From assembly GCA_045118635.1 (NCBI GenBank), contig JBGUYI010000052.1, forward strand, positions 1 to 41,411: a DNA stretch of 41,411 nucleotides, read 5' to 3'. The DNA comes from Acetivibrionales bacterium. GTDB lineage: Bacteria > Bacillota > Clostridia > Acetivibrionales > RGIG10202. Below are positions 1 to 41,411 of the stretch, in pieces; position 1 is the stretch's first letter, and each line of letters opens with the position of its first letter. Made by a program: the position numbers and the translations under genes. The notes beneath the pieces were generated by a model. The model did not search any database. It had not been told where the DNA came from and saw nothing but the letters and a program-made list of their open reading frames with translations.

Positions 1-564
1 ATATTGGATGAACAAAGATTAGCAGCAGGAAAAAAAGAAGCACAAAAAGCAAAAGAACGATTAGATGAAATATTGGATGAACAAAGACGAAAAGAAGAAA
101 ATGCAAAGTGGTTGTTTAGTAATTTGCCATCGGATGAAGTAGTAGATGAAATGAACAGGGTAAATATGGCGAAAAAAGCAGCAAAAGAAGCAGCAAGATT
201 GGCACGTAATAAGTTAGCATACAAAAATTCTTTTGATGAAATAGATATTCAAGAAGCAGAATCATATATGGAAGAAGTATTTGAAAAAATAAATAATGTA
301 CTAGATAGAAGAGGTGAAGGAAAAGTTAGTAATAAAAAAACAGTAGAGTCAATAGAAGATATAGTAGAAGAGACATCGTCAAAAATTAAGGATAAAGACA
401 AAAGTTTATATGAAAAGATAAAGGAGATATTTGACAAATTTTTAGAATTTATAAAAAAGATATTTAATATGGACAAAGAAAAAATGCCAAAAGAAGAAAT
501 AAAAAAAGCTAACGAAATGCCTGATAAATCCAATGAACATAATATAAGATTAGAAAAGAAATAA
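1..564 (+). CDS. Lys/Glu-rich coiled-coil protein, C-terminal part (5' end outside the window)
   Basis: The ORF is open to the window edge in the frame of 4..564. It encodes a low-complexity K/E-rich sequence. The 18-nt string atattggatgaacaaaga occurs twice (1-18, 69-86). A hairpin with a T-run follows. Confidence 0.55.
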   Translation: MLDEQRLAAGKKEAQKAKERLDEILDEQRRKEENAKWLFSNLPSDEVVDEMNRVNMAKKAAKEAARLARNKLAYKNSFDEIDIQEAESYMEEVFEKINNVLDRRGEGKVSNKKTVESIEDIVEETSSKIKDKDKSLYEKIKEIFDKFLEFIKKIFNMDKEKMPKEEIKKANEMPDKSNEHNIRLEKK

Positions 565-589
565 GAGAGGATACAGAACCTCTCATTTT
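565..589 (+). terminator. Rho-independent terminator
   Basis: GAGAGG (565-570) pairs with CCTCTC (579-584) and is followed by ATTTT. Confidence 0.6.
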
Positions 590-620
590 CCCGTCATAAA
601 AAAATCAACAAAAAGTTTCC

Positions 621-649
621 TTGACAAAGAGTTTTTTACTAAGTATACT
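621..649 (+). promoter_or_regulatory. Sigma-A type promoter for tRNA-Arg
   Basis: TTGACA (621-626), 17-nt spacer, TATACT (644-649). It lies about 29 nt upstream of the tRNA 5' end. Confidence 0.7.
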
Positions 650-677
650 TTTGAATGTGGAGTGTTGTAAGGGGTGT

Positions 678-754
<77 letters not shown>

Positions 755-756
755 AA

Positions 757-921
757 AAGATATTTTAACATGTTAATAAAATATGTTAAAATATTTTTTT
801 TTGCCGATAAAGTATAGGAAAGCGACATGCTCTCACCACTTATAGAAGTGGGAATTTCTCTAGCTCATAGCACCAACGTGCTAAGATTGAACGAGGCTTA
901 TCCCACAAATTCCACGATTCT
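757..921 (-). ncRNA. Candidate small RNA convergent with tRNA-Arg (family unknown, boundaries approximate)
   Basis: This ORF-free stretch is GC-richer than its surroundings. The minus strand has an extended -10 TGATAAAAT (complement of 928-936). Hairpins are at 836-841/846-851 (CCACTT/AAGTGG) and 868-873/878-883 (TAGCAC/GTGCTA). A long-range helix pairs 848-857 with 907-915. The stretch runs into the bidirectional terminator at 759-802. Confidence 0.25.
759..802. terminator. Bidirectional rho-independent terminator
   Basis: GATATTTTAACAT (759-771) pairs with ATGTTAAAATAT (783-794). A T-run follows at 795-802 on the + strand and an A-run (754-758) precedes it, so it can terminate either strand. 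Confidence 0.7.
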
Positions 922-1171
922 ACTAATATTTTATCACATTAGCAAAAAAGGTTAAGGCATAATATCGTCAATATAATCACATCACCGCTACAGTTGAATG
1001 TAGTCTTGCCAAGTTTTACACATTATCCACAATATATAATTAACAGGAATATTTTGCTTGTGGAAAAAATATGTGTTAAAATTTTTATGTGAATAAAAAA
1101 ATTTTTTTTGGACAAAATAATATATTAAGAGTTTTTTGACAGTTTATACACAACCAAGATATAGTAATAAT

Positions 1172-1207
1172 AAGTTATGCACAAAGTTATACACATTATC
1201 CACAAAA
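1172..1207 (+). repeat. 36-bp direct repeat carrying three abutting DnaA boxes (copy 1)
   Basis: aagttatgcacaaagttatacacattatccacaaaa, identical to 1309-1344. Confidence 0.9.
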
Positions 1208-1308
1208 AATGATAATAACAATTAAAAAAATATATGTAAAAAATTGGTAGATAATAATTTAAATATAACAAATATGTGAATATTTATGAAAAAATAAGGG
1301 GTTTTGCA

Positions 1309-1344
1309 AAGTTATGCACAAAGTTATACACATTATCCACAAAA
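1309..1344 (+). repeat. 36-bp direct repeat carrying three abutting DnaA boxes (copy 2)
   Basis: Identical to 1172-1207. A shorter version (aagttttacacattatccacaa) lies at 1011-1032. Confidence 0.9.
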
Positions 1345-1387
1345 GTAATTTAAATATTTGTGGAAAAAAAATAAGGAGTGATTTATA

Positions 1388-2287
1388 ATGTGCGTTAATA
1401 AAGCTGTTATACCCGCGGCTGGATTAGGAACACGTTTTTTACCAGCGACTAAAGCACAACCAAAAGAAATGTTACCTATTGTTGACAAGCCTACAATACA
1501 GTATATTGTAGAGGAAGCAGTAGAGTCAGGTATTAAAGATATACTTATTGTTAATGGAAAAGGGAAAAATTCTATAGAAGATCACTTTGATAAGTCTTTA
1601 GAATTAGAAATACAATTAATGAAAAAAGGTGAAAATAAATTATTAGAGTTAGTAAGAAAAATAACAGATGATGTTAATATTCATTACATAAGACAAAAGG
1701 AAGCAAAAGGCTTAGCTAACGCAATAAGTTTAGCCAAATCTTTTGTCGGAGATGAACCATTTGCAGTATTATTAGGTGATATGATGACTTGTGGAGATGA
1801 ACCTTTTTTAAAACGGTTAATAGATATGTTTAACAAGTATGAGTGTCCAATTATTGGAGCAGGGAGAGTGAAAATAGAAGAAGTTAGCAATTATGGGATT
1901 ATAGATGTGGATAAAATTGAAAATGGGTTTTTGAAAATTAACAATCTGGTAGAAAAACCGTCAAAAGAGGTTGCACCATCTAATATAGCTATTTTAGGTA
2001 GATATATTTTAACGCCAGATATATTCGATATGATAAAAAAATTGGATATTGGCAAAAATGGTGAATATCAATTAACAGATGCACTTAGAATGTTAATTAA
2101 ACAAAAGCCAATGTATGCTTGTGAATTTTTAGGAAAAGTATATGACATAGGGAGTAAGATTGGATTTTTAAAAGCTAATATAGATTTTGCATTAAAAAGG
2201 CCAGAACTAAAAGAAAGTTTGTTAAAATATTTAGAAGAGGTTCTTCAAAAAGAGGAAATAAAAGATAAAGAACATATATTTTTTTAA
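1388..2287 (+). CDS. galU: UTP--glucose-1-phosphate uridylyltransferase
   Basis: The N-terminal motif AVIPAAGLGTRFLPATKAQPKEMLPIVDKP is typical of GalU/GtaB. AAGGAG lies 9 nt upstream of the ATG. Confidence 0.9.
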   Translation: MCVNKAVIPAAGLGTRFLPATKAQPKEMLPIVDKPTIQYIVEEAVESGIKDILIVNGKGKNSIEDHFDKSLELEIQLMKKGENKLLELVRKITDDVNIHYIRQKEAKGLANAISLAKSFVGDEPFAVLLGDMMTCGDEPFLKRLIDMFNKYECPIIGAGRVKIEEVSNYGIIDVDKIENGFLKINNLVEKPSKEVAPSNIAILGRYILTPDIFDMIKKLDIGKNGEYQLTDALRMLIKQKPMYACEFLGKVYDIGSKIGFLKANIDFALKRPELKESLLKYLEEVLQKEEIKDKEHIFF

Positions 2288-2295
2288 AATATTAA

Positions 2296-2324
2296 AAAAG
2301 AGTCGAATTTAGGCTCTTTTTTTT
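2296..2324 (+). terminator. Rho-independent terminator after galU
   Basis: GAGTC (2300-2304) pairs with GGCTC (2312-2316), including one U-G pair. It is extended by A/T pairs and followed by a T-run. Confidence 0.6.
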
Positions 2325-2346
2325 GTGAATTATTTTAAAAAAAAAG

Positions 2347-2375
2347 TTGATAAAAAAATAATAACTTTTTATAAT
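2347..2375 (+). promoter_or_regulatory. Sigma-A type promoter of the ABC-2 transporter operon
   Basis: TTGATA (2347-2352), 17-nt spacer, TATAAT (2370-2375). Confidence 0.65.
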
Positions 2376-2433
2376 ATTATTAAGGGATTTTTTAACTTTT
2401 GATGAAAAAATTACTTAGAAAGGGAAAAGATAT

Positions 2434-3534
2434 ATGATAACAATAAAGAATCTTACCAAAAGATATGGGAGTATTTATGCTATCCGTGATTTAACATTTG
2501 ACGTTCAAAAAGGTGAAATCATAGGATTTTTAGGGCCTAATGGTGCCGGAAAATCAACAACTATGAATATTTTAACAGGTTATATGCCATCAACTAGTGG
2601 AGATGTAGAAATAGATGGTTATAACATAATGGAAAATCCAATGGAAGTGAAAAAGAGAATTGGATATTTACCAGAAATTCCACCACTATATTTGGATATG
2701 AGAGTTATGGAATATTTAAATTTTGTTGCTGATTTGAAAAAGGTTAAGAAAAAAGATAGGAAAAATCAGTTGGAGTCTATAATAGAAAAGTTAAAAATTG
2801 AAGAGGTAAGAAATAGGAAGATACAAAATTTATCAAAAGGGTACAAACAAAGAGTAGGACTTGCACAAGCTTTGATTGGGAATCCAGAAGTTTTAATATT
2901 AGATGAACCTACAGTTGGATTAGACCCTAAGCAAATTATAGAAATAAGGGAACTTATAAAAAATTTGGGCAAAGATCACACAGTAATTTTGAGTTCTCAT
3001 ATACTATCAGAAGTGAGTGCCATTTGTAGCAGAGTAATTATAATAAACAAAGGTGAGATTTTAGCTGTTGATACACCTGATAATTTAGCAAATAGATTAG
3101 ATAGCAAAAAGAGATTACAAATTAAGATAGAAGCAACACAAAAAGCAAGTATGGATATCATAAAAGGCACACAAGGGGTTTATAAAACAGAAGTTTTAGA
3201 AGAAAATGATGGATGTACAACATATAAGTTAGAATGTGCACCAGATGTAGATGTAGAAAAGAATTTATTTTTTAAGTTAGCGGATGAAAAGATTCCTATA
3301 AAGGAAATAAAGAATTTGAGTAATTCGTTGGAAGAAATATTCTTAGAAATAATAGATACAAATAAGAAATTAGTAGAAGAAGAGAAACAATTAGAAGATG
3401 AAGAAGGACAAGTAGAAGAAGTAGAACAAAGAGAAGAACTAGAAGATGAAATAAAAGAAAGTGAAGAAGAGTCAGTTGATGAAAATAACGATAGTGCTGA
3501 CGATAAGGAGGATAAAAATGATACGAATATTTAA
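2434..3534 (+). CDS. ABC transporter ATP-binding protein (ABC-2/GldA-like) with acidic C-terminal tail
   Basis: Walker A GPNGAGKST, signature LSKGYKQR, Walker B LILDEP. The last 60 or so residues are an E/D-rich low-complexity tail. Confidence 0.9.
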   Translation: MITIKNLTKRYGSIYAIRDLTFDVQKGEIIGFLGPNGAGKSTTMNILTGYMPSTSGDVEIDGYNIMENPMEVKKRIGYLPEIPPLYLDMRVMEYLNFVADLKKVKKKDRKNQLESIIEKLKIEEVRNRKIQNLSKGYKQRVGLAQALIGNPEVLILDEPTVGLDPKQIIEIRELIKNLGKDHTVILSSHILSEVSAICSRVIIINKGEILAVDTPDNLANRLDSKKRLQIKIEATQKASMDIIKGTQGVYKTEVLEENDGCTTYKLECAPDVDVEKNLFFKLADEKIPIKEIKNLSNSLEEIFLEIIDTNKKLVEEEKQLEDEEGQVEEVEQREELEDEIKESEEESVDENNDSADDKEDKNDTNI

Positions 3535-4222
3535 AAAAGAATTAAAAGCGTATTTATTGAATCCATTAGGATATATATTTTTGACAATATTTTTTACAAT
3601 AACAGCGTTATTATTTGTAGCAGCAAATGTAAAAGAAAGTACTACTCTTTTTGAAGCAGTTATAGTGAACTTGCGTACTGCTTTGATGATATTTATTCCG
3701 GCTATAGTTATGAAATTGTTAGTTGAAGAAAGAAGAAATAAAACAGAGCAATTGTTATTTACTTCACCAATAACAATTAGAGATATAGTTATAGGGAAAT
3801 TTTTAGCCGCAACAGCTATGTTAGTTATAACTTTGATTATAACAATGATTTATCCGATTATGTTGTCATTTGTTACAAAAATATATATACCATCTTTGGT
3901 TACAAGTTATTTAGGTTTTTTGTTATTAGGCATGGCACTTATTGCTGTTTGTTTGTTTCTTTCATCATTTACAGAAAGCCCAATAATTTCATTTTTAGAG
4001 GGTGTTGGTGGTATATTCTTTCTTTGGATTGGAGAAAGAGTTGTAGGTGGAGTTAAGAACAAATATGTAGCACAGTTTATTGATTCATTTTGTGTGATGG
4101 GAAAACTTTTTAATTTTACAAAAGGTTATCTAGATATAACTGTAGTTTTTTATTATATAACTATCATAGTTATGTTTGTATTTTTAACTATTAGACAGAT
4201 TGAAAAAAGAAGGATAGGCTAA
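3518..4222 (+). CDS. ABC-2 family transporter permease
   Basis: Multi-pass hydrophobic protein. I chose the ATG at 3518 (MIRIFKKELK) because AAGGAGG lies 7 nt upstream. It overlaps the ATPase stop, suggesting translational coupling. Confidence 0.8.
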   Translation: MIRIFKKELKAYLLNPLGYIFLTIFFTITALLFVAANVKESTTLFEAVIVNLRTALMIFIPAIVMKLLVEERRNKTEQLLFTSPITIRDIVIGKFLAATAMLVITLIITMIYPIMLSFVTKIYIPSLVTSYLGFLLLGMALIAVCLFLSSFTESPIISFLEGVGGIFFLWIGERVVGGVKNKYVAQFIDSFCVMGKLFNFTKGYLDITVVFYYITIIVMFVFLTIRQIEKRRIG

Positions 4223-4242
4223 ATAAGGAGAGTGACAAAAAA

Positions 4243-5676
4243 ATGAAGAATAAACGTTTCGTATATAGAATGTCTAACTTAGTAATTACTTTGTCTATAG
4301 TAATAGTTTTGGTGTTACTAAATGTATTTGTAAGAGATGCTAATTGGAAAATTGATTTTACACAGTCTAAGCAATTTACATTGACAAAAGAGACAAAAGA
4401 TTACATAAAGACCATAGATAGAGAAATTAAATTGATAGTACTAGATACTAAAGCGCAATCTCAGATGCTTAATTATTTTAGACCTAATATAGAAAGAGTA
4501 AAAAAGATTGCAAAATTATATGATAAAGTAAATCCTAAAATAAAAGTGGAAATTATAGATGCAGATAAAGATCCACGTATTATAAGAAAATATATGGAGA
4601 AGGATAGAACTATATATTATGGAAGTGTTATTGTTGATGACGGCAAGAATTGGGAAATCATAAATGTAAATTCAATGTTTTATAAAAAAGATCAGGATAG
4701 TGATGAAATAGTAAAAGTTGAAAGTAAGATTACAAATATTATAAATAAAGTATATTTAGGTAAGATGAGCACTATTTATGTATTAGGAGGACATGGGGAA
4801 ATTACAGGGAATGCAAATTTTACCACTGTAGTAAAAGCATATTTAAATGATATTACCTATGATGTAAAAGAAATAAATCTAATGGCAGAAGGCATACCAG
4901 ATGATGCCGTATCTGTAGCTATAATGGATCCTGAAAAGGATATTAACGAGAAAGAGAAAAAAGAGATACAAGAATATTTAAAAAAAGGTGGAAGTTTGAT
5001 ACTTATGCTTTCTCCAAGCGTAATTGACAGAGAACCATATAACAATATACGAGAGATTGTAAAAGAATATAATCTTTCATTAGATGATAATATTGTTTGT
5101 GAAGGCAAAGGTAATTATAAAGATGCTCCACCTTGCATATTTACAAAAGTGGCGAAAAGTGAGTTAACAGAAAATATATATAATAATGGAATGTATGTAT
5201 ATATGGCAGGGGCTAGAAGTATTAGTGTTATAGATGAAGAAAATAAGGATGTTAGTATAGTACCTATATTAAGGACGTCAGATGAGTCGTGGGGAGACGT
5301 TGATTTTGATAATGTTATGAATCCAGTAAAAGACGAAACTGACAAAAAAGGTCCTTTGAATGTGGCAGTAATAGCAGCAAAGAAAGAAGAAGGAGAAGAT
5401 AGTTATAGTAAGGTTATGATATATGGTAACTCTAATTTTATGCTTTCAGGTGAAGATGGGGACATGTCATTAGGTGGATTAAAGCTTTTTACAGAATCAA
5501 TGAAATGGCTTGCAAAAGAAGAAGCAGAAATAGTGAATGTACAGCCAAGAATAGTTAAACCTATATTATATAAGACAAGTGAAGAAAATAGTAAAAGGCT
5601 AAAGATAGCAGCCTTTGCAGTTCCAGCATTGTGTGCGGTGGCTAGTGTTTTTGTGTTCGTAAAAAGAAAAGACTAG
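4243..5676 (+). CDS. GldG-like ABC-transporter auxiliary protein
   Basis: N- and C-terminal membrane anchors flank a large extracytoplasmic domain. Its position directly after an ABC-2 ATPase/permease pair matches the GldA/F/G-type architecture. Confidence 0.6.
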   Translation: MKNKRFVYRMSNLVITLSIVIVLVLLNVFVRDANWKIDFTQSKQFTLTKETKDYIKTIDREIKLIVLDTKAQSQMLNYFRPNIERVKKIAKLYDKVNPKIKVEIIDADKDPRIIRKYMEKDRTIYYGSVIVDDGKNWEIINVNSMFYKKDQDSDEIVKVESKITNIINKVYLGKMSTIYVLGGHGEITGNANFTTVVKAYLNDITYDVKEINLMAEGIPDDAVSVAIMDPEKDINEKEKKEIQEYLKKGGSLILMLSPSVIDREPYNNIREIVKEYNLSLDDNIVCEGKGNYKDAPPCIFTKVAKSELTENIYNNGMYVYMAGARSISVIDEENKDVSIVPILRTSDESWGDVDFDNVMNPVKDETDKKGPLNVAVIAAKKEEGEDSYSKVMIYGNSNFMLSGEDGDMSLGGLKLFTESMKWLAKEEAEIVNVQPRIVKPILYKTSEENSKRLKIAAFAVPALCAVASVFVFVKRKD

Positions 5677-5760
5677 AATTAGTATACGAGTGAAATTAAT
5701 TTAATGAGGAGGAAAAAATCACTTTCTTTTGTAGTTTAGAGTAAGTGACTATTAGGAGAC

Positions 5761-6375
5761 ATGGCAAAAATAAAAAATAAAATGTTAAGACAAGCGATAA
5801 TAGCATTTGTTGTATTAATTGTTGTGATAGGTGATTTAATATATTATAAAATGAAGGATCCAAATAAGGTAGAGGATCCAAACAATGTTCCAACAGGGGA
5901 AGTTTCATTAATTAATATGGATCCATCAGCTATTGAAACAGTTGAGATGGAAGATAATACTAATGATGATATAAAGATATTTATGAAATTAAGGAATACA
6001 GAAGAAGGACTTAAAGTAGAAGAGAGAAGGGCAACATATAAAACAGAAAATCATGATAAAGATTTAGATGATCTTAAACCTTTATCAGAGAATGAAATAA
6101 AACTTATTGAAATTTCATTAACAGAGTTAAAGGCCCTTAGTGTGATTGATGAAAATGCTACAGATGTTGAACAATATGGTATGAACGATCCTATGTGCTT
6201 AATTAAGATTACATTAAAAGACGGAACTGTAAATGAGTTAAGAGTAGGGGACAAGATTCCAACATCAACGGCAGCATATTATTTTATGATGAATAATAAT
6301 AAAAAGATTTATGTAATTTCTGAGTTTGATGTGAAGAATTTCTTTAATCCAAGTGATAATATTATTGACATTTAA
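5761..6375 (+). CDS. Membrane-anchored protein, DUF4340-like (usual partner of GldG-like genes)
   Basis: An N-terminal TM helix is followed by a soluble domain, in the same operon. The SD-to-ATG spacing is unusually short, so the start is uncertain (alternative ATG at 5782). Confidence 0.45.
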   Translation: MAKIKNKMLRQAIIAFVVLIVVIGDLIYYKMKDPNKVEDPNNVPTGEVSLINMDPSAIETVEMEDNTNDDIKIFMKLRNTEEGLKVEERRATYKTENHDKDLDDLKPLSENEIKLIEISLTELKALSVIDENATDVEQYGMNDPMCLIKITLKDGTVNELRVGDKIPTSTAAYYFMMNNNKKIYVISEFDVKNFFNPSDNIIDI

Positions 6376-6378
6376 ATA

Positions 6379-6403
6379 GCCGATTCAGCTTTTTTGAATC
6401 GGC
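6379..6403 (+). terminator. Hairpin after the transporter operon (possible terminator)
   Basis: A perfect 9-bp stem: GCCGATTCA (6379-6387) pairs with TGAATCGGC (6395-6403). The loop is T-rich but no trailing T-run follows. Confidence 0.45.
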
Positions 6404-6533
6404 ATAATTAATATTTTAGAAATAATGGATAGAGATAGACCATTTGTTACAAAATAAGGGAATTTGACGAATTTTTCTTTGGGTGATAAACTTTAACTAA
6501 AGGAGAAAAATAAAATCAAATTAGGAGATAACA

Positions 6534-7739
6534 ATGGGTAAAAAAATAAAATTAAAAGATATAAAAAAGAAGAAACAAAAAGAAAATAAAATAAAAATAA
6601 TAAATACAGTGATTTTTGTGCTTCTTTTATCTAGCGTGATTTTTCTTTCTTTGATATCATATGTGAAGACAAAAAATATAAATATTTTAAAAGAGTATAA
6701 ATTTTTAGAAAAGTATATAGTGAATTTATTTGAAAAAGATGAGGATAAAATTTATTTAGAATTAAATTTTGATTTATCGCAAAAACCCAAGATAAGTGTA
6801 TATAACGGAAATATTGCTCAGTGTTCAAAAGATGTGCTAAAAATTTATAACAGATACGGTAAATTACAAAACAGTTTTAATGTTAATTTCACCAGTACTC
6901 CTATACTAAGTTCAGAAGGCAGGTATTTAGTTGTTTCTAGCATAGATGGAAATAGGTTTTTATTATTTGATGGAGTAAATAAAAAGTGGGAGAGAAAGTT
7001 AGAAGGTAATATAATAAACATTTCAGTAAATAAAAATGGATTTGTTACGGTAGTACATAAGGCAGAAGATATATTATCAAAGGTTGTGGTTTATAACTCA
7101 AAAGGTGAGGAGTATTTTGTTAAGGGAAAAGCACAAAATTATATAGTGAGTGCAAAGATGGCAAAAGATGATAGGCAGTTAATATTAAATTGTATGGATG
7201 CATCAGGAGTTAGGCTAAATTCTATATTTGAATTTATAGATGTAAAAGGAAAGAGTGTCCAAACTGTGTCGTCTTACGAAGATAAAATATTTATGGATGG
7301 AAAGTTTATAAAAGATAATAATTTTGTAACATTGACAGATAAGGAGATTATGTATTACAATTCAAACCACAATATATTATGGGAGAAGAGTTTGAACAGG
7401 AAAGTATATTGTTTTGATGTGTGTGATGATAGATATATAGTTTTGGGAATGGCGAGTGATAAGATTCAAGATGGTCTTTTTAGTGATAAAACGGAATTAA
7501 AAATTTTTAATACAAAAGGGAATGAAGTAAAAACTTTAAAAATAGATAATATAATAAAAGGAATTTCAGTATATGGTGATGTAATAGCACTAAATTTAGG
7601 TAAAGAAATTGCACTTTATACATGTAAAGGAAAACATATAAAGAGTTTGACATCTAAGTTAGAGGTGGAAAAGGCAGAACTTGTTAATAAAAGTACAGTT
7701 GTGTTACTTACAAAAAATGGTTTGATTGTTAAAAATTAA
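6534..7739 (+). CDS. Membrane-anchored hypothetical protein (Lys-rich N-terminus, one TM, beta-rich ectodomain)
   Basis: 401-aa ORF with an AGGAGA RBS. Codon and amino-acid usage match the neighbouring genes. I recognised no catalytic motif. Confidence 0.6.
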   Translation: MGKKIKLKDIKKKKQKENKIKIINTVIFVLLLSSVIFLSLISYVKTKNINILKEYKFLEKYIVNLFEKDEDKIYLELNFDLSQKPKISVYNGNIAQCSKDVLKIYNRYGKLQNSFNVNFTSTPILSSEGRYLVVSSIDGNRFLLFDGVNKKWERKLEGNIINISVNKNGFVTVVHKAEDILSKVVVYNSKGEEYFVKGKAQNYIVSAKMAKDDRQLILNCMDASGVRLNSIFEFIDVKGKSVQTVSSYEDKIFMDGKFIKDNNFVTLTDKEIMYYNSNHNILWEKSLNRKVYCFDVCDDRYIVLGMASDKIQDGLFSDKTELKIFNTKGNEVKTLKIDNIIKGISVYGDVIALNLGKEIALYTCKGKHIKSLTSKLEVEKAELVNKSTVVLLTKNGLIVKN

Positions 7740-7754
7740 ATGGAGGAAGTAAAA

Positions 7755-8420
7755 ATGTTTATTGATGTATTAATGGTGGCATTAATTATAGGTTCGTTAA
7801 TAATAGGATATAAAATGGGATTTATAAAATGTATGTTTAGGTTTTTTTCGGGTGTATTGTCATTTTTGTTTGCAATAGAGTTTTATAAACCCTTTTCTAG
7901 ATTTATGTTAAATACTAATTTGTTTTATAGTATAAAGGGTAAGATACAGTCTAATGTATTGGATATATTAGGAAATTTGGTTATAAAATCAAAAGATGAG
8001 TTAGGAAAAGTTGTTTTAGATAGAATGTTTATTCCTAATCCTATAAAAGAATCAATAGTAGATGATGTGCAAAAAAGCATTAGTATATCAGATAATTCAA
8101 GAATTGCAGAATTGGTAGGAGATAAAGTAGGAACGGTTATAATCCAGTTAATAAGTATTATACTTATATTTGTATTGGTTAGAATTTTGTTTTTTATTTT
8201 AAGACTTGTGTTAGAGAGGGTAGTTAGTTTACCAATATTAAAACAAATAAATAAAGTTGCTGGGTTAGTTATAGGTTTAATTGAAGGGGTGTTTTTGGTT
8301 TACATAGTGCTTAGTATAATATTTATCATTGATAATAAAGCCATAATAGAAAGCATAAATAATTCTGTTATTGCAAAGTATCTTTATTATAATAATGTAA
8401 TATTAGATATACTTTATTAA
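7755..8420 (+). CDS. cvpA: CvpA family membrane protein
   Basis: The N-terminal pattern MFIDVLMVALIIGSLIIGYKMGFIK and the 4-TM layout are CvpA-like. GGAGG precedes the ATG at 7755. The ORF is open from 7740. Confidence 0.6.
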   Translation: MFIDVLMVALIIGSLIIGYKMGFIKCMFRFFSGVLSFLFAIEFYKPFSRFMLNTNLFYSIKGKIQSNVLDILGNLVIKSKDELGKVVLDRMFIPNPIKESIVDDVQKSISISDNSRIAELVGDKVGTVIIQLISIILIFVLVRILFFILRLVLERVVSLPILKQINKVAGLVIGLIEGVFLVYIVLSIIFIIDNKAIIESINNSVIAKYLYYNNVILDILY

Positions 8421-8626
8421 TTTGTCTAAGTCAATACGAGTTTGCGAGTATTGCTGCGCCGGATTTGTGTACCCTACGGGTACAACTTACCATTCAAATC
8501 CGTGTGCATCCACGCGGAGCGTTATAATTCAGTCTGAGCTTGAACTCCCACTGAATTATAAATATGTATCTACCGCCTACGCTTTTTCAAGCTTAGAGGC
8601 GGGGGACATCTCTGTACTTACGTTAT
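8421..8626 (+). repeat. Structured GC-rich repeat element, copy A (ncRNA gene or non-autonomous mobile element)
   Basis: Helices are 8461-8467/8495-8501, 8469-8474/8478-8483, 8522-8533/8550-8561 (12 bp, perfect), and 8573-8578/8597-8602 extended by 8569-8571/8603-8605. By hand count, 8461-8520 is about 52% G+C. Positions 8543-8626 recur inverted at 41328-41411. Confidence 0.75.
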
Positions 8627-8696
8627 TATTGACGAAAAAAGTACCATAAAAAATAATTATCTAGTACATGTCATAATCACTAGGAGGCTGATACTG

Positions 8697-10361
8697 ATGT
8701 GGTCAAAAATATTTGCGTCAGATTCAAAACAGGAAATCTTAAGAAAATTGCATGAACTAATAAATGAAAATAGTGATAAGATAAACGAAAGAGACATATG
8801 TAATAACACAGCATTAATATATGCAGTTTTAAAAAATCATGAAGACATAGTAAAATTTTTGATTGAAAATGGAGCAAATCCCAATTTAAGAAATATTATT
8901 GGAAGAACAGCACTAATGTACGCAGTAATGAATGATAATTTAGATATAGTAAAATATTTAGTAGAGAACAATACAGATGTAAATTTATATGACAGATTTG
9001 GAGATACAGCATTGATATATGCTGTTGAGAATGGTGATTTTGAAATTATTAAATATTTAGTAGATAATAATGCAAATATAAATTGGGTTCCTAATGATGG
9101 ATATTCAGCATTGATATATGCAACAAAACGCAGGAATAAAGAGGTGTTAAAATATTTATTAGATAATAATGCAGATGTAGATATTACTGATATTTGTGGG
9201 GGAACAGCATTAATGCACGCACAAAATGAAGAAATTGCGGAGTGTTTATTATTATATGGAGCAAATATAGATGAAGTAGATAATGAAGGACGAACAGCAT
9301 TGATGTATATGTCACGGTATGGTTGTGAAAATATGGTAAAATATTTGTTAGACAAAGGGGCAAATATTGATGAGGTTGATGATGAGGGAAGAAATTCATT
9401 AATGCATGCAATTGAGTGTAGAAAGTTAGACATTTTAAAATATTTAATAAAAAGGGGAGCAAGGATTGATTTACGTGATAGATTTGGTAGGACATTGTTG
9501 ATAAGAGCAGCTAATAGTGTATATATTGATATTGTTAAATATTTATTGGAAATTGGTGTGCATGTTGATGATGTGGATAGAGAAGGACGAACAGCATTAA
9601 TGCATGTATCTAGACGTTTTGGGAATATAAAAATAGCCAGTATATTATTAGAATATGGAGCTAATATTGATGCAAAGGATAGAGAAGGACGAACGGCATT
9701 AATGTATGTGGCAGAAAGTTTGCACATAGAGATATTAAAGTGGTTAGTAGAAAATGGAGCAGATTTAAATCAAAAAGATAATAGAGGACGAACAGCATTA
9801 ATGCATGCAGTGCAAATGGGAAATATAAAAATGTTAAAATATCTATTAGACTATGGAACAGATATATATGCAAAGGATAAAGAAGGTCTGACAGTATTGG
9901 ATTATACAGATAATAAAGAGATATTTGAAATATTAAAAAATTGGAAAGATAGAATTGAGTTATTATACAAATCAAAAGATATAGTTGATGAGAATGGAAA
10001 AACAGAACTTATGAAACTGATAGAAAATAAAGAAAATGGTTTAGCCAAGAGTTTAATAAGAAGAGGAGCAAGCGTTAATAAAAGAGATAAAAATGGGAAA
10101 AGTGTTTTAATGTATATATTAGAAAATGGAGATGCATCTTTATTGGATTTTGCAAAAAGAACAAGAGCTTTAACAGTAGATAGCATTGTAAACACATTGC
10201 TTAGCTTAAAAAATTGTACCACTGAACAAGTTATGAATAGTTTAAATATAATAGATGTGAAGGATAAGGATAATAAAAAAGATATAGATGAATTTAAAAA
10301 GAGGAAAATAGATAAGATACCAGAGGAGCGTTGCAACTTAGAGATGCAAAAAACATTATAA
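8697..10361 (+). CDS. Ankyrin-repeat protein (about 13 repeats, no signal peptide)
   Basis: Repeated 33-aa units of the type GRTALMYAV..G..DIVKYLLE.GA.I/VD. GGAGG RBS at 8682. Confidence 0.9.
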   Translation: MWSKIFASDSKQEILRKLHELINENSDKINERDICNNTALIYAVLKNHEDIVKFLIENGANPNLRNIIGRTALMYAVMNDNLDIVKYLVENNTDVNLYDRFGDTALIYAVENGDFEIIKYLVDNNANINWVPNDGYSALIYATKRRNKEVLKYLLDNNADVDITDICGGTALMHAQNEEIAECLLLYGANIDEVDNEGRTALMYMSRYGCENMVKYLLDKGANIDEVDDEGRNSLMHAIECRKLDILKYLIKRGARIDLRDRFGRTLLIRAANSVYIDIVKYLLEIGVHVDDVDREGRTALMHVSRRFGNIKIASILLEYGANIDAKDREGRTALMYVAESLHIEILKWLVENGADLNQKDNRGRTALMHAVQMGNIKMLKYLLDYGTDIYAKDKEGLTVLDYTDNKEIFEILKNWKDRIELLYKSKDIVDENGKTELMKLIENKENGLAKSLIRRGASVNKRDKNGKSVLMYILENGDASLLDFAKRTRALTVDSIVNTLLSLKNCTTEQVMNSLNIIDVKDKDNKKDIDEFKKRKIDKIPEERCNLEMQKTL

Positions 10362-10389
10362 AAAAATATAGCTAAAATGGGAAAGAACT
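10053..10389 (+). repeat. About 335-bp direct repeat: 3' end of ankyrin gene 1 plus downstream flank
   Basis: About 95% identical to 11867-12209 (roughly 16 mismatches in 320 nt by hand). The identity extends about 30 nt past the stop codon. Confidence 0.85.
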
Positions 10390-10428
10390 AATGCGTAGAA
10401 AAATAATACATAAAATGGATATTTTTAG

Positions 10429-10457
10429 TTGACATGTTTAGAAAAACGTTATAGAAT
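10429..10457 (+). promoter_or_regulatory. Sigma-A type promoter of ankyrin gene 2
   Basis: TTGACA (10429-10434), 17-nt spacer, TAGAAT (10452-10457). Confidence 0.6.
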
Positions 10458-10492
10458 AACTGCAAATAGTAGTTATGTTGGGAGGAATTATA

Positions 10493-12175
10493 ATGATTTG
10501 GAAAAACATGTTTAATGAAAACGACTCAGAGAAAGATATTTTAAAAAGGCTGAAAAAATTAATTGATGAAGATGGCGTGAGTGTCAACCAACTTGATGAA
10601 AAAAGTGATACAGCATTAATGTATGTAGTTGAAAAAGCTTATAAAAAAATAGTAGAATACCTGATAGAACGTGAAGCAAATGTGAATTTACGAGGATGGA
10701 TGGGGAAAACTGCGTTAATATATGCAATAATGAATAATGACTTAAATATGGTAATATACCTTAAAGAGAATGGTGCAGATATAAATTTACAGGATAATTA
10801 CGGAACTACGCCATTAATATATGCAGTTAATCAAAATAATTTTGATATAGTGAAATATTTGGTAGAAAACGGAGCAGACATAAATAAGATTCCAACAAAT
10901 AGAGATACAGCATTTATAGAGTCAGTTAGAAAAGGAAATGTATCTATGGCAGAGTATTTGCTAGAAAACGGAGCAGAAAAAGACGTAAAAGGTTTATTAG
11001 GGGAAACAGCATTAATGTACGCAAATACTATAGAAATGGTTAGATTTTTATTAGAAAATGGTTTGGATATAAATGAAAGAGATAATAACGGAAAAACAGT
11101 TTTTATGCATGCGATTTCAAGAAGTCCCATAAATGTAGCGGAAGAATTATTAGACCGAGGAGCAAAAATAAATGATGTAGATAATTCAAAGAAGACTGCA
11201 TTAATGTACGCAGCGAATGGTCCACAAACAGAAAGAGTGAGTTTTTTAATAGAAAGAGGAGCAAAATTGGAGGAGACTGATGAGTTTGGGAGAACTGCTC
11301 TAATGTATGCAGTTTTTGGTATGTGGGAAGAGAATGTACGTTGTTTACTAAAAAATGGAGCAAATATTAACTCAAAAGATAGCTTTTACGGTAGAACACC
11401 TATGATAAAAATGGCAACTATCTATTGGCATGAGAATATAGGTAACTTATTATTAGAATATGGGGCGGACATAAATGAACAAGATAATGATGGTAAAACA
11501 GTATTAATGTATTTAGTTGAAATTAATAAAAGAATAAGAACTGAAGTCCTTGGAAGATTATTAAAAAGAGTAGTAGATTTAGAGGTAAAAGATAAGTATG
11601 ATAGAACAGTATTAATGTATGCAGTTGCTAATGAAAGAATTAATAAAGAAGTTATAAAGTTATTATTAGATTGTGGAGCAAATGTAAATGCGAAAGATGA
11701 CCATGATAGAACAGTATTAATGCATGCAGTTGGTAATAAAAAAATTAATAAAGAAGTTATAAACTTATTATTAGATTGTGGAGCAAATGTAAATGCGAAA
11801 GATTACCGTGATAGAACAGCACTTATGAAAGTGATAAAAAGTAAAAAAAATGAAATAGCAAAGCTCTTAATAACAAGAGGAGCAAGTGTAAATAAAAAAG
11901 ATAAGAATGGGAAAAGTGTTTTAATGTATATATTAGAAAATGGAGATGAATCATTATTGGATTTTGCAAAAAGAACAAGAGCTTTAACAGTAGATAGCGT
12001 TTTAAACACATTGCTTGGTTCAAAAAATTGTACCACTAAACAAGTTATGAATAGTTTAAATATAATAGATGTGAAGGATAAGGATAATAAAAAATATATA
12101 GATGAATTTAAAAAGAAGAAAATAGATAAGATACCAGAGGAGCGTTGTAACTTAGAGATGCAAAAAACATTATAA
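10493..12175 (+). CDS. Ankyrin-repeat protein, paralog of 8697..10361
   Basis: It has the same 33-aa repeat architecture. The ATG at 10493 (MIWKNMF) is preceded by GGGAGGA and parallels the MWSKIF start of gene 1. The ORF is open from 10475. Confidence 0.9.
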   Translation: MIWKNMFNENDSEKDILKRLKKLIDEDGVSVNQLDEKSDTALMYVVEKAYKKIVEYLIEREANVNLRGWMGKTALIYAIMNNDLNMVIYLKENGADINLQDNYGTTPLIYAVNQNNFDIVKYLVENGADINKIPTNRDTAFIESVRKGNVSMAEYLLENGAEKDVKGLLGETALMYANTIEMVRFLLENGLDINERDNNGKTVFMHAISRSPINVAEELLDRGAKINDVDNSKKTALMYAANGPQTERVSFLIERGAKLEETDEFGRTALMYAVFGMWEENVRCLLKNGANINSKDSFYGRTPMIKMATIYWHENIGNLLLEYGADINEQDNDGKTVLMYLVEINKRIRTEVLGRLLKRVVDLEVKDKYDRTVLMYAVANERINKEVIKLLLDCGANVNAKDDHDRTVLMHAVGNKKINKEVINLLLDCGANVNAKDYRDRTALMKVIKSKKNEIAKLLITRGASVNKKDKNGKSVLMYILENGDESLLDFAKRTRALTVDSVLNTLLGSKNCTTKQVMNSLNIIDVKDKDNKKYIDEFKKKKIDKIPEERCNLEMQKTL

Positions 12176-12209
12176 AAAAATATAGTTAAAATAAAAATAG
12201 GAAAGAACT
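11867..12209 (+). repeat. About 335-bp direct repeat: 3' end of ankyrin gene 2 plus downstream flank
   Basis: Partner of 10053-10389. Confidence 0.85.
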
Positions 12210-12240
12210 TTATTCTACATTTAGAGTAAAGTTCTTTGTT
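12202..12240 (+). terminator. Rho-independent terminator after ankyrin gene 2
   Basis: An 11-bp stem: AAAGAACTTTA (12202-12212) pairs with TAAAGTTCTTT (12227-12237). T-rich sequence follows. Confidence 0.6.
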
Positions 12241-12358
12241 AATTATAAGTAATAGAAGTATGTGTCAAGTAAATTAGGATAATATTTTTGCATTAGGGGG
12301 CTGCATTTACTTTGAATATTAAAGGTCACAATTTAGTGTAAAATTTACAATAAACATG

Positions 12359-12387
12359 TTGACACTTTGTTTGCAAAAGATTATACT
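12359..12387 (+). promoter_or_regulatory. Sigma-A type promoter of ankyrin gene 3
   Basis: TTGACA (12359-12364), 17-nt spacer, TATACT (12382-12387). Confidence 0.7.
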
Positions 12388-12424
12388 GAAACCGTAATTT
12401 TTTTTAGAAAGTAGGTTGGTTTTT

Positions 12425-13375
12425 ATGAAGAAAGGATTTTTGAAGGCTTTATGTTTGGCAGGAGTATTAGCTTTTACAATACCAGTAGTAGGTTATTGTG
12501 ATAATGTAAGTTATGAGAAAGAAAGTGTAGTTTTAGATGATGAACAAAGACACAAGGAGATTTTTTGGACACTATCAGGAAACGACGTGGAAGAAGTAAA
12601 AGCTCTGATAGAAAATGGAGTAGATGTGAATGTTAGAGATGAGTATAATTTTACCCCATTGCATTATGTGGATAATGTAGAAGTAGCAAGAATACTAATA
12701 GAAAATGGAGCTGATGTGAATGCGCAGGATGATTTAGCAGGATCTACTCCATTACATTGGGCGGCAAATGTGGAGATAGCAAAATTATTGATAGCGAATG
12801 GAGCCGATGTGAATGCTAAAGATGGTTGGGGATATACTCCATTACATTGGGTGGCAAATGTAGACATAGCAAAATTATTGATAGAAAATGGAGCCGATGT
12901 GAATGCTAAAGCTGGTGATGTAGATACTCCATTACATTGGGTGGCAAATGTAGACATAGCAAAATTATTGATAGAAAATGGAGCCGATGTAAATGCTAAA
13001 GGTTTTGTGGGAAAAACTCCATTGCATTGTACGGAGGATGTAGAGATAGCAAAAGTATTAATAGAAAATGGAGCCGATGTAAATGCTAAAGATAATTGTG
13101 AATGTACACCATTACATTGTGCAGAAAATGCAGAAGTAGCAAGAGTATTAATAGAAAATGGAGCTGATATTAATGCTAAAAACAATCGTGGAGAAACTCC
13201 ATTGGATTATATGGAGGATACAAAGGATGCATTGAATTATGAAAGGAAGACAGAGATTATAAAAGTATTGGTAGAGTATGGGGCTGGCGAAATAAGTATT
13301 GAACAATTTACAAAAGACGAACAACTTTTTAATGCCGTAGAAAGTAATGATTTAGGAAAAGTAAAGGGGCAATAA
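12425..13375 (+). CDS. Secreted or membrane-anchored ankyrin-like repeat protein (30-aa repeats), interrupted at its 3' end
   Basis: Signal-peptide-like N-terminus MKKGFLKALCLAGVLAFTIPVVGYC. Tandem units are of the type TPLHW.ANV.IAKLLIENGADVNAK. The stop at 13373 lies inside a repeat unit. Confidence 0.8.
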   Translation: MKKGFLKALCLAGVLAFTIPVVGYCDNVSYEKESVVLDDEQRHKEIFWTLSGNDVEEVKALIENGVDVNVRDEYNFTPLHYVDNVEVARILIENGADVNAQDDLAGSTPLHWAANVEIAKLLIANGADVNAKDGWGYTPLHWVANVDIAKLLIENGADVNAKAGDVDTPLHWVANVDIAKLLIENGADVNAKGFVGKTPLHCTEDVEIAKVLIENGADVNAKDNCECTPLHCAENAEVARVLIENGADINAKNNRGETPLDYMEDTKDALNYERKTEIIKVLVEYGAGEISIEQFTKDEQLFNAVESNDLGKVKGQ

Positions 13376-13584
13376 AAGATGGAGCTAATGTTAATGCTAG
13401 AGACATTTGGCAAAGAACTCCATTGTATTATGTGAATAGTGTAGAAATAGCAAAAGTGTTAGTAGAAAATGGGGCCGATGTTAATGCTAGAGATTATATT
13501 AAGATATCCCCATTGCATTATGTGGAAAATGCAGAAGTAGCAAGAGTATTAATAGAAAATGGTGCCATTAGTTATAAGGTATAG
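13369..13584 (+). pseudogene. -1-frame continuation of ankyrin gene 3 (two more repeats)
   Basis: The -1 frame reads AIKDGANVNARDIWQRTPLYYVNSVEIAKVLVENGADVNARDYIKISPLHYVENAEVARVLIENGAISYKV, ending with a stop at 13582-13584. The frames join at the heptamer A_AAG_GGG (13363-13369). Confidence 0.7.
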
Positions 13585-13611
13585 TTAGTAAATTGGCATA
13601 GATGGGAGGAA

Positions 13612-14334
13612 TTAAAGATTTCCCAGATAATCTTTAATTCCTTCACTTATTGCATGAGCTAATTTATTCTGATATTCATCAGAAGCTAGTTTTTTTTCTT
13701 CTTCTTCATTTGATAAGAACCCACATTCGACAATGACTGTTGGATTTTTTGCATTTTTTAGAATTATGATTGGTTCTTTTTTTAGTAAGGCTTCACGAGT
13801 ATTATTTTTATCTACAATTTCACGTAACTTTTTTTGTATCTTATTAGCCAAATCTTTACTTTCATTAGAGTTGGCAGCAAAAAAAGTTTGTGCACCAAAA
13901 TATTGTGTTTGAGGGAATTTATTAAGATGAATACTAACAGTTATTCCATTATTATTTTCATCCATCATTTTTTTTCGTCGAAGTAAATCTTGACGTCTTT
14001 TTTGTACAATGTTTGTTGTATCTTCAGTATATTCAAGTTTATCCTCACTACGAGTCATTTTGACTGGTATGTTGTCATTAGCTAAAATTGTCTCAATTTT
14101 TTTAGCAATATTTAGGTTTATATCTTTTTCTTTTATTCCACTATAATCACTAACGGCACCAGGATCTTCACCACCATGCCCAGCGTCTAATAATACATCA
14201 GTCCGCTTTATTGTGGTATTTTGATTTAGTGTTTCATGTGTTTTTTCGATAAAGCTAACTCCACAAGTTATTATTGTTACCAAAAAAGCTAGAGATATAA
14301 AAGTTAATTTTTTTCTACTAATTAAAATAACCAT
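13612..14334 (-). CDS. cwlD: N-acetylmuramoyl-L-alanine amidase, CwlD-type (germination-specific)
   Basis: An N-terminal TM helix is followed by Amidase_3 motifs LDAGHGGEDPGA and VIVECGFLSN. At about 240 aa its size is typical of CwlD. Confidence 0.8.
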   Translation of the reverse strand: MVILISRKKLTFISLAFLVTIITCGVSFIEKTHETLNQNTTIKRTDVLLDAGHGGEDPGAVSDYSGIKEKDINLNIAKKIETILANDNIPVKMTRSEDKLEYTEDTTNIVQKRRQDLLRRKKMMDENNNGITVSIHLNKFPQTQYFGAQTFFAANSNESKDLANKIQKKLREIVDKNNTREALLKKEPIIILKNAKNPTVIVECGFLSNEEEEKKLASDEYQNKLAHAISEGIKDYLGNL

Positions 14335-14407
14335 AAAAAATCCTTAAAATTTGGAAATATCTTATAAAAGAATATTCAAAATAAAGATTTTTTATGATTC
14401 TTTTTGG

Positions 14408-15112
14408 TTAAAGATTTTGTTTTATTTCATTATAGGCTTGTTGTAATAAAACCTTATAATCAGAATCAGAAGATACAGATATTTTTGGTAATACCTTTAA
14501 TGTAACATTGCCAGGTTTTATTAAATTGTGATTAGCTTCAAAAATTTCACGAGATCCATTTAATGCTATAGGTACAATAGATACATTTTTTGAAACAGCT
14601 AATCTAAAAGCTCCTGATCTAAATTTCACCAAATTGGTCGTTTTACTTCGAGTCCCCTCTGGAAAGATAATCATAGAATATCCATTATCTAAATTATCAC
14701 CAACAAAAGATAAAGACTTTATTGCATCCTTTGTATTGTTTCTGTCAATGAATACACAATTCAATTCTTCCATCCATTTATTAATAAATGGTATTTTCTT
14801 TACACTATCTTTTGACAATAATCCATAAGGTTTATCAAGGCTTGCTAATAATATTGGTATATCAAAAAAACTTTGATGATTGCAAACAAATATAACTGTT
14901 TCATCTGGTATATTTGAAAGACCAGAGACAGATACATTAACACCAGAAATTTTTAGTACATATTTTGCCCATTCTTTAACGTACTTTGAAACTAATTTAT
15001 CATGTTCACTAATATTATTTTTCAATTTTTGTACCTTTTTAAGATTTCCATTTAGCCTAAATAAATAGAAAAATAATCTCACAAAACAAATAGCAGTCCT
15101 AAACACTATCAT
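14408..15112 (-). CDS. plsC: 1-acyl-sn-glycerol-3-phosphate acyltransferase
   Basis: HX4D motif NHQSFFD and the FPEGTRS motif. Confidence 0.85.
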   Translation of the reverse strand: MIVFRTAICFVRLFFYLFRLNGNLKKVQKLKNNISEHDKLVSKYVKEWAKYVLKISGVNVSVSGLSNIPDETVIFVCNHQSFFDIPILLASLDKPYGLLSKDSVKKIPFINKWMEELNCVFIDRNNTKDAIKSLSFVGDNLDNGYSMIIFPEGTRSKTTNLVKFRSGAFRLAVSKNVSIVPIALNGSREIFEANHNLIKPGNVTLKVLPKISVSSDSDYKVLLQQAYNEIKQNL

Positions 15113-15131
15113 ATCCCCCTAAATTAACAAA

Positions 15132-16376
15132 TTACTTGATATTGACATCATTATACACCAAATTAAAGTTTTCTTCATCAATATTTTTGGCATTTGTATA
15201 TGATGCCGAATTTTGAGGAAGATTTTTCTTTTTAAGTATGTTTTCAATAGTGTTTTTAAGGATGTAATAAACAACGGCAAATAAAGGTACGCCAATAATC
15301 ATACCAACAAATCCCCATAATCCTCCCGCTAGTAAAAGAGCAAAAGTTACCCAAAACTCTGATATATTTGTGGTGTTTTTTAGAATTTTAGGTCCTATAA
15401 TATTTCCATCAATTTGTTGTAGTATGAATATGAATATCAAAAAATATAAACTTTTTTTTGGTGATGCCAAAAATACCAATATACTTGTAGGTATAGCACC
15501 TATAAAAGGACCAAAATAAGGTATAATGTTTGTAACACCTATGATTACACTTATCAATAATACATAAGGCATTTCCATAATAATAAGTATAGGATAGCAT
15601 AATAATCCTACAATCAAAGAATCTATAAGCTTACCTACTAAAAATTTACTAAAAATTTTGTGACCGTATCTAGTTGTATCTATTATTGCGTTAGCTCTTT
15701 TTACGCTAAATATTGCATATAACATTTTTTTAATTTGACCAATGAATTTTTCTTTTTCCATAAACGCATATATAGCTACTATCATTCCTATAACAATATC
15801 AAAGGTAAATTCAGCAATACTTATGATACTTTTAGTTATATATGATAATATATCATTTGATTTTTGAAGCATATTATTACTTACCCAATCATCAAAAGAT
15901 GTTGTCAATTTATTAAGAAGCTGAGAAAAAGTTGCTTGCCACTTTTTGTTAGTGTTTAGCTTGTTATTTAGCAATTCTACGTACTGTTTCAATTGAGGAG
16001 GTAGTTTTGGTAGCAAATCAACAATAGTATTATAAATGTTAGGGAAAATTACAAAACATATTACAAGGACTATTATTATACCAATTACAGAAGTAAAAAT
16101 TATACTAATAATCTTAGAAACCTTTTTTTTATCAAACTTAAATTTAGTTTTGTTAAGATATTTTAATATAAAACATCTAGATTTCATCATTATAGGATTA
16201 AATAAATAAGCTATTACAATTCCATAAATGACGGCACGAACACTTTTTAATATTTTAAATATTTTATTTAACACAATATCAAATCGAAATAACAAAAAAA
16301 ACCAGGCGATACTAAACATTACAACTAAAGATAACATTAAAACTTTTTTAAAAAAATCAATTTTTTTTTCTTTCAT
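15132..16376 (-). CDS. AI-2E family transporter (PerM/YtvI-like permease)
   Basis: A membrane protein of about 8 TM helices. Its conserved C-terminal pattern IIPYFGPFIGAIP...QQIDGNIIGPKIL is typical of the AI-2E/UPF0118 family. Confidence 0.75.
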   Translation of the reverse strand: MKEKKIDFFKKVLMLSLVVMFSIAWFFLLFRFDIVLNKIFKILKSVRAVIYGIVIAYLFNPIMMKSRCFILKYLNKTKFKFDKKKVSKIISIIFTSVIGIIIVLVICFVIFPNIYNTIVDLLPKLPPQLKQYVELLNNKLNTNKKWQATFSQLLNKLTTSFDDWVSNNMLQKSNDILSYITKSIISIAEFTFDIVIGMIVAIYAFMEKEKFIGQIKKMLYAIFSVKRANAIIDTTRYGHKIFSKFLVGKLIDSLIVGLLCYPILIIMEMPYVLLISVIIGVTNIIPYFGPFIGAIPTSILVFLASPKKSLYFLIFIFILQQIDGNIIGPKILKNTTNISEFWVTFALLLAGGLWGFVGMIIGVPLFAVVYYILKNTIENILKKKNLPQNSASYTNAKNIDEENFNLVYNDVNIK

Positions 16377-16498
16377 AATGTTAAGCCATCTAAAAGAAGA
16401 TGACAGCCTCCTTTTTTAAAAAGTTTGTACAATTAATTATACCATTTAATTTGAATATGTTACAATAGTATAAAAAAATGTTAGGCAGGTAAAGTATA

Positions 16499-17128
16499 GT
16501 GAGGTTTGAATATTTAGTTTATATAGTTTTAGCAGTTGGATTATATAGATTTTTTAATCCATTTATGAAAGGAATTCTTGGTGAATTAAAAGTTAGATTG
16601 AAATTATTAATGCTACCATCTGATAAATATAAAGTTTTAAATGATATATTATTAACAACAAAAAGAGGTACAACTCAGATAGATCATATAGTAGTATCAA
16701 TATATGGAATTTTTGTTATTGAGACAAAAAATTATAAAGGAAAGATAATTGGAACAGCGAACAAATTAGAATGGATAAAAGAAATACACGGTAACAAATA
16801 TTATTTTAGAAATCCAATAATACAAAATAAAGGTCATATTAGAGCATTAGCTAACAGTTTAAAAATTGACGAAAAATTGATGATACCTATAGTAGTATTT
16901 TTAGGTAATTGTAGGTTAGATATAAAAACAAAGAGTCAAGTTTTATATGCGAGTAAGTTATTACAAACAATAAAGAGTAGAAAAAAGATACTACTTAATA
17001 AAAAGCAAGTAGAGGATATTACAAATATAATAAAAGCATTGAATAAGAAGGGAGCATTTGCAAAATTAAAACACATTATGTATGTGAAAAAAAGAGAGAG
17101 AAGTAATAAGAGAACTAATTTGCGATAG
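16499..17128 (+). CDS. NERD (nuclease-related) domain protein with N-terminal TM helix
   Basis: GELKV..L...L...Y.VLNDILL.....TTQIDHIVVS.YGIFVIETKNYKG matches the NERD-domain core. The start is GTG. Confidence 0.7.
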   Translation: MRFEYLVYIVLAVGLYRFFNPFMKGILGELKVRLKLLMLPSDKYKVLNDILLTTKRGTTQIDHIVVSIYGIFVIETKNYKGKIIGTANKLEWIKEIHGNKYYFRNPIIQNKGHIRALANSLKIDEKLMIPIVVFLGNCRLDIKTKSQVLYASKLLQTIKSRKKILLNKKQVEDITNIIKALNKKGAFAKLKHIMYVKKRERSNKRTNLR

Positions 17129-17930
17129 ATGTTAGGTATTCAATCATATCAGTTGCGAAATAAGAATCGGCTTCGAGACTGTAGCTAGTATTATTTGCGA
17201 GTACGTCATATTTAGCTTTAGAAATTTGTTTATTATTTAGGTAATATTTCTCACTAAAATTATCTGCATAAGTTGAGTTTTGTTTAATCTTATTTTCTAA
17301 TTCAGAAAGTTTTTGACTGAATTCCTCTAGATTTGAGTAAATAAGTTCGTCAAAACGAGTAGCAGATAAACTATATTCAAAATTCAAGTCACTTTGGTGA
17401 ACATCATATATTTCTAAACGTGATATTATGGGATTGTGAATATTACAAATTATAGTATTTTCCTTTGGTGCATAATTGTAGCTAACTATATTAGAACTAC
17501 CATATACAAGAGGCATTTCTAGTTGCATTGTATTTTCTAGTTTATTGTTTTCTATTTTTTTACTTAAACCATGCTCAGCCATTGAATAAAATTCGCCATT
17601 CAAATACACAATTATTCCTATGCTGTATCCAGGGTCATTAATAATTAATTCAGGTATATCATCGTCATTTATATATGCCAACTTGTATTTATAACTTTCC
17701 CCTCTAAGAGATTCAATAGAGTTAATTATTGATATATAAGAATCAGATATTTTTTTAGGTATATTTTTTACCTTATAATAATTTTCATTGTCAGTATAAG
17801 ATATTTCAGTAATGTTTGACTGTACTAATTTAACATCATTAGATGAAAAATAAAATACACATATAACTAAACAAAATATAAGTAATATTGCTAAAATGAT
17901 GATGCCTAATACATTTAATTTTTTATTCAT
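17115..17930 (-). CDS. Membrane-anchored hypothetical protein
   Basis: MNKKLNVLGIIILAILLIFCLVICVFYF forms the anchor. AGGAGGG precedes the ATG at 17930. The 3' end overlaps the convergent NERD gene by 14 nt. Confidence 0.6.
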   Translation of the reverse strand: MNKKLNVLGIIILAILLIFCLVICVFYFSSNDVKLVQSNITEISYTDNENYYKVKNIPKKISDSYISIINSIESLRGESYKYKLAYINDDDIPELIINDPGYSIGIIVYLNGEFYSMAEHGLSKKIENNKLENTMQLEMPLVYGSSNIVSYNYAPKENTIICNIHNPIISRLEIYDVHQSDLNFEYSLSATRFDELIYSNLEEFSQKLSELENKIKQNSTYADNFSEKYYLNNKQISKAKYDVLANNTSYSLEADSYFATDMIEYLTSIAN

Positions 17931-18159
17931 AAAAAGTTCCCTCCTAAAATAATAAACATCCACACTATAATAGTACAACATTTTGGTAAAAAAGTCCTTT
18001 TTTTAGGTAAAGTTAGTATTTTTTTGTTGGTGAAAAGAATTATTTTTACAATGAAATAGTAAAGTGTTTAGTATTTTTTTTGTGACAAATAACTAAAGTT
18101 TTTAGTACATTTTACAACATTTTTAAGCACATAATCGAATAATTTGATAAAGTAAAAGC

Positions 18160-18188
18160 TTGAAATAATATTTTGCATGAATTATAAT
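18160..18188 (+). promoter_or_regulatory. Sigma-A type promoter of the 609-aa secreted protein gene
   Basis: TTGAAA (18160-18165), 17-nt spacer, TATAAT (18183-18188). This leaves a leader of about 110 nt. Confidence 0.65.
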
Positions 18189-18300
18189 GGACTAGAGCTT
18201 TGTTGTAACTTTAATACAATAATGGATTTGTAAAACTGTTATTAAAAAAATTGGTAAATCAATAGGCAATTAAAAATATATACAATAGGGGGAGAATACT

Positions 18301-20130
18301 TTGAAGGTCTTTAGGTGGAGCAACTTTAAAGATATTAAAAATACAATATTTGGAGTAGTAATAATTTTTATTTGTTTGTTTGATTTGAGAGTGTATGCAG
18401 ATAAGACAGATGTAAAAATAAAGGCTTTTGATGTATCATCGACATCGAATGTGCAAGAAATATATAGAAATAGTGAAGCGACCAAGTACAAGATAACATT
18501 GTTAGATAAAATAATATATAAGGTAACGGATATGAATGGTGAAAAAATAACACCAGAGCAATTAAGTGGAAAGAGTGTATTGTTTAGTAATAATGGTTTA
18601 AATAAAGTAAGAGTTTATTCAAGTAGTTCAAATTATGAGGTGGTGGATTTAGAAAGCGATGAGGTAATGGTAGATATAACTTCTCCTAAAGTTTTGTGGA
18701 AGTATAAAAATAATGGAGATAATTTGTTGTGGCTTGAGATAGAAGATGAATCTGGATTATATGAAATAAGAAAGAACAATCAAGTAGGGTCATTGAGGAC
18801 CATTTTTACGGGTATGCAAAAAAAAGCGATATTAAGTATAGAGTTAGCAGAAGGGGAAATTTTAGAGAGATTAGAAATAAGTGATATATTTGGTAATACG
18901 GAAGTTATTGAGGTATCAGAAATAACATTGAATGTAGTAGAGGCTTTTAAAAATACTAATGGTAGTGTTATTGTGTTGAAATTAAATGATTCTGAAAACA
19001 ATATAACAGGTTTAGAATATTTAGATGGAACAGAAATAGAAAGTGTTTCGGGAACAGATTTAGAAAAAACATATAATGTTGCACCAGGAACAACCAAAAT
19101 AAAAGTTAAATTTGGTGATGAATATGCAATAATACAACTTGACACAGATGCAAAGTCTCCAGAGATAGTAAGAGTATGGAGAAAAGGAGACAATAGCAGA
19201 ATGTTGTTAGAAACTAAAGATTATGAAAGTGGTGTAAAGAAGATAGCGTTTTATAATAAGAGTACGAAAAACGAACAGGTGTATAAGGAGTTTGAAGGAT
19301 TACATATAGGTGGAGTTTCACAGTATGATATTATGGAAGGGGCAACACATTTATATGTGTATGATGGTGTAGGTAATAGAACTAAAGTGGCAATGACTTC
19401 AATAGGAGTAGATGATGAAGGACCAGTAATTGTGGTAAGATATAAAGATGGCAAGTATATAATGACAGTAAGGGAAGAAAAGTCAGGAATTGATACAGTG
19501 AGATTAGACGGAATTGATGTAGATACATATATAGATTATCCTGCAGGAGAGTTTGTATATACATATGATGATTTAAATGGTGATTCGTATATAACTGCAT
19601 CTGATGGGCTAGGTTATGCTGTGAGTCTTACTGTAGATGAGGCAATTAGCATAAGAAATAGAATATATAAGAATGATCAAGGTGATATTATATCAATTAA
19701 GTTAGAAGATGATAGAGGGATACAAAAAATTACGGATCAAGATGGAAATATAATAGAGAGATTTTTGCTAAATGAAAAAGAAATTAGTGGGGTTTATAAA
19801 GTAAGGAGTGATATAGATAGTATAAAAGTATTTTACCAAGATAATAAATGTTATAATATAAGATTGCAGGAGCTTAGTGAAAAACCTCAAATTTCAAATG
19901 AAGTATATGATGATGAATTAATTACTGAGTGTGTGGTTTCATCAAAAGCTGGAATAAAGAAAATAGAATATAGAGATGGTAGGAGTATTGAGTTTAAAGA
20001 GAATATACCAGATGATATAATTGTAAATTGTACAGAATTGAATGATGATAGTTTGGTTGTACCTGCATTTGTTACAGTATATGATGCATTGGATAATAGT
20101 GTTAATATAAATGAAAGTTTGATGGATTAG
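18301..20130 (+). CDS. Secreted protein with about six tandem Ig-like/beta-sandwich modules
   Basis: TTG start after AGGGGGAG, with a signal-peptide-like N-terminus. A recurring motif (D/E).SG(I/L/V).KI appears about every 90-100 aa: EDESGLYEI, YESGVKKIAF, EEKSGIDTV, DDRGIQKI, SKAGIKKIEY. Confidence 0.65.
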   Translation: MKVFRWSNFKDIKNTIFGVVIIFICLFDLRVYADKTDVKIKAFDVSSTSNVQEIYRNSEATKYKITLLDKIIYKVTDMNGEKITPEQLSGKSVLFSNNGLNKVRVYSSSSNYEVVDLESDEVMVDITSPKVLWKYKNNGDNLLWLEIEDESGLYEIRKNNQVGSLRTIFTGMQKKAILSIELAEGEILERLEISDIFGNTEVIEVSEITLNVVEAFKNTNGSVIVLKLNDSENNITGLEYLDGTEIESVSGTDLEKTYNVAPGTTKIKVKFGDEYAIIQLDTDAKSPEIVRVWRKGDNSRMLLETKDYESGVKKIAFYNKSTKNEQVYKEFEGLHIGGVSQYDIMEGATHLYVYDGVGNRTKVAMTSIGVDDEGPVIVVRYKDGKYIMTVREEKSGIDTVRLDGIDVDTYIDYPAGEFVYTYDDLNGDSYITASDGLGYAVSLTVDEAISIRNRIYKNDQGDIISIKLEDDRGIQKITDQDGNIIERFLLNEKEISGVYKVRSDIDSIKVFYQDNKCYNIRLQELSEKPQISNEVYDDELITECVVSSKAGIKKIEYRDGRSIEFKENIPDDIIVNCTELNDDSLVVPAFVTVYDALDNSVNINESLMD

Positions 20131-20161
20131 AAAAAAAGAGAGCAAAGTCTCTCTTTTTTTT
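20131..20161. terminator. Bidirectional rho-independent terminator
   Basis: AGAGAG (20137-20142) pairs with CTCTCT (20149-20154). An A-run precedes it and a T-run follows. Confidence 0.7.
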
Positions 20162-20241
20162 AAAAATATGTCGCAAAATGTAAGAAAAGGTATTATAATA
20201 GACCGTAAGAATATTTTAGATAAAGGGAGAGCTTTTTGATT

Positions 20242-20751
20242 ATGGCAGAGAAAAATAAAGTTCAAATAAACATAAGTGGATATAGTTATACACTAGTTGG
20301 AAGGGAATCGGTGGAATATTTAAATGAGCTTGCTAGTTATATAGATAATAAAATAAATAAAATAATGTGTGGAAACAATAATTTGGGTATAAAAGATGCT
20401 GGAATATTGACAGCATTTAATGTAGCGGATGAATTGTTTAAGCTACAAAAGGAATGTGAAAATAATCAAAGAGAGTTAATATTAAAAGAAGAAAACGCTT
20501 CTTTAAAAGAGGAGATTTCTAGACTAAAAAAAGAAAATGATGATTTAGTAAAGAATTCATTGATTAATAAGAGCGATAATGAATTAAGGAATGAATTAAA
20601 ACAAGCATATGAAAGTATAAGTAATTTGTTGTTAGAAAGAGATAAAATTTTAGAAGATTTGTCTAAAGAAAAGGAAAAGAATACGAATTTACATTTTTCA
20701 TTAGTAGAATTAAAGTCTTCAATGGTTGAAGATAAAACACAAATGCAGTAA
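20242..20751 (+). CDS. zapA: Cell division protein ZapA with extended coiled-coil C-terminus
   Basis: KVQINISGYSYTLVGRESVEYLNELASYIDNKI matches the ZapA core. The RBS is AGGGAGAG. Confidence 0.7.
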   Translation: MAEKNKVQINISGYSYTLVGRESVEYLNELASYIDNKINKIMCGNNNLGIKDAGILTAFNVADELFKLQKECENNQRELILKEENASLKEEISRLKKENDDLVKNSLINKSDNELRNELKQAYESISNLLLERDKILEDLSKEKEKNTNLHFSLVELKSSMVEDKTQMQ

Positions 20752-20785
20752 TTGTGAGTTTTTTGTAGTGAGGTTAGGTTTATTT

Positions 20786-21736
20786 ATGAAAATAGAGAAT
20801 GGAATTTTTTTAGCGCCAATGGCTGGCATAACAGACAGAGCGTTTAGGCTTTTATGTAAAGAACAGGGTGCCGATATGACATTTACTGAAATGGTCAGTG
20901 CAAAAGGGATGTATTACAATGATAAAAAGACAGCACAATTGTTGGATGTTTTTCCAAAAGAAGGAAATGTTGGTGTTCAGATATTTGGAAAAGAGCCAGA
21001 AATTATAAGAGATGTTGTAAGTAGATTAAGTGAAATGAATTTTGCAGTTATAGATATTAATATGGGGTGTCCAGCACCTAAGATAACAAAGAATGGTGAG
21101 GGTAGTGCGTTGCTTTTGAATCCCAAATTGATAGGAGAGATTGTAAGAGCTGCAGTTTGTGTGTCCAAAAAACCCATTACTGTAAAGATAAGAAAAGGAT
21201 ATGATGACGACAACATAAACGCAGTTTATGTAGCTAAAGTAATTGAAGAGTCAGGTGCATCAGCTATTACGATTCATGGAAGGACAAGAAAACAACAGTA
21301 TAGTGGAGTTGCAGATTGGGATATAATAAAAAAAGTGAAGGAAGCTGTCAACATTCCAGTTATAGGGAATGGAGATATTGTGGATGCGGCCTCTGCGAAA
21401 AGAATGTTTTCTCACACAGGGTGTGATGCTATAATGATAGGAAGAGGAGCATTAGGTAATCCGTGGATATTTAAAGAGATTTCAAGCTATATTAAAGATG
21501 GGATATTGGTAGAAAAACCAAGTTTAAAACAAAAAATAGATTGTATCATTCGTCAGTTTGGTATGATGCGACAATATAAGACCGAACATACAACTGTTTG
21601 TGAAATGAGGAAACATATAGGATGGTATTTAAAAGGTATTAGAAATGGGACAAAGATAAAAGAACATATTTTTAAAATAAAGGAATATGATAAAATGATT
21701 GAAGAAGTAGAAAAATTGAAGGATATTGATTTTTAA
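20786..21736 (+). CDS. dusB: tRNA-dihydrouridine synthase
   Basis: [20 protein letters not shown] and TIHGRTR motifs. The ATG at 20786 gives the canonical N-terminus. Confidence 0.85.
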
Positions 21737-21753
21737 TTAAGAGAGGGATTCTT

Positions 21754-23424
21754 ATGCAAAGCGATATAGAGATAGCAAAAAAGGCAAATATGGTAGATAT
21801 TATAGATATAGCAAGGGAATTAGGTATAGATTATGAGTATTTAGAGCTTTATGGTAGGTATAAGGCTAAAGTGTCTACTGATATTTTTAATAAACTGAAG
21901 GATAAGAAAAATGGGAAATTAGTATTAGTTACTGCTATAAATCCCACTCCAGCAGGAGAAGGTAAGACAACAGTAACAGTAGGACTTGGACAGGCAATGA
22001 AAAAAATAGGTAAAAAAGCAGTTATAGCATTAAGAGAGCCGTCATTAGGTCCAGTTATGGGATTAAAAGGAGGAGCAGCAGGTGGAGGATATTCACAAGT
22101 GGTTCCTATGGAAGATATAAATTTACATTTTACGGGTGATATTCATGCTGTGACATCTGCAAACAATTTGTTATCTGCAGCTATAGACAATCATATTCAT
22201 CAAGGGAATAAGCTTAGAATAGATCCAAGCAGAATTATATGGAAAAGAGTAATGGATATAAATGATAGAAGTTTAAGGCAAATAGTTGTAGGGCTTGGTG
22301 GTAAGGCAAATGGTGTAACAAGAGAAGATGGTTTTAATATATCCGTGGCATCTGAAGTTATGGCGATTCTTTGTTTGTCTAATAATTTAAAAGAATTAAA
22401 GGATAAACTTGGTAGGATAATAATAGGTTATAATTTTAATAATGAGCCAGTGTACGTGAAAGATTTAAAGGCAGAAAATGCCATGGCAGTGCTTTTAAAA
22501 GATGCAATAAAACCGAATATTGTTCAAACATTAGAAAATACACCTGTTATAATTCATGGCGGACCTTTTGCAAATATTGCGCATGGTTGTAATAGTGTTA
22601 TTGCAACAAAACTAGGTTTGAAATTGGCAGATTATTGTATAACCGAAGCAGGTTTTGGAGCAGATTTGGGAGCAGAGAAATTTTTTGATATAAAGTGTAG
22701 GACTGCAAACTTAAGTCCAGATGCAGTGGTTATTGTAGCGACAGTTAGGGCATTAAAGTATAATGGCGGAATGAGTAAAAACGATTTGGGAAAAGAAGAT
22801 ATTGATTCTTTAAAAAAAGGAATTGTGAATTTAGAAAAGCATTTAGAAAATATCAAAAAATTTAAAGTGCCAGTTTGTGTTGCATTAAATAAATTTGGAA
22901 CAGATACAAAAGAAGAAATAGATTTTGTGATTCATAAGTGTAGAGAATGGGGAATAAAAGTTGATATTGTAGAGGTTTTTGAAAAAGGTGGAGAAGGTGG
23001 AATAGATTTAGCTAAAACTGTTGTAGAGTTAATAGAAGATTCAAAGTCACAGTTTAAACCATTGTATGATGTTGATCTTAGTATAAAGGATAAAATAGAA
23101 AAAATTACAAAAGAAATTTATGGTGGAGACAAGGTGTTTTATACTAAAAAGGCTCAAAGCGAAATTTCTAAAATAGAGAAATTGAATCTTTCTAATTTAC
23201 CTATTTGTATTGCAAAAACACAGTATTCATTATCAGACGATCCAAAACTCTTAGGAAGACCTAAAGATTTTGAGATAACAGTTAATGAAGTTAGAATATC
23301 AAATGGGGCGGGATTTATTGTTGTTATAACTGGAGATATATTAACTATGCCTGGGCTTCCTAAAAAACCAGCTTTAGAGGAAGTTGATATAGATGAAAAC
23401 GGAGAAATATACGGACTGTTTTAG
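21754..23424 (+). CDS. fhs: Formate--tetrahydrofolate ligase
   Basis: [11 protein letters not shown]-loop, 556 aa, with FTHFS-family sequence throughout. Confidence 0.95.
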
Positions 23425-23429
23425 TGCTA

Positions 23430-24944
23430 TTATTTTTTGGCAAGAACTTGATTAATTGAGATTGCACCAGTAGAAAGGATGAAGGAACAAAAGATAGAAA
23501 GACTTGTGCCGATTGTCAAAATAGTTGTTTTGGTGTTGGTTAAATTAAGCATATCGAAAAAATTATATATATATTTGTTTATGATTAACATTATTATGGA
23601 CACAATTGTGGGTTTTAGAATCCAGTTTTTTAAATCTATAATAAGACCAGTGTTTTTAATTATTACAGACAAGTTTAGTACACAACTTATGATTAAACTT
23701 GATATAAAGCCTAATATGTATCCTAACATACCAAGTTGTGGTATTATGAATATAACAAAAAATATTCTAATTCCGTAACATATAACAGAGCTTATAAGGG
23801 AGAAAGTTTGTTTATTTAGACCATTTAAAGTTGCTAAAAAAATTTGATTTAGGTATAAGAGAATACAACTAAAAGAGAGCAAATATAAGATGTCGCCAAT
23901 ATTTTCTTTTTTATAAATCAAGTTGCCTATTTCGTAGGGAAATGTCATAAAAGTAATCATAAAAATAAATCCTAGAATACTAGACAAAGAAATAGATTTA
24001 GATATTCTAGAATTAATGAGTTTATAATTTTTTTTAGCCAAACCTTCTGATATTGCAGGTATTATAGTTGTGGAGATAGAGTTAGTTACAAGGCATGGAA
24101 ATAAAATAAGAGGCATTGCCATGCCAAATAATTTTCCTAATAGTGTTATACTTTCATCCCAGGTTAAGCCATGTAAAATTAGCTTACTTGGAATAAATAT
24201 AGTTTCTAAAGTAGACATTATAGATGTAATTAATTTAGTAAGAGATATAGAACATGCTGATATTAGGATATCTTTTATAATTTTTCTTTTTTTTATAGGA
24301 CTTGATTTTTTGAATTTTTCTTTTTTATAAAATATTAATAAAACTAAAAGATTTGCAAACTCACTAAATATCATACCAATCATAACCAAAGTGCAGGCAT
24401 AAGATATACTTAGGAATTTAAATTTTGTCATTAAAAAAATTACTGAAAAAATTTTAATCAACTGTTCTATAATTTGGGCAATAGCAGGAGGAGTTACATT
24501 TGATATTCCATAAAAATATCCTTTTAACGCAGATGATAATGTTATAAAAGGAAGAGCTGGGACAAAAACTAATAAAGGTAAAAAAGTTCGATTATCTTTT
24601 AGAAAAATATTAACGATATCTTTCAAAAATATATATAGTAATATTGAAATAATCAAACTAGAGATAAATAATAGTATCATTGCAATATTGGTTATTGTTT
24701 TGGAGTTATGATATTCTTTTTTAGCGAATTCATAAGACACAAGTGAAGATACAGTGATAGATATTCCAGATGTTAGAGTTATTATTATTAATGAATATAT
24801 AGGAGTTATTAATTGCAATATGCCCATACCTTGTGAGCCTAACAAATTAGAAAGATATATTCTGTAAAAGAAGCCTAGAATTTTTACTATAAATCCAGCA
24901 ACCATCAATATTAAAGCTCCATTTAAAAAAGATTGTTTAGACAT
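23430..24944 (-). CDS. spoVB: Stage V sporulation protein B-like MOP/MurJ-family flippase
   Basis: A polytopic protein of about 14 TM helices and about 500 aa with a MurJ/SpoVB-like N-terminus (FLNGALILMVAGFIVKILGFFYRIYL). I cannot separate SpoVB from MurJ by eye. Confidence 0.6.
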   Translation of the reverse strand: MSKQSFLNGALILMVAGFIVKILGFFYRIYLSNLLGSQGMGILQLITPIYSLIIITLTSGISITVSSLVSYEFAKKEYHNSKTITNIAMILLFISSLIISILLYIFLKDIVNIFLKDNRTFLPLLVFVPALPFITLSSALKGYFYGISNVTPPAIAQIIEQLIKIFSVIFLMTKFKFLSISYACTLVMIGMIFSEFANLLVLLIFYKKEKFKKSSPIKKRKIIKDILISACSISLTKLITSIMSTLETIFIPSKLILHGLTWDESITLLGKLFGMAMPLILFPCLVTNSISTTIIPAISEGLAKKNYKLINSRISKSISLSSILGFIFMITFMTFPYEIGNLIYKKENIGDILYLLSFSCILLYLNQIFLATLNGLNKQTFSLISSVICYGIRIFFVIFIIPQLGMLGYILGFISSLIISCVLNLSVIIKNTGLIIDLKNWILKPTIVSIIMLIINKYIYNFFDMLNLTNTKTTILTIGTSLSIFCSFILSTGAISINQVLAKK

Positions 24945-25100
24945 TTTAATAACTCTCACATGATAAATTATTTATATAATGATATTGTAAGAACACGTAA
25001 TTTATGACTCACTTTTTGCAAAAATACCAAAAATGTTATGTATTGGATTATGGTATAATAGAAGAAAAGTTTAACAAATCAACAAAGGAGATAAAGAATT

Positions 25101-26054
25101 ATGAGAAAAAAATTTTGGTTGATAGCGTTTATGTTCTCGTTCTTGATGATTTTTACAGGTTGTAATAATAATACGTCGCCTTATGCGGATATTAAAAAAA
25201 ATGAAGTTACAAAGGGGAAAACAGATAAGTTAGAGTATAATATAGCAAGCGTAAAAACAACTAAAAAATTTGATTTAAAGAGTGTTCCTAAGTATTCCAA
25301 TAAACCATATGTTATTGTAAATAATAATATGCCGTATTTTGAACAAAATGACATGACAACTGAGTCTTTCGAAAAATATAGTTCGCTTGATTCGTTAGGA
25401 CGTTGTGGAGTTGCGTTTTGTAATGTCGGAGTGGATATTATGCCAACTAAAGAGCGTGGAAGTATTGGAATGATTAAACCTTCAGGATGGCATACTGTAA
25501 AATATGATAATGTAGATGGGAAATATTTGTATAATCGTTGTCATCTTATAGCTTTTATGCTTTCAGGAGAAAATGCAAATGAAAAAAATCTAATTACGGG
25601 AACTAGATATATGAATGTTGATGGTATGAATCAGTTTGAGATTAAAGTGGCGGATTATGTAAAAAGAACAAACAATCATGTTTTGTACCGTGTAACACCT
25701 ATTTTTGAAGAGAAGAATCTTTTGGCAACCGGTGTATTAATGGAAGCGTTTTCTGTAGAAGATAATGGCAAAGGTATATGTTTTAATGTGTTTTGCTATA
25801 ATGAACAACCGGGTATAAGTATTGATCATTCAAATGGTGATAGTAAAGCTATAGAAAAAGAAAAAAAGGAAGAGAAACAGAAAAATGAGCCAAAAGAAAT
25901 ATCATATATAGCAAACAAGAACACAAAGAAGTTTCATTATCCATTTTGTCAAGCAGTTGGAAATATGAAAGAAAAGAATAAAAAACAGCTAAAGTGTACT
26001 AGAGAACAAGCTATTCAGCAAGGATATAGTCCATGTGGTATTTGTAAACCATAG
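25101..26054 (+). CDS. DNA/RNA non-specific endonuclease lipoprotein (EndA/DNA-entry nuclease-like) with C-terminal Cys4 motif
   Basis: Lipobox IFTGC. The nuclease core is LDSLGRCG...YNRCHLIAFMLSGENANEKNLITGTRYMN. The C-terminus is KFHYPFCQ...GYSPCGICKP. Confidence 0.75.
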   Translation: MRKKFWLIAFMFSFLMIFTGCNNNTSPYADIKKNEVTKGKTDKLEYNIASVKTTKKFDLKSVPKYSNKPYVIVNNNMPYFEQNDMTTESFEKYSSLDSLGRCGVAFCNVGVDIMPTKERGSIGMIKPSGWHTVKYDNVDGKYLYNRCHLIAFMLSGENANEKNLITGTRYMNVDGMNQFEIKVADYVKRTNNHVLYRVTPIFEEKNLLATGVLMEAFSVEDNGKGICFNVFCYNEQPGISIDHSNGDSKAIEKEKKEEKQKNEPKEISYIANKNTKKFHYPFCQAVGNMKEKNKKQLKCTREQAIQQGYSPCGICKP

Positions 26055-26110
26055 AACTGATTTTGAACGTCTTTTTTAACAAATATTGGCAAAAAGGGAG
26101 AAGGAGAAAA

Positions 26111-26599
26111 ATGGAGATAATACTAAAAAAGAATTTATTTAAATTAGTGAATAGATATAGTGTAATGGATTCTAATGGAAATAATATTTTGAGAGTAGAA
26201 AAAAGATTGATGTCTATGTTTAATACTTATGTAGTAATGGATTTAACAGATAATTATATTTGTGAGATAAAAAGAAAAATGTTAAGTGTTTTTCCTAATT
26301 ATAGAATATTTTTTAAGAGTGGTAGGGTTATAAATGTAAAAAAGCATACAGGTTCAATAAAGAAAAAATTTAGTGTTATAGAAGAAGGGGAGGAATATTT
26401 TATAGAAGGGGATGTTTTGGAGAATATGTTTAATATAAAAAAGGGAGGAGAAGTTTTTGCATCTGTGGAGAAAAAGGTTATAAATATGTTAAAAGTGTAT
26501 GATATTAAAACAAAAGAAATAAAAAGTATTCCAACTATAATATCAATTATTGTAGCGCTGGATATTATAAAGTATAAAAAACTTGCATATTTGATTTAA
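26111..26599 (+). CDS. LURP-one-related (DUF567/tubby-like fold) family protein
   Basis: About 160 aa with patterns such as Y.V.D..GN.I..V.......F..Y.I. GGAGAA RBS before the ATG at 26111. Confidence 0.5.
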   Translation: MEIILKKNLFKLVNRYSVMDSNGNNILRVEKRLMSMFNTYVVMDLTDNYICEIKRKMLSVFPNYRIFFKSGRVINVKKHTGSIKKKFSVIEEGEEYFIEGDVLENMFNIKKGGEVFASVEKKVINMLKVYDIKTKEIKSIPTIISIIVALDIIKYKKLAYLI

Positions 26600-27075
26600 G
26601 TAGAGTAAATAACTTGACAGTTCCCCATGCTTAAAATCAGGGGATTCACACTAGCTTGTCACTTAAGTTGACTGGGCAGTCCATTTCTGGTAGCCCGTAC
26701 TGTGTGGTGTGGGTGTGCCATCACCCTTCCTACGACAGGACATATAGTCTCGTAGGCAGATGTACTGTTACCATACATCCTAGGCTCTTGCTAGTCGGTG
26801 TATATTTTACGCATAATCCTTTATTATGCAACCTCATATATACAATTGTCAAAGGACCTCAATATTATGTTAGTATTTATAGTGCAGACGACTTCTACAC
26901 TGTAGCGTTTTTAGGACTTGTTCTTGTCCGTACAATTAAGTACAATGATTTTATAGACTTGTTTCTGTCTGTATATGCATTTTATCATGCGGATATAGAA
27001 TTAACAAGAACTAATTTGTTGCCTTATATCCCCATATCTAAAGATAGGGGCTTTACGGCAAATGGGGGTAAATAA
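26600..27075 (+). ncRNA. Candidate large structured non-coding RNA (unassigned family; strand tentative)
   Basis: GC spike: about 50-53% over 26641-26760 by hand count. The only ORF is compositionally aberrant.
Helices: 26647-26655/26790-26800 encloses hairpins at 26658-26672, 26674-26696, 26711-26726, 26729-26756 and 26759-26779. Further helices are 26811-26817/26823-26829, 26914-26917/26926-26929, 26930-26933/26940-26943, 26952-26958/26967-26973, 26977-26980/26987-26990, 26991-26997/27025-27031 with inner 27003-27007/27016-27020, and 27030-27050.
A possible closing helix pairs 26623-26630 with 27058-27067. The U-G pair 26954/26971 favours the + strand. Confidence 0.5.
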
Positions 27076-27119
27076 CGTAAAAATATTGTAAAAAAAATGT
27101 AAAATAAACTTAAAATTTC

Positions 27120-27148
27120 TTGAAATAATTAGTGGATGCTGATATAGT
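27120..27148 (+). promoter_or_regulatory. Sigma-A type promoter of the BMP/nucleoside ABC transporter operon
   Basis: TTGAAA (27120-27125), 17-nt spacer, TATAGT (27143-27148). Confidence 0.65.
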
Positions 27149-27193
27149 AATAGAGGAACAAGTAATGCGTTTTAAAAGGAGGATGAAGTAAAG

Positions 27194-28369
27194 GTGAGTT
27201 CAAACTTTAACGATGGTGGTTTTATCAACAAAATGCGATTATTTTTTAAGAGCAGGAGAAATCTGAGAATTTTGGGGGGGCTAGGAATATGTATAGGGTT
27301 AATTTTATTATTTAATGTAATAAATGATGATGTTAACCCAGAGGATGTAGTAACTGGAAAGAATTTGAGAGGAAAAGGAATTAAAGTAGGTATAGTTTTG
27401 TCAGGGAAAGGAAAGGGAGATAAAAGTTTCAATGATTCTGCCATAGAAGGATTAGAAAGAGCTAAGAGAGAACTTGGAATAACCTATAAAGATATCGAGC
27501 TAAAAGAGAATTCCGAAAATATAGACGCTTTAGCATTTTTAGCGCAACAAGATTTTGATTTGGTAATAGGTGTGGGTTTTTCAATTGTGGATGTTTTAAA
27601 AGAAACTGCTATAAAATATCCAAATGTAAAGTTTGCGCTTGTGGATGCATCATATCCTGATGGAGAGGTTCCAAATAATGTAGGACTAGTGTTTAAGGAT
27701 AATGAAGGTTCATATTTAGCAGGTGTTTTGGCTGCGGAAATGTCAAAAACAAAAAAAGTTGGATTTATAGGTGGCATGGAGTCTCCAGTAATTCAAGGAT
27801 TTGAAGGTGGATTTACAGCAGGAGCAAAATCAGTTAAAGGGACAGAGGTTTATACAGGGTATGTTGCGTCAAATCCGTCTGGATTTACTGACCTAGATAA
27901 AGGAAGAGAGTTGACACTTGATTTTATTTCAAGAGGAGTAGATGTAGTGTATCATGCCGCTGGTGCAACAGGACAAGGTGTATTTGATGCAGCTGCTTCA
28001 AAAGGGATAAAGGCTATAGGAGTGGATTCTAATCAAAATTATGTGAAGCCAGGAGTAATTTTAGCTAGTATGTTAAAGTGCGTAGATGTTGCTGTATATG
28101 AAGTTTGTGAGGATGTAGTAGATAAGAAATTTGAAGGTGGTATAACAAAAACATTTGGTCTTGCTGATGGAGGAGTAGGACTAACAGATTTATATAATTT
28201 AACAATAGAAGAAACAGAAGGTGTATCTAAAGAAGATGAAGAGAAAATAAAGGCACTTAAAGATTCAATACCAGTTGAAATTAAAAGAAAGATAGAAAAA
28301 GTAAAAGAGGATATTATATCAGGTAAAATTGTGGTTCCCAATTGGAAAATTGAAGGGAAACACGAGTAG
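27194..28369 (+). CDS. BMP-family (PnrA/Med-like) ABC transporter substrate-binding protein
   Basis: The segment KVGFIGGMESPVIQGFEGGFTAGAK and the overall BMP-family sequence. GTG start 11 nt after AAGGAGG. It has an N-terminal membrane anchor. Confidence 0.8.
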   Translation: MSSNFNDGGFINKMRLFFKSRRNLRILGGLGICIGLILLFNVINDDVNPEDVVTGKNLRGKGIKVGIVLSGKGKGDKSFNDSAIEGLERAKRELGITYKDIELKENSENIDALAFLAQQDFDLVIGVGFSIVDVLKETAIKYPNVKFALVDASYPDGEVPNNVGLVFKDNEGSYLAGVLAAEMSKTKKVGFIGGMESPVIQGFEGGFTAGAKSVKGTEVYTGYVASNPSGFTDLDKGRELTLDFISRGVDVVYHAAGATGQGVFDAAASKGIKAIGVDSNQNYVKPGVILASMLKCVDVAVYEVCEDVVDKKFEGGITKTFGLADGGVGLTDLYNLTIEETEGVSKEDEEKIKALKDSIPVEIKRKIEKVKEDIISGKIVVPNWKIEGKHE

Positions 28370-28459
28370 AAAGACATATTAATCAATAATATAAATGGAT
28401 GACATGTGTTAGATTAAAATATAAAAAATGGTTAAAAGTATTTTGGGGGAGTAAAGAAA

Positions 28460-30001
28460 ATGGATCCAATTTTAAGCATGAAGAATATAACAAAAACGTT
28501 TTATGGCAATTTTGCTAATAGTGGTGTGGATTTTGAAGTTTTAAAAGGCGAAATTCATGCACTGGTAGGAGAAAATGGAGCAGGAAAAACAACACTAATG
28601 AGCATATTGTATGGTTTGTATCCAGCAGATGAAGGAGAAGTGTACATAAAAGGAAAAAAAGTGAATATTGATAATCCAAGCATAGCGATAAAAAATGGAA
28701 TTGGGATGGTTTTTCAGCATTTTATGTTAGTAGAACCTTTTACAGTAGCTGAAAACATTATATTAGGTAAAGAACCTAAAAAAATTATGTTTATAGATAA
28801 AAAGAGTGCAGTATCAAAAGTTAAAAAGATATCTGAAATATATGGATTAAAAGTGGATCCAAATGCAAAGATTTCGTCTATTTCAGTGGGGCAACAGCAA
28901 AGAGTTGAAATAATAAAGACTTTATATAGAGGTGCAGAAATTTTAATATTAGATGAACCAACAGCTGTATTGACGCCACAAGAGGTAGAGGAATTTTTTA
29001 GTATATTGAAATTATTAAAATCTCAGGGGAAGACAATAATAATAATTACACATAAATTAAAAGAAGTTATGGAAATTTCAGATAGAGTATCTGTCATGAG
29101 AAGAGGAAAAATGATAGGAACTGTAATAACAAAGGATACGAATGAGCATGAATTGGCAACTATGATGGTAGGAAGAGAGATTTCATTAGAAGTGGACAAG
29201 CCAGATATAAAAAAAGGTAAGACTGTACTAGAAATAATAGATTTGCATGCGTTAAGTAAAATTAATGAAAAAGTAGAAGGATTAAAAGGTATAAATTTAA
29301 GTATTAAAGAGGGAGAGATACTAGGAATAGCTGGTGTTGATGGTAATGGACAAACAGAATTATTAGAAGTTTTAACAGGTCTTAGAAAAGTAAAATCGGG
29401 TGTAGTAAAAGTAAATAATGAGGATATAACAAAATTATCACCAAGGAAAATAAAAGAAAGAAAAATAGCAAATATTCCTGAAGATAGACATCAGAGAGGT
29501 TTGATTCTAAAAAATACAATTGCAGAAAATCTTATAATGGGGTATCATTACAAGAAACCATTTAATAAATGTGGTTTTCTAAACAAGAAAGCTATAGATG
29601 ATAATGCTGAGAATTGTATAAAAGAATATGATATAAGACCAGCTAGTAAAGATGTAAAAGTAAGGGCTTTATCAGGAGGTAACCAACAAAAAGTTATTAT
29701 AGCTCGTGAATTTGAATTAAATCCTGAACTATTGATAGCATCTCAACCAACAAGAGGAGTAGATATTGGAGCTATAGAGTTTATACATAAGAAAATAGTA
29801 GAGCATAGAAATAAGAATAAGGCTGTGCTATTAATTTCTGCTGATCTTGAAGAGGTTATGGCATTGAGTGATAGAATTGCGGTAATATATGAAGGAAAGA
29901 TAGTAAAGATTTTAGATGCCAAAGATGCAACTGAGAATGAATTAGGGTTGTTGATGGCAGGAATAAAAAAAGAAAGCTCTGATATAGAGGGGGAAAATTA
30001 G
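28460..30001 (+). CDS. Nucleoside/sugar-type ABC transporter ATP-binding protein (duplicated ATPase)
   Basis: Two nucleotide-binding domains. The first has Walker A GENGAGKTT with Walker B ILDEPTA. The second has P-loop GVDGNGQTE and signature LSGGNQQK. Confidence 0.9.
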   Translation: MDPILSMKNITKTFYGNFANSGVDFEVLKGEIHALVGENGAGKTTLMSILYGLYPADEGEVYIKGKKVNIDNPSIAIKNGIGMVFQHFMLVEPFTVAENIILGKEPKKIMFIDKKSAVSKVKKISEIYGLKVDPNAKISSISVGQQQRVEIIKTLYRGAEILILDEPTAVLTPQEVEEFFSILKLLKSQGKTIIIITHKLKEVMEISDRVSVMRRGKMIGTVITKDTNEHELATMMVGREISLEVDKPDIKKGKTVLEIIDLHALSKINEKVEGLKGINLSIKEGEILGIAGVDGNGQTELLEVLTGLRKVKSGVVKVNNEDITKLSPRKIKERKIANIPEDRHQRGLILKNTIAENLIMGYHYKKPFNKCGFLNKKAIDDNAENCIKEYDIRPASKDVKVRALSGGNQQKVIIAREFELNPELLIASQPTRGVDIGAIEFIHKKIVEHRNKNKAVLLISADLEEVMALSDRIAVIYEGKIVKILDAKDATENELGLLMAGIKKESSDIEGEN

Positions 30002-30003
30002 AA

Positions 30004-31107
30004 ATGGGCAAGGAAAATGGTAAAAGTGTGGATTTAAATAAGATAATTGATTGTTTTTTTCCAGTTATAGCAGTTATATTGTCTCTTGTGGTAGGGATGT
30101 TTATTATATTAGCATCTGGCAAAAATCCAATAGATGCATATAAAGCATTATTTATGGGTGCTTTTGGGGATTTAAATAAGTGGGGACAAACATTAAATGC
30201 AGCAACACCATTGATATTAACAGGGTTGGGTGTTGCAATAGCATTTAAGTGTGGATTGTTTAATATAGGTGTTGAAGGTCAGTTGTTAATAGGTGCCATG
30301 GCATCAGCGCTTATAGGTCATTATGTTACATGTTTACCAAGCGTGCTACATATTATAGTTACGTTATTTGGTGGAATATTAGCTGGCGCATTGTGGGGAT
30401 TACTTCCTGGTGTGCTTAAAGCCTTTAGAGGTGTACATGAAGTTCTAGTAACAATAATGATGAACTATATTGCAGTAGCAGTAATTAGTTTTGTAGTGCA
30501 AGAGTTAAGTGCTAGTGGCACTTCACAAACTCCAGATATATTAGACAGTGCAAAATTTTTAAGATTTTCTGATGTGTTTAAGACTGCATTTAATGGTTCT
30601 CGTATAAGTATAGGTTTTATAATAGCAATAATAGTTAGCATTTTAATATACATACTTATTAAAAAGACTATTTTGGGATATGAACTAAAAGCAGTTGGGA
30701 ATTCTCCATTAGCAGCTGAGAATGGTGGAATAAAAATAAATAAAAATATTATATTGGTTATGTTAATAAGTGGAGGTTTAGCAGGACTTGCGGGAGCAGA
30801 TAGAGTTATGGGTCAGTATCATCATTTAATGAATGATATATCAGTAGGACTAGGTTTTGAAGGAATGGCAGTAGCACTTTTGGCAAATAACAATCCAATA
30901 GGAATAATTTTTTCGGGTATATTATTTGGAGCACTAAAATCTGGTGGACTTATGATGCATTTGCATGCTGATGTTTTACCAGAGATTGCTACAGTTATAC
31001 AGGCAATAACTATATTTTTTGTAGCTGGAAGCAAGTTTATAAAGCATATATTAGTTAATAAAAAAAGTTGTAAGGTGGATAGTGAAAAAAAGGAGGTAAG
31101 AGCTTAA
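30004..31107 (+). CDS. ABC transporter permease (BMP system)
   Basis: A polytopic membrane protein adjacent to the ATPase, with a tight 2-nt gap. Confidence 0.85.
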   Translation: MGKENGKSVDLNKIIDCFFPVIAVILSLVVGMFIILASGKNPIDAYKALFMGAFGDLNKWGQTLNAATPLILTGLGVAIAFKCGLFNIGVEGQLLIGAMASALIGHYVTCLPSVLHIIVTLFGGILAGALWGLLPGVLKAFRGVHEVLVTIMMNYIAVAVISFVVQELSASGTSQTPDILDSAKFLRFSDVFKTAFNGSRISIGFIIAIIVSILIYILIKKTILGYELKAVGNSPLAAENGGIKINKNIILVMLISGGLAGLAGADRVMGQYHHLMNDISVGLGFEGMAVALLANNNPIGIIFSGILFGALKSGGLMMHLHADVLPEIATVIQAITIFFVAGSKFIKHILVNKKSCKVDSEKKEVRA

Positions 31108-31108
31108 T

Positions 31109-31996
31109 ATGGATAGATTTTTTTCAGTAGAAATTTTAGAAGCTGTATTTAGGATAGCTACACCTCTTGTTTTAGCAGCATTAGCAGGTTGTTTTTCAGA
31201 AAGAGCTGGTGTTACAAATATAGCATTAGAAGGAATAATGTTGTTTGGAGCATTTGCGGCGGTTGTGGGTTCGTATATGACAGGTAGTGCATGGATAGGG
31301 CTTCTTGTAGCAGCAATAATAGGTGGTTTGCTTGCATATATTCATGCTATGCTTAGTGTTGATATGAAAGCCAATCAAGTTATTAGTGGTACAGCATTAA
31401 ATTTACTTGCAAGTGGAGGCACAGTATATTTGCTTAGTGTAATATTTAATACAAAAGGTACATCAAAGGCAGTAACCCAACTACCAGAGTGGGGTGGATC
31501 TTCACCAACAATATATATAGCGTATGCAATGGTAGTTATAGCATGGATAATTTTATATAAAACTCCGTTTGGATTAAGACTAAGGACAGTTGGAGAGCAT
31601 CCAGCAGCGGCGGATACTGTAGGTGTGGATGTTTATAACATGAGATATATAGCTGTTGTTATAAGTGGAGTATTAGCAGGGATAGCAGGGGCACATTTAT
31701 CTATTGGAGTTTCAGAAGTATTTTCACAGGATATGAGTGCTGGTAGAGGATTTATAGCATTAGCCGCTATGATAGCTGGGGGATGGCATCCAATAGGAGC
31801 ATGTGTTGCAGCAGTTTTATTTGGTTATTTTGAAAAATTGTCTTTAATTTTAAAGGGCGCACCGATATTTGGGATACCATCTCAATTTATAGGAGTTTTG
31901 CCATATGTTATAACAATAATTGTATTAGCAGTAGCAGGAACAAAATCAATTGGACCAAAAGCGAATGGAATACCTTATGAAAAGGGAGAAAGATAA
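31109..31996 (+). CDS. ABC transporter permease (BMP system)
   Basis: The second polytopic permease of the operon. Confidence 0.85.
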   Translation: MDRFFSVEILEAVFRIATPLVLAALAGCFSERAGVTNIALEGIMLFGAFAAVVGSYMTGSAWIGLLVAAIIGGLLAYIHAMLSVDMKANQVISGTALNLLASGGTVYLLSVIFNTKGTSKAVTQLPEWGGSSPTIYIAYAMVVIAWIILYKTPFGLRLRTVGEHPAAADTVGVDVYNMRYIAVVISGVLAGIAGAHLSIGVSEVFSQDMSAGRGFIALAAMIAGGWHPIGACVAAVLFGYFEKLSLILKGAPIFGIPSQFIGVLPYVITIIVLAVAGTKSIGPKANGIPYEKGER

Positions 31997-31998
31997 TT

Positions 31999-32664
31999 AT
32001 GAAAAACCAAGAATTGGCTAAGTTTATAGATCATACTATACTAAAGCAATATGTAGATACTAATACGGTATCTACATATTGTGAACAAGCTATAGAATAT
32101 GGATTTTATTCAGTGTGTGTAAATCCATGTCATGTGAAGTTTGTTTCTCAAAAATTAAAAGGAACAGGCGTTAAGGTTTGTACAGTTATAGGTTTTCCTT
32201 TAGGAGCAAATGTGCCAGAAGTAAAAGCATATGAAACAAAACTTGCAATACAAGATGGTGCAGATGAAGTAGATATGGTAATAAACATAGGAGCTTTAAA
32301 AGAGGGCAATTTTGATTTAGTGAGAAAAGATATATTAGGTGTAGTTAAAGAGGCTAAAAATAAAGTTGTTAAAGTTATAATAGAGACTTGTTTTTTAAAT
32401 GAACAAGAAAAGAGAGCTGTTTGTAAAATAGCAAAAGAATGTGGTGCGCATTTTGTAAAAACGTCAACAGGATTTGGTACAGGTGGAGCAAAGGTGGTTG
32501 ATGTAAAACTTATTAAGGATGTTGTTGGTGATAGCATGGGAATAAAAGCATCAGGTGGAATAAGGGATATCGATACGTTAGAAGAATTAATAAAGGCAGG
32601 AGCAAGCAGAATAGGGACCAGCTCCAGTATGGATTTTGTTAGACAATATGTAAATTTAGTGTAA
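31999..32664 (+). CDS. deoC: Deoxyribose-phosphate aldolase
   Basis: IDHTILK, VKTSTGF and IKASGGIR motifs; 221 aa. Confidence 0.9.
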   Translation: MKNQELAKFIDHTILKQYVDTNTVSTYCEQAIEYGFYSVCVNPCHVKFVSQKLKGTGVKVCTVIGFPLGANVPEVKAYETKLAIQDGADEVDMVINIGALKEGNFDLVRKDILGVVKEAKNKVVKVIIETCFLNEQEKRAVCKIAKECGAHFVKTSTGFGTGGAKVVDVKLIKDVVGDSMGIKASGGIRDIDTLEELIKAGASRIGTSSSMDFVRQYVNLV

Positions 32665-32782
32665 AAATGTACAAAATACCATATGACTTTTTAGTAAAAA
32701 ATAAGATGGTAAATTTTCTTATAAAGTGATATATTTCAATAGACGTATCAAAAAGAAGAAAAGGAAGACTAGGAGGATTACA

Positions 32783-33892
32783 ATGGCAGGATTAAGCTTA
32801 AGAAACATAGGTAAAAGATATTCAGGAAATGTTGATGCAGTAAAAAATGTAAATCTCGAAATAGAGGATAAGGAATTTGTTATACTTGTTGGTCCTTCTG
32901 GGTGCGGGAAATCTACAACATTGAGAATGATAGCAGGGCTAGAGGAAATAACATCGGGAGAATTATATATAGATGGAGAATTGGTTAATGATGTTGCACC
33001 AAAAGATAGAAATATAGCAATGGTTTTTCAAAATTATGCGTTATATCCACATATGACAGTTTTCGAAAATATGGCGTTTGGGTTAAAATTAAGAAGAGTT
33101 CCGAAGGATATTATAGCAAAGAAAGTTCATGAAGCAGCAAAGAGTTTAGATATAGAACATTTGTTGGATAGAAAGCCAAAAGCATTGTCTGGAGGACAAA
33201 GGCAGAGGGTAGCTTTGGGAAGAGCGATAGTTAGGGAACCAAAAGTATTTTTAATGGATGAGCCATTATCTAATTTGGATGCAAAGTTAAGAGTGCAAAT
33301 GAGAGCTACAATAAGTAAGTTGCATCAAAAATTGCAAACAACTTTTGTATATGTAACGCATGACCAAACAGAAGCATTAACAATGGGAACGAAGATAGTT
33401 GTTATGAAAGATGGTATAATACAGCAAGTTGCATCCCCACAAGAATTATATGAAAAGCCAGTTAATATGTTTGTGGCAGGTTTTATAGGTAGCCCACAAA
33501 TGAATTTTATAGAGGCTAAGCTAAAAAATGAAGGAGATAAATATTATCTTGAATTTGGAAAAAGTAAAATAGAGTTGCCAGAAGGTAAAACTAAAAATTT
33601 AAGTGATAGTTATTTGGGGAAACAAGTTATTGTTGGTATACGTCCAGAAAACATACACGATGAAGCTATTTATGTAAGCAACATGGTTAATAGTGTAGTG
33701 CAAGCAAAAGTTGAAATAACCGAGATGTTGGGTGCAGAAACAAATTTGTATTTAGATTTAGATGGTGTTGAAATAATAGCTCGTGTAAATCCTAGAACAA
33801 AGGTAAAACCAAATGATGTTATAAATGTGGCATTTGATACAAATAGAATACATTTGTTTGATAAAGACACTGAAAAAGTTATAATGAATTGA
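32783..33892 (+). CDS. MsmX/MalK/UgpC-type sugar ABC transporter ATP-binding protein
   Basis: [24 protein letters not shown] and MDEPLSNLD motifs, plus a C-terminal regulatory (TOBE-like) domain. AGGAGG precedes the ATG at 32783. Confidence 0.9.
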
Positions 33893-33910
33893 TAGATAAG
33901 TGTTGATAAA

Positions 33911-33946
33911 GCTTGCTCTCTAGACAAAAGGGCAAGCATTTTGTTT
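33911..33946 (+). terminator. Rho-independent terminator
   Basis: GCTTGCTCT (33911-33919) pairs with AGGGCAAGC (33929-33937), including one U-G pair. ATTTTGTTT follows. Confidence 0.65.
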
Positions 33947-34109
33947 CATATAGGAGGTATCAATTTTAGTTTAAGTATTGCAGTTACCCTGAATATTAAA
34001 AGGATAGGGGGACCAAATCATAATATTAGAAATTTTGGTGGCAAAAAAATAAAATATGATGTATAATAGATGTCGAGAAATTAATTTTACTACCAAACGA
34101 GGTGAAAAA

Positions 34110-35201
34110 ATGTCGTCTAAATTGTTTCGAGGATTAATTGGTCAACTTAGGGATGCCGTCGGTTGTGATTTCGGTGTAATTGATTCTAGGGGAGTTGTAA
34201 TTGCAGCATCCAACAAAGAAGAAGAGGGCAAAGATGCTTACGATATATATTTGGAAATAAGCAAACTCAAGGGAGGGTTATTTGTAAAAAAAGATGGTAT
34301 CTTATATGAGAAAATTTATATAAGGAACAGACTCGAGCTTATTGTATATATAGTTAGCAATGCCAAATATGCAGAAAGGATGCTCAAGTTAATTTCTATA
34401 AGTATAAAGGGTGCTAAAATTAATTACGATGAAAAATATAGTAGAGTTAATTTCATAAGAAAGGTTATAACAGACAATGTCTTGGTAGGAGATATTGGAG
34501 TAATGGCGCAGGACTTAGGTATTGAAAATGAGAAGCAAAGGCAAGTTTTTTTAATAAACACATGCAAACAAAGGGATTATCAAGTATATAATATTATATG
34601 TAATTTATTTCCAGAAGAATCAAAAGAGTTTGTTGTTGTTATAGACGATGAGAACATTGCAGTTGTTAGGGAGGTTGAGTTTGAAGAAGATAAAGAAGAT
34701 GTAAATAACACAGGAACGTATATAGTGAATACTATAAATTCTGAGATTATGGAAAATGTCAGGATAGGGATAAGCACTGTTGTGCATAGTGTTAAAGATT
34801 TAAATAAGGCATATAAAGAAGCTGAGATGGCAATAACAGTAGGAAAAATATTCCAAGATGAAAATAGGGTTCTTAGTTATGATAGATTAGGAATAGGAAG
34901 ACTTATATATCAATTACCAGTTACTTTGTGCAAACTTTTTTTGAAAGAAATATTTAAAGATGGTGTAATTGAAGCTTTAGACAGTGAGATGGTTATCACG
35001 ATTCAGAAATTTTTTGAAAGAAATTTAAATGTTAGTGAAACAGCGAGAAGGCTATTTATACATAGGAATACATTGGTGTACAGGTTGGATAAAATTCAGA
35101 GATTGACGGGATTAGATTTAAGAACATTTGATGATGCAATTATTTTTAAAGTTGCAATGTTAGTTAAAAATTATCTTGATGAAAGCGAAGGAATAGATTG
35201 A
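34110..35201 (+). CDS. PucR/CdaR-family transcriptional regulator
   Basis: C-terminal helix-turn-helix NVSETARRLFIHRNTLVYRLDKIQRLTGLD. The ATG at 34110 follows GAGGTGA. Confidence 0.75.
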   Translation: MSSKLFRGLIGQLRDAVGCDFGVIDSRGVVIAASNKEEEGKDAYDIYLEISKLKGGLFVKKDGILYEKIYIRNRLELIVYIVSNAKYAERMLKLISISIKGAKINYDEKYSRVNFIRKVITDNVLVGDIGVMAQDLGIENEKQRQVFLINTCKQRDYQVYNIICNLFPEESKEFVVVIDDENIAVVREVEFEEDKEDVNNTGTYIVNTINSEIMENVRIGISTVVHSVKDLNKAYKEAEMAITVGKIFQDENRVLSYDRLGIGRLIYQLPVTLCKLFLKEIFKDGVIEALDSEMVITIQKFFERNLNVSETARRLFIHRNTLVYRLDKIQRLTGLDLRTFDDAIIFKVAMLVKNYLDESEGID

Positions 35202-35231
35202 TAGTAGAGAGAAATTGAGGTGGGTTTGAAT

Positions 35232-35918
35232 ATGCTAAGTTTTGAGAATGTTTACAAGAGATATGATAATGGAACGCCTGCACTAAATGGTATTAATTTA
35301 GAAATTGATGATAAAGAATTTGTTTTTATAATTGGAGCAAGTGGATCAGGAAAGTCTACGCTACTTAAGTTAATTTTAAAAGAAGAGTCTATAACTAGTG
35401 GAAATATATTTTTCAAGGATTTGAAGTTGTCAGATTTAGGGAAAAAGGAGATTTTAAAGGTTAGAAGGAGTCTTGGTGTAGTCTTTCAAGATTTTAGATT
35501 ATTACCTAATAAGACAGTTTATGAAAATGTTGCGTATGCTATGGAGGTAGTAGAGAAAACAGACAGAAGGATAAAAAAAGATGTACCTATGGTATTGTCA
35601 TTAGTTGGATTAAGTGATAAAATGGACAGGTATCCAGATGAATTATCTGGGGGAGAACAACAGAGAGTAGCTATAGCTAGAGCTATAATAAACAGGCCAG
35701 ATTTGATAATTGCAGATGAACCTACTGGTAATTTAGATCCAGAAAATTCAATAGAAATAGTAAAGTTGTTTGAAAAAATAAATGAACAAGGTACGACGGT
35801 TTTGATTGTTACACATGATAAGGATATAGTAAATGAGATGCAAAAGAGGGTTATAGAAATAGACAAAGGTGTAGTTGTAAGAGATGATGAGAAAGGAATT
35901 TACAGCAATGAAAATTAG
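35232..35918 (+). CDS. ftsE: Cell division ATP-binding protein FtsE
   Basis: GASGSGKSTLLK, LSGGEQQRVAIARA and IADEPTGNLD motifs. It is directly followed by ftsX. Confidence 0.9.
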   Translation: MLSFENVYKRYDNGTPALNGINLEIDDKEFVFIIGASGSGKSTLLKLILKEESITSGNIFFKDLKLSDLGKKEILKVRRSLGVVFQDFRLLPNKTVYENVAYAMEVVEKTDRRIKKDVPMVLSLVGLSDKMDRYPDELSGGEQQRVAIARAIINRPDLIIADEPTGNLDPENSIEIVKLFEKINEQGTTVLIVTHDKDIVNEMQKRVIEIDKGVVVRDDEKGIYSNEN

Positions 35919-36798
35919 TACATTAAGGCGTATTGTAAGAGATGGATTAGAGAATTTGTACAAAGATAAAATTATGACACTAGCTTCTATAGCCATTGTT
36001 GTTGCTACGGTAGTTGTTTTTGGAATATTTTTAGCAACATTCGTAAATATAAAAGAGGCCAGTAATGATTTGAAGAAAATACCTGTAATAGAGGCTTTTT
36101 GTAATGAAAATTTAGATAATGAAAAAATAGATGAAATTGAGAAACAAATATCCAAAATAAAGGGTGTTGTTAGTTACAGAAAAATAGAAAAAGAGGAAGC
36201 CTTTAAAAAGGCACAGGATATTTTAGGGGATGATAAAAATATTTTAGATGGTATGAGTCCAGATTTTTTACCGATATCATTTAAAGTAAATGTTTTTAGT
36301 GGTGAGGATAGTCAAGCAATTGTTGAGGGTTTAAAAAGTATTGATGGTATTGAAGAAATAAAATGGTTCCAAAAGGAAATAGATACGGTAGATACTGTTA
36401 TACATATAGTTAATTTTTTTGGTGGAATATTTGTTTTAGTATTTTTTGTTATTTCATTAGGGATAATAGTTAATACTATAAAACTTACCGTTAATGCAAG
36501 AAGAAGGGAAATAAGTATAATGAAGTATGTAGGAGCATCCGATATATTTGTTAGAGGACCATTTATTATAGAGGGTGTTGTGATTGGTATTATAGGAGCT
36601 GTTCTAGCGTTTTTTATAGTTGGACATGGGTATATTATATTGACTTCTAGAATTATGAATAGTTTACCTGATTTAGGGGTAGTATTACTAAAAGATATAA
36701 TAAACGAGAGTTTGCTGCTATACATATTGTTAGGAAGTGTATTAGGAGCCATAGGAGGAATATTCTCAGTTCAGAAATATTTAAGAGAATATAGTTAA
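35908..36798 (+). CDS. ftsX: Cell division permease-like protein FtsX
   Basis: An N-terminal TM helix, a large extracellular loop and three C-terminal TM helices. It overlaps the end of ftsE by 11 nt. Confidence 0.85.
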   Translation: MKISTLRRIVRDGLENLYKDKIMTLASIAIVVATVVVFGIFLATFVNIKEASNDLKKIPVIEAFCNENLDNEKIDEIEKQISKIKGVVSYRKIEKEEAFKKAQDILGDDKNILDGMSPDFLPISFKVNVFSGEDSQAIVEGLKSIDGIEEIKWFQKEIDTVDTVIHIVNFFGGIFVLVFFVISLGIIVNTIKLTVNARRREISIMKYVGASDIFVRGPFIIEGVVIGIIGAVLAFFIVGHGYIILTSRIMNSLPDLGVVLLKDIINESLLLYILLGSVLGAIGGIFSVQKYLREYS

Positions 36799-36816
36799 AT
36801 GAGATAAAGAGGAGGA

Positions 36817-37974
36817 ATGGTGTACGTGAGAATTAAAAAGCTGAGTGTAGTTTTAGCTTGTGCTATTTTATTTAGTGGATTGGTTGTTGGCAAAGCAGAA
36901 ATAGCATTAGCAGCTAAAAATGGTGAAGAATTAAAAAAACAAGGGAACACGATAGATAAAAAAATAAAAGAAGTAAAACAACAAAAGAAAGTAGAAAAGA
37001 GAAAATTAGAAGACGCAAAAAGACGGAGTAATAAATTAAAGAAAGAAGAAAAGGAAGAAAAAAAAGAATATGAAGATCTTATGTCAGCCATAAATTCCAT
37101 AAAAAGAGAAGAGGAATTATTGAATAAGGCTATAAGTGAGGCGAAAGCTAGATGCGAAGAGCAAGAAAAGAAATTGCAAGTTAGGATAAGGGCTATTTAT
37201 AAAAATTCTAATATGTCTTATGTGAGAGCCGTGGCTGAGTCTAAAAGTTTTGCAGATCTTATGGGTAAGTTTAAAATAATAGCTAAAATTTCTAAAGCAG
37301 ACAAAGAACTTTTAGAAAGTATAAATAATGACAGATTAGATATTGAATTCAAAAAGAGACAAAAAGAAATAGAACGAGATAGTACAGCCAAAAAGGCGAG
37401 TGAAACAAAAAGAAATATGGAAAGAATTAAGACGTCTAGGGCAAAAGTAAATGATAGCATGGAACTTTTAAAAAAGAAATTAGATAGACTAGAAAGGCAA
37501 GAAGACGAATTAATAAAACAGTCAAGTGAGTTGTCAAAAAAGATAAGGGAGTTACAGGGAAGTTCAGTAAAATGTCAGGCAGGTAAGATGCTTTGGCCAT
37601 TGCCTAGTTCAAAGCGTATAACATCTCCATTTGGTACTAGAATTCATCCTATATTCAAGACAAAGAAGACTCATCATGGAATAGATATAGGCGCTAAAAT
37701 GGGAAGTTCGATACTTGCAGCTAAAAATGGTAAAGTTATAATAGCAGGTTGGCAAGGTGGATATGGAAATGTTATAATAATAGATCACGGAGGAGGAATA
37801 ACATCTGTATATGCACATTGTAGTAAACTCATAGCAAAGGTTGGACAAAATGTAAAAATGGGTGAAGTAATTGCTAAGGTCGGAAGTACAGGTTATTCAA
37901 CAGGTCCACATCTTCATTTTGAAGTAAGAAAAAATGGTACAGTTGTAAATCCGTTAAATTATACAAGTATGTAA
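36817..37974 (+). CDS. Coiled-coil M23 family murein DD-endopeptidase (EnvC/PcsB-like FtsEX partner)
   Basis: A signal sequence and a long K/E coiled coil are followed by the M23 motifs HHGIDI and GSTGYSTGPHLHFEV. Confidence 0.85.
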   Translation: MVYVRIKKLSVVLACAILFSGLVVGKAEIALAAKNGEELKKQGNTIDKKIKEVKQQKKVEKRKLEDAKRRSNKLKKEEKEEKKEYEDLMSAINSIKREEELLNKAISEAKARCEEQEKKLQVRIRAIYKNSNMSYVRAVAESKSFADLMGKFKIIAKISKADKELLESINNDRLDIEFKKRQKEIERDSTAKKASETKRNMERIKTSRAKVNDSMELLKKKLDRLERQEDELIKQSSELSKKIRELQGSSVKCQAGKMLWPLPSSKRITSPFGTRIHPIFKTKKTHHGIDIGAKMGSSILAAKNGKVIIAGWQGGYGNVIIIDHGGGITSVYAHCSKLIAKVGQNVKMGEVIAKVGSTGYSTGPHLHFEVRKNGTVVNPLNYTSM

Positions 37975-37976
37975 AA

Positions 37977-38001
37977 AGTAGCAATATTTTGCTACTTTTT
38001 T
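37977..38001 (+). terminator. Rho-independent terminator
   Basis: AGTAGCAA (37977-37984) pairs with TTGCTACT (37989-37996). The T-run is 37997-38001. Confidence 0.75.
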
Positions 38002-38062
38002 AATATAGAATTGATAAATATCATATAATATAAGTATTAAAAAATATAAGGGAGAAATAAAA

Positions 38063-39316
38063 GTGGAAGATGAAAATAAAATTGAATTAGAAAAAGATAA
38101 TAAAAATATAGACAATATTGGAAGAGGAACAAAAAGTAGAAGAACGATTATTGTATGTCTTATAGTATCATGTGTATTGAATATATATTTAATGTATATA
38201 TTTTTACATTCATTAAATTTTAGTCAAGATGGTTTAAAAATAAGAGATATACAAAAGTTAAATTTATTTAAAAGTATTATGACAAATTGTTATTATAAAG
38301 AGATAAATAAAGAAAAATTAGTTGAAAGTTGTATAGAAGGCATGACAAAATTGATGGATGATCCATATACTGTGTATCTTAAAAAAGAGGAAATGGAAGA
38401 TTTAAAACAAAAGACAGAGGGTAATTACAAAGGAATAGGCATTTCAATAAAATTAGGTGATGATAATTTAATAAATATAGTAGATGTATTTGATAATTCA
38501 CCTGCTAAAAAAGCGGGAATACAAATTGGAGATAAGATATTAAATATAAATGGAAAAGACATTACTAAAATAAAAGATGAACAAGAATATTTAAATTTAA
38601 TGAAAGACAAAGATAAAGAAATAGATATAAAAGTTTTGAGACCTAGCACGAATGAAAGAATAAGTTTTACATTAAAAGCAGATAATATAAAATTAGTAAA
38701 TGTAGAGAGTAAAATATTTGACAATGATATAGGTTATATAAAATTGAAAATGTTTGATAATGATGTGAGTAAGAAGTTTAAAGAGCATTTAGATAAATTA
38801 ACAGAAAAAAATATAAGAGGATTGTTGATAGATTTAAGGGATAATCCTGGTGGTGATTATAAAGAAGTTGTTAATATAGCAAGCTTTTTATTGTCAAAAG
38901 ATGATTTGATAGTATATACAGAGGATAGAAATAAAAAAAGAACTGAAGAATATGCAAAAGGTGAAGGCTTTGATTTACCAATAGGAATTTTAGTTAACGG
39001 AAATAGTGCAAGTGCTTCAGAAGTTTTATCTGGAGCGTTAAGAGATAATAATAAAGCATGGCTTTTAGGTGAAAAAACTTATGGAAAAGGTTTAGTTCAA
39101 GTGGTAGTAAATTTTAAAGATGGTTCAGGCTTAAAATTGACTACCGCCAAGTATTTTACACCATCTGGCGAATGTGTACAAGAAAAAGGATTGGAACCAG
39201 ATTACAAGGTAGAAGTGTCAAAGAATGAGGATAATTTAGTATTTCGAGGTTTAGAAGATAAAGATATACAATTAAAAGAAGCTTTGAAGATAATCAGGAA
39301 AGATATTTTAGATTAA
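38063..39316 (+). CDS. S41 family carboxyl-terminal processing peptidase
   Basis: A TM anchor and a PDZ-like segment (GISIK...V..SPAKKAGIQIGDKIL.ING) precede the catalytic-region motifs GNSASASE and TYGKG. The start is GTG. Confidence 0.85.
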   Translation: MEDENKIELEKDNKNIDNIGRGTKSRRTIIVCLIVSCVLNIYLMYIFLHSLNFSQDGLKIRDIQKLNLFKSIMTNCYYKEINKEKLVESCIEGMTKLMDDPYTVYLKKEEMEDLKQKTEGNYKGIGISIKLGDDNLINIVDVFDNSPAKKAGIQIGDKILNINGKDITKIKDEQEYLNLMKDKDKEIDIKVLRPSTNERISFTLKADNIKLVNVESKIFDNDIGYIKLKMFDNDVSKKFKEHLDKLTEKNIRGLLIDLRDNPGGDYKEVVNIASFLLSKDDLIVYTEDRNKKRTEEYAKGEGFDLPIGILVNGNSASASEVLSGALRDNNKAWLLGEKTYGKGLVQVVVNFKDGSGLKLTTAKYFTPSGECVQEKGLEPDYKVEVSKNEDNLVFRGLEDKDIQLKEALKIIRKDILD

Positions 39317-39597
39317 AACGTAAAGTGAAAAATTAGAAGAGATAAAAATTCGGTAAAGAATTTAAATGTGCACGGATTTAAGTATAAAAGTTGTAGATTT
39401 ATAAGAATTCTGTGCACAATAATATATTGATGAAACAGAGAAGATAATATTAAATTTTTTAAAAGTATTTATAGAAATTAAACAAAATCACAAGAGAGAA
39501 CATGATTGCATATATTGTGTATCAGAATTGGCTGTACTAGTAATTGTTGGTGTTTATTTTATGGTAAACAAATAACAATTGAGAAAGGAGTGAAAAA

Positions 39598-40422
39598 ATG
39601 ACAACTATTACCGTTGAAATTAGCGATAATTCATATACAAAAGTAAAAGAATTTTTAGATGAAAAGTATAAAGAATATTCGAAAGATATAAAGAAAAAAG
39701 AGATAGATAACAAGATAATATATTATACAGATAAATGTGAATATGAAAAATTTGTAACTATTATAACGGAACTTTTGACAAATTGTATAATAAATTTATA
39801 TGAAAATTACCTAATAGATAAAATAATAAATGACAAATATAAATGTTTTAATAAAATGGAAAGAGATAGGGTTGGTCAAATAACAATGAATCTTATATAT
39901 GAAGATAATGATGTTGTAGATAGGGTAATTGTTATAAGGAGAAAACTTTTTGTATGTGAACAATTAATGAAATATCTTGAAATTAATGAAAATATAATAT
40001 TAGAAGGTTTCATAAATTTTAGATTAAAGAATTATTTAAAAGATTTAGAATATATAATAGAAAAAGCAGCAGATATCTACGAAAAAGAAAAGGAGTATAA
40101 GGAATTTATAGATCTTTTGAAATATTTTGTTGAAGTTCAAGAACCTAAAATAGATGTCATTTATTTAACACTACACAAAAATGGAAAATTTGATATATGT
40201 GATAAATTTAAAAAAGATGTAAGCCATTTGTATTTAGAAGAAATGAAAGAGGATCTTTTAGACAATAAATTTTCAAATGAAGATATTTTATTGGGAGCAT
40301 TAATAACTATTTCACCAAAGAAAATAATATTAAACAATTCATATAAAGGATTATTAGAAAGTGACATAATTAAAACCATAGCTACGATATTTAAGCATAG
40401 GCTTCTTGTAGGGAAGTGGTGA
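39598..40422 (+). CDS. YtxC-like sporulation protein
   Basis: About 275 aa with the pattern EGFINFRLKNY...EKE.EY.EFI.LLKYFV..Q, typical of the YtxC family. RBS AAGGAG. Confidence 0.5.
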   Translation: MTTITVEISDNSYTKVKEFLDEKYKEYSKDIKKKEIDNKIIYYTDKCEYEKFVTIITELLTNCIINLYENYLIDKIINDKYKCFNKMERDRVGQITMNLIYEDNDVVDRVIVIRRKLFVCEQLMKYLEINENIILEGFINFRLKNYLKDLEYIIEKAADIYEKEKEYKEFIDLLKYFVEVQEPKIDVIYLTLHKNGKFDICDKFKKDVSHLYLEEMKEDLLDNKFSNEDILLGALITISPKKIILNNSYKGLLESDIIKTIATIFKHRLLVGKW

Positions 40423-40429
40423 TGCTAAA

Positions 40430-40480
40430 GTACTTCTTAAAAACAAAAAAATGATTTTTTGAGAAGTACGATATTTTTTA
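40430..40480 (+). terminator. Rho-independent terminator
   Basis: GTACTTCT (40430-40437) pairs with AGAAGTAC (40462-40469), with A/T extension inside. A T-run lies at 40475-40480. Confidence 0.55.
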
Positions 40481-40548
40481 GGATATATTTGAAAGAAATA
40501 ACAAGATTAGGGTGTTAAAATATATGAGGTAAGAAAAGGAGCAGTAAA

Positions 40549-41331
40549 ATGATTTACCTAAAGACATTTAAGTTAGAATGCGTAAAAAAGGGTAATATAT
40601 ATCCTTTTAATGTATTAAGGGATAATGTATTTGTGTTTGATAATATAACAGTTTTGTATGGTAACAATGGTTCAGGGAAGTCGACAATATTAAATATTAT
40701 AGCAAATAAATTAAAATTAAAAGGAAAAGAGAGAGTTGAAGGGAAATTTGATTATTTTGGGATGTATGTGTCAAAGTGTCAATATAGCCTAGGAGAGGAT
40801 GAAAATGGAAAGGAAATATATAAAATTCCTCAAAATAGCAGATATATAAAAAGTGAAGATATATTATATGAGGTAAAAAAAGTACAACAAGATGATATAT
40901 TAAAGAAAAGTATGAAGGTTAATTTAGCAAAAGAAGAGGGATATAGCTATTCTAAAAAATTTTGGCAGACAAAACATGGAAAAAAGCAAATTGCAAGGGT
41001 TAAATTTGCACGAGAGAAATTTTCAAATGGTGAAACTACTATAAAAATTTTAGAAGAAACAATAGAGCCTGGTGGATTATACCTTTTAGATGAACCGGAA
41101 GTATCATTATCACCACAAAATCAGGTAGAGCTTGCGCAAAAGTTAAATGAAATGGCAAGATATTTAGATGTGCAGTTTATAATAGCTACACATTCGCCAT
41201 TTTTGTTAGCAATATTAGATGCTAAAAAAATATATAATTTAGATACAAATGATTATAGAATACAAAGATGGTACGAGCTTCCTAATATAAGGTATTTGTA
41301 TCAATTTTTAAGAGAGCATATGGAATTATAA
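40549..41331 (+). CDS. Orphan AAA/ABC-type ATPase (AAA_21-like)
   Basis: Walker A GNNGSGKST, Walker B LYLLDEPEVSLSP and the H-loop ATHSPFLL. There is no transmembrane partner. The stop codon lies inside repeat copy B. Confidence 0.7.
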   Translation: MIYLKTFKLECVKKGNIYPFNVLRDNVFVFDNITVLYGNNGSGKSTILNIIANKLKLKGKERVEGKFDYFGMYVSKCQYSLGEDENGKEIYKIPQNSRYIKSEDILYEVKKVQQDDILKKSMKVNLAKEEGYSYSKKFWQTKHGKKQIARVKFAREKFSNGETTIKILEETIEPGGLYLLDEPEVSLSPQNQVELAQKLNEMARYLDVQFIIATHSPFLLAILDAKKIYNLDTNDYRIQRWYELPNIRYLYQFLREHMEL

Positions 41332-41411
41332 CGTAAGTACAGAGATGTCCCCCGCCTCTAAGCTTGAAAAAGCGTAGGCGGTGGGTACATATTTACAATT
41401 AAGTGGGAGTT
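41328..41411 (-). repeat. Structured GC-rich repeat element, copy B (3' part; remainder beyond the window edge)
   Basis: The reverse complement matches 8543-8626 at 80 of 84 positions. Two of the four differences (41385, 41383) convert U-G pairs of copy A into C-G pairs. Confidence 0.8.

Follow-up and report, generated by a model that had tools for sequence, protein, structure and literature searches.

A strongly folded, gene-free repeat of about 195 nt (193-197 nt) was recovered in about 80 copies from 78 metagenome contigs (ENA gut, termite gut, rumen and hare), amid neighbor genes that are unrelated from one copy to the next. Two copies, A and B, are found in the window, by which I mean the whole stretch of 41411 nt analyzed here. 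The repeat belongs to no catalogued family in the collections searched (Rfam, plasmid and phage collections). The reading I favor, though I give it somewhat less than an even chance, is that it is a non-autonomous single-stranded DNA element of the IS200/IS605 kind (PATE/REP-like), whose active strand would be the complement of the strand in which it was first described.

The two copies in the window

The features discussed are listed in Table 1, in the orientation of a preliminary description made from the window alone, all of whose numbers were reproduced. That description placed the element at 8421-8626. Identity between copies does cease at 8626, but the left end, by alignment of the copies, is G8430, and the element proper probably stops at 8622, since TTATT (8623-8627), the final five bases, probably belongs to the target, to judge from the junctions considered below. 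Copy A begins 9 nt past the stop codon of cvpA, just upstream of a promoter-like site for an ankyrin gene. It scores 229.7 bits over 8430-8627 against the family covariance model, and a scan of the window with that model finds only copies A and B. The element has a G+C content of about 45% overall (45.7% in 8430-8626, rising to 51.7% in 8461-8520, where about 52% had been claimed), as compared to 25-29% in the flanks and 29.5% across the whole window. Doubts had been raised about the coding potential of the 75-aa open reading frame at 8422-8649, and on the evidence of its database relatives it is spurious, since all five of them are other translated copies of the repeat.

The inverted second copy claimed for the other end of the window was found again, with 80 of 84 nucleotides identical (41328-41411, minus strand, against 8543-8626). 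From copy A to copy B, the substitutions are G8553T, A8558G, T8569C and T8571C, and TTATA appears where copy A has TTATT. Copy B is incomplete because the window is the whole contig, which ends inside the repeat. The AAA-ATPase gene directly before it (40549-41331) encodes a product 3-14 residues shorter than its homologues; copy B adds nothing to the stop codon of this gene but may share it. The closest homologue of the ATPase is only 70% identical, so there is no orthologous empty site with which to compare the window copies. Both are probably neutral passengers. They are oppositely oriented in a window of uniformly positive GC skew, two copies being too few to reveal the bias relative to replication (top strand on the lagging-strand template) that an IS200/IS605 element would show.

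Table 1. Features of the repeat in the window. Helix names are those used in the text.
Feature	Position	Strand	Basis or remark
Copy A, element proper (193 nt)	8430..8622	+ (orientation of the preliminary description)	Ends by alignment with 10 further full-length copies
Terminal hairpin P0 (CAATAC / GTATTG, apical GAGTTTGCGA)	8432..8453	+	Folding; two bases from the variable-flank end
Nested hairpin	8461..8501	+	Outer 8461-8467/8495-8501 (7 bp); inner 8468-8474/8478-8484
Short hairpin Pa (CCGTGTG CATC CACGCGG)	8500..8517	+	Folds of shorter segments
Hairpin Pb	8522..8561	+	Helix 8522-8533/8550-8561, 12 perfect bp; folding
Conserved hairpin Pc/Pd	8564..8609	+	ATGT-A-TCT-A-CCGCCT-AC-GCTT-TTTC-AAGC-TTAG-AGGCGG-GGG-ACAT
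13-nt tail (CTCTGTACTTACG)	8610..8622	+	Between conserved hairpin and junction
Flanking pentanucleotide TTATT (complement AATAA), probable target motif outside the element	8623..8627	+	Conservation profile of 76 junctions; K-to-N change in L047; TTATA at copy B
TATAA adjoining copy B	41327..41331	+	AAA-ATPase gene 40549-41331 terminates within it (stop codon 41329-41331)
Copy B, last 80 nt of element (part of Pb, Pc/Pd, tail)	41332..41411	-	Scores 81.8 bits at model positions 114-196 and is marked as truncated 5'

The dispersed family and its structure

The translated spurious reading frame, used as a query, led to five ENA contigs with copies 85-98% identical to those of the window, and a degenerate pattern (GCCTAYGC-N4-10-TTAGAGGCGGGGGAC) added 73 further metagenome loci, to which I will refer by number (L001 and so on). 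The pattern needs the conserved hairpin exactly, so only copies having that end could be sampled. The suspicion that the element is multicopy is thus borne out, as is the earlier inability to place it in any known family. Against Rfam 15, the window yields only a tRNA at gathering score, the region 8300-8800 nothing relevant even at E <= 10, and 12 loci spanning other subfamilies nothing at E <= 0.05. BLAST of the repeat against plasmid and phage collections gave no match, nor did the back-translated reading frame against genome contigs. The exact 20-mer AGAGGCGGGGGACATCTCTG, a probe of which part falls in the window-specific tail allele, is absent from species-representative genomes, JGI metagenomes and viral contigs.

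None of the recovered copies carries an open reading frame. All have in common a hairpin (CCGCCUAC...UUAGAGGCGGGGG, the Pc/Pd of Table 1) near one end, which is the sequence signature of the entire superfamily, whereas the opposite, P0-side end differs wholly between subfamilies. Copies occur in both orientations relative to their neighbors. Most are intergenic, but some lie within coding sequences and in frame: the host proteins of L018, L046 and L047 each gain a ...KSPASK... peptide. The host gene at L046 encodes a glycyl-radical enzyme, whose PDB homologues are too distant to size its insertion. Shortened copies (L002d, L030, L046, L047, L053 and L058) all keep the conserved-hairpin end, and remnants of 45-55 nt comprising only the hairpin are common. 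Contigs frequently stop within a copy, as do the window itself, L001 and L067.

The element is built almost wholly of hairpins, seven helices in a fixed order, and both folding and compensatory changes place a subterminal hairpin at each end, P0 at 2 nt from one and the foot of Pc/Pd at 13 nt from the other. A stretch of 230 nt folds at -75.3 kcal/mol on the plus strand (z = -5.6, with none of 200 shuffles as good) and at -71.0 kcal/mol on the minus strand (z = -4.5). The helices described earlier, of 7 bp enclosing 6 bp, of 12 perfect bp, and of 6 bp with an extension, all reappear in the same places, the enclosed one as 6 bp at 8469-8474/8478-8483 and that of Pc/Pd as 6 bp at 8573-8578/8597-8602, extended by 8569-8571/8603-8605 (U-G, C-G, U-G). 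The last hairpin is the same in copies A and B, save for T8569C and T8571C. Pa overlaps the outer helix of the nested hairpin by 2-3 nt and is not kept in L004-type copies; folds of shorter segments weakly suggest that it is a real helix.

Outside Pc/Pd, the helices covary. All six pairs of P0 show compensatory changes within the family (e.g., CAAGATTTT/AAAATCTTG in L003), A-U is replaced by G-C in the inner helix of the nested hairpin in five to six copies, and U-A by G-C in its outer helix in L003. The apical loop of Pb, CTTGAA at 8539-8544, is conserved, and the CUUGAA loop, with covarying closing pairs, is found again in subfamilies W, S and R. The tail CTCTGTACTTACG is present also in window copy B, L001b, L002a, L002b and L024, and its complement is the 5' strand of Pb in L054. 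Tail alleles have been exchanged on either side of the conserved hairpin, as is seen by comparing window copy A and L024 with L054. Over the 51 pairs considered, 10 have changed on both sides in a MAFFT alignment (3.5 in shuffles) and 27 in a wider, model-fitted alignment (8.7 in shuffles). The earlier claim that substitutions preserve the helices therefore holds on either alignment.

The same cannot be said of the claim that the plus strand of copy A is the functional strand, as RNA. G-U and A-C cells are equally common in the family helices (16 versus 14), and neither strand folds better across 62 copies (32 versus 30, Wilcoxon p = 0.62). The structure is selected, but without strand specificity, as expected of DNA hairpins rather than of one RNA strand, and the lack of bias in folding leaves a plus-strand RNA without support. 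These results bear on a reading that I consider unlikely, in which the repeat is a multicopy gene for a structured noncoding RNA (a small regulatory RNA, an unrecognized ribozyme or an orphan scaffold resembling omega-RNA) and its spread is secondary. Seven helices kept by compensatory substitutions, even between subfamilies that share little sequence, are what such a gene would show. The CUUGAA loop resembles a recognition site, as does an asymmetric internal loop conserved in the terminal hairpin. A complete group II intron lies within one copy and shares its orientation, hinting that this strand is transcribed, and it is reported that PATEs (palindrome-associated transposable elements), which derive from IS200/IS605 elements and lack an ORF, often encode omega-RNAs (PMC10055086). 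However, no promoter-like or terminator-like site was found within the element in either orientation, wobble pairs and folding energy are without strand asymmetry, copies occur in both orientations, within coding sequences and as remnants of 45-55 nt, and no Rfam family matches even at E <= 10.

The copy with the intron, L012, also raises the question of whether the repeat is itself a fragment of a group II intron (domains V-VI) or of some other known ribozyme or intron, an idea to which I give almost no credence. Superficially, the terminal hairpin does resemble domain V, with a CGC triplet low in its stem and a 2-nt bulge on its 3' strand, the last bases of the element are AU, and the L012 copy is contiguous with the intron. 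Yet that intron has a canonical 5' GTGCG as well as domains V (GAGCCCATTGCC...GGGCACGATGGGTTC) and VI of its own, and interrupts the repeat 18 nt from the end, the short copies corresponding to the two flanks joined. Intron models of Rfam give no match at E <= 10, and too few bases follow the hairpin to form domain VI. As far as sequence analysis reaches, the dissection of L012 and the Rfam results rule the idea out. A tRNA-like 3' end (TTCAAATCC...CCA) was likewise rejected, there being no T-arm pairing and no ARAGORN or Rfam signal.

Junctions and the mode of insertion

The conserved-hairpin end always adjoins TTATA, TTAAA or TTCA (complement TATAA, TTTAA or TGAA), the motif being specific to the subfamily. 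All 76 unique junctions read G|TT, followed by A/C/G, T/A and A, and the information is gone by +6/+7; the flank beyond this end is A-rich. At the other end, the 10 full-length copies of W, the window's family, with tabulated junctions start with GTCAAT after unrelated sequence. They show no target duplication and no inverted termini, and the conserved pentanucleotide stands on one side only, with no core common to both junctions. In T1 and T2, two termite subfamilies, TTATA(A) flanks the element on either side. A classical MITE of a DDE transposon was rejected, in view of the absence of terminal inverted repeats and of a target duplication of fixed length.

One locus indicates to which side of the boundary the motif belongs. 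L047 carries a gene of the RluA family with a net in-frame insertion of 45 nt relative to eight homologues, and its protein reads L-F-N where all eight have L-F-K, the codon being broken exactly at TTTAA|C. The motif therefore looks like target DNA. About 55 nt look element-derived, so that a net gain of 45 nt implies a loss of 10 nt of host sequence. From this one gene with usable homologues and from the conservation profile, I infer that the pentanucleotide is target DNA. TTTAA is a documented insertion site and TAM of IS605 (PMC11043419).

Elements of the IS200/IS605 family lack terminal inverted repeats, make no target duplication, insert 3' of a tetra- or pentanucleotide and have a hairpin at each end (PMC7290912). 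The ends of the repeat fit these rules, given W copies without duplication or inverted termini and, at 76 junctions, a one-sided motif that is probably target DNA. Under the reading I favor, the repeat would move as single-stranded DNA, by the "peel-and-paste" route of the IS200/IS605 type, with a Y1 (HUH) TnpA supplied in trans from elsewhere in the genome, and would insert directly 3' of the pentanucleotide, TATAA or AATAA in the window and, for sister subfamilies, TTTAA or TGAA. Judged by the junctions, the transposon "top" strand is probably the complementary one. The "left end" would then be the 13-nt tail plus the conserved hairpin (8564-8622), and the "right end" the other 130-odd nt, closing with P0, which stops two bases short of the boundary (...GTATTGAC|). 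A scaffold resembling a guide RNA may be encoded in the right end as well. Both the single-stranded intermediate and the identity of the enzyme are inferred.

The preliminary description had named an IS200/IS605-type derivative as a candidate. This is the best fit found, and the repeat has subterminal hairpins and lacks an open reading frame, as a non-autonomous element of that sort would, but the genes that were to be looked for with the same end sequence did not turn up: no tnpA, tnpB or iscB lies between or next to the ends of the repeat in the 78 loci (contigs with an exact match to the conserved hairpin). Family membership is unproven, as no relative that both bears a transposase and shares these ends came to light. 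Y1 transposase genes are present on two of the four W-family sequences exceeding 3 kb, L001 with an IS200 and L024 with a complete IS605 (tnpA plus tnpB). As parents of the repeat both were rejected, their ends being unrelated, with only chance-level matches of 7-12 nt. The 41-kb window contig bears no transposase, and among 150 neighboring ORFs (181 Pfam families) transposase, reverse transcriptase and integrase are not enriched. An AAGCT loop motif, reported at the ends of Halanaerobium IS605 (PMC7290912), occurs two to three times per W copy on the predicted top strand (39 versus 9 in the family), but is missing from several subfamilies and so is only a hint. Several features run against the favored reading. 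The two terminal hairpins are dissimilar, and it is awkward for a single TnpA to bind both ends when the P0-side end differs between subfamilies and the other is conserved. The internal guide, discussed below, is not a tetranucleotide at the foot of a hairpin, and P0 stands only 2 nt from the boundary. TTATA(A) on both sides in T1 and T2 can be read just as well as a target duplication of 5 bp or as a recombination core. Shortened copies that keep the hairpin end fit retro-insertion as well, although the search pattern was blind to copies without it.

Some of these features suit a non-autonomous DNA element moved by another recombinase, either a tyrosine recombinase acting at an attC-like site, with its crossover at G|TT, or an enzyme of the IS91/IS110 type, through a circular or hairpin intermediate in which the conserved hairpin would be the recombination site. 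The integron attC site consists of R''/R' boxes (RYYYAAC/GTTRRRY) with the crossover at G|TT, and the repeat has G|TT at 76 of 76 junctions and an internal partner ending in AAC, like such boxes. The double TTATA(A) of T1 and T2 is what a shared core would give, tails are exchanged around the conserved hairpin in copy A, L024 and L054 as if crossovers took place there, and subfamily R has GTTC, the classical target of IS91. I nonetheless give this proposal only a small chance of being correct. No integrase or recombinase is enriched among the 150 neighbors, no cassette arrays were seen (the copies are solitary and ORF-less), the putative R-box strands are split by two hairpins rather than forming a continuous attC stem, the W junctions have no common core, and the hairpin sequence is strongly conserved, whereas attC sites conserve structure only.

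The retention of one end suggests, alternatively, a bacterial SINE-like retroelement, whose RNA, ending in the conserved hairpin, would be copied by a reverse transcriptase in trans, with priming at a nick by TTAAA or TTATA. In the orientation of Table 1 it is the 3' end that is conserved, and the opposite end is variable and is missing in the six shortened copies. L047 is precise at the conserved end and truncated at the other, with loss of 10 nt of host DNA, the signature of target-primed reverse transcription, and the flank after the element is A-rich. Still, I regard this mechanism, which is not known from bacteria, as very unlikely. The one reverse transcriptase near any copy belongs to the group II intron inserted in a copy, the element has no internal promoter and no strand asymmetry, the bias towards the hairpin end is built into the search pattern, and selection for in-frame deletions can explain shortened copies in genes.

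The internal partner just mentioned is the 5' strand of Pb (TTATAATTCAG...), which in other copies is complementary to the last bases of the element plus the flanking pentanucleotide. The complement measures 9-14 nt, at a distance of 60-100 nt from the hairpin; pairing with the tail extends over 12-13 bp in L001, L003, L004, L005, L029, L032 and L035. The segment covaries with the flanking motif across subfamilies (TTATAA/TTATA, TTTAAC/GTTAAA, TGAACC/GGTTCA). In window copy A, L002a, L002b and L024 the tail is mismatched to the internal segment, and thus the pairing is not needed for spread. Copy B has the same tail as copy A, and its internal segment lies past the contig end. The DNA guide of IS608 pairs with the cleavage site (PMC3201880, PMC7290912). 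The internal segment echoes this pairing, at 9-14 nt as compared to the 4 nt of IS608 guides. It seems to me distinctly unlikely that the element picks its own target by a long internal guide or else is the first SINE-like retroelement of bacteria with a recognized, conserved 3' hairpin. Should the flank be target DNA, the pairing would amount to nucleic-acid-guided insertion unlike that by the 4-nt guides of IS608, by bridge RNAs or by group II introns, and should the internal segment direct the choice of target, the guided DNA insertion would be of a new and very compact kind.

Significance and comparison with known systems

Repeats of this kind break assemblies (the window's contig ends in one), spawn spurious reading frames, such as the 75-aa "gene" and its five database relatives, and can lengthen real proteins by in-frame peptides. 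Although widespread in gut Clostridia-like metagenomes, the family has no counterpart in Rfam or in the plasmid and phage collections searched. With one hairpin fixed in sequence and the remainder subject mostly to compensatory change, it offers a handle for finding the protein that moves it.

Among known systems, PATEs (PMC3119063, PMC7290912, PMC10055086) are likewise units of 200-270 nt without an ORF. They resemble the repeat in having no inverted terminal repeats, in lacking target duplication (as in the W family) and, on the favored reading, in being mobilized in trans. Their two ends, too, each carry a hairpin, one end being short and the other long and structured (PMC7290912, PMC10055086, preprint 10.1101/2023.11.20.567912), and one end adjoins a conserved pentanucleotide (TTTAA being a known IS605 site, PMC11043419). 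Unlike PATEs, the repeat has no parent IS that could be found, its end hairpins are dissimilar, and one end is conserved across subfamilies and the other not. The segment that pairs with the junction is internal and 9-14 nt long, rather than a 4-nt guide at the foot of a hairpin, and hairpin-only remnants of 45-55 nt are common.

REPs are single palindromes of 20-40 nt tagged with GTAG or CGTC, which cluster as BIMEs or REPINs and are probably moved by a Y1/HUH transposase from a single-copy gene at another site. REP/BIME sequences with their RAYT (TnpA-REP) transposases (PMC3733652) are compared here because, like the repeat, they are high-copy GC-rich hairpins outside genes, and its minimal copies of 45-55 nt are REP-sized. 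The full unit of the repeat, in contrast, is a structure of 170-200 nt with seven helices, and no RAYT gene was seen.

The bcr1 repeats of the Bacillus cereus group are about 155 bp long, with TTTAT at both ends and a stable predicted RNA fold. Compared by description, they share with the repeat a Firmicute host, a length of about 150-200 bp, the lack of an ORF, an intergenic position, a strong predicted fold and an AT-rich pentanucleotide (compare TTATA of T1 and T2). They are mentioned in PMC6542083. They differ from the W family, where the pentanucleotide is on one side only.

Two further comparisons concern the copies within genes and the long end. Rickettsia palindromic elements are hairpin repeats tolerated in frame in protein genes and translated as extra loops. 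The in-frame copies of L018, L046 and L047 are similar, but hosts and sequences differ, and most copies of the repeat are intergenic. The omega-RNA scaffolds of TnpB and IscB likewise form a multi-stem region filling the long end of an IS605-type unit. Unlike them, the repeat has no linked TnpB or IscB, no Rfam match, no strand asymmetry and no similarity to the right end of the IS605 in L024.

The repeat, its copies and their settings

The GC-rich block that the preliminary description placed directly after the cvpA stop codon (51.7% G+C over 8461-8520) belongs, as proposed there, to a multicopy element, further copies of which were recovered from metagenome contigs in unrelated contexts. Alignment of copies puts the left end of the copy after cvpA (copy A) at G8430 (GTCAATACGAG...) and the right limit of identity (...ACGTTAT) at 8626; G+C is 45.7% over 8430-8626, whereas the flanks have 25-29% and the entire window 29.5%. 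The inverted second copy (copy B) is also as described: the last 84 nt recur at 41328-41411, 80 of 84 identical, with T8569C and T8571C among the changes. The window is a complete contig of 41,411 nt (a database entry places its ATPase on a contig of that length) that terminates inside copy B, which is cut because the assembly broke within a repeat. Contigs L001 and L067 too have an end within a copy: the repeat breaks up assemblies. The surroundings are those of an ordinary Clostridia-like chromosome segment, no mobile-element genes were found in the window, and homologues of the ATPase ending at copy B exceed it by just 3-14 residues. As to the promoter-like site downstream of copy A, the insertion may have displaced it or contributed nothing to it.

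The 75-aa ORF noted earlier at 8422-8649 is spurious: a search with its translation returned five matching ENA metagenome "proteins", all of them translated repeat copies. On the contigs from which these come, L001-L005, there are 10 copies or fragments with 71-100% identity to that of the window (at least 85% in 8 of the 10). Exact window-derived probes proved too specific, finding no match in genome, metagenome and viral collections, and for the wider search the best-conserved hairpin was written as a degenerate pattern, GCCTAYGC-N4-10-TTAGAGGCGGGGGAC, which found 73 additional loci in metagenomes of termite gut, rumen, hare and other sources. Most of these have only the hairpin and the next 12-20 nt in common with the window, and the sequence upstream of the hairpin splits the loci into the window's subfamily (W) and its sisters T1-T6, R, S and U. 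The non-W copies were all found via this hairpin, copies lacking it being invisible to the search. The repeat was not found in plasmid and phage collections, nor did the literature searched, with the terms tried, yield a published description. The repeat in the window has no Rfam match at gathering score or E <= 10, and 12 loci representing the other subfamilies also lack a match in Rfam 15 at E <= 0.05, in keeping with the earlier failure to place it in a known family.

Coordinates of features in the window and in copy-bearing metagenome contigs (L handles)
Feature	Location	Remarks
cvpA-like gene	window 7740-8420	Pfam Colicin_V match
Copy B	window 41332-41411	TATAA before it on + strand, including ATPase stop codon
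Promoter-like site	window 8629-8657	TTGACG-17 nt-AATAAT, 10/12 matches; two bases beyond element, ahead of first ankyrin gene
Three successive ankyrin-repeat genes	window 8697-13375	554, 566, 319 aa; bacterial chromosome
Segment shared by ankyrin genes 1 and 2	window 10001-10300, 11815-12114	300 nt, 91% identical
90-nt tandem array	window about 12518-13565	third ankyrin gene
Three DnaA-box-like repeats	window 1011-1353	AAGTTATACACATTATCCACAA; spacings 173 and 137 nt; between tRNA (678-751) and nucleotidyl-transferase gene; no dnaA gene nearby
36-nt unit of that cluster	window 1172-1207, 1309-1344	exact duplicate
GC skew, profiled part	window 7000-9999	positive throughout
Four copies within 6 kb	L002:5954-11936	one contig
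Abutting copies	L002:10205/10206	5'-truncated diverged copy directly follows last base of full copy
Copy in ABC ATPase	L018:~440-620	nearly full-length unit, about 50 residues
Copy in glycyl-radical enzyme	L046:~5310-5375	
Copy in RluA-family pseudouridine synthase	L047:~2300-2360	
IS200	L001:3662-4018	same contig as W copy
Complete IS605	L024:138-1636	tnpA 134 aa, Y1_Tnp; tnpB 363 aa, OrfB_IS605 and Cas12f1-like TNB; short W-bearing contig
Group II intron	L012:2565-4638, - strand	539-aa RT/maturase; same orientation as host T1 copy
Two W copies flanking tmRNA gene	L035:400-1668	gene at 601-988; first copy ends about 5 nt before it
Copy after tRNA gene	L024:3382-3639	begins 4-8 nt past tRNA 3' end, same strand
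T-box leader	L064:1656-1834	82.6 bits, below Rfam gathering score 93; about 1.4 kb from U-subfamily copy

Helices and the question of strand

The plan of the unit is clearest in subfamilies R and S: one or two 5' hairpins are followed by the 5' strand of P1, a segment pairing with the unit's last bases. Next come the small hairpin Pa and then Pb, a hairpin whose CUUGAA loop is conserved. The conserved Pc/Pd hairpin (CCC-A-CCGCCU-AC-stem-loop-stem-UUAG-AGGCGG-GGG) and a tail of 12-15 nt complete the unit. All the helices drawn in the preliminary description were found in copy A, base for base, and the structure is indeed strong. The + strand of a 230-nt stretch around it folds at -75.3 kcal/mol (z = -5.6) and the - strand at -71.0 kcal/mol (z = -4.5), with 0 of 200 dinucleotide shuffles as stable on either. 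A covariance model derived from 12 W copies extends to the long S copy (L015), L054, L062, L074 and a diverged copy in L002 over its whole length. The helices are supported by compensatory substitutions: in the MAFFT alignment both sides change in 10 of 51 pairs, where shuffles give 3.5, and paired cells make up 92%, as against 32-47% with partners slid; in the wider model-fitted alignment both sides change in 27 of 51 pairs, compared with 8.7.

In seven loci (L001, L003, L004, L005, L029, L032, L035) the W tail pairs with the Pb 5' strand over 12-13 bp. A different tail allele, CTGTACTTACG, is found in copy A, L002a/b and L024; it would fit the Pb of L054 instead. Copy B shares this allele, its Pb 5' strand lying beyond the contig end. 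Tails mismatched to their own Pb indicate exchange across the conserved hairpin, and tail-Pb pairing is dispensable for spread.

Conserved helices of this kind would be compatible with a primarily RNA function. The + strand of copy A, on which alone the preliminary description found the U-G pairs valid, is not favored as a functional RNA strand: in the W helices G-U cells (16) are no more frequent than A-C cells (14), allowing for equal frequency, and 62 distinct copies divide evenly by the strand that folds more stably (32 vs 30, Wilcoxon p = 0.62). The U-G pairs at two positions of copy A are real but do not generalize across the family, and neither promoter-like nor terminator-like sites were found inside the element. 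As far as sequence tells, the repeat is not a strand-specific RNA, and a primary role as RNA seems unlikely.

Junctions and probable target site

W copies have unrelated sequence ahead of GTCAAT, with neither target duplication nor inverted termini. At the conserved-hairpin end, 76 of 76 distinct junctions read G|TT, then A/C/G, T/A, A, with the information exhausted by position +6/+7. Subfamilies differ in the pentanucleotide, which is TTATA in T and part of W and TTAAA in S, U and part of W, the motif in R being TTCA; T-type copies have TTATA at both sides.

Three S-type copies interrupt genuine genes (L018, L046, L047), in antisense orientation and with the reading frame kept, each protein gaining a ...F-N-x-x-S/A-K-S-P-A-S-K... 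peptide (in fuller form ...KSPASK(S/G/D)R(V/I)G...). Against eight homologues (59-81% identical in alignment), the L047 protein is longer by exactly 15 residues net, and L-F-K, present in all eight, has become L-F-N. The empty site in orthologue DNA is TTC AAA GAA GAT AAG|TTG GAC AAA and the filled site CTT TTT AA|C CAT CGA AGC AAG TCC CCC..., so that TTTAA|C is exactly where the lysine codon was split. Some 55 nt seem to come from the element although the gene is only 45 nt longer net, which implies that about 10 nt of host DNA disappeared at the truncated end. This one gene leads me, with moderate confidence, to take the pentanucleotide for target DNA and the join at the conserved-hairpin end as precise. 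The element proper would then be 8430-8622, with TTATT as flank.

The constant G|TT could also be read as an attC-like crossover, one form of mobilization by some other recombinase. The ORFs adjoining copies are a random assortment: among 150 within 3.5 kb (181 Pfam families), no transposase, integrase or reverse transcriptase occurs more than once, and I consider this route improbable. SINE-like retro-insertion might be suggested by the one-sided truncation, which is apparent and biased because the search needed the conserved hairpin; the lone neighboring reverse transcriptase (L012) is encoded by a complete group II intron, and retro-insertion appears less probable still. That the repeat is itself a group II intron fragment is hardly credible and was dismissed: the L012 intron (5' GTGCG, Rfam group-II-D1D4-6 match, canonical domain V, a 3' extension of an extra 49 nt with two hairpins) merely sits within a T1 copy, 18 nt in, and its two flanks, joined, equal the short T1 copies. 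The copies near tmRNA and tRNA genes may reflect coincidence or a preference for sites adjoining structured RNA genes; the L064 T-box leader is unrelated to the repeat.

Likeness to IS200/IS605 elements and other repeats

The preliminary description suggested an IS200/IS605-type derivative, and the insertion and end rules would fit. On the complementary strand the unit would insert 3' of TATAA, TTTAA or TGAA, start with a 13-19-nt spacer and the conserved hairpin, and close on a hairpin whose flank is arbitrary, without inverted repeats and, in W, without duplication. Accounts of IS200/IS605 elements give the same rules (PMC7290912; PMC3201880), TTTAA is on record both as an insertion site of IS605 and as a TAM (PMC11043419), and a short end with a long structured end matches the proportions of PATEs in published descriptions (PMC7290912; PMC10055086; IStron preprint 10.1101/2023.11.20.567912). 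From one subfamily to another, the internal segment complementary to the junction changes in step with the flanking motif, reminiscent of the pairing of DNA guide and cleavage site in IS608. The pentamer AGCTT (complement AAGCT) occupies apical parts of Pb (8537-8541) and Pd (8590-8594) in copy A; the terminal hairpin P0 reads AGTTT at 8439-8443, where most other W copies have AGCTT, and family-wide there are 39 occurrences vs 9 in reverse orientation. An AAGCT loop motif has been proposed as TnpA recognition signal for Halanaerobium IS605 ends (PMC7290912).

Against membership count the failure to find a parent element with these ends, two end hairpins unlike each other, only one end conserved across subfamilies, a "guide" that is long and remote from the hairpin, and TTATA on both sides of T-type copies. 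The linked tnpA/tnpB sought did not appear, the ORFs at the expected positions being ordinary genes. Y1 transposase genes do occur on two W-bearing contigs (L001, L024), within elements rejected as relatives, their ends being unrelated to the repeat. Weighing these points, I tentatively regard the repeat as an IS200/IS605-like single-strand DNA element, at somewhat less than even chances.

The repeat would work much as PATE or REP-type passengers do, is similar to the bcr1-type repeats of Firmicutes in size and habit and, as Rickettsia palindromic elements are, is tolerated inside proteins. Its form is distinctive: seven helices make up a fixed unit, one hairpin alone is conserved in sequence, and an internal complement spans the junction.

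Follow-up and report, generated by a model that had tools for sequence, protein, structure and literature searches.

What is the GC-rich, highly structured island that lies between the LOR gene and the BMP operon in otherwise AT-rich DNA? The original prediction was that about 470 nt of this region (26600-27075) form a large plus-strand RNA resembling OLE, ROOL and GOLLD. We analyzed the whole 41,411-nucleotide stretch (hereafter the window) and conclude that positions 26614-27067, read on the minus strand, are very probably a 454-bp non-autonomous IS200/IS605 element (a PATE) that has IS608-type ends and an omega-RNA scaffold in its core and that inserted recently. PATEs with omega RNAs are a described class (PMC10055086), and the island is not an orphan class of large RNA.

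Several parts of the original prediction were borne out. G+C content was 0.51 at 26650-26799 compared to 0.20-0.32 in the flanks, and the 476-nt region folded more stably than shuffled sequences on both strands, with z-scores of -3.5 (plus) and -4.5 (minus). The region is also non-coding, as had been proposed: we found no Pfam match for the product of its open reading frame, and the region is absent from sister alleles.

Ends and insertion site of the element

The element and its ends are listed here in the order in which they are read on the minus strand, after the element as a whole and followed by the overlapping reading frame.

26614..27067, minus strand: the whole PATE (very probable), without a protein gene; from alignment to the empty alleles L058 and L059, the IS608-like element L003, and the sister PATEs L054, L056 and L060
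27068..27071, minus strand: TTAC, the left cleavage and target site, in the flank, next to the left end of the element and 17 nt from its hairpin; predicted TnpB TAM, TTTAC
27051..27054, minus strand: AAAG, the left DNA guide tetranucleotide (GL), directly 5' of the left hairpin foot, read from the sequence
27030..27050, minus strand: left subterminal imperfect palindrome (IPL), CCCCTATCTTTAGATATGGGG, a predicted TnpA binding hairpin; from motif search and direct repeat
26644..26647, minus strand: GAAT, the right DNA guide tetranucleotide (GR), directly 5' of the right hairpin foot
26623..26643, minus strand: right subterminal imperfect palindrome (IPR), CCCCTGATTTTAAGCATGGGG; direct repeat of the left hairpin, and motif search
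26614..26617, minus strand: TCAA, right cleavage site, with which the element ends, 9 nt past the right hairpin foot
26656..27075, plus strand: open reading frame of 139 amino acids, not a gene; no Pfam family, and running antisense through a mobile element that sister alleles lack

The boundaries of the element were sharp. In alignments with the two empty alleles, the IS608-like element and the three sister PATEs, divergence of the flanks fell exactly at 26614 and 27067. The element is 3' of a TTAC site, and both IS ends are present with no protein-coding gene between them. We searched for TnpA and TnpB by tblastn and found neither tnpA nor tnpB in the 41-kb window. Because there is no tnpA inside the element, we classed it as a non-autonomous derivative and not as an autonomous IS. 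A tRNA/tmRNA scan of the window gave a single match, a distant tRNA-Arg.

The two subterminal hairpins were recognized both by motif and by repetition. The end-hairpin motif had two matches in the window compared to 0.01 expected, and the left (27030-27050) and right (26623-26643) hairpins are a direct repeat of the form CCCC...GGGG, 407 nt apart. The left-end motif of the PATE is GCCGTAAAG followed by the hairpin, and the right-end motif is GAAT, the hairpin and TGTCAA. The Y1 transposase (TnpA) uses such hairpins, guide tetranucleotides and cleavage sites in single-strand "peel and paste" transposition. These assignments account for two structures in the original prediction. Its hairpin at 27030-27050 is the left-end hairpin (no formal covariation test), and the pairing of 26623-26630 with 27058-27067 that was thought to close the whole domain gives way to a local hairpin at 26623-26643.

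The layout of the ends agreed base for base with that of L003, an IS608-like element encoding tnpA and tnpB, and was close to that of IS608 of Helicobacter pylori (IS200/IS605 family, IS605 group). As in IS608, insertion is 3' of TTAC and the element ends in TCAA, both ends have subterminal imperfect palindromes with a bulged T, and the guides AAAG and GAAT are at the hairpin feet (PMC3201880; PMC5934647). The spacing differs slightly. The IS608 cleavage sites are 19 nt from the left hairpin (CL, TTAC) and 10 nt after the right hairpin (CR, TCAA) (PMC3201880), whereas the window has TTAC at 17 nt and TCAA ending at 9 nt. The IS608 guides have been reported as AAAG for GL (PMC5934647, PMC3201880) and GAAT for GR (PMC5934647).

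Conservation among relatives was strongest at the right end. GAATC and the terminal TGTCAA were each invariant in all 37 homologues, with sequences differing immediately beyond TGTCAA, and the right-end stem (helix 7) covaries across the family. The right hairpin in the window has one A.G mismatch (26637/26630), which we count against our main reading. At the other end, the target was TTAC in six other family copies and TCAC in L054.

A stretch of 39 nt around the left hairpin matched Helicobacter and Alicyclobacillus phage records at 90-95% identity. In L003, the single such record examined, the matched stretch is the left end of the IS608-like element. We had considered a group II intron domain V for these short, highly conserved phage matches, and dropped it because the phage match is this left end, located beside tnpA and tnpB.

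The insertion is recent and is represented by both occupied and empty alleles. By exact look-up of the BMP protein we found two metagenome contigs (L058 and L059) that encode an identical BMP protein and have precise empty sites; an exact look-up of the LOR protein from its TTG start returned no record. The LOR-BMP spacer is 594 nt in the window and 131 nt in the empty alleles, and the difference of 463 nt equals the 454-bp element plus 9 bp. The additional 9 bp are a direct repeat that flanks the element.

26605..26613, plus strand: left copy of the 9-bp direct repeat GTAAATAAC, present in two copies in the window and one in L058 and L059
27068..27076, plus strand: right copy of the 9-bp direct repeat GTAAATAAC, from alignment to the empty alleles

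This duplication is atypical for the IS200/IS605 family. IS608 inserts "without DNA gain or loss" (PMC3201880), and there was no duplication at seven other family copies. Each junction in the window, taken singly, is canonical, and yet the duplication is there. We rejected the possibility that the repeat is part of the element because, in every other copy, divergence starts immediately beyond TGTCAA. Read on the minus strand, the repeat exactly fills the interval between two adjacent TTAC sites (27077-27080 and 27068-27071), which suggests two events and not a different mechanism. Repeated targeting of the two TTAC sites followed by recombination between alleles may have generated the duplication. 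An empty allele with a tandem GTTATTTACGTTATTTAC, if it existed beforehand, would be a trivial explanation.

Relatives of the element were few. L054 and L056 are full-length relatives from Lachnospiraceae MAGs, and L060 is a 3'-degenerate relative on a metagenome contig; all three have unrelated flanks, and together with the window they make up the four family members found. L060, which is similar to L056, was the one additional copy from a metagenome scan with a PATE-family pattern, which found no further copy of the window element. Our automatic search for left ends across loci succeeded for some loci only. There were no matches to the exact right-end hairpin in 185,579 species-representative genomes, indicating that the source species, or this PATE, is unrepresented among them.

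The omega-RNA scaffold in the core

The GC-rich core corresponds to a TnpB guide-RNA scaffold on the strand opposite to that originally proposed.

26614..26781, minus strand: TnpB omega-RNA (reRNA) scaffold; from covariance model R1, covariation and homology

The scaffolds of omega RNAs (reRNAs) of IS605-family elements overlap the 3' end of tnpB and the right end of the element (PMC10055086), and 26614-26781 is homologous to these same parts of TnpB-encoding elements from Bacillales and Clostridia. Matches to the core found by blastn were under the 3' ends of genes annotated as "RNA-guided endonuclease TnpB" on Bacillus plasmids. We found the core motif at 52 genome loci, 17 of which have a reading frame of 368-479 amino acids that ends 27 nt upstream, and the five neighboring ORFs that we tested contain OrfB_IS605 and Cas12f1-like TNB domains (Pfam).

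A covariance model (R1) trained on 16 TnpB-linked copies only recognized the core in the window. The match, at 26614-26781, covered the full span of the model with a score of 91.3 bits (E = 4.8e-22), was on the minus strand only, and was the sole match in the window. Scores across the family ranged from 62 to 205 bits, placing the window near the low end.

The scaffold is conserved as a structured RNA. In an alignment of 37 homologues, compensatory changes were found in 29 of 40 base pairs. The proportion of paired cells was 96%, compared to 75% in shuffled alignments (none of 500 reached the observed value) and 31-43% in slid controls, and the covariation score was 0.55, compared to 0.16 and 0.05-0.10, respectively. 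G-U pairs were frequent on the minus strand, and the core alone folded with a z-score of -4.0 on the minus strand versus -2.0 on the plus strand. The copy in the window has kept 75 of the 78 highly conserved columns and 36 of the 40 pairs, and its sole paired difference is a compensatory change from U-A to A-U. PATE-type orphans make up roughly half of the family copies, and their structure is intact, with no broken pairs in most, which argues for selection on the RNA in copies without a gene.

Many of the hairpins in the original prediction were recovered in this structure, read on the other strand. Its hairpin at 26759-26779 corresponds to the covariation-supported helix at 26758-26780, those at 26729-26756 and 26711-26726 are helices that covary among the homologues, and that at 26674-26696 contains an invariant stem (26677-26689). 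The hairpin at 26658-26672 matches a stem of the Clostridia clade with arms that vary between copies, as judged by inspection of the alignment (no formal covariation test). The architecture was different. Positions 26647-26656 pair by covariation with 26698-26706 and not with 26790-26800, and the conserved G-U pairs are those of the minus strand, not of the plus strand that had been proposed. Conservation as RNA extends over about 170-190 nt and not about 470 nt; the remainder is transposon-end DNA and decayed tnpB sequence.

The original prediction could assign the region to no known family, and database scans agreed. There was no relevant match in an Rfam 15 scan of the window at the gathering score, and nothing relevant in a scan of 26400-27300 at E-values up to 10. 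Canonical relatives were also blank against Rfam 15, and the window scan was blank because this omega-RNA family is absent from Rfam 15. The possibility that the element had already been described was correct at the level of the class and not by way of Rfam. Since the family is not in Rfam, such GC-rich, well-folding intergenic islands in AT-rich Firmicutes can be expected to go on being flagged as novel large RNAs. The R1 model and alignment, together with the IS608-type end motifs, recognize them at once.

Remnants of tnpB and sites upstream of the scaffold

The interior of the PATE aligns to a decayed, partly deleted 3' region of tnpB, and contains two hairpins and two sites that might contribute to expression of the RNA.

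26907..26929, minus strand: tnpB-derived hairpin, copy 1, GGAC-AAGAACAA-GTCC then TAAAAAC; from blastn
26948..26970, minus strand: diverged hairpin, copy 2, AGAC-AGAAACAA-GTCT then ATAAAAT; direct repeat D5, 41-nt spacing
26823..26852, minus strand: candidate promoter TTGACA-18-CATAAT facing the omega RNA, matching 11 of 12 consensus positions
26804..26829, minus strand: 7-bp hairpin GCATAAT/ATTATGC, then G and TAAAAT, conserved among the PATEs a short distance upstream of the RNA

Copy 1 of the hairpin was 90-95% identical (blastn) to a segment of tnpB that codes for TRTSRKN, and its stem has compensatory changes between lineages. Copy 2 is an insertion relative to the sister PATEs, which are about 410 bp compared to 454 bp for the window. 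The concern that the region might be a degraded protein gene finds an echo in the interior, which contains a recognizable tnpB coding fragment. Conservation in homologues follows base pairing and not codons. The hairpin module could act as a signal in the expression or processing of the guide RNA. The retained hairpin and the 9-bp duplication are small details that may interest specialists in IS200/IS605 elements and TnpB.

We looked for a promoter that might drive the omega RNA. The candidate at 26823-26852 is tentative because the sister PATEs do not share its -10 element. In the hairpin at 26804-26829, TGCGTAAAATAT was invariant in all four PATEs and the stem changed in a compensatory manner, from AAT/ATT to CTA/TAG. 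The TAAAAT or TAAAAC that follows is conserved, with C in the last position in Bacillales copies, and does not have a good -35 element. One possibility is that this hairpin supplies an alternative -10 element, another that it signals processing. The promoter scan and the comparison of sister PATEs revealed no convincing conserved sigma-70 promoter for the omega RNA, and a terminator scan of 26000-27600 found none.

The predicted guide and competing explanations

The sequence beyond the right end of the element has the properties expected of an omega-RNA guide. It differs in every copy, and the invariant TGTCAA followed by divergence is the predicted boundary between scaffold and guide.

26594..26613, minus strand: predicted omega-RNA guide in flank DNA, GTTATTTACTCTACTTAAAT, placed by the known layout of omega RNAs (PMC10055086)

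The predicted guide and the LOR stop codon, which is on the opposite strand, overlap, and the guide sequence is found in the empty allele immediately after TTTAC. The TAM of IS605-family TnpB proteins is the transposon target motif (PMC10055086), and PATEs "often encode omega RNAs" that need TnpB in trans (PMC10055086). We predict that the PATE is mobilized in trans, with TnpA supplied from another part of the genome, and that a minus-strand RNA of about 190-210 nt is transcribed, containing the scaffold (26781-26614) and a guide of 16-20 nt copied from the flank (GTTATTTACTCTAC...). Loaded into the TnpB of another element, this RNA might direct cutting of the unoccupied allele at a TTTAC TAM followed by the guide match, and recombinational repair from the occupied copy would then restore the PATE, as in the homing model for IS605-family TnpB.

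Three alternatives place the function of the region outside of a transposon, and we find each hard to accept. A cis-regulatory leader or riboswitch, or an antisense regulator that evolved for the LOR or BMP genes, would fit the location between those genes and the fact that the predicted minus-strand RNA is antisense to the last LOR codons. We consider it very unlikely, given that the promoter-like site for BMP (27120-27148) is outside the element, as the original prediction had noted in arguing that the region is not the leader of the BMP operon, that sister strains have the same genes without the element, and that its relatives are in unrelated contexts. The plus-strand RNA of about 450-470 nt with an unassigned cellular function, as originally proposed, is extremely improbable. 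The stability of the plus-strand fold, the blank Rfam scans and the GC-rich island within AT-rich DNA are all consistent with it, but the R1 match, the G-U pairs and the better z-score favor the minus strand; conservation as RNA is limited to about 170 nt; the closing helices of the original prediction clash with covariation-supported pairs; the element has canonical transposon ends; and it is missing in sister strains in which the neighboring gene is identical. That the region is a real protein gene seems to us virtually impossible. An open frame of 139 codons does exist, but its product belongs to no Pfam family, the frame is antisense to a transposon and missing from the sister alleles, and conservation among the homologues tracks base pairing.

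A different alternative accepts the identity of the PATE and holds that its omega-RNA part is an inert passenger, left over from a deleted tnpB element, unexpressed and unused by any TnpB. There are neither TnpB nor TnpA in the window, no conserved sigma-70 promoter was found, the window scores low with R1 for a member of the family, there is a mismatch in the right-end hairpin, and the interior is visibly decayed and partly deleted, all of which favor this reading. However, the copy in the window retains nearly all of the conserved positions and pairs, its one paired difference is compensatory, about half of the family copies are orphans with mostly no broken pairs, and the insertion is recent. 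We regard an inert passenger as possible and unlikely. We propose, tentatively and with considerable doubt, that gene-less PATEs have a selected "guide-only" lifestyle and are not deletion debris, parasitizing both the TnpA and the TnpB of autonomous relatives. Related to this proposal, the PATE lineage in Clostridia and Bacillales keeps an intact omega-RNA scaffold. The lineage also keeps the tnpB-derived module, consisting of a stem, the AAGAACAA loop, the closing stem and TAAAAAC, and the stem covaries.

The PATE in the window combines features of several known systems. Unlike IS608, it has neither tnpA nor tnpB, is flanked by the 9-bp duplication, and has a scaffold of a Firmicutes TnpB lineage (the IS608-like L003 is not matched by R1). 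Among known PATEs, gene-less ISGst-like elements have been described in Geobacillus stearothermophilus (Meers et al., PMC10055086), and others in Haloquadratum (PMC3119063). The window element resembles known PATEs in its IS200/IS605 ends, the absence of a protein gene, the presumed mobilization in trans, and an omega RNA that would need the TnpB of another element. Its family differs from them in sequence, having IS608-type ends and a Clostridia-clade scaffold, and has kept the tnpB-derived hairpin, which is present twice in this copy. Like omega RNAs of the IS605 family (e.g., that of ISDra2), the scaffold has multiple helices with strong covariation and stops at the transposon boundary, with a predicted guide derived from the flank beyond it; unlike the ISDra2 type, it is not beside tnpB and its sequence family is not in Rfam 15. 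OLE, ROOL, GOLLD, raiA and HEARO are similar in being GC-rich, multi-helix, non-coding islands in Firmicutes-like genomes, whereas the element here is mobile, is on the opposite strand, has a much shorter conserved RNA, and has no Rfam match. HEARO is the counterpart for IscB and not for TnpB. The occupied and empty alleles of this locus are a natural pair for a guide-RNA-only transposon, with a predicted TAM (TTTAC) and a predicted guide.

Transposon ends and insertion of the element

The ends of the element, as read from the sequence, are transposon ends with the published features of IS608. In a repeat search, two similar 28-nt stretches (26622-26649 and 27029-27056) came up as direct repeats; each is a CCCC...GGGG hairpin, a motif that occurs twice in the window versus 0.01 expected. 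Using blastn against phage records, we found that 27021-27059 was 90-95% identical to Helicobacter and Alicyclobacillus phages, and that in Helicobacter phage Pt11509_1 the matching stretch was just upstream of a tnpA-tnpB pair. The phage element and the minus strand of the window have a common layout: TTAC, 17-19 nt to AAAG, a hairpin, and then, at the other end, GAAT, a hairpin, and ~9-10 nt to TCAA. In IS608, TTAC and TCAA are the cleavage sites CL and CR, AAAG and GAAT are the DNA guide sequences GL and GR, the hairpins IPL and IPR are the binding sites of the Y1 transposase TnpA, and insertion is 3' of TTAC (PMC3201880, PMC5934647).

Features of the element and its flanks

27071-27068, minus: TTAC
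27067 to 26614, minus: whole element
27054-27051, minus: AAAG
27050-27030, minus: IPL (left hairpin)
26647-26644, minus: GAAT
26643-26623, minus: IPR (right hairpin)
26617-26614, minus: TCAA
26907-26929 and 26948-26970, minus: tnpB-derived hairpin module, two copies
26605-26613 and 27068-27076, plus: 9-bp direct repeat GTAAATAAC, present once in empty alleles

The hairpin at 27030-27050 in the original prediction is the left-end hairpin. The proposed closure of the whole domain by 26623-26630 and 27058-27067 is not supported; it would pair one half of the right-end hairpin with the bases that begin the left end. In the window copy, the left-end hairpin is perfect and the right-end TnpA-binding hairpin has one internal A.G mismatch (26630/26637, minus), which could lower mobilisation.

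The element is a recent insertion that is polymorphic for presence and absence. In two ENA metagenome contigs (L058 and L059), the encoded BMP protein and that of the window are identical and the neighbouring genes are the same, and the spacer between the LOR gene and the BMP operon is 131 nt in these contigs versus 594 nt in the window. The empty site is clean in the alignment (L058:2870-3000, L059:686-816), and the 463 nt that it lacks are accounted for by the 454-bp element and one further copy of GTAAATAAC.

Insertion of IS608-type elements normally neither gains nor loses target DNA (PMC3201880), and a flanking repeat was absent in seven other copies of the family. On the strand of the element, the empty site is TTTTTAC/GTTATTTAC/TCTAC, which reads as two TTAC targets spaced by 9 nt; what lies between them is precisely the duplicated 9-mer. 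At its left junction the element thus looks as if it had inserted after the second TTAC, and at its right junction as if it had inserted after the first. We infer that the repeat arose when two alleles with independent insertions, one at each TTAC site, recombined by a crossover inside the element. Alternatively, the arrangement could have arisen if the right end was cleaved aberrantly at the next TTAC and the element then reinserted.

A TnpB omega-RNA scaffold on the minus strand

The original prediction of a GC-rich, structured region was borne out. The G+C content is up to 0.51 in 26650-26799, compared to 0.20-0.32 in the flanks, and the 476-nt region is more stably folded than its dinucleotide shuffles, with z of -3.5 on the plus strand and -4.5 on the minus strand. 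The 139-codon ORF in the region matched no Pfam family.

Several lines of sequence evidence indicate that the GC-rich core is the scaffold of a TnpB omega RNA (guide RNA). By blastn, the core matched more than 130 Bacillus plasmids, and many of the matching stretches overlapped the 3' end of a gene that carries the annotation 'RNA-guided endonuclease TnpB family protein' and follows tnpA; the alignment runs from the final tnpB codons to a common TGTCAA. Searching species-representative genomes with a pattern made of two invariant blocks gave 52 loci, often several in one genome, in hosts that include Exiguobacterium, Virgibacillus, Aneurinibacillus, Ectobacillus, Tissierellia, Lachnospiraceae, Eubacterium, and Oscillospiraceae. 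At 17 loci, a reading frame of 368-479 aa ended exactly 27 nt before the pattern, and all five of the neighbouring ORFs checked had OrfB_IS605 and Cas12f1-like TNB domains; 16 loci with sufficient upstream sequence had no such ORF. In every copy the sequences diverge immediately after a terminal TGTCAA, as expected for the boundary between scaffold and guide in an omega RNA.

We built a covariance model (R1) from 16 TnpB-linked copies only, leaving out the window and all orphans. R1 had a single match in the window, to the full model (26614-26781, minus strand, 91.3 bits, E 4.8e-22), a score near the bottom of the range across the family (62-205 bits). The window copy retains 36 of 40 pairs and 75 of the 78 columns with conservation of at least 90% among the other copies, and two of the three differences make up one compensatory pair (U-A to A-U).

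The structure is supported by covariation. From 37 aligned copies (alignment A2), RNAalifold predicted 40 pairs, 29 of them with compensatory changes. The proportion of paired cells was 96.0%, compared to 75.2% in shuffles (0 of 500 reached the observed value) and 31-43% with slid partners, and the covariation score was 0.55, compared to 0.16 in shuffles and 0.05-0.10 in slid controls. Several pairs are mostly G-U on the minus strand (e.g., columns 46/54 and 92/110) and would be A-C on the opposite strand, indicating that the RNA strand is the minus strand of the window. The folding of the GC-rich core 26620-26830 (z of -4.0 minus versus -2.0 plus) and the R1 match also favour the minus strand, contrary to the plus-strand assignment made originally. 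Apart from the strand, the predicted hairpins at 26759-26779, 26729-26756, and 26711-26726 are covariation-supported helices, and that at 26674-26696 corresponds to one in part. The hairpin at 26658-26672 is a stem of the Clostridia clade whose arms vary between copies on inspection of the alignment, and is outside the counted structure. The proposed 9-bp closing helix (26647-26655 with 26790-26800) is not supported; 26647-26656 pairs instead with 26698-26706.

The omega-RNA family is uncurated in Rfam 15, including its canonical TnpB-linked copies, so the Rfam check proposed earlier would return blank. At the gathering score, the whole window matched nothing except a tRNA; 26400-27300 gave nothing relevant at E up to 10; and the copies scanned (L004, L006, L010, L027, L055, and L056) had zero matches.

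Origin of the gene-less element and its internal hairpins

The element is a palindrome-associated transposable element (PATE) without protein genes, and it shows the features tested for a PATE and for an omega-RNA scaffold. Lacking a tnpA, it does not qualify as an autonomous IS, and no homologues of TnpA or TnpB were found in the 41-kb window. In its ends the element is closest to IS608, in its architecture to PATEs, and in its RNA to the TnpB omega RNAs of the IS605 family. PATEs 'often encode omega RNAs', which depend in trans on the TnpB of other elements (Meers et al., PMC10055086). Two loci in Lachnospiraceae MAGs (L054 and L056) align to the window over the entire element, from TTAC/TCAC to TGTCAA (mean column identity ~75%), with unrelated flanks on both sides. 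The copy in a metagenome contig (L060) matches from its left end to a point within the scaffold; over the last ~90 nt, right-end hairpin included, it has diverged. None of the three has an ORF. These sister PATEs are ~410 bp; small insertions, among them an internal duplication (D5) with 41-nt spacing, bring the window copy to 454 bp.

The element is a deletion derivative of a tnpB-carrying element, because it retains a 22-nt segment with 90-95% identity to the TRTSRKN-coding stretch of tnpB (~312 nt upstream of the core motif), and most of what lies between that segment and the scaffold is deleted or decayed. The Clostridia-clade elements L010 and L055 have the same type of left end before tnpB, and no tnpA.

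The tnpB-derived segment forms a hairpin module: a stem, the loop AAGAACAA, the closing stem, and then TAAAAAC. The originally proposed 'two copies of a two-hairpin module' are a real duplication, of this hairpin. It is also found in L054, L056, L060, L015-L018, L017, L037, L043, and L053, and inside tnpB of L010, L031, L049, and L055. The stem is CGAC/GTCG in tnpB, GGAC/GTCC or AGAC/GTCT in Clostridia PATEs, and CGTC/GACG in Bacillales PATEs. Retention of the hairpin, with compensatory stem changes, in gene-less elements of three lineages suggests a role at the RNA or DNA level, e.g., in guide-RNA expression or processing. A perfect 7-bp hairpin (26804-26829, minus), followed by G and TAAAAT, precedes the first scaffold helix by ~23 nt; TGCGTAAAATAT after the hairpin is invariant in four of four PATEs, and the stem change is compensatory (AAT/ATT to CTA/TAG).

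Predicted mobility and other observations

Based on the established IS200/IS605 mechanism, TnpA supplied in trans would excise and insert the element as single-stranded DNA. The predicted minus-strand RNA would consist of the scaffold and a guide of ~16-20 nt from the flank (GTTATTTACTCTACTTAAAT, 26613-26594), and TnpB supplied in trans would, by its established mechanism, bind this RNA. In the empty allele, the same 20 nt directly follow TTTAC, making TTTAC the predicted target motif (TAM). The complex would cut the empty allele there, and repair from an occupied copy would keep or spread the element. A candidate promoter-like site, TTGACA-18-CATAAT (26852-26823, minus), matches 11 of 12 consensus positions in the window copy and is not conserved.

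The omega-RNA family is multicopy within genomes, with 8 copies in one Tissierellia MAG and ~10 in Bacillales bacterium MGYG-HGUT-00079 (including loci L006, L007, L015, L016, L018, L028, L029, and L033). The loci in Tissierellia MAGs are L009, L011, L013, L024, L026, L041, L042, L048, and L057, and these copies are at contig ends. Among the copies examined in multicopy genomes, the sequence after the right end, and hence the guide, differs for each copy. An orphan scaffold without tnpB on Bacillus thuringiensis plasmid p150790 (L001:3946-4131; 79 bits, 10 broken pairs) adjoins IS6-family and IS5-family transposases and was probably truncated by an IS6 insertion.

Elsewhere in the window, a 609-aa ORF (18301-20130, plus) matched no Pfam family at E up to 1e-4. 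Ankyrin-repeat proteins are uncommon in free-living Firmicutes; 12416-13375 (plus) encodes one of 319 aa (Pfam Ank, E 4e-53).
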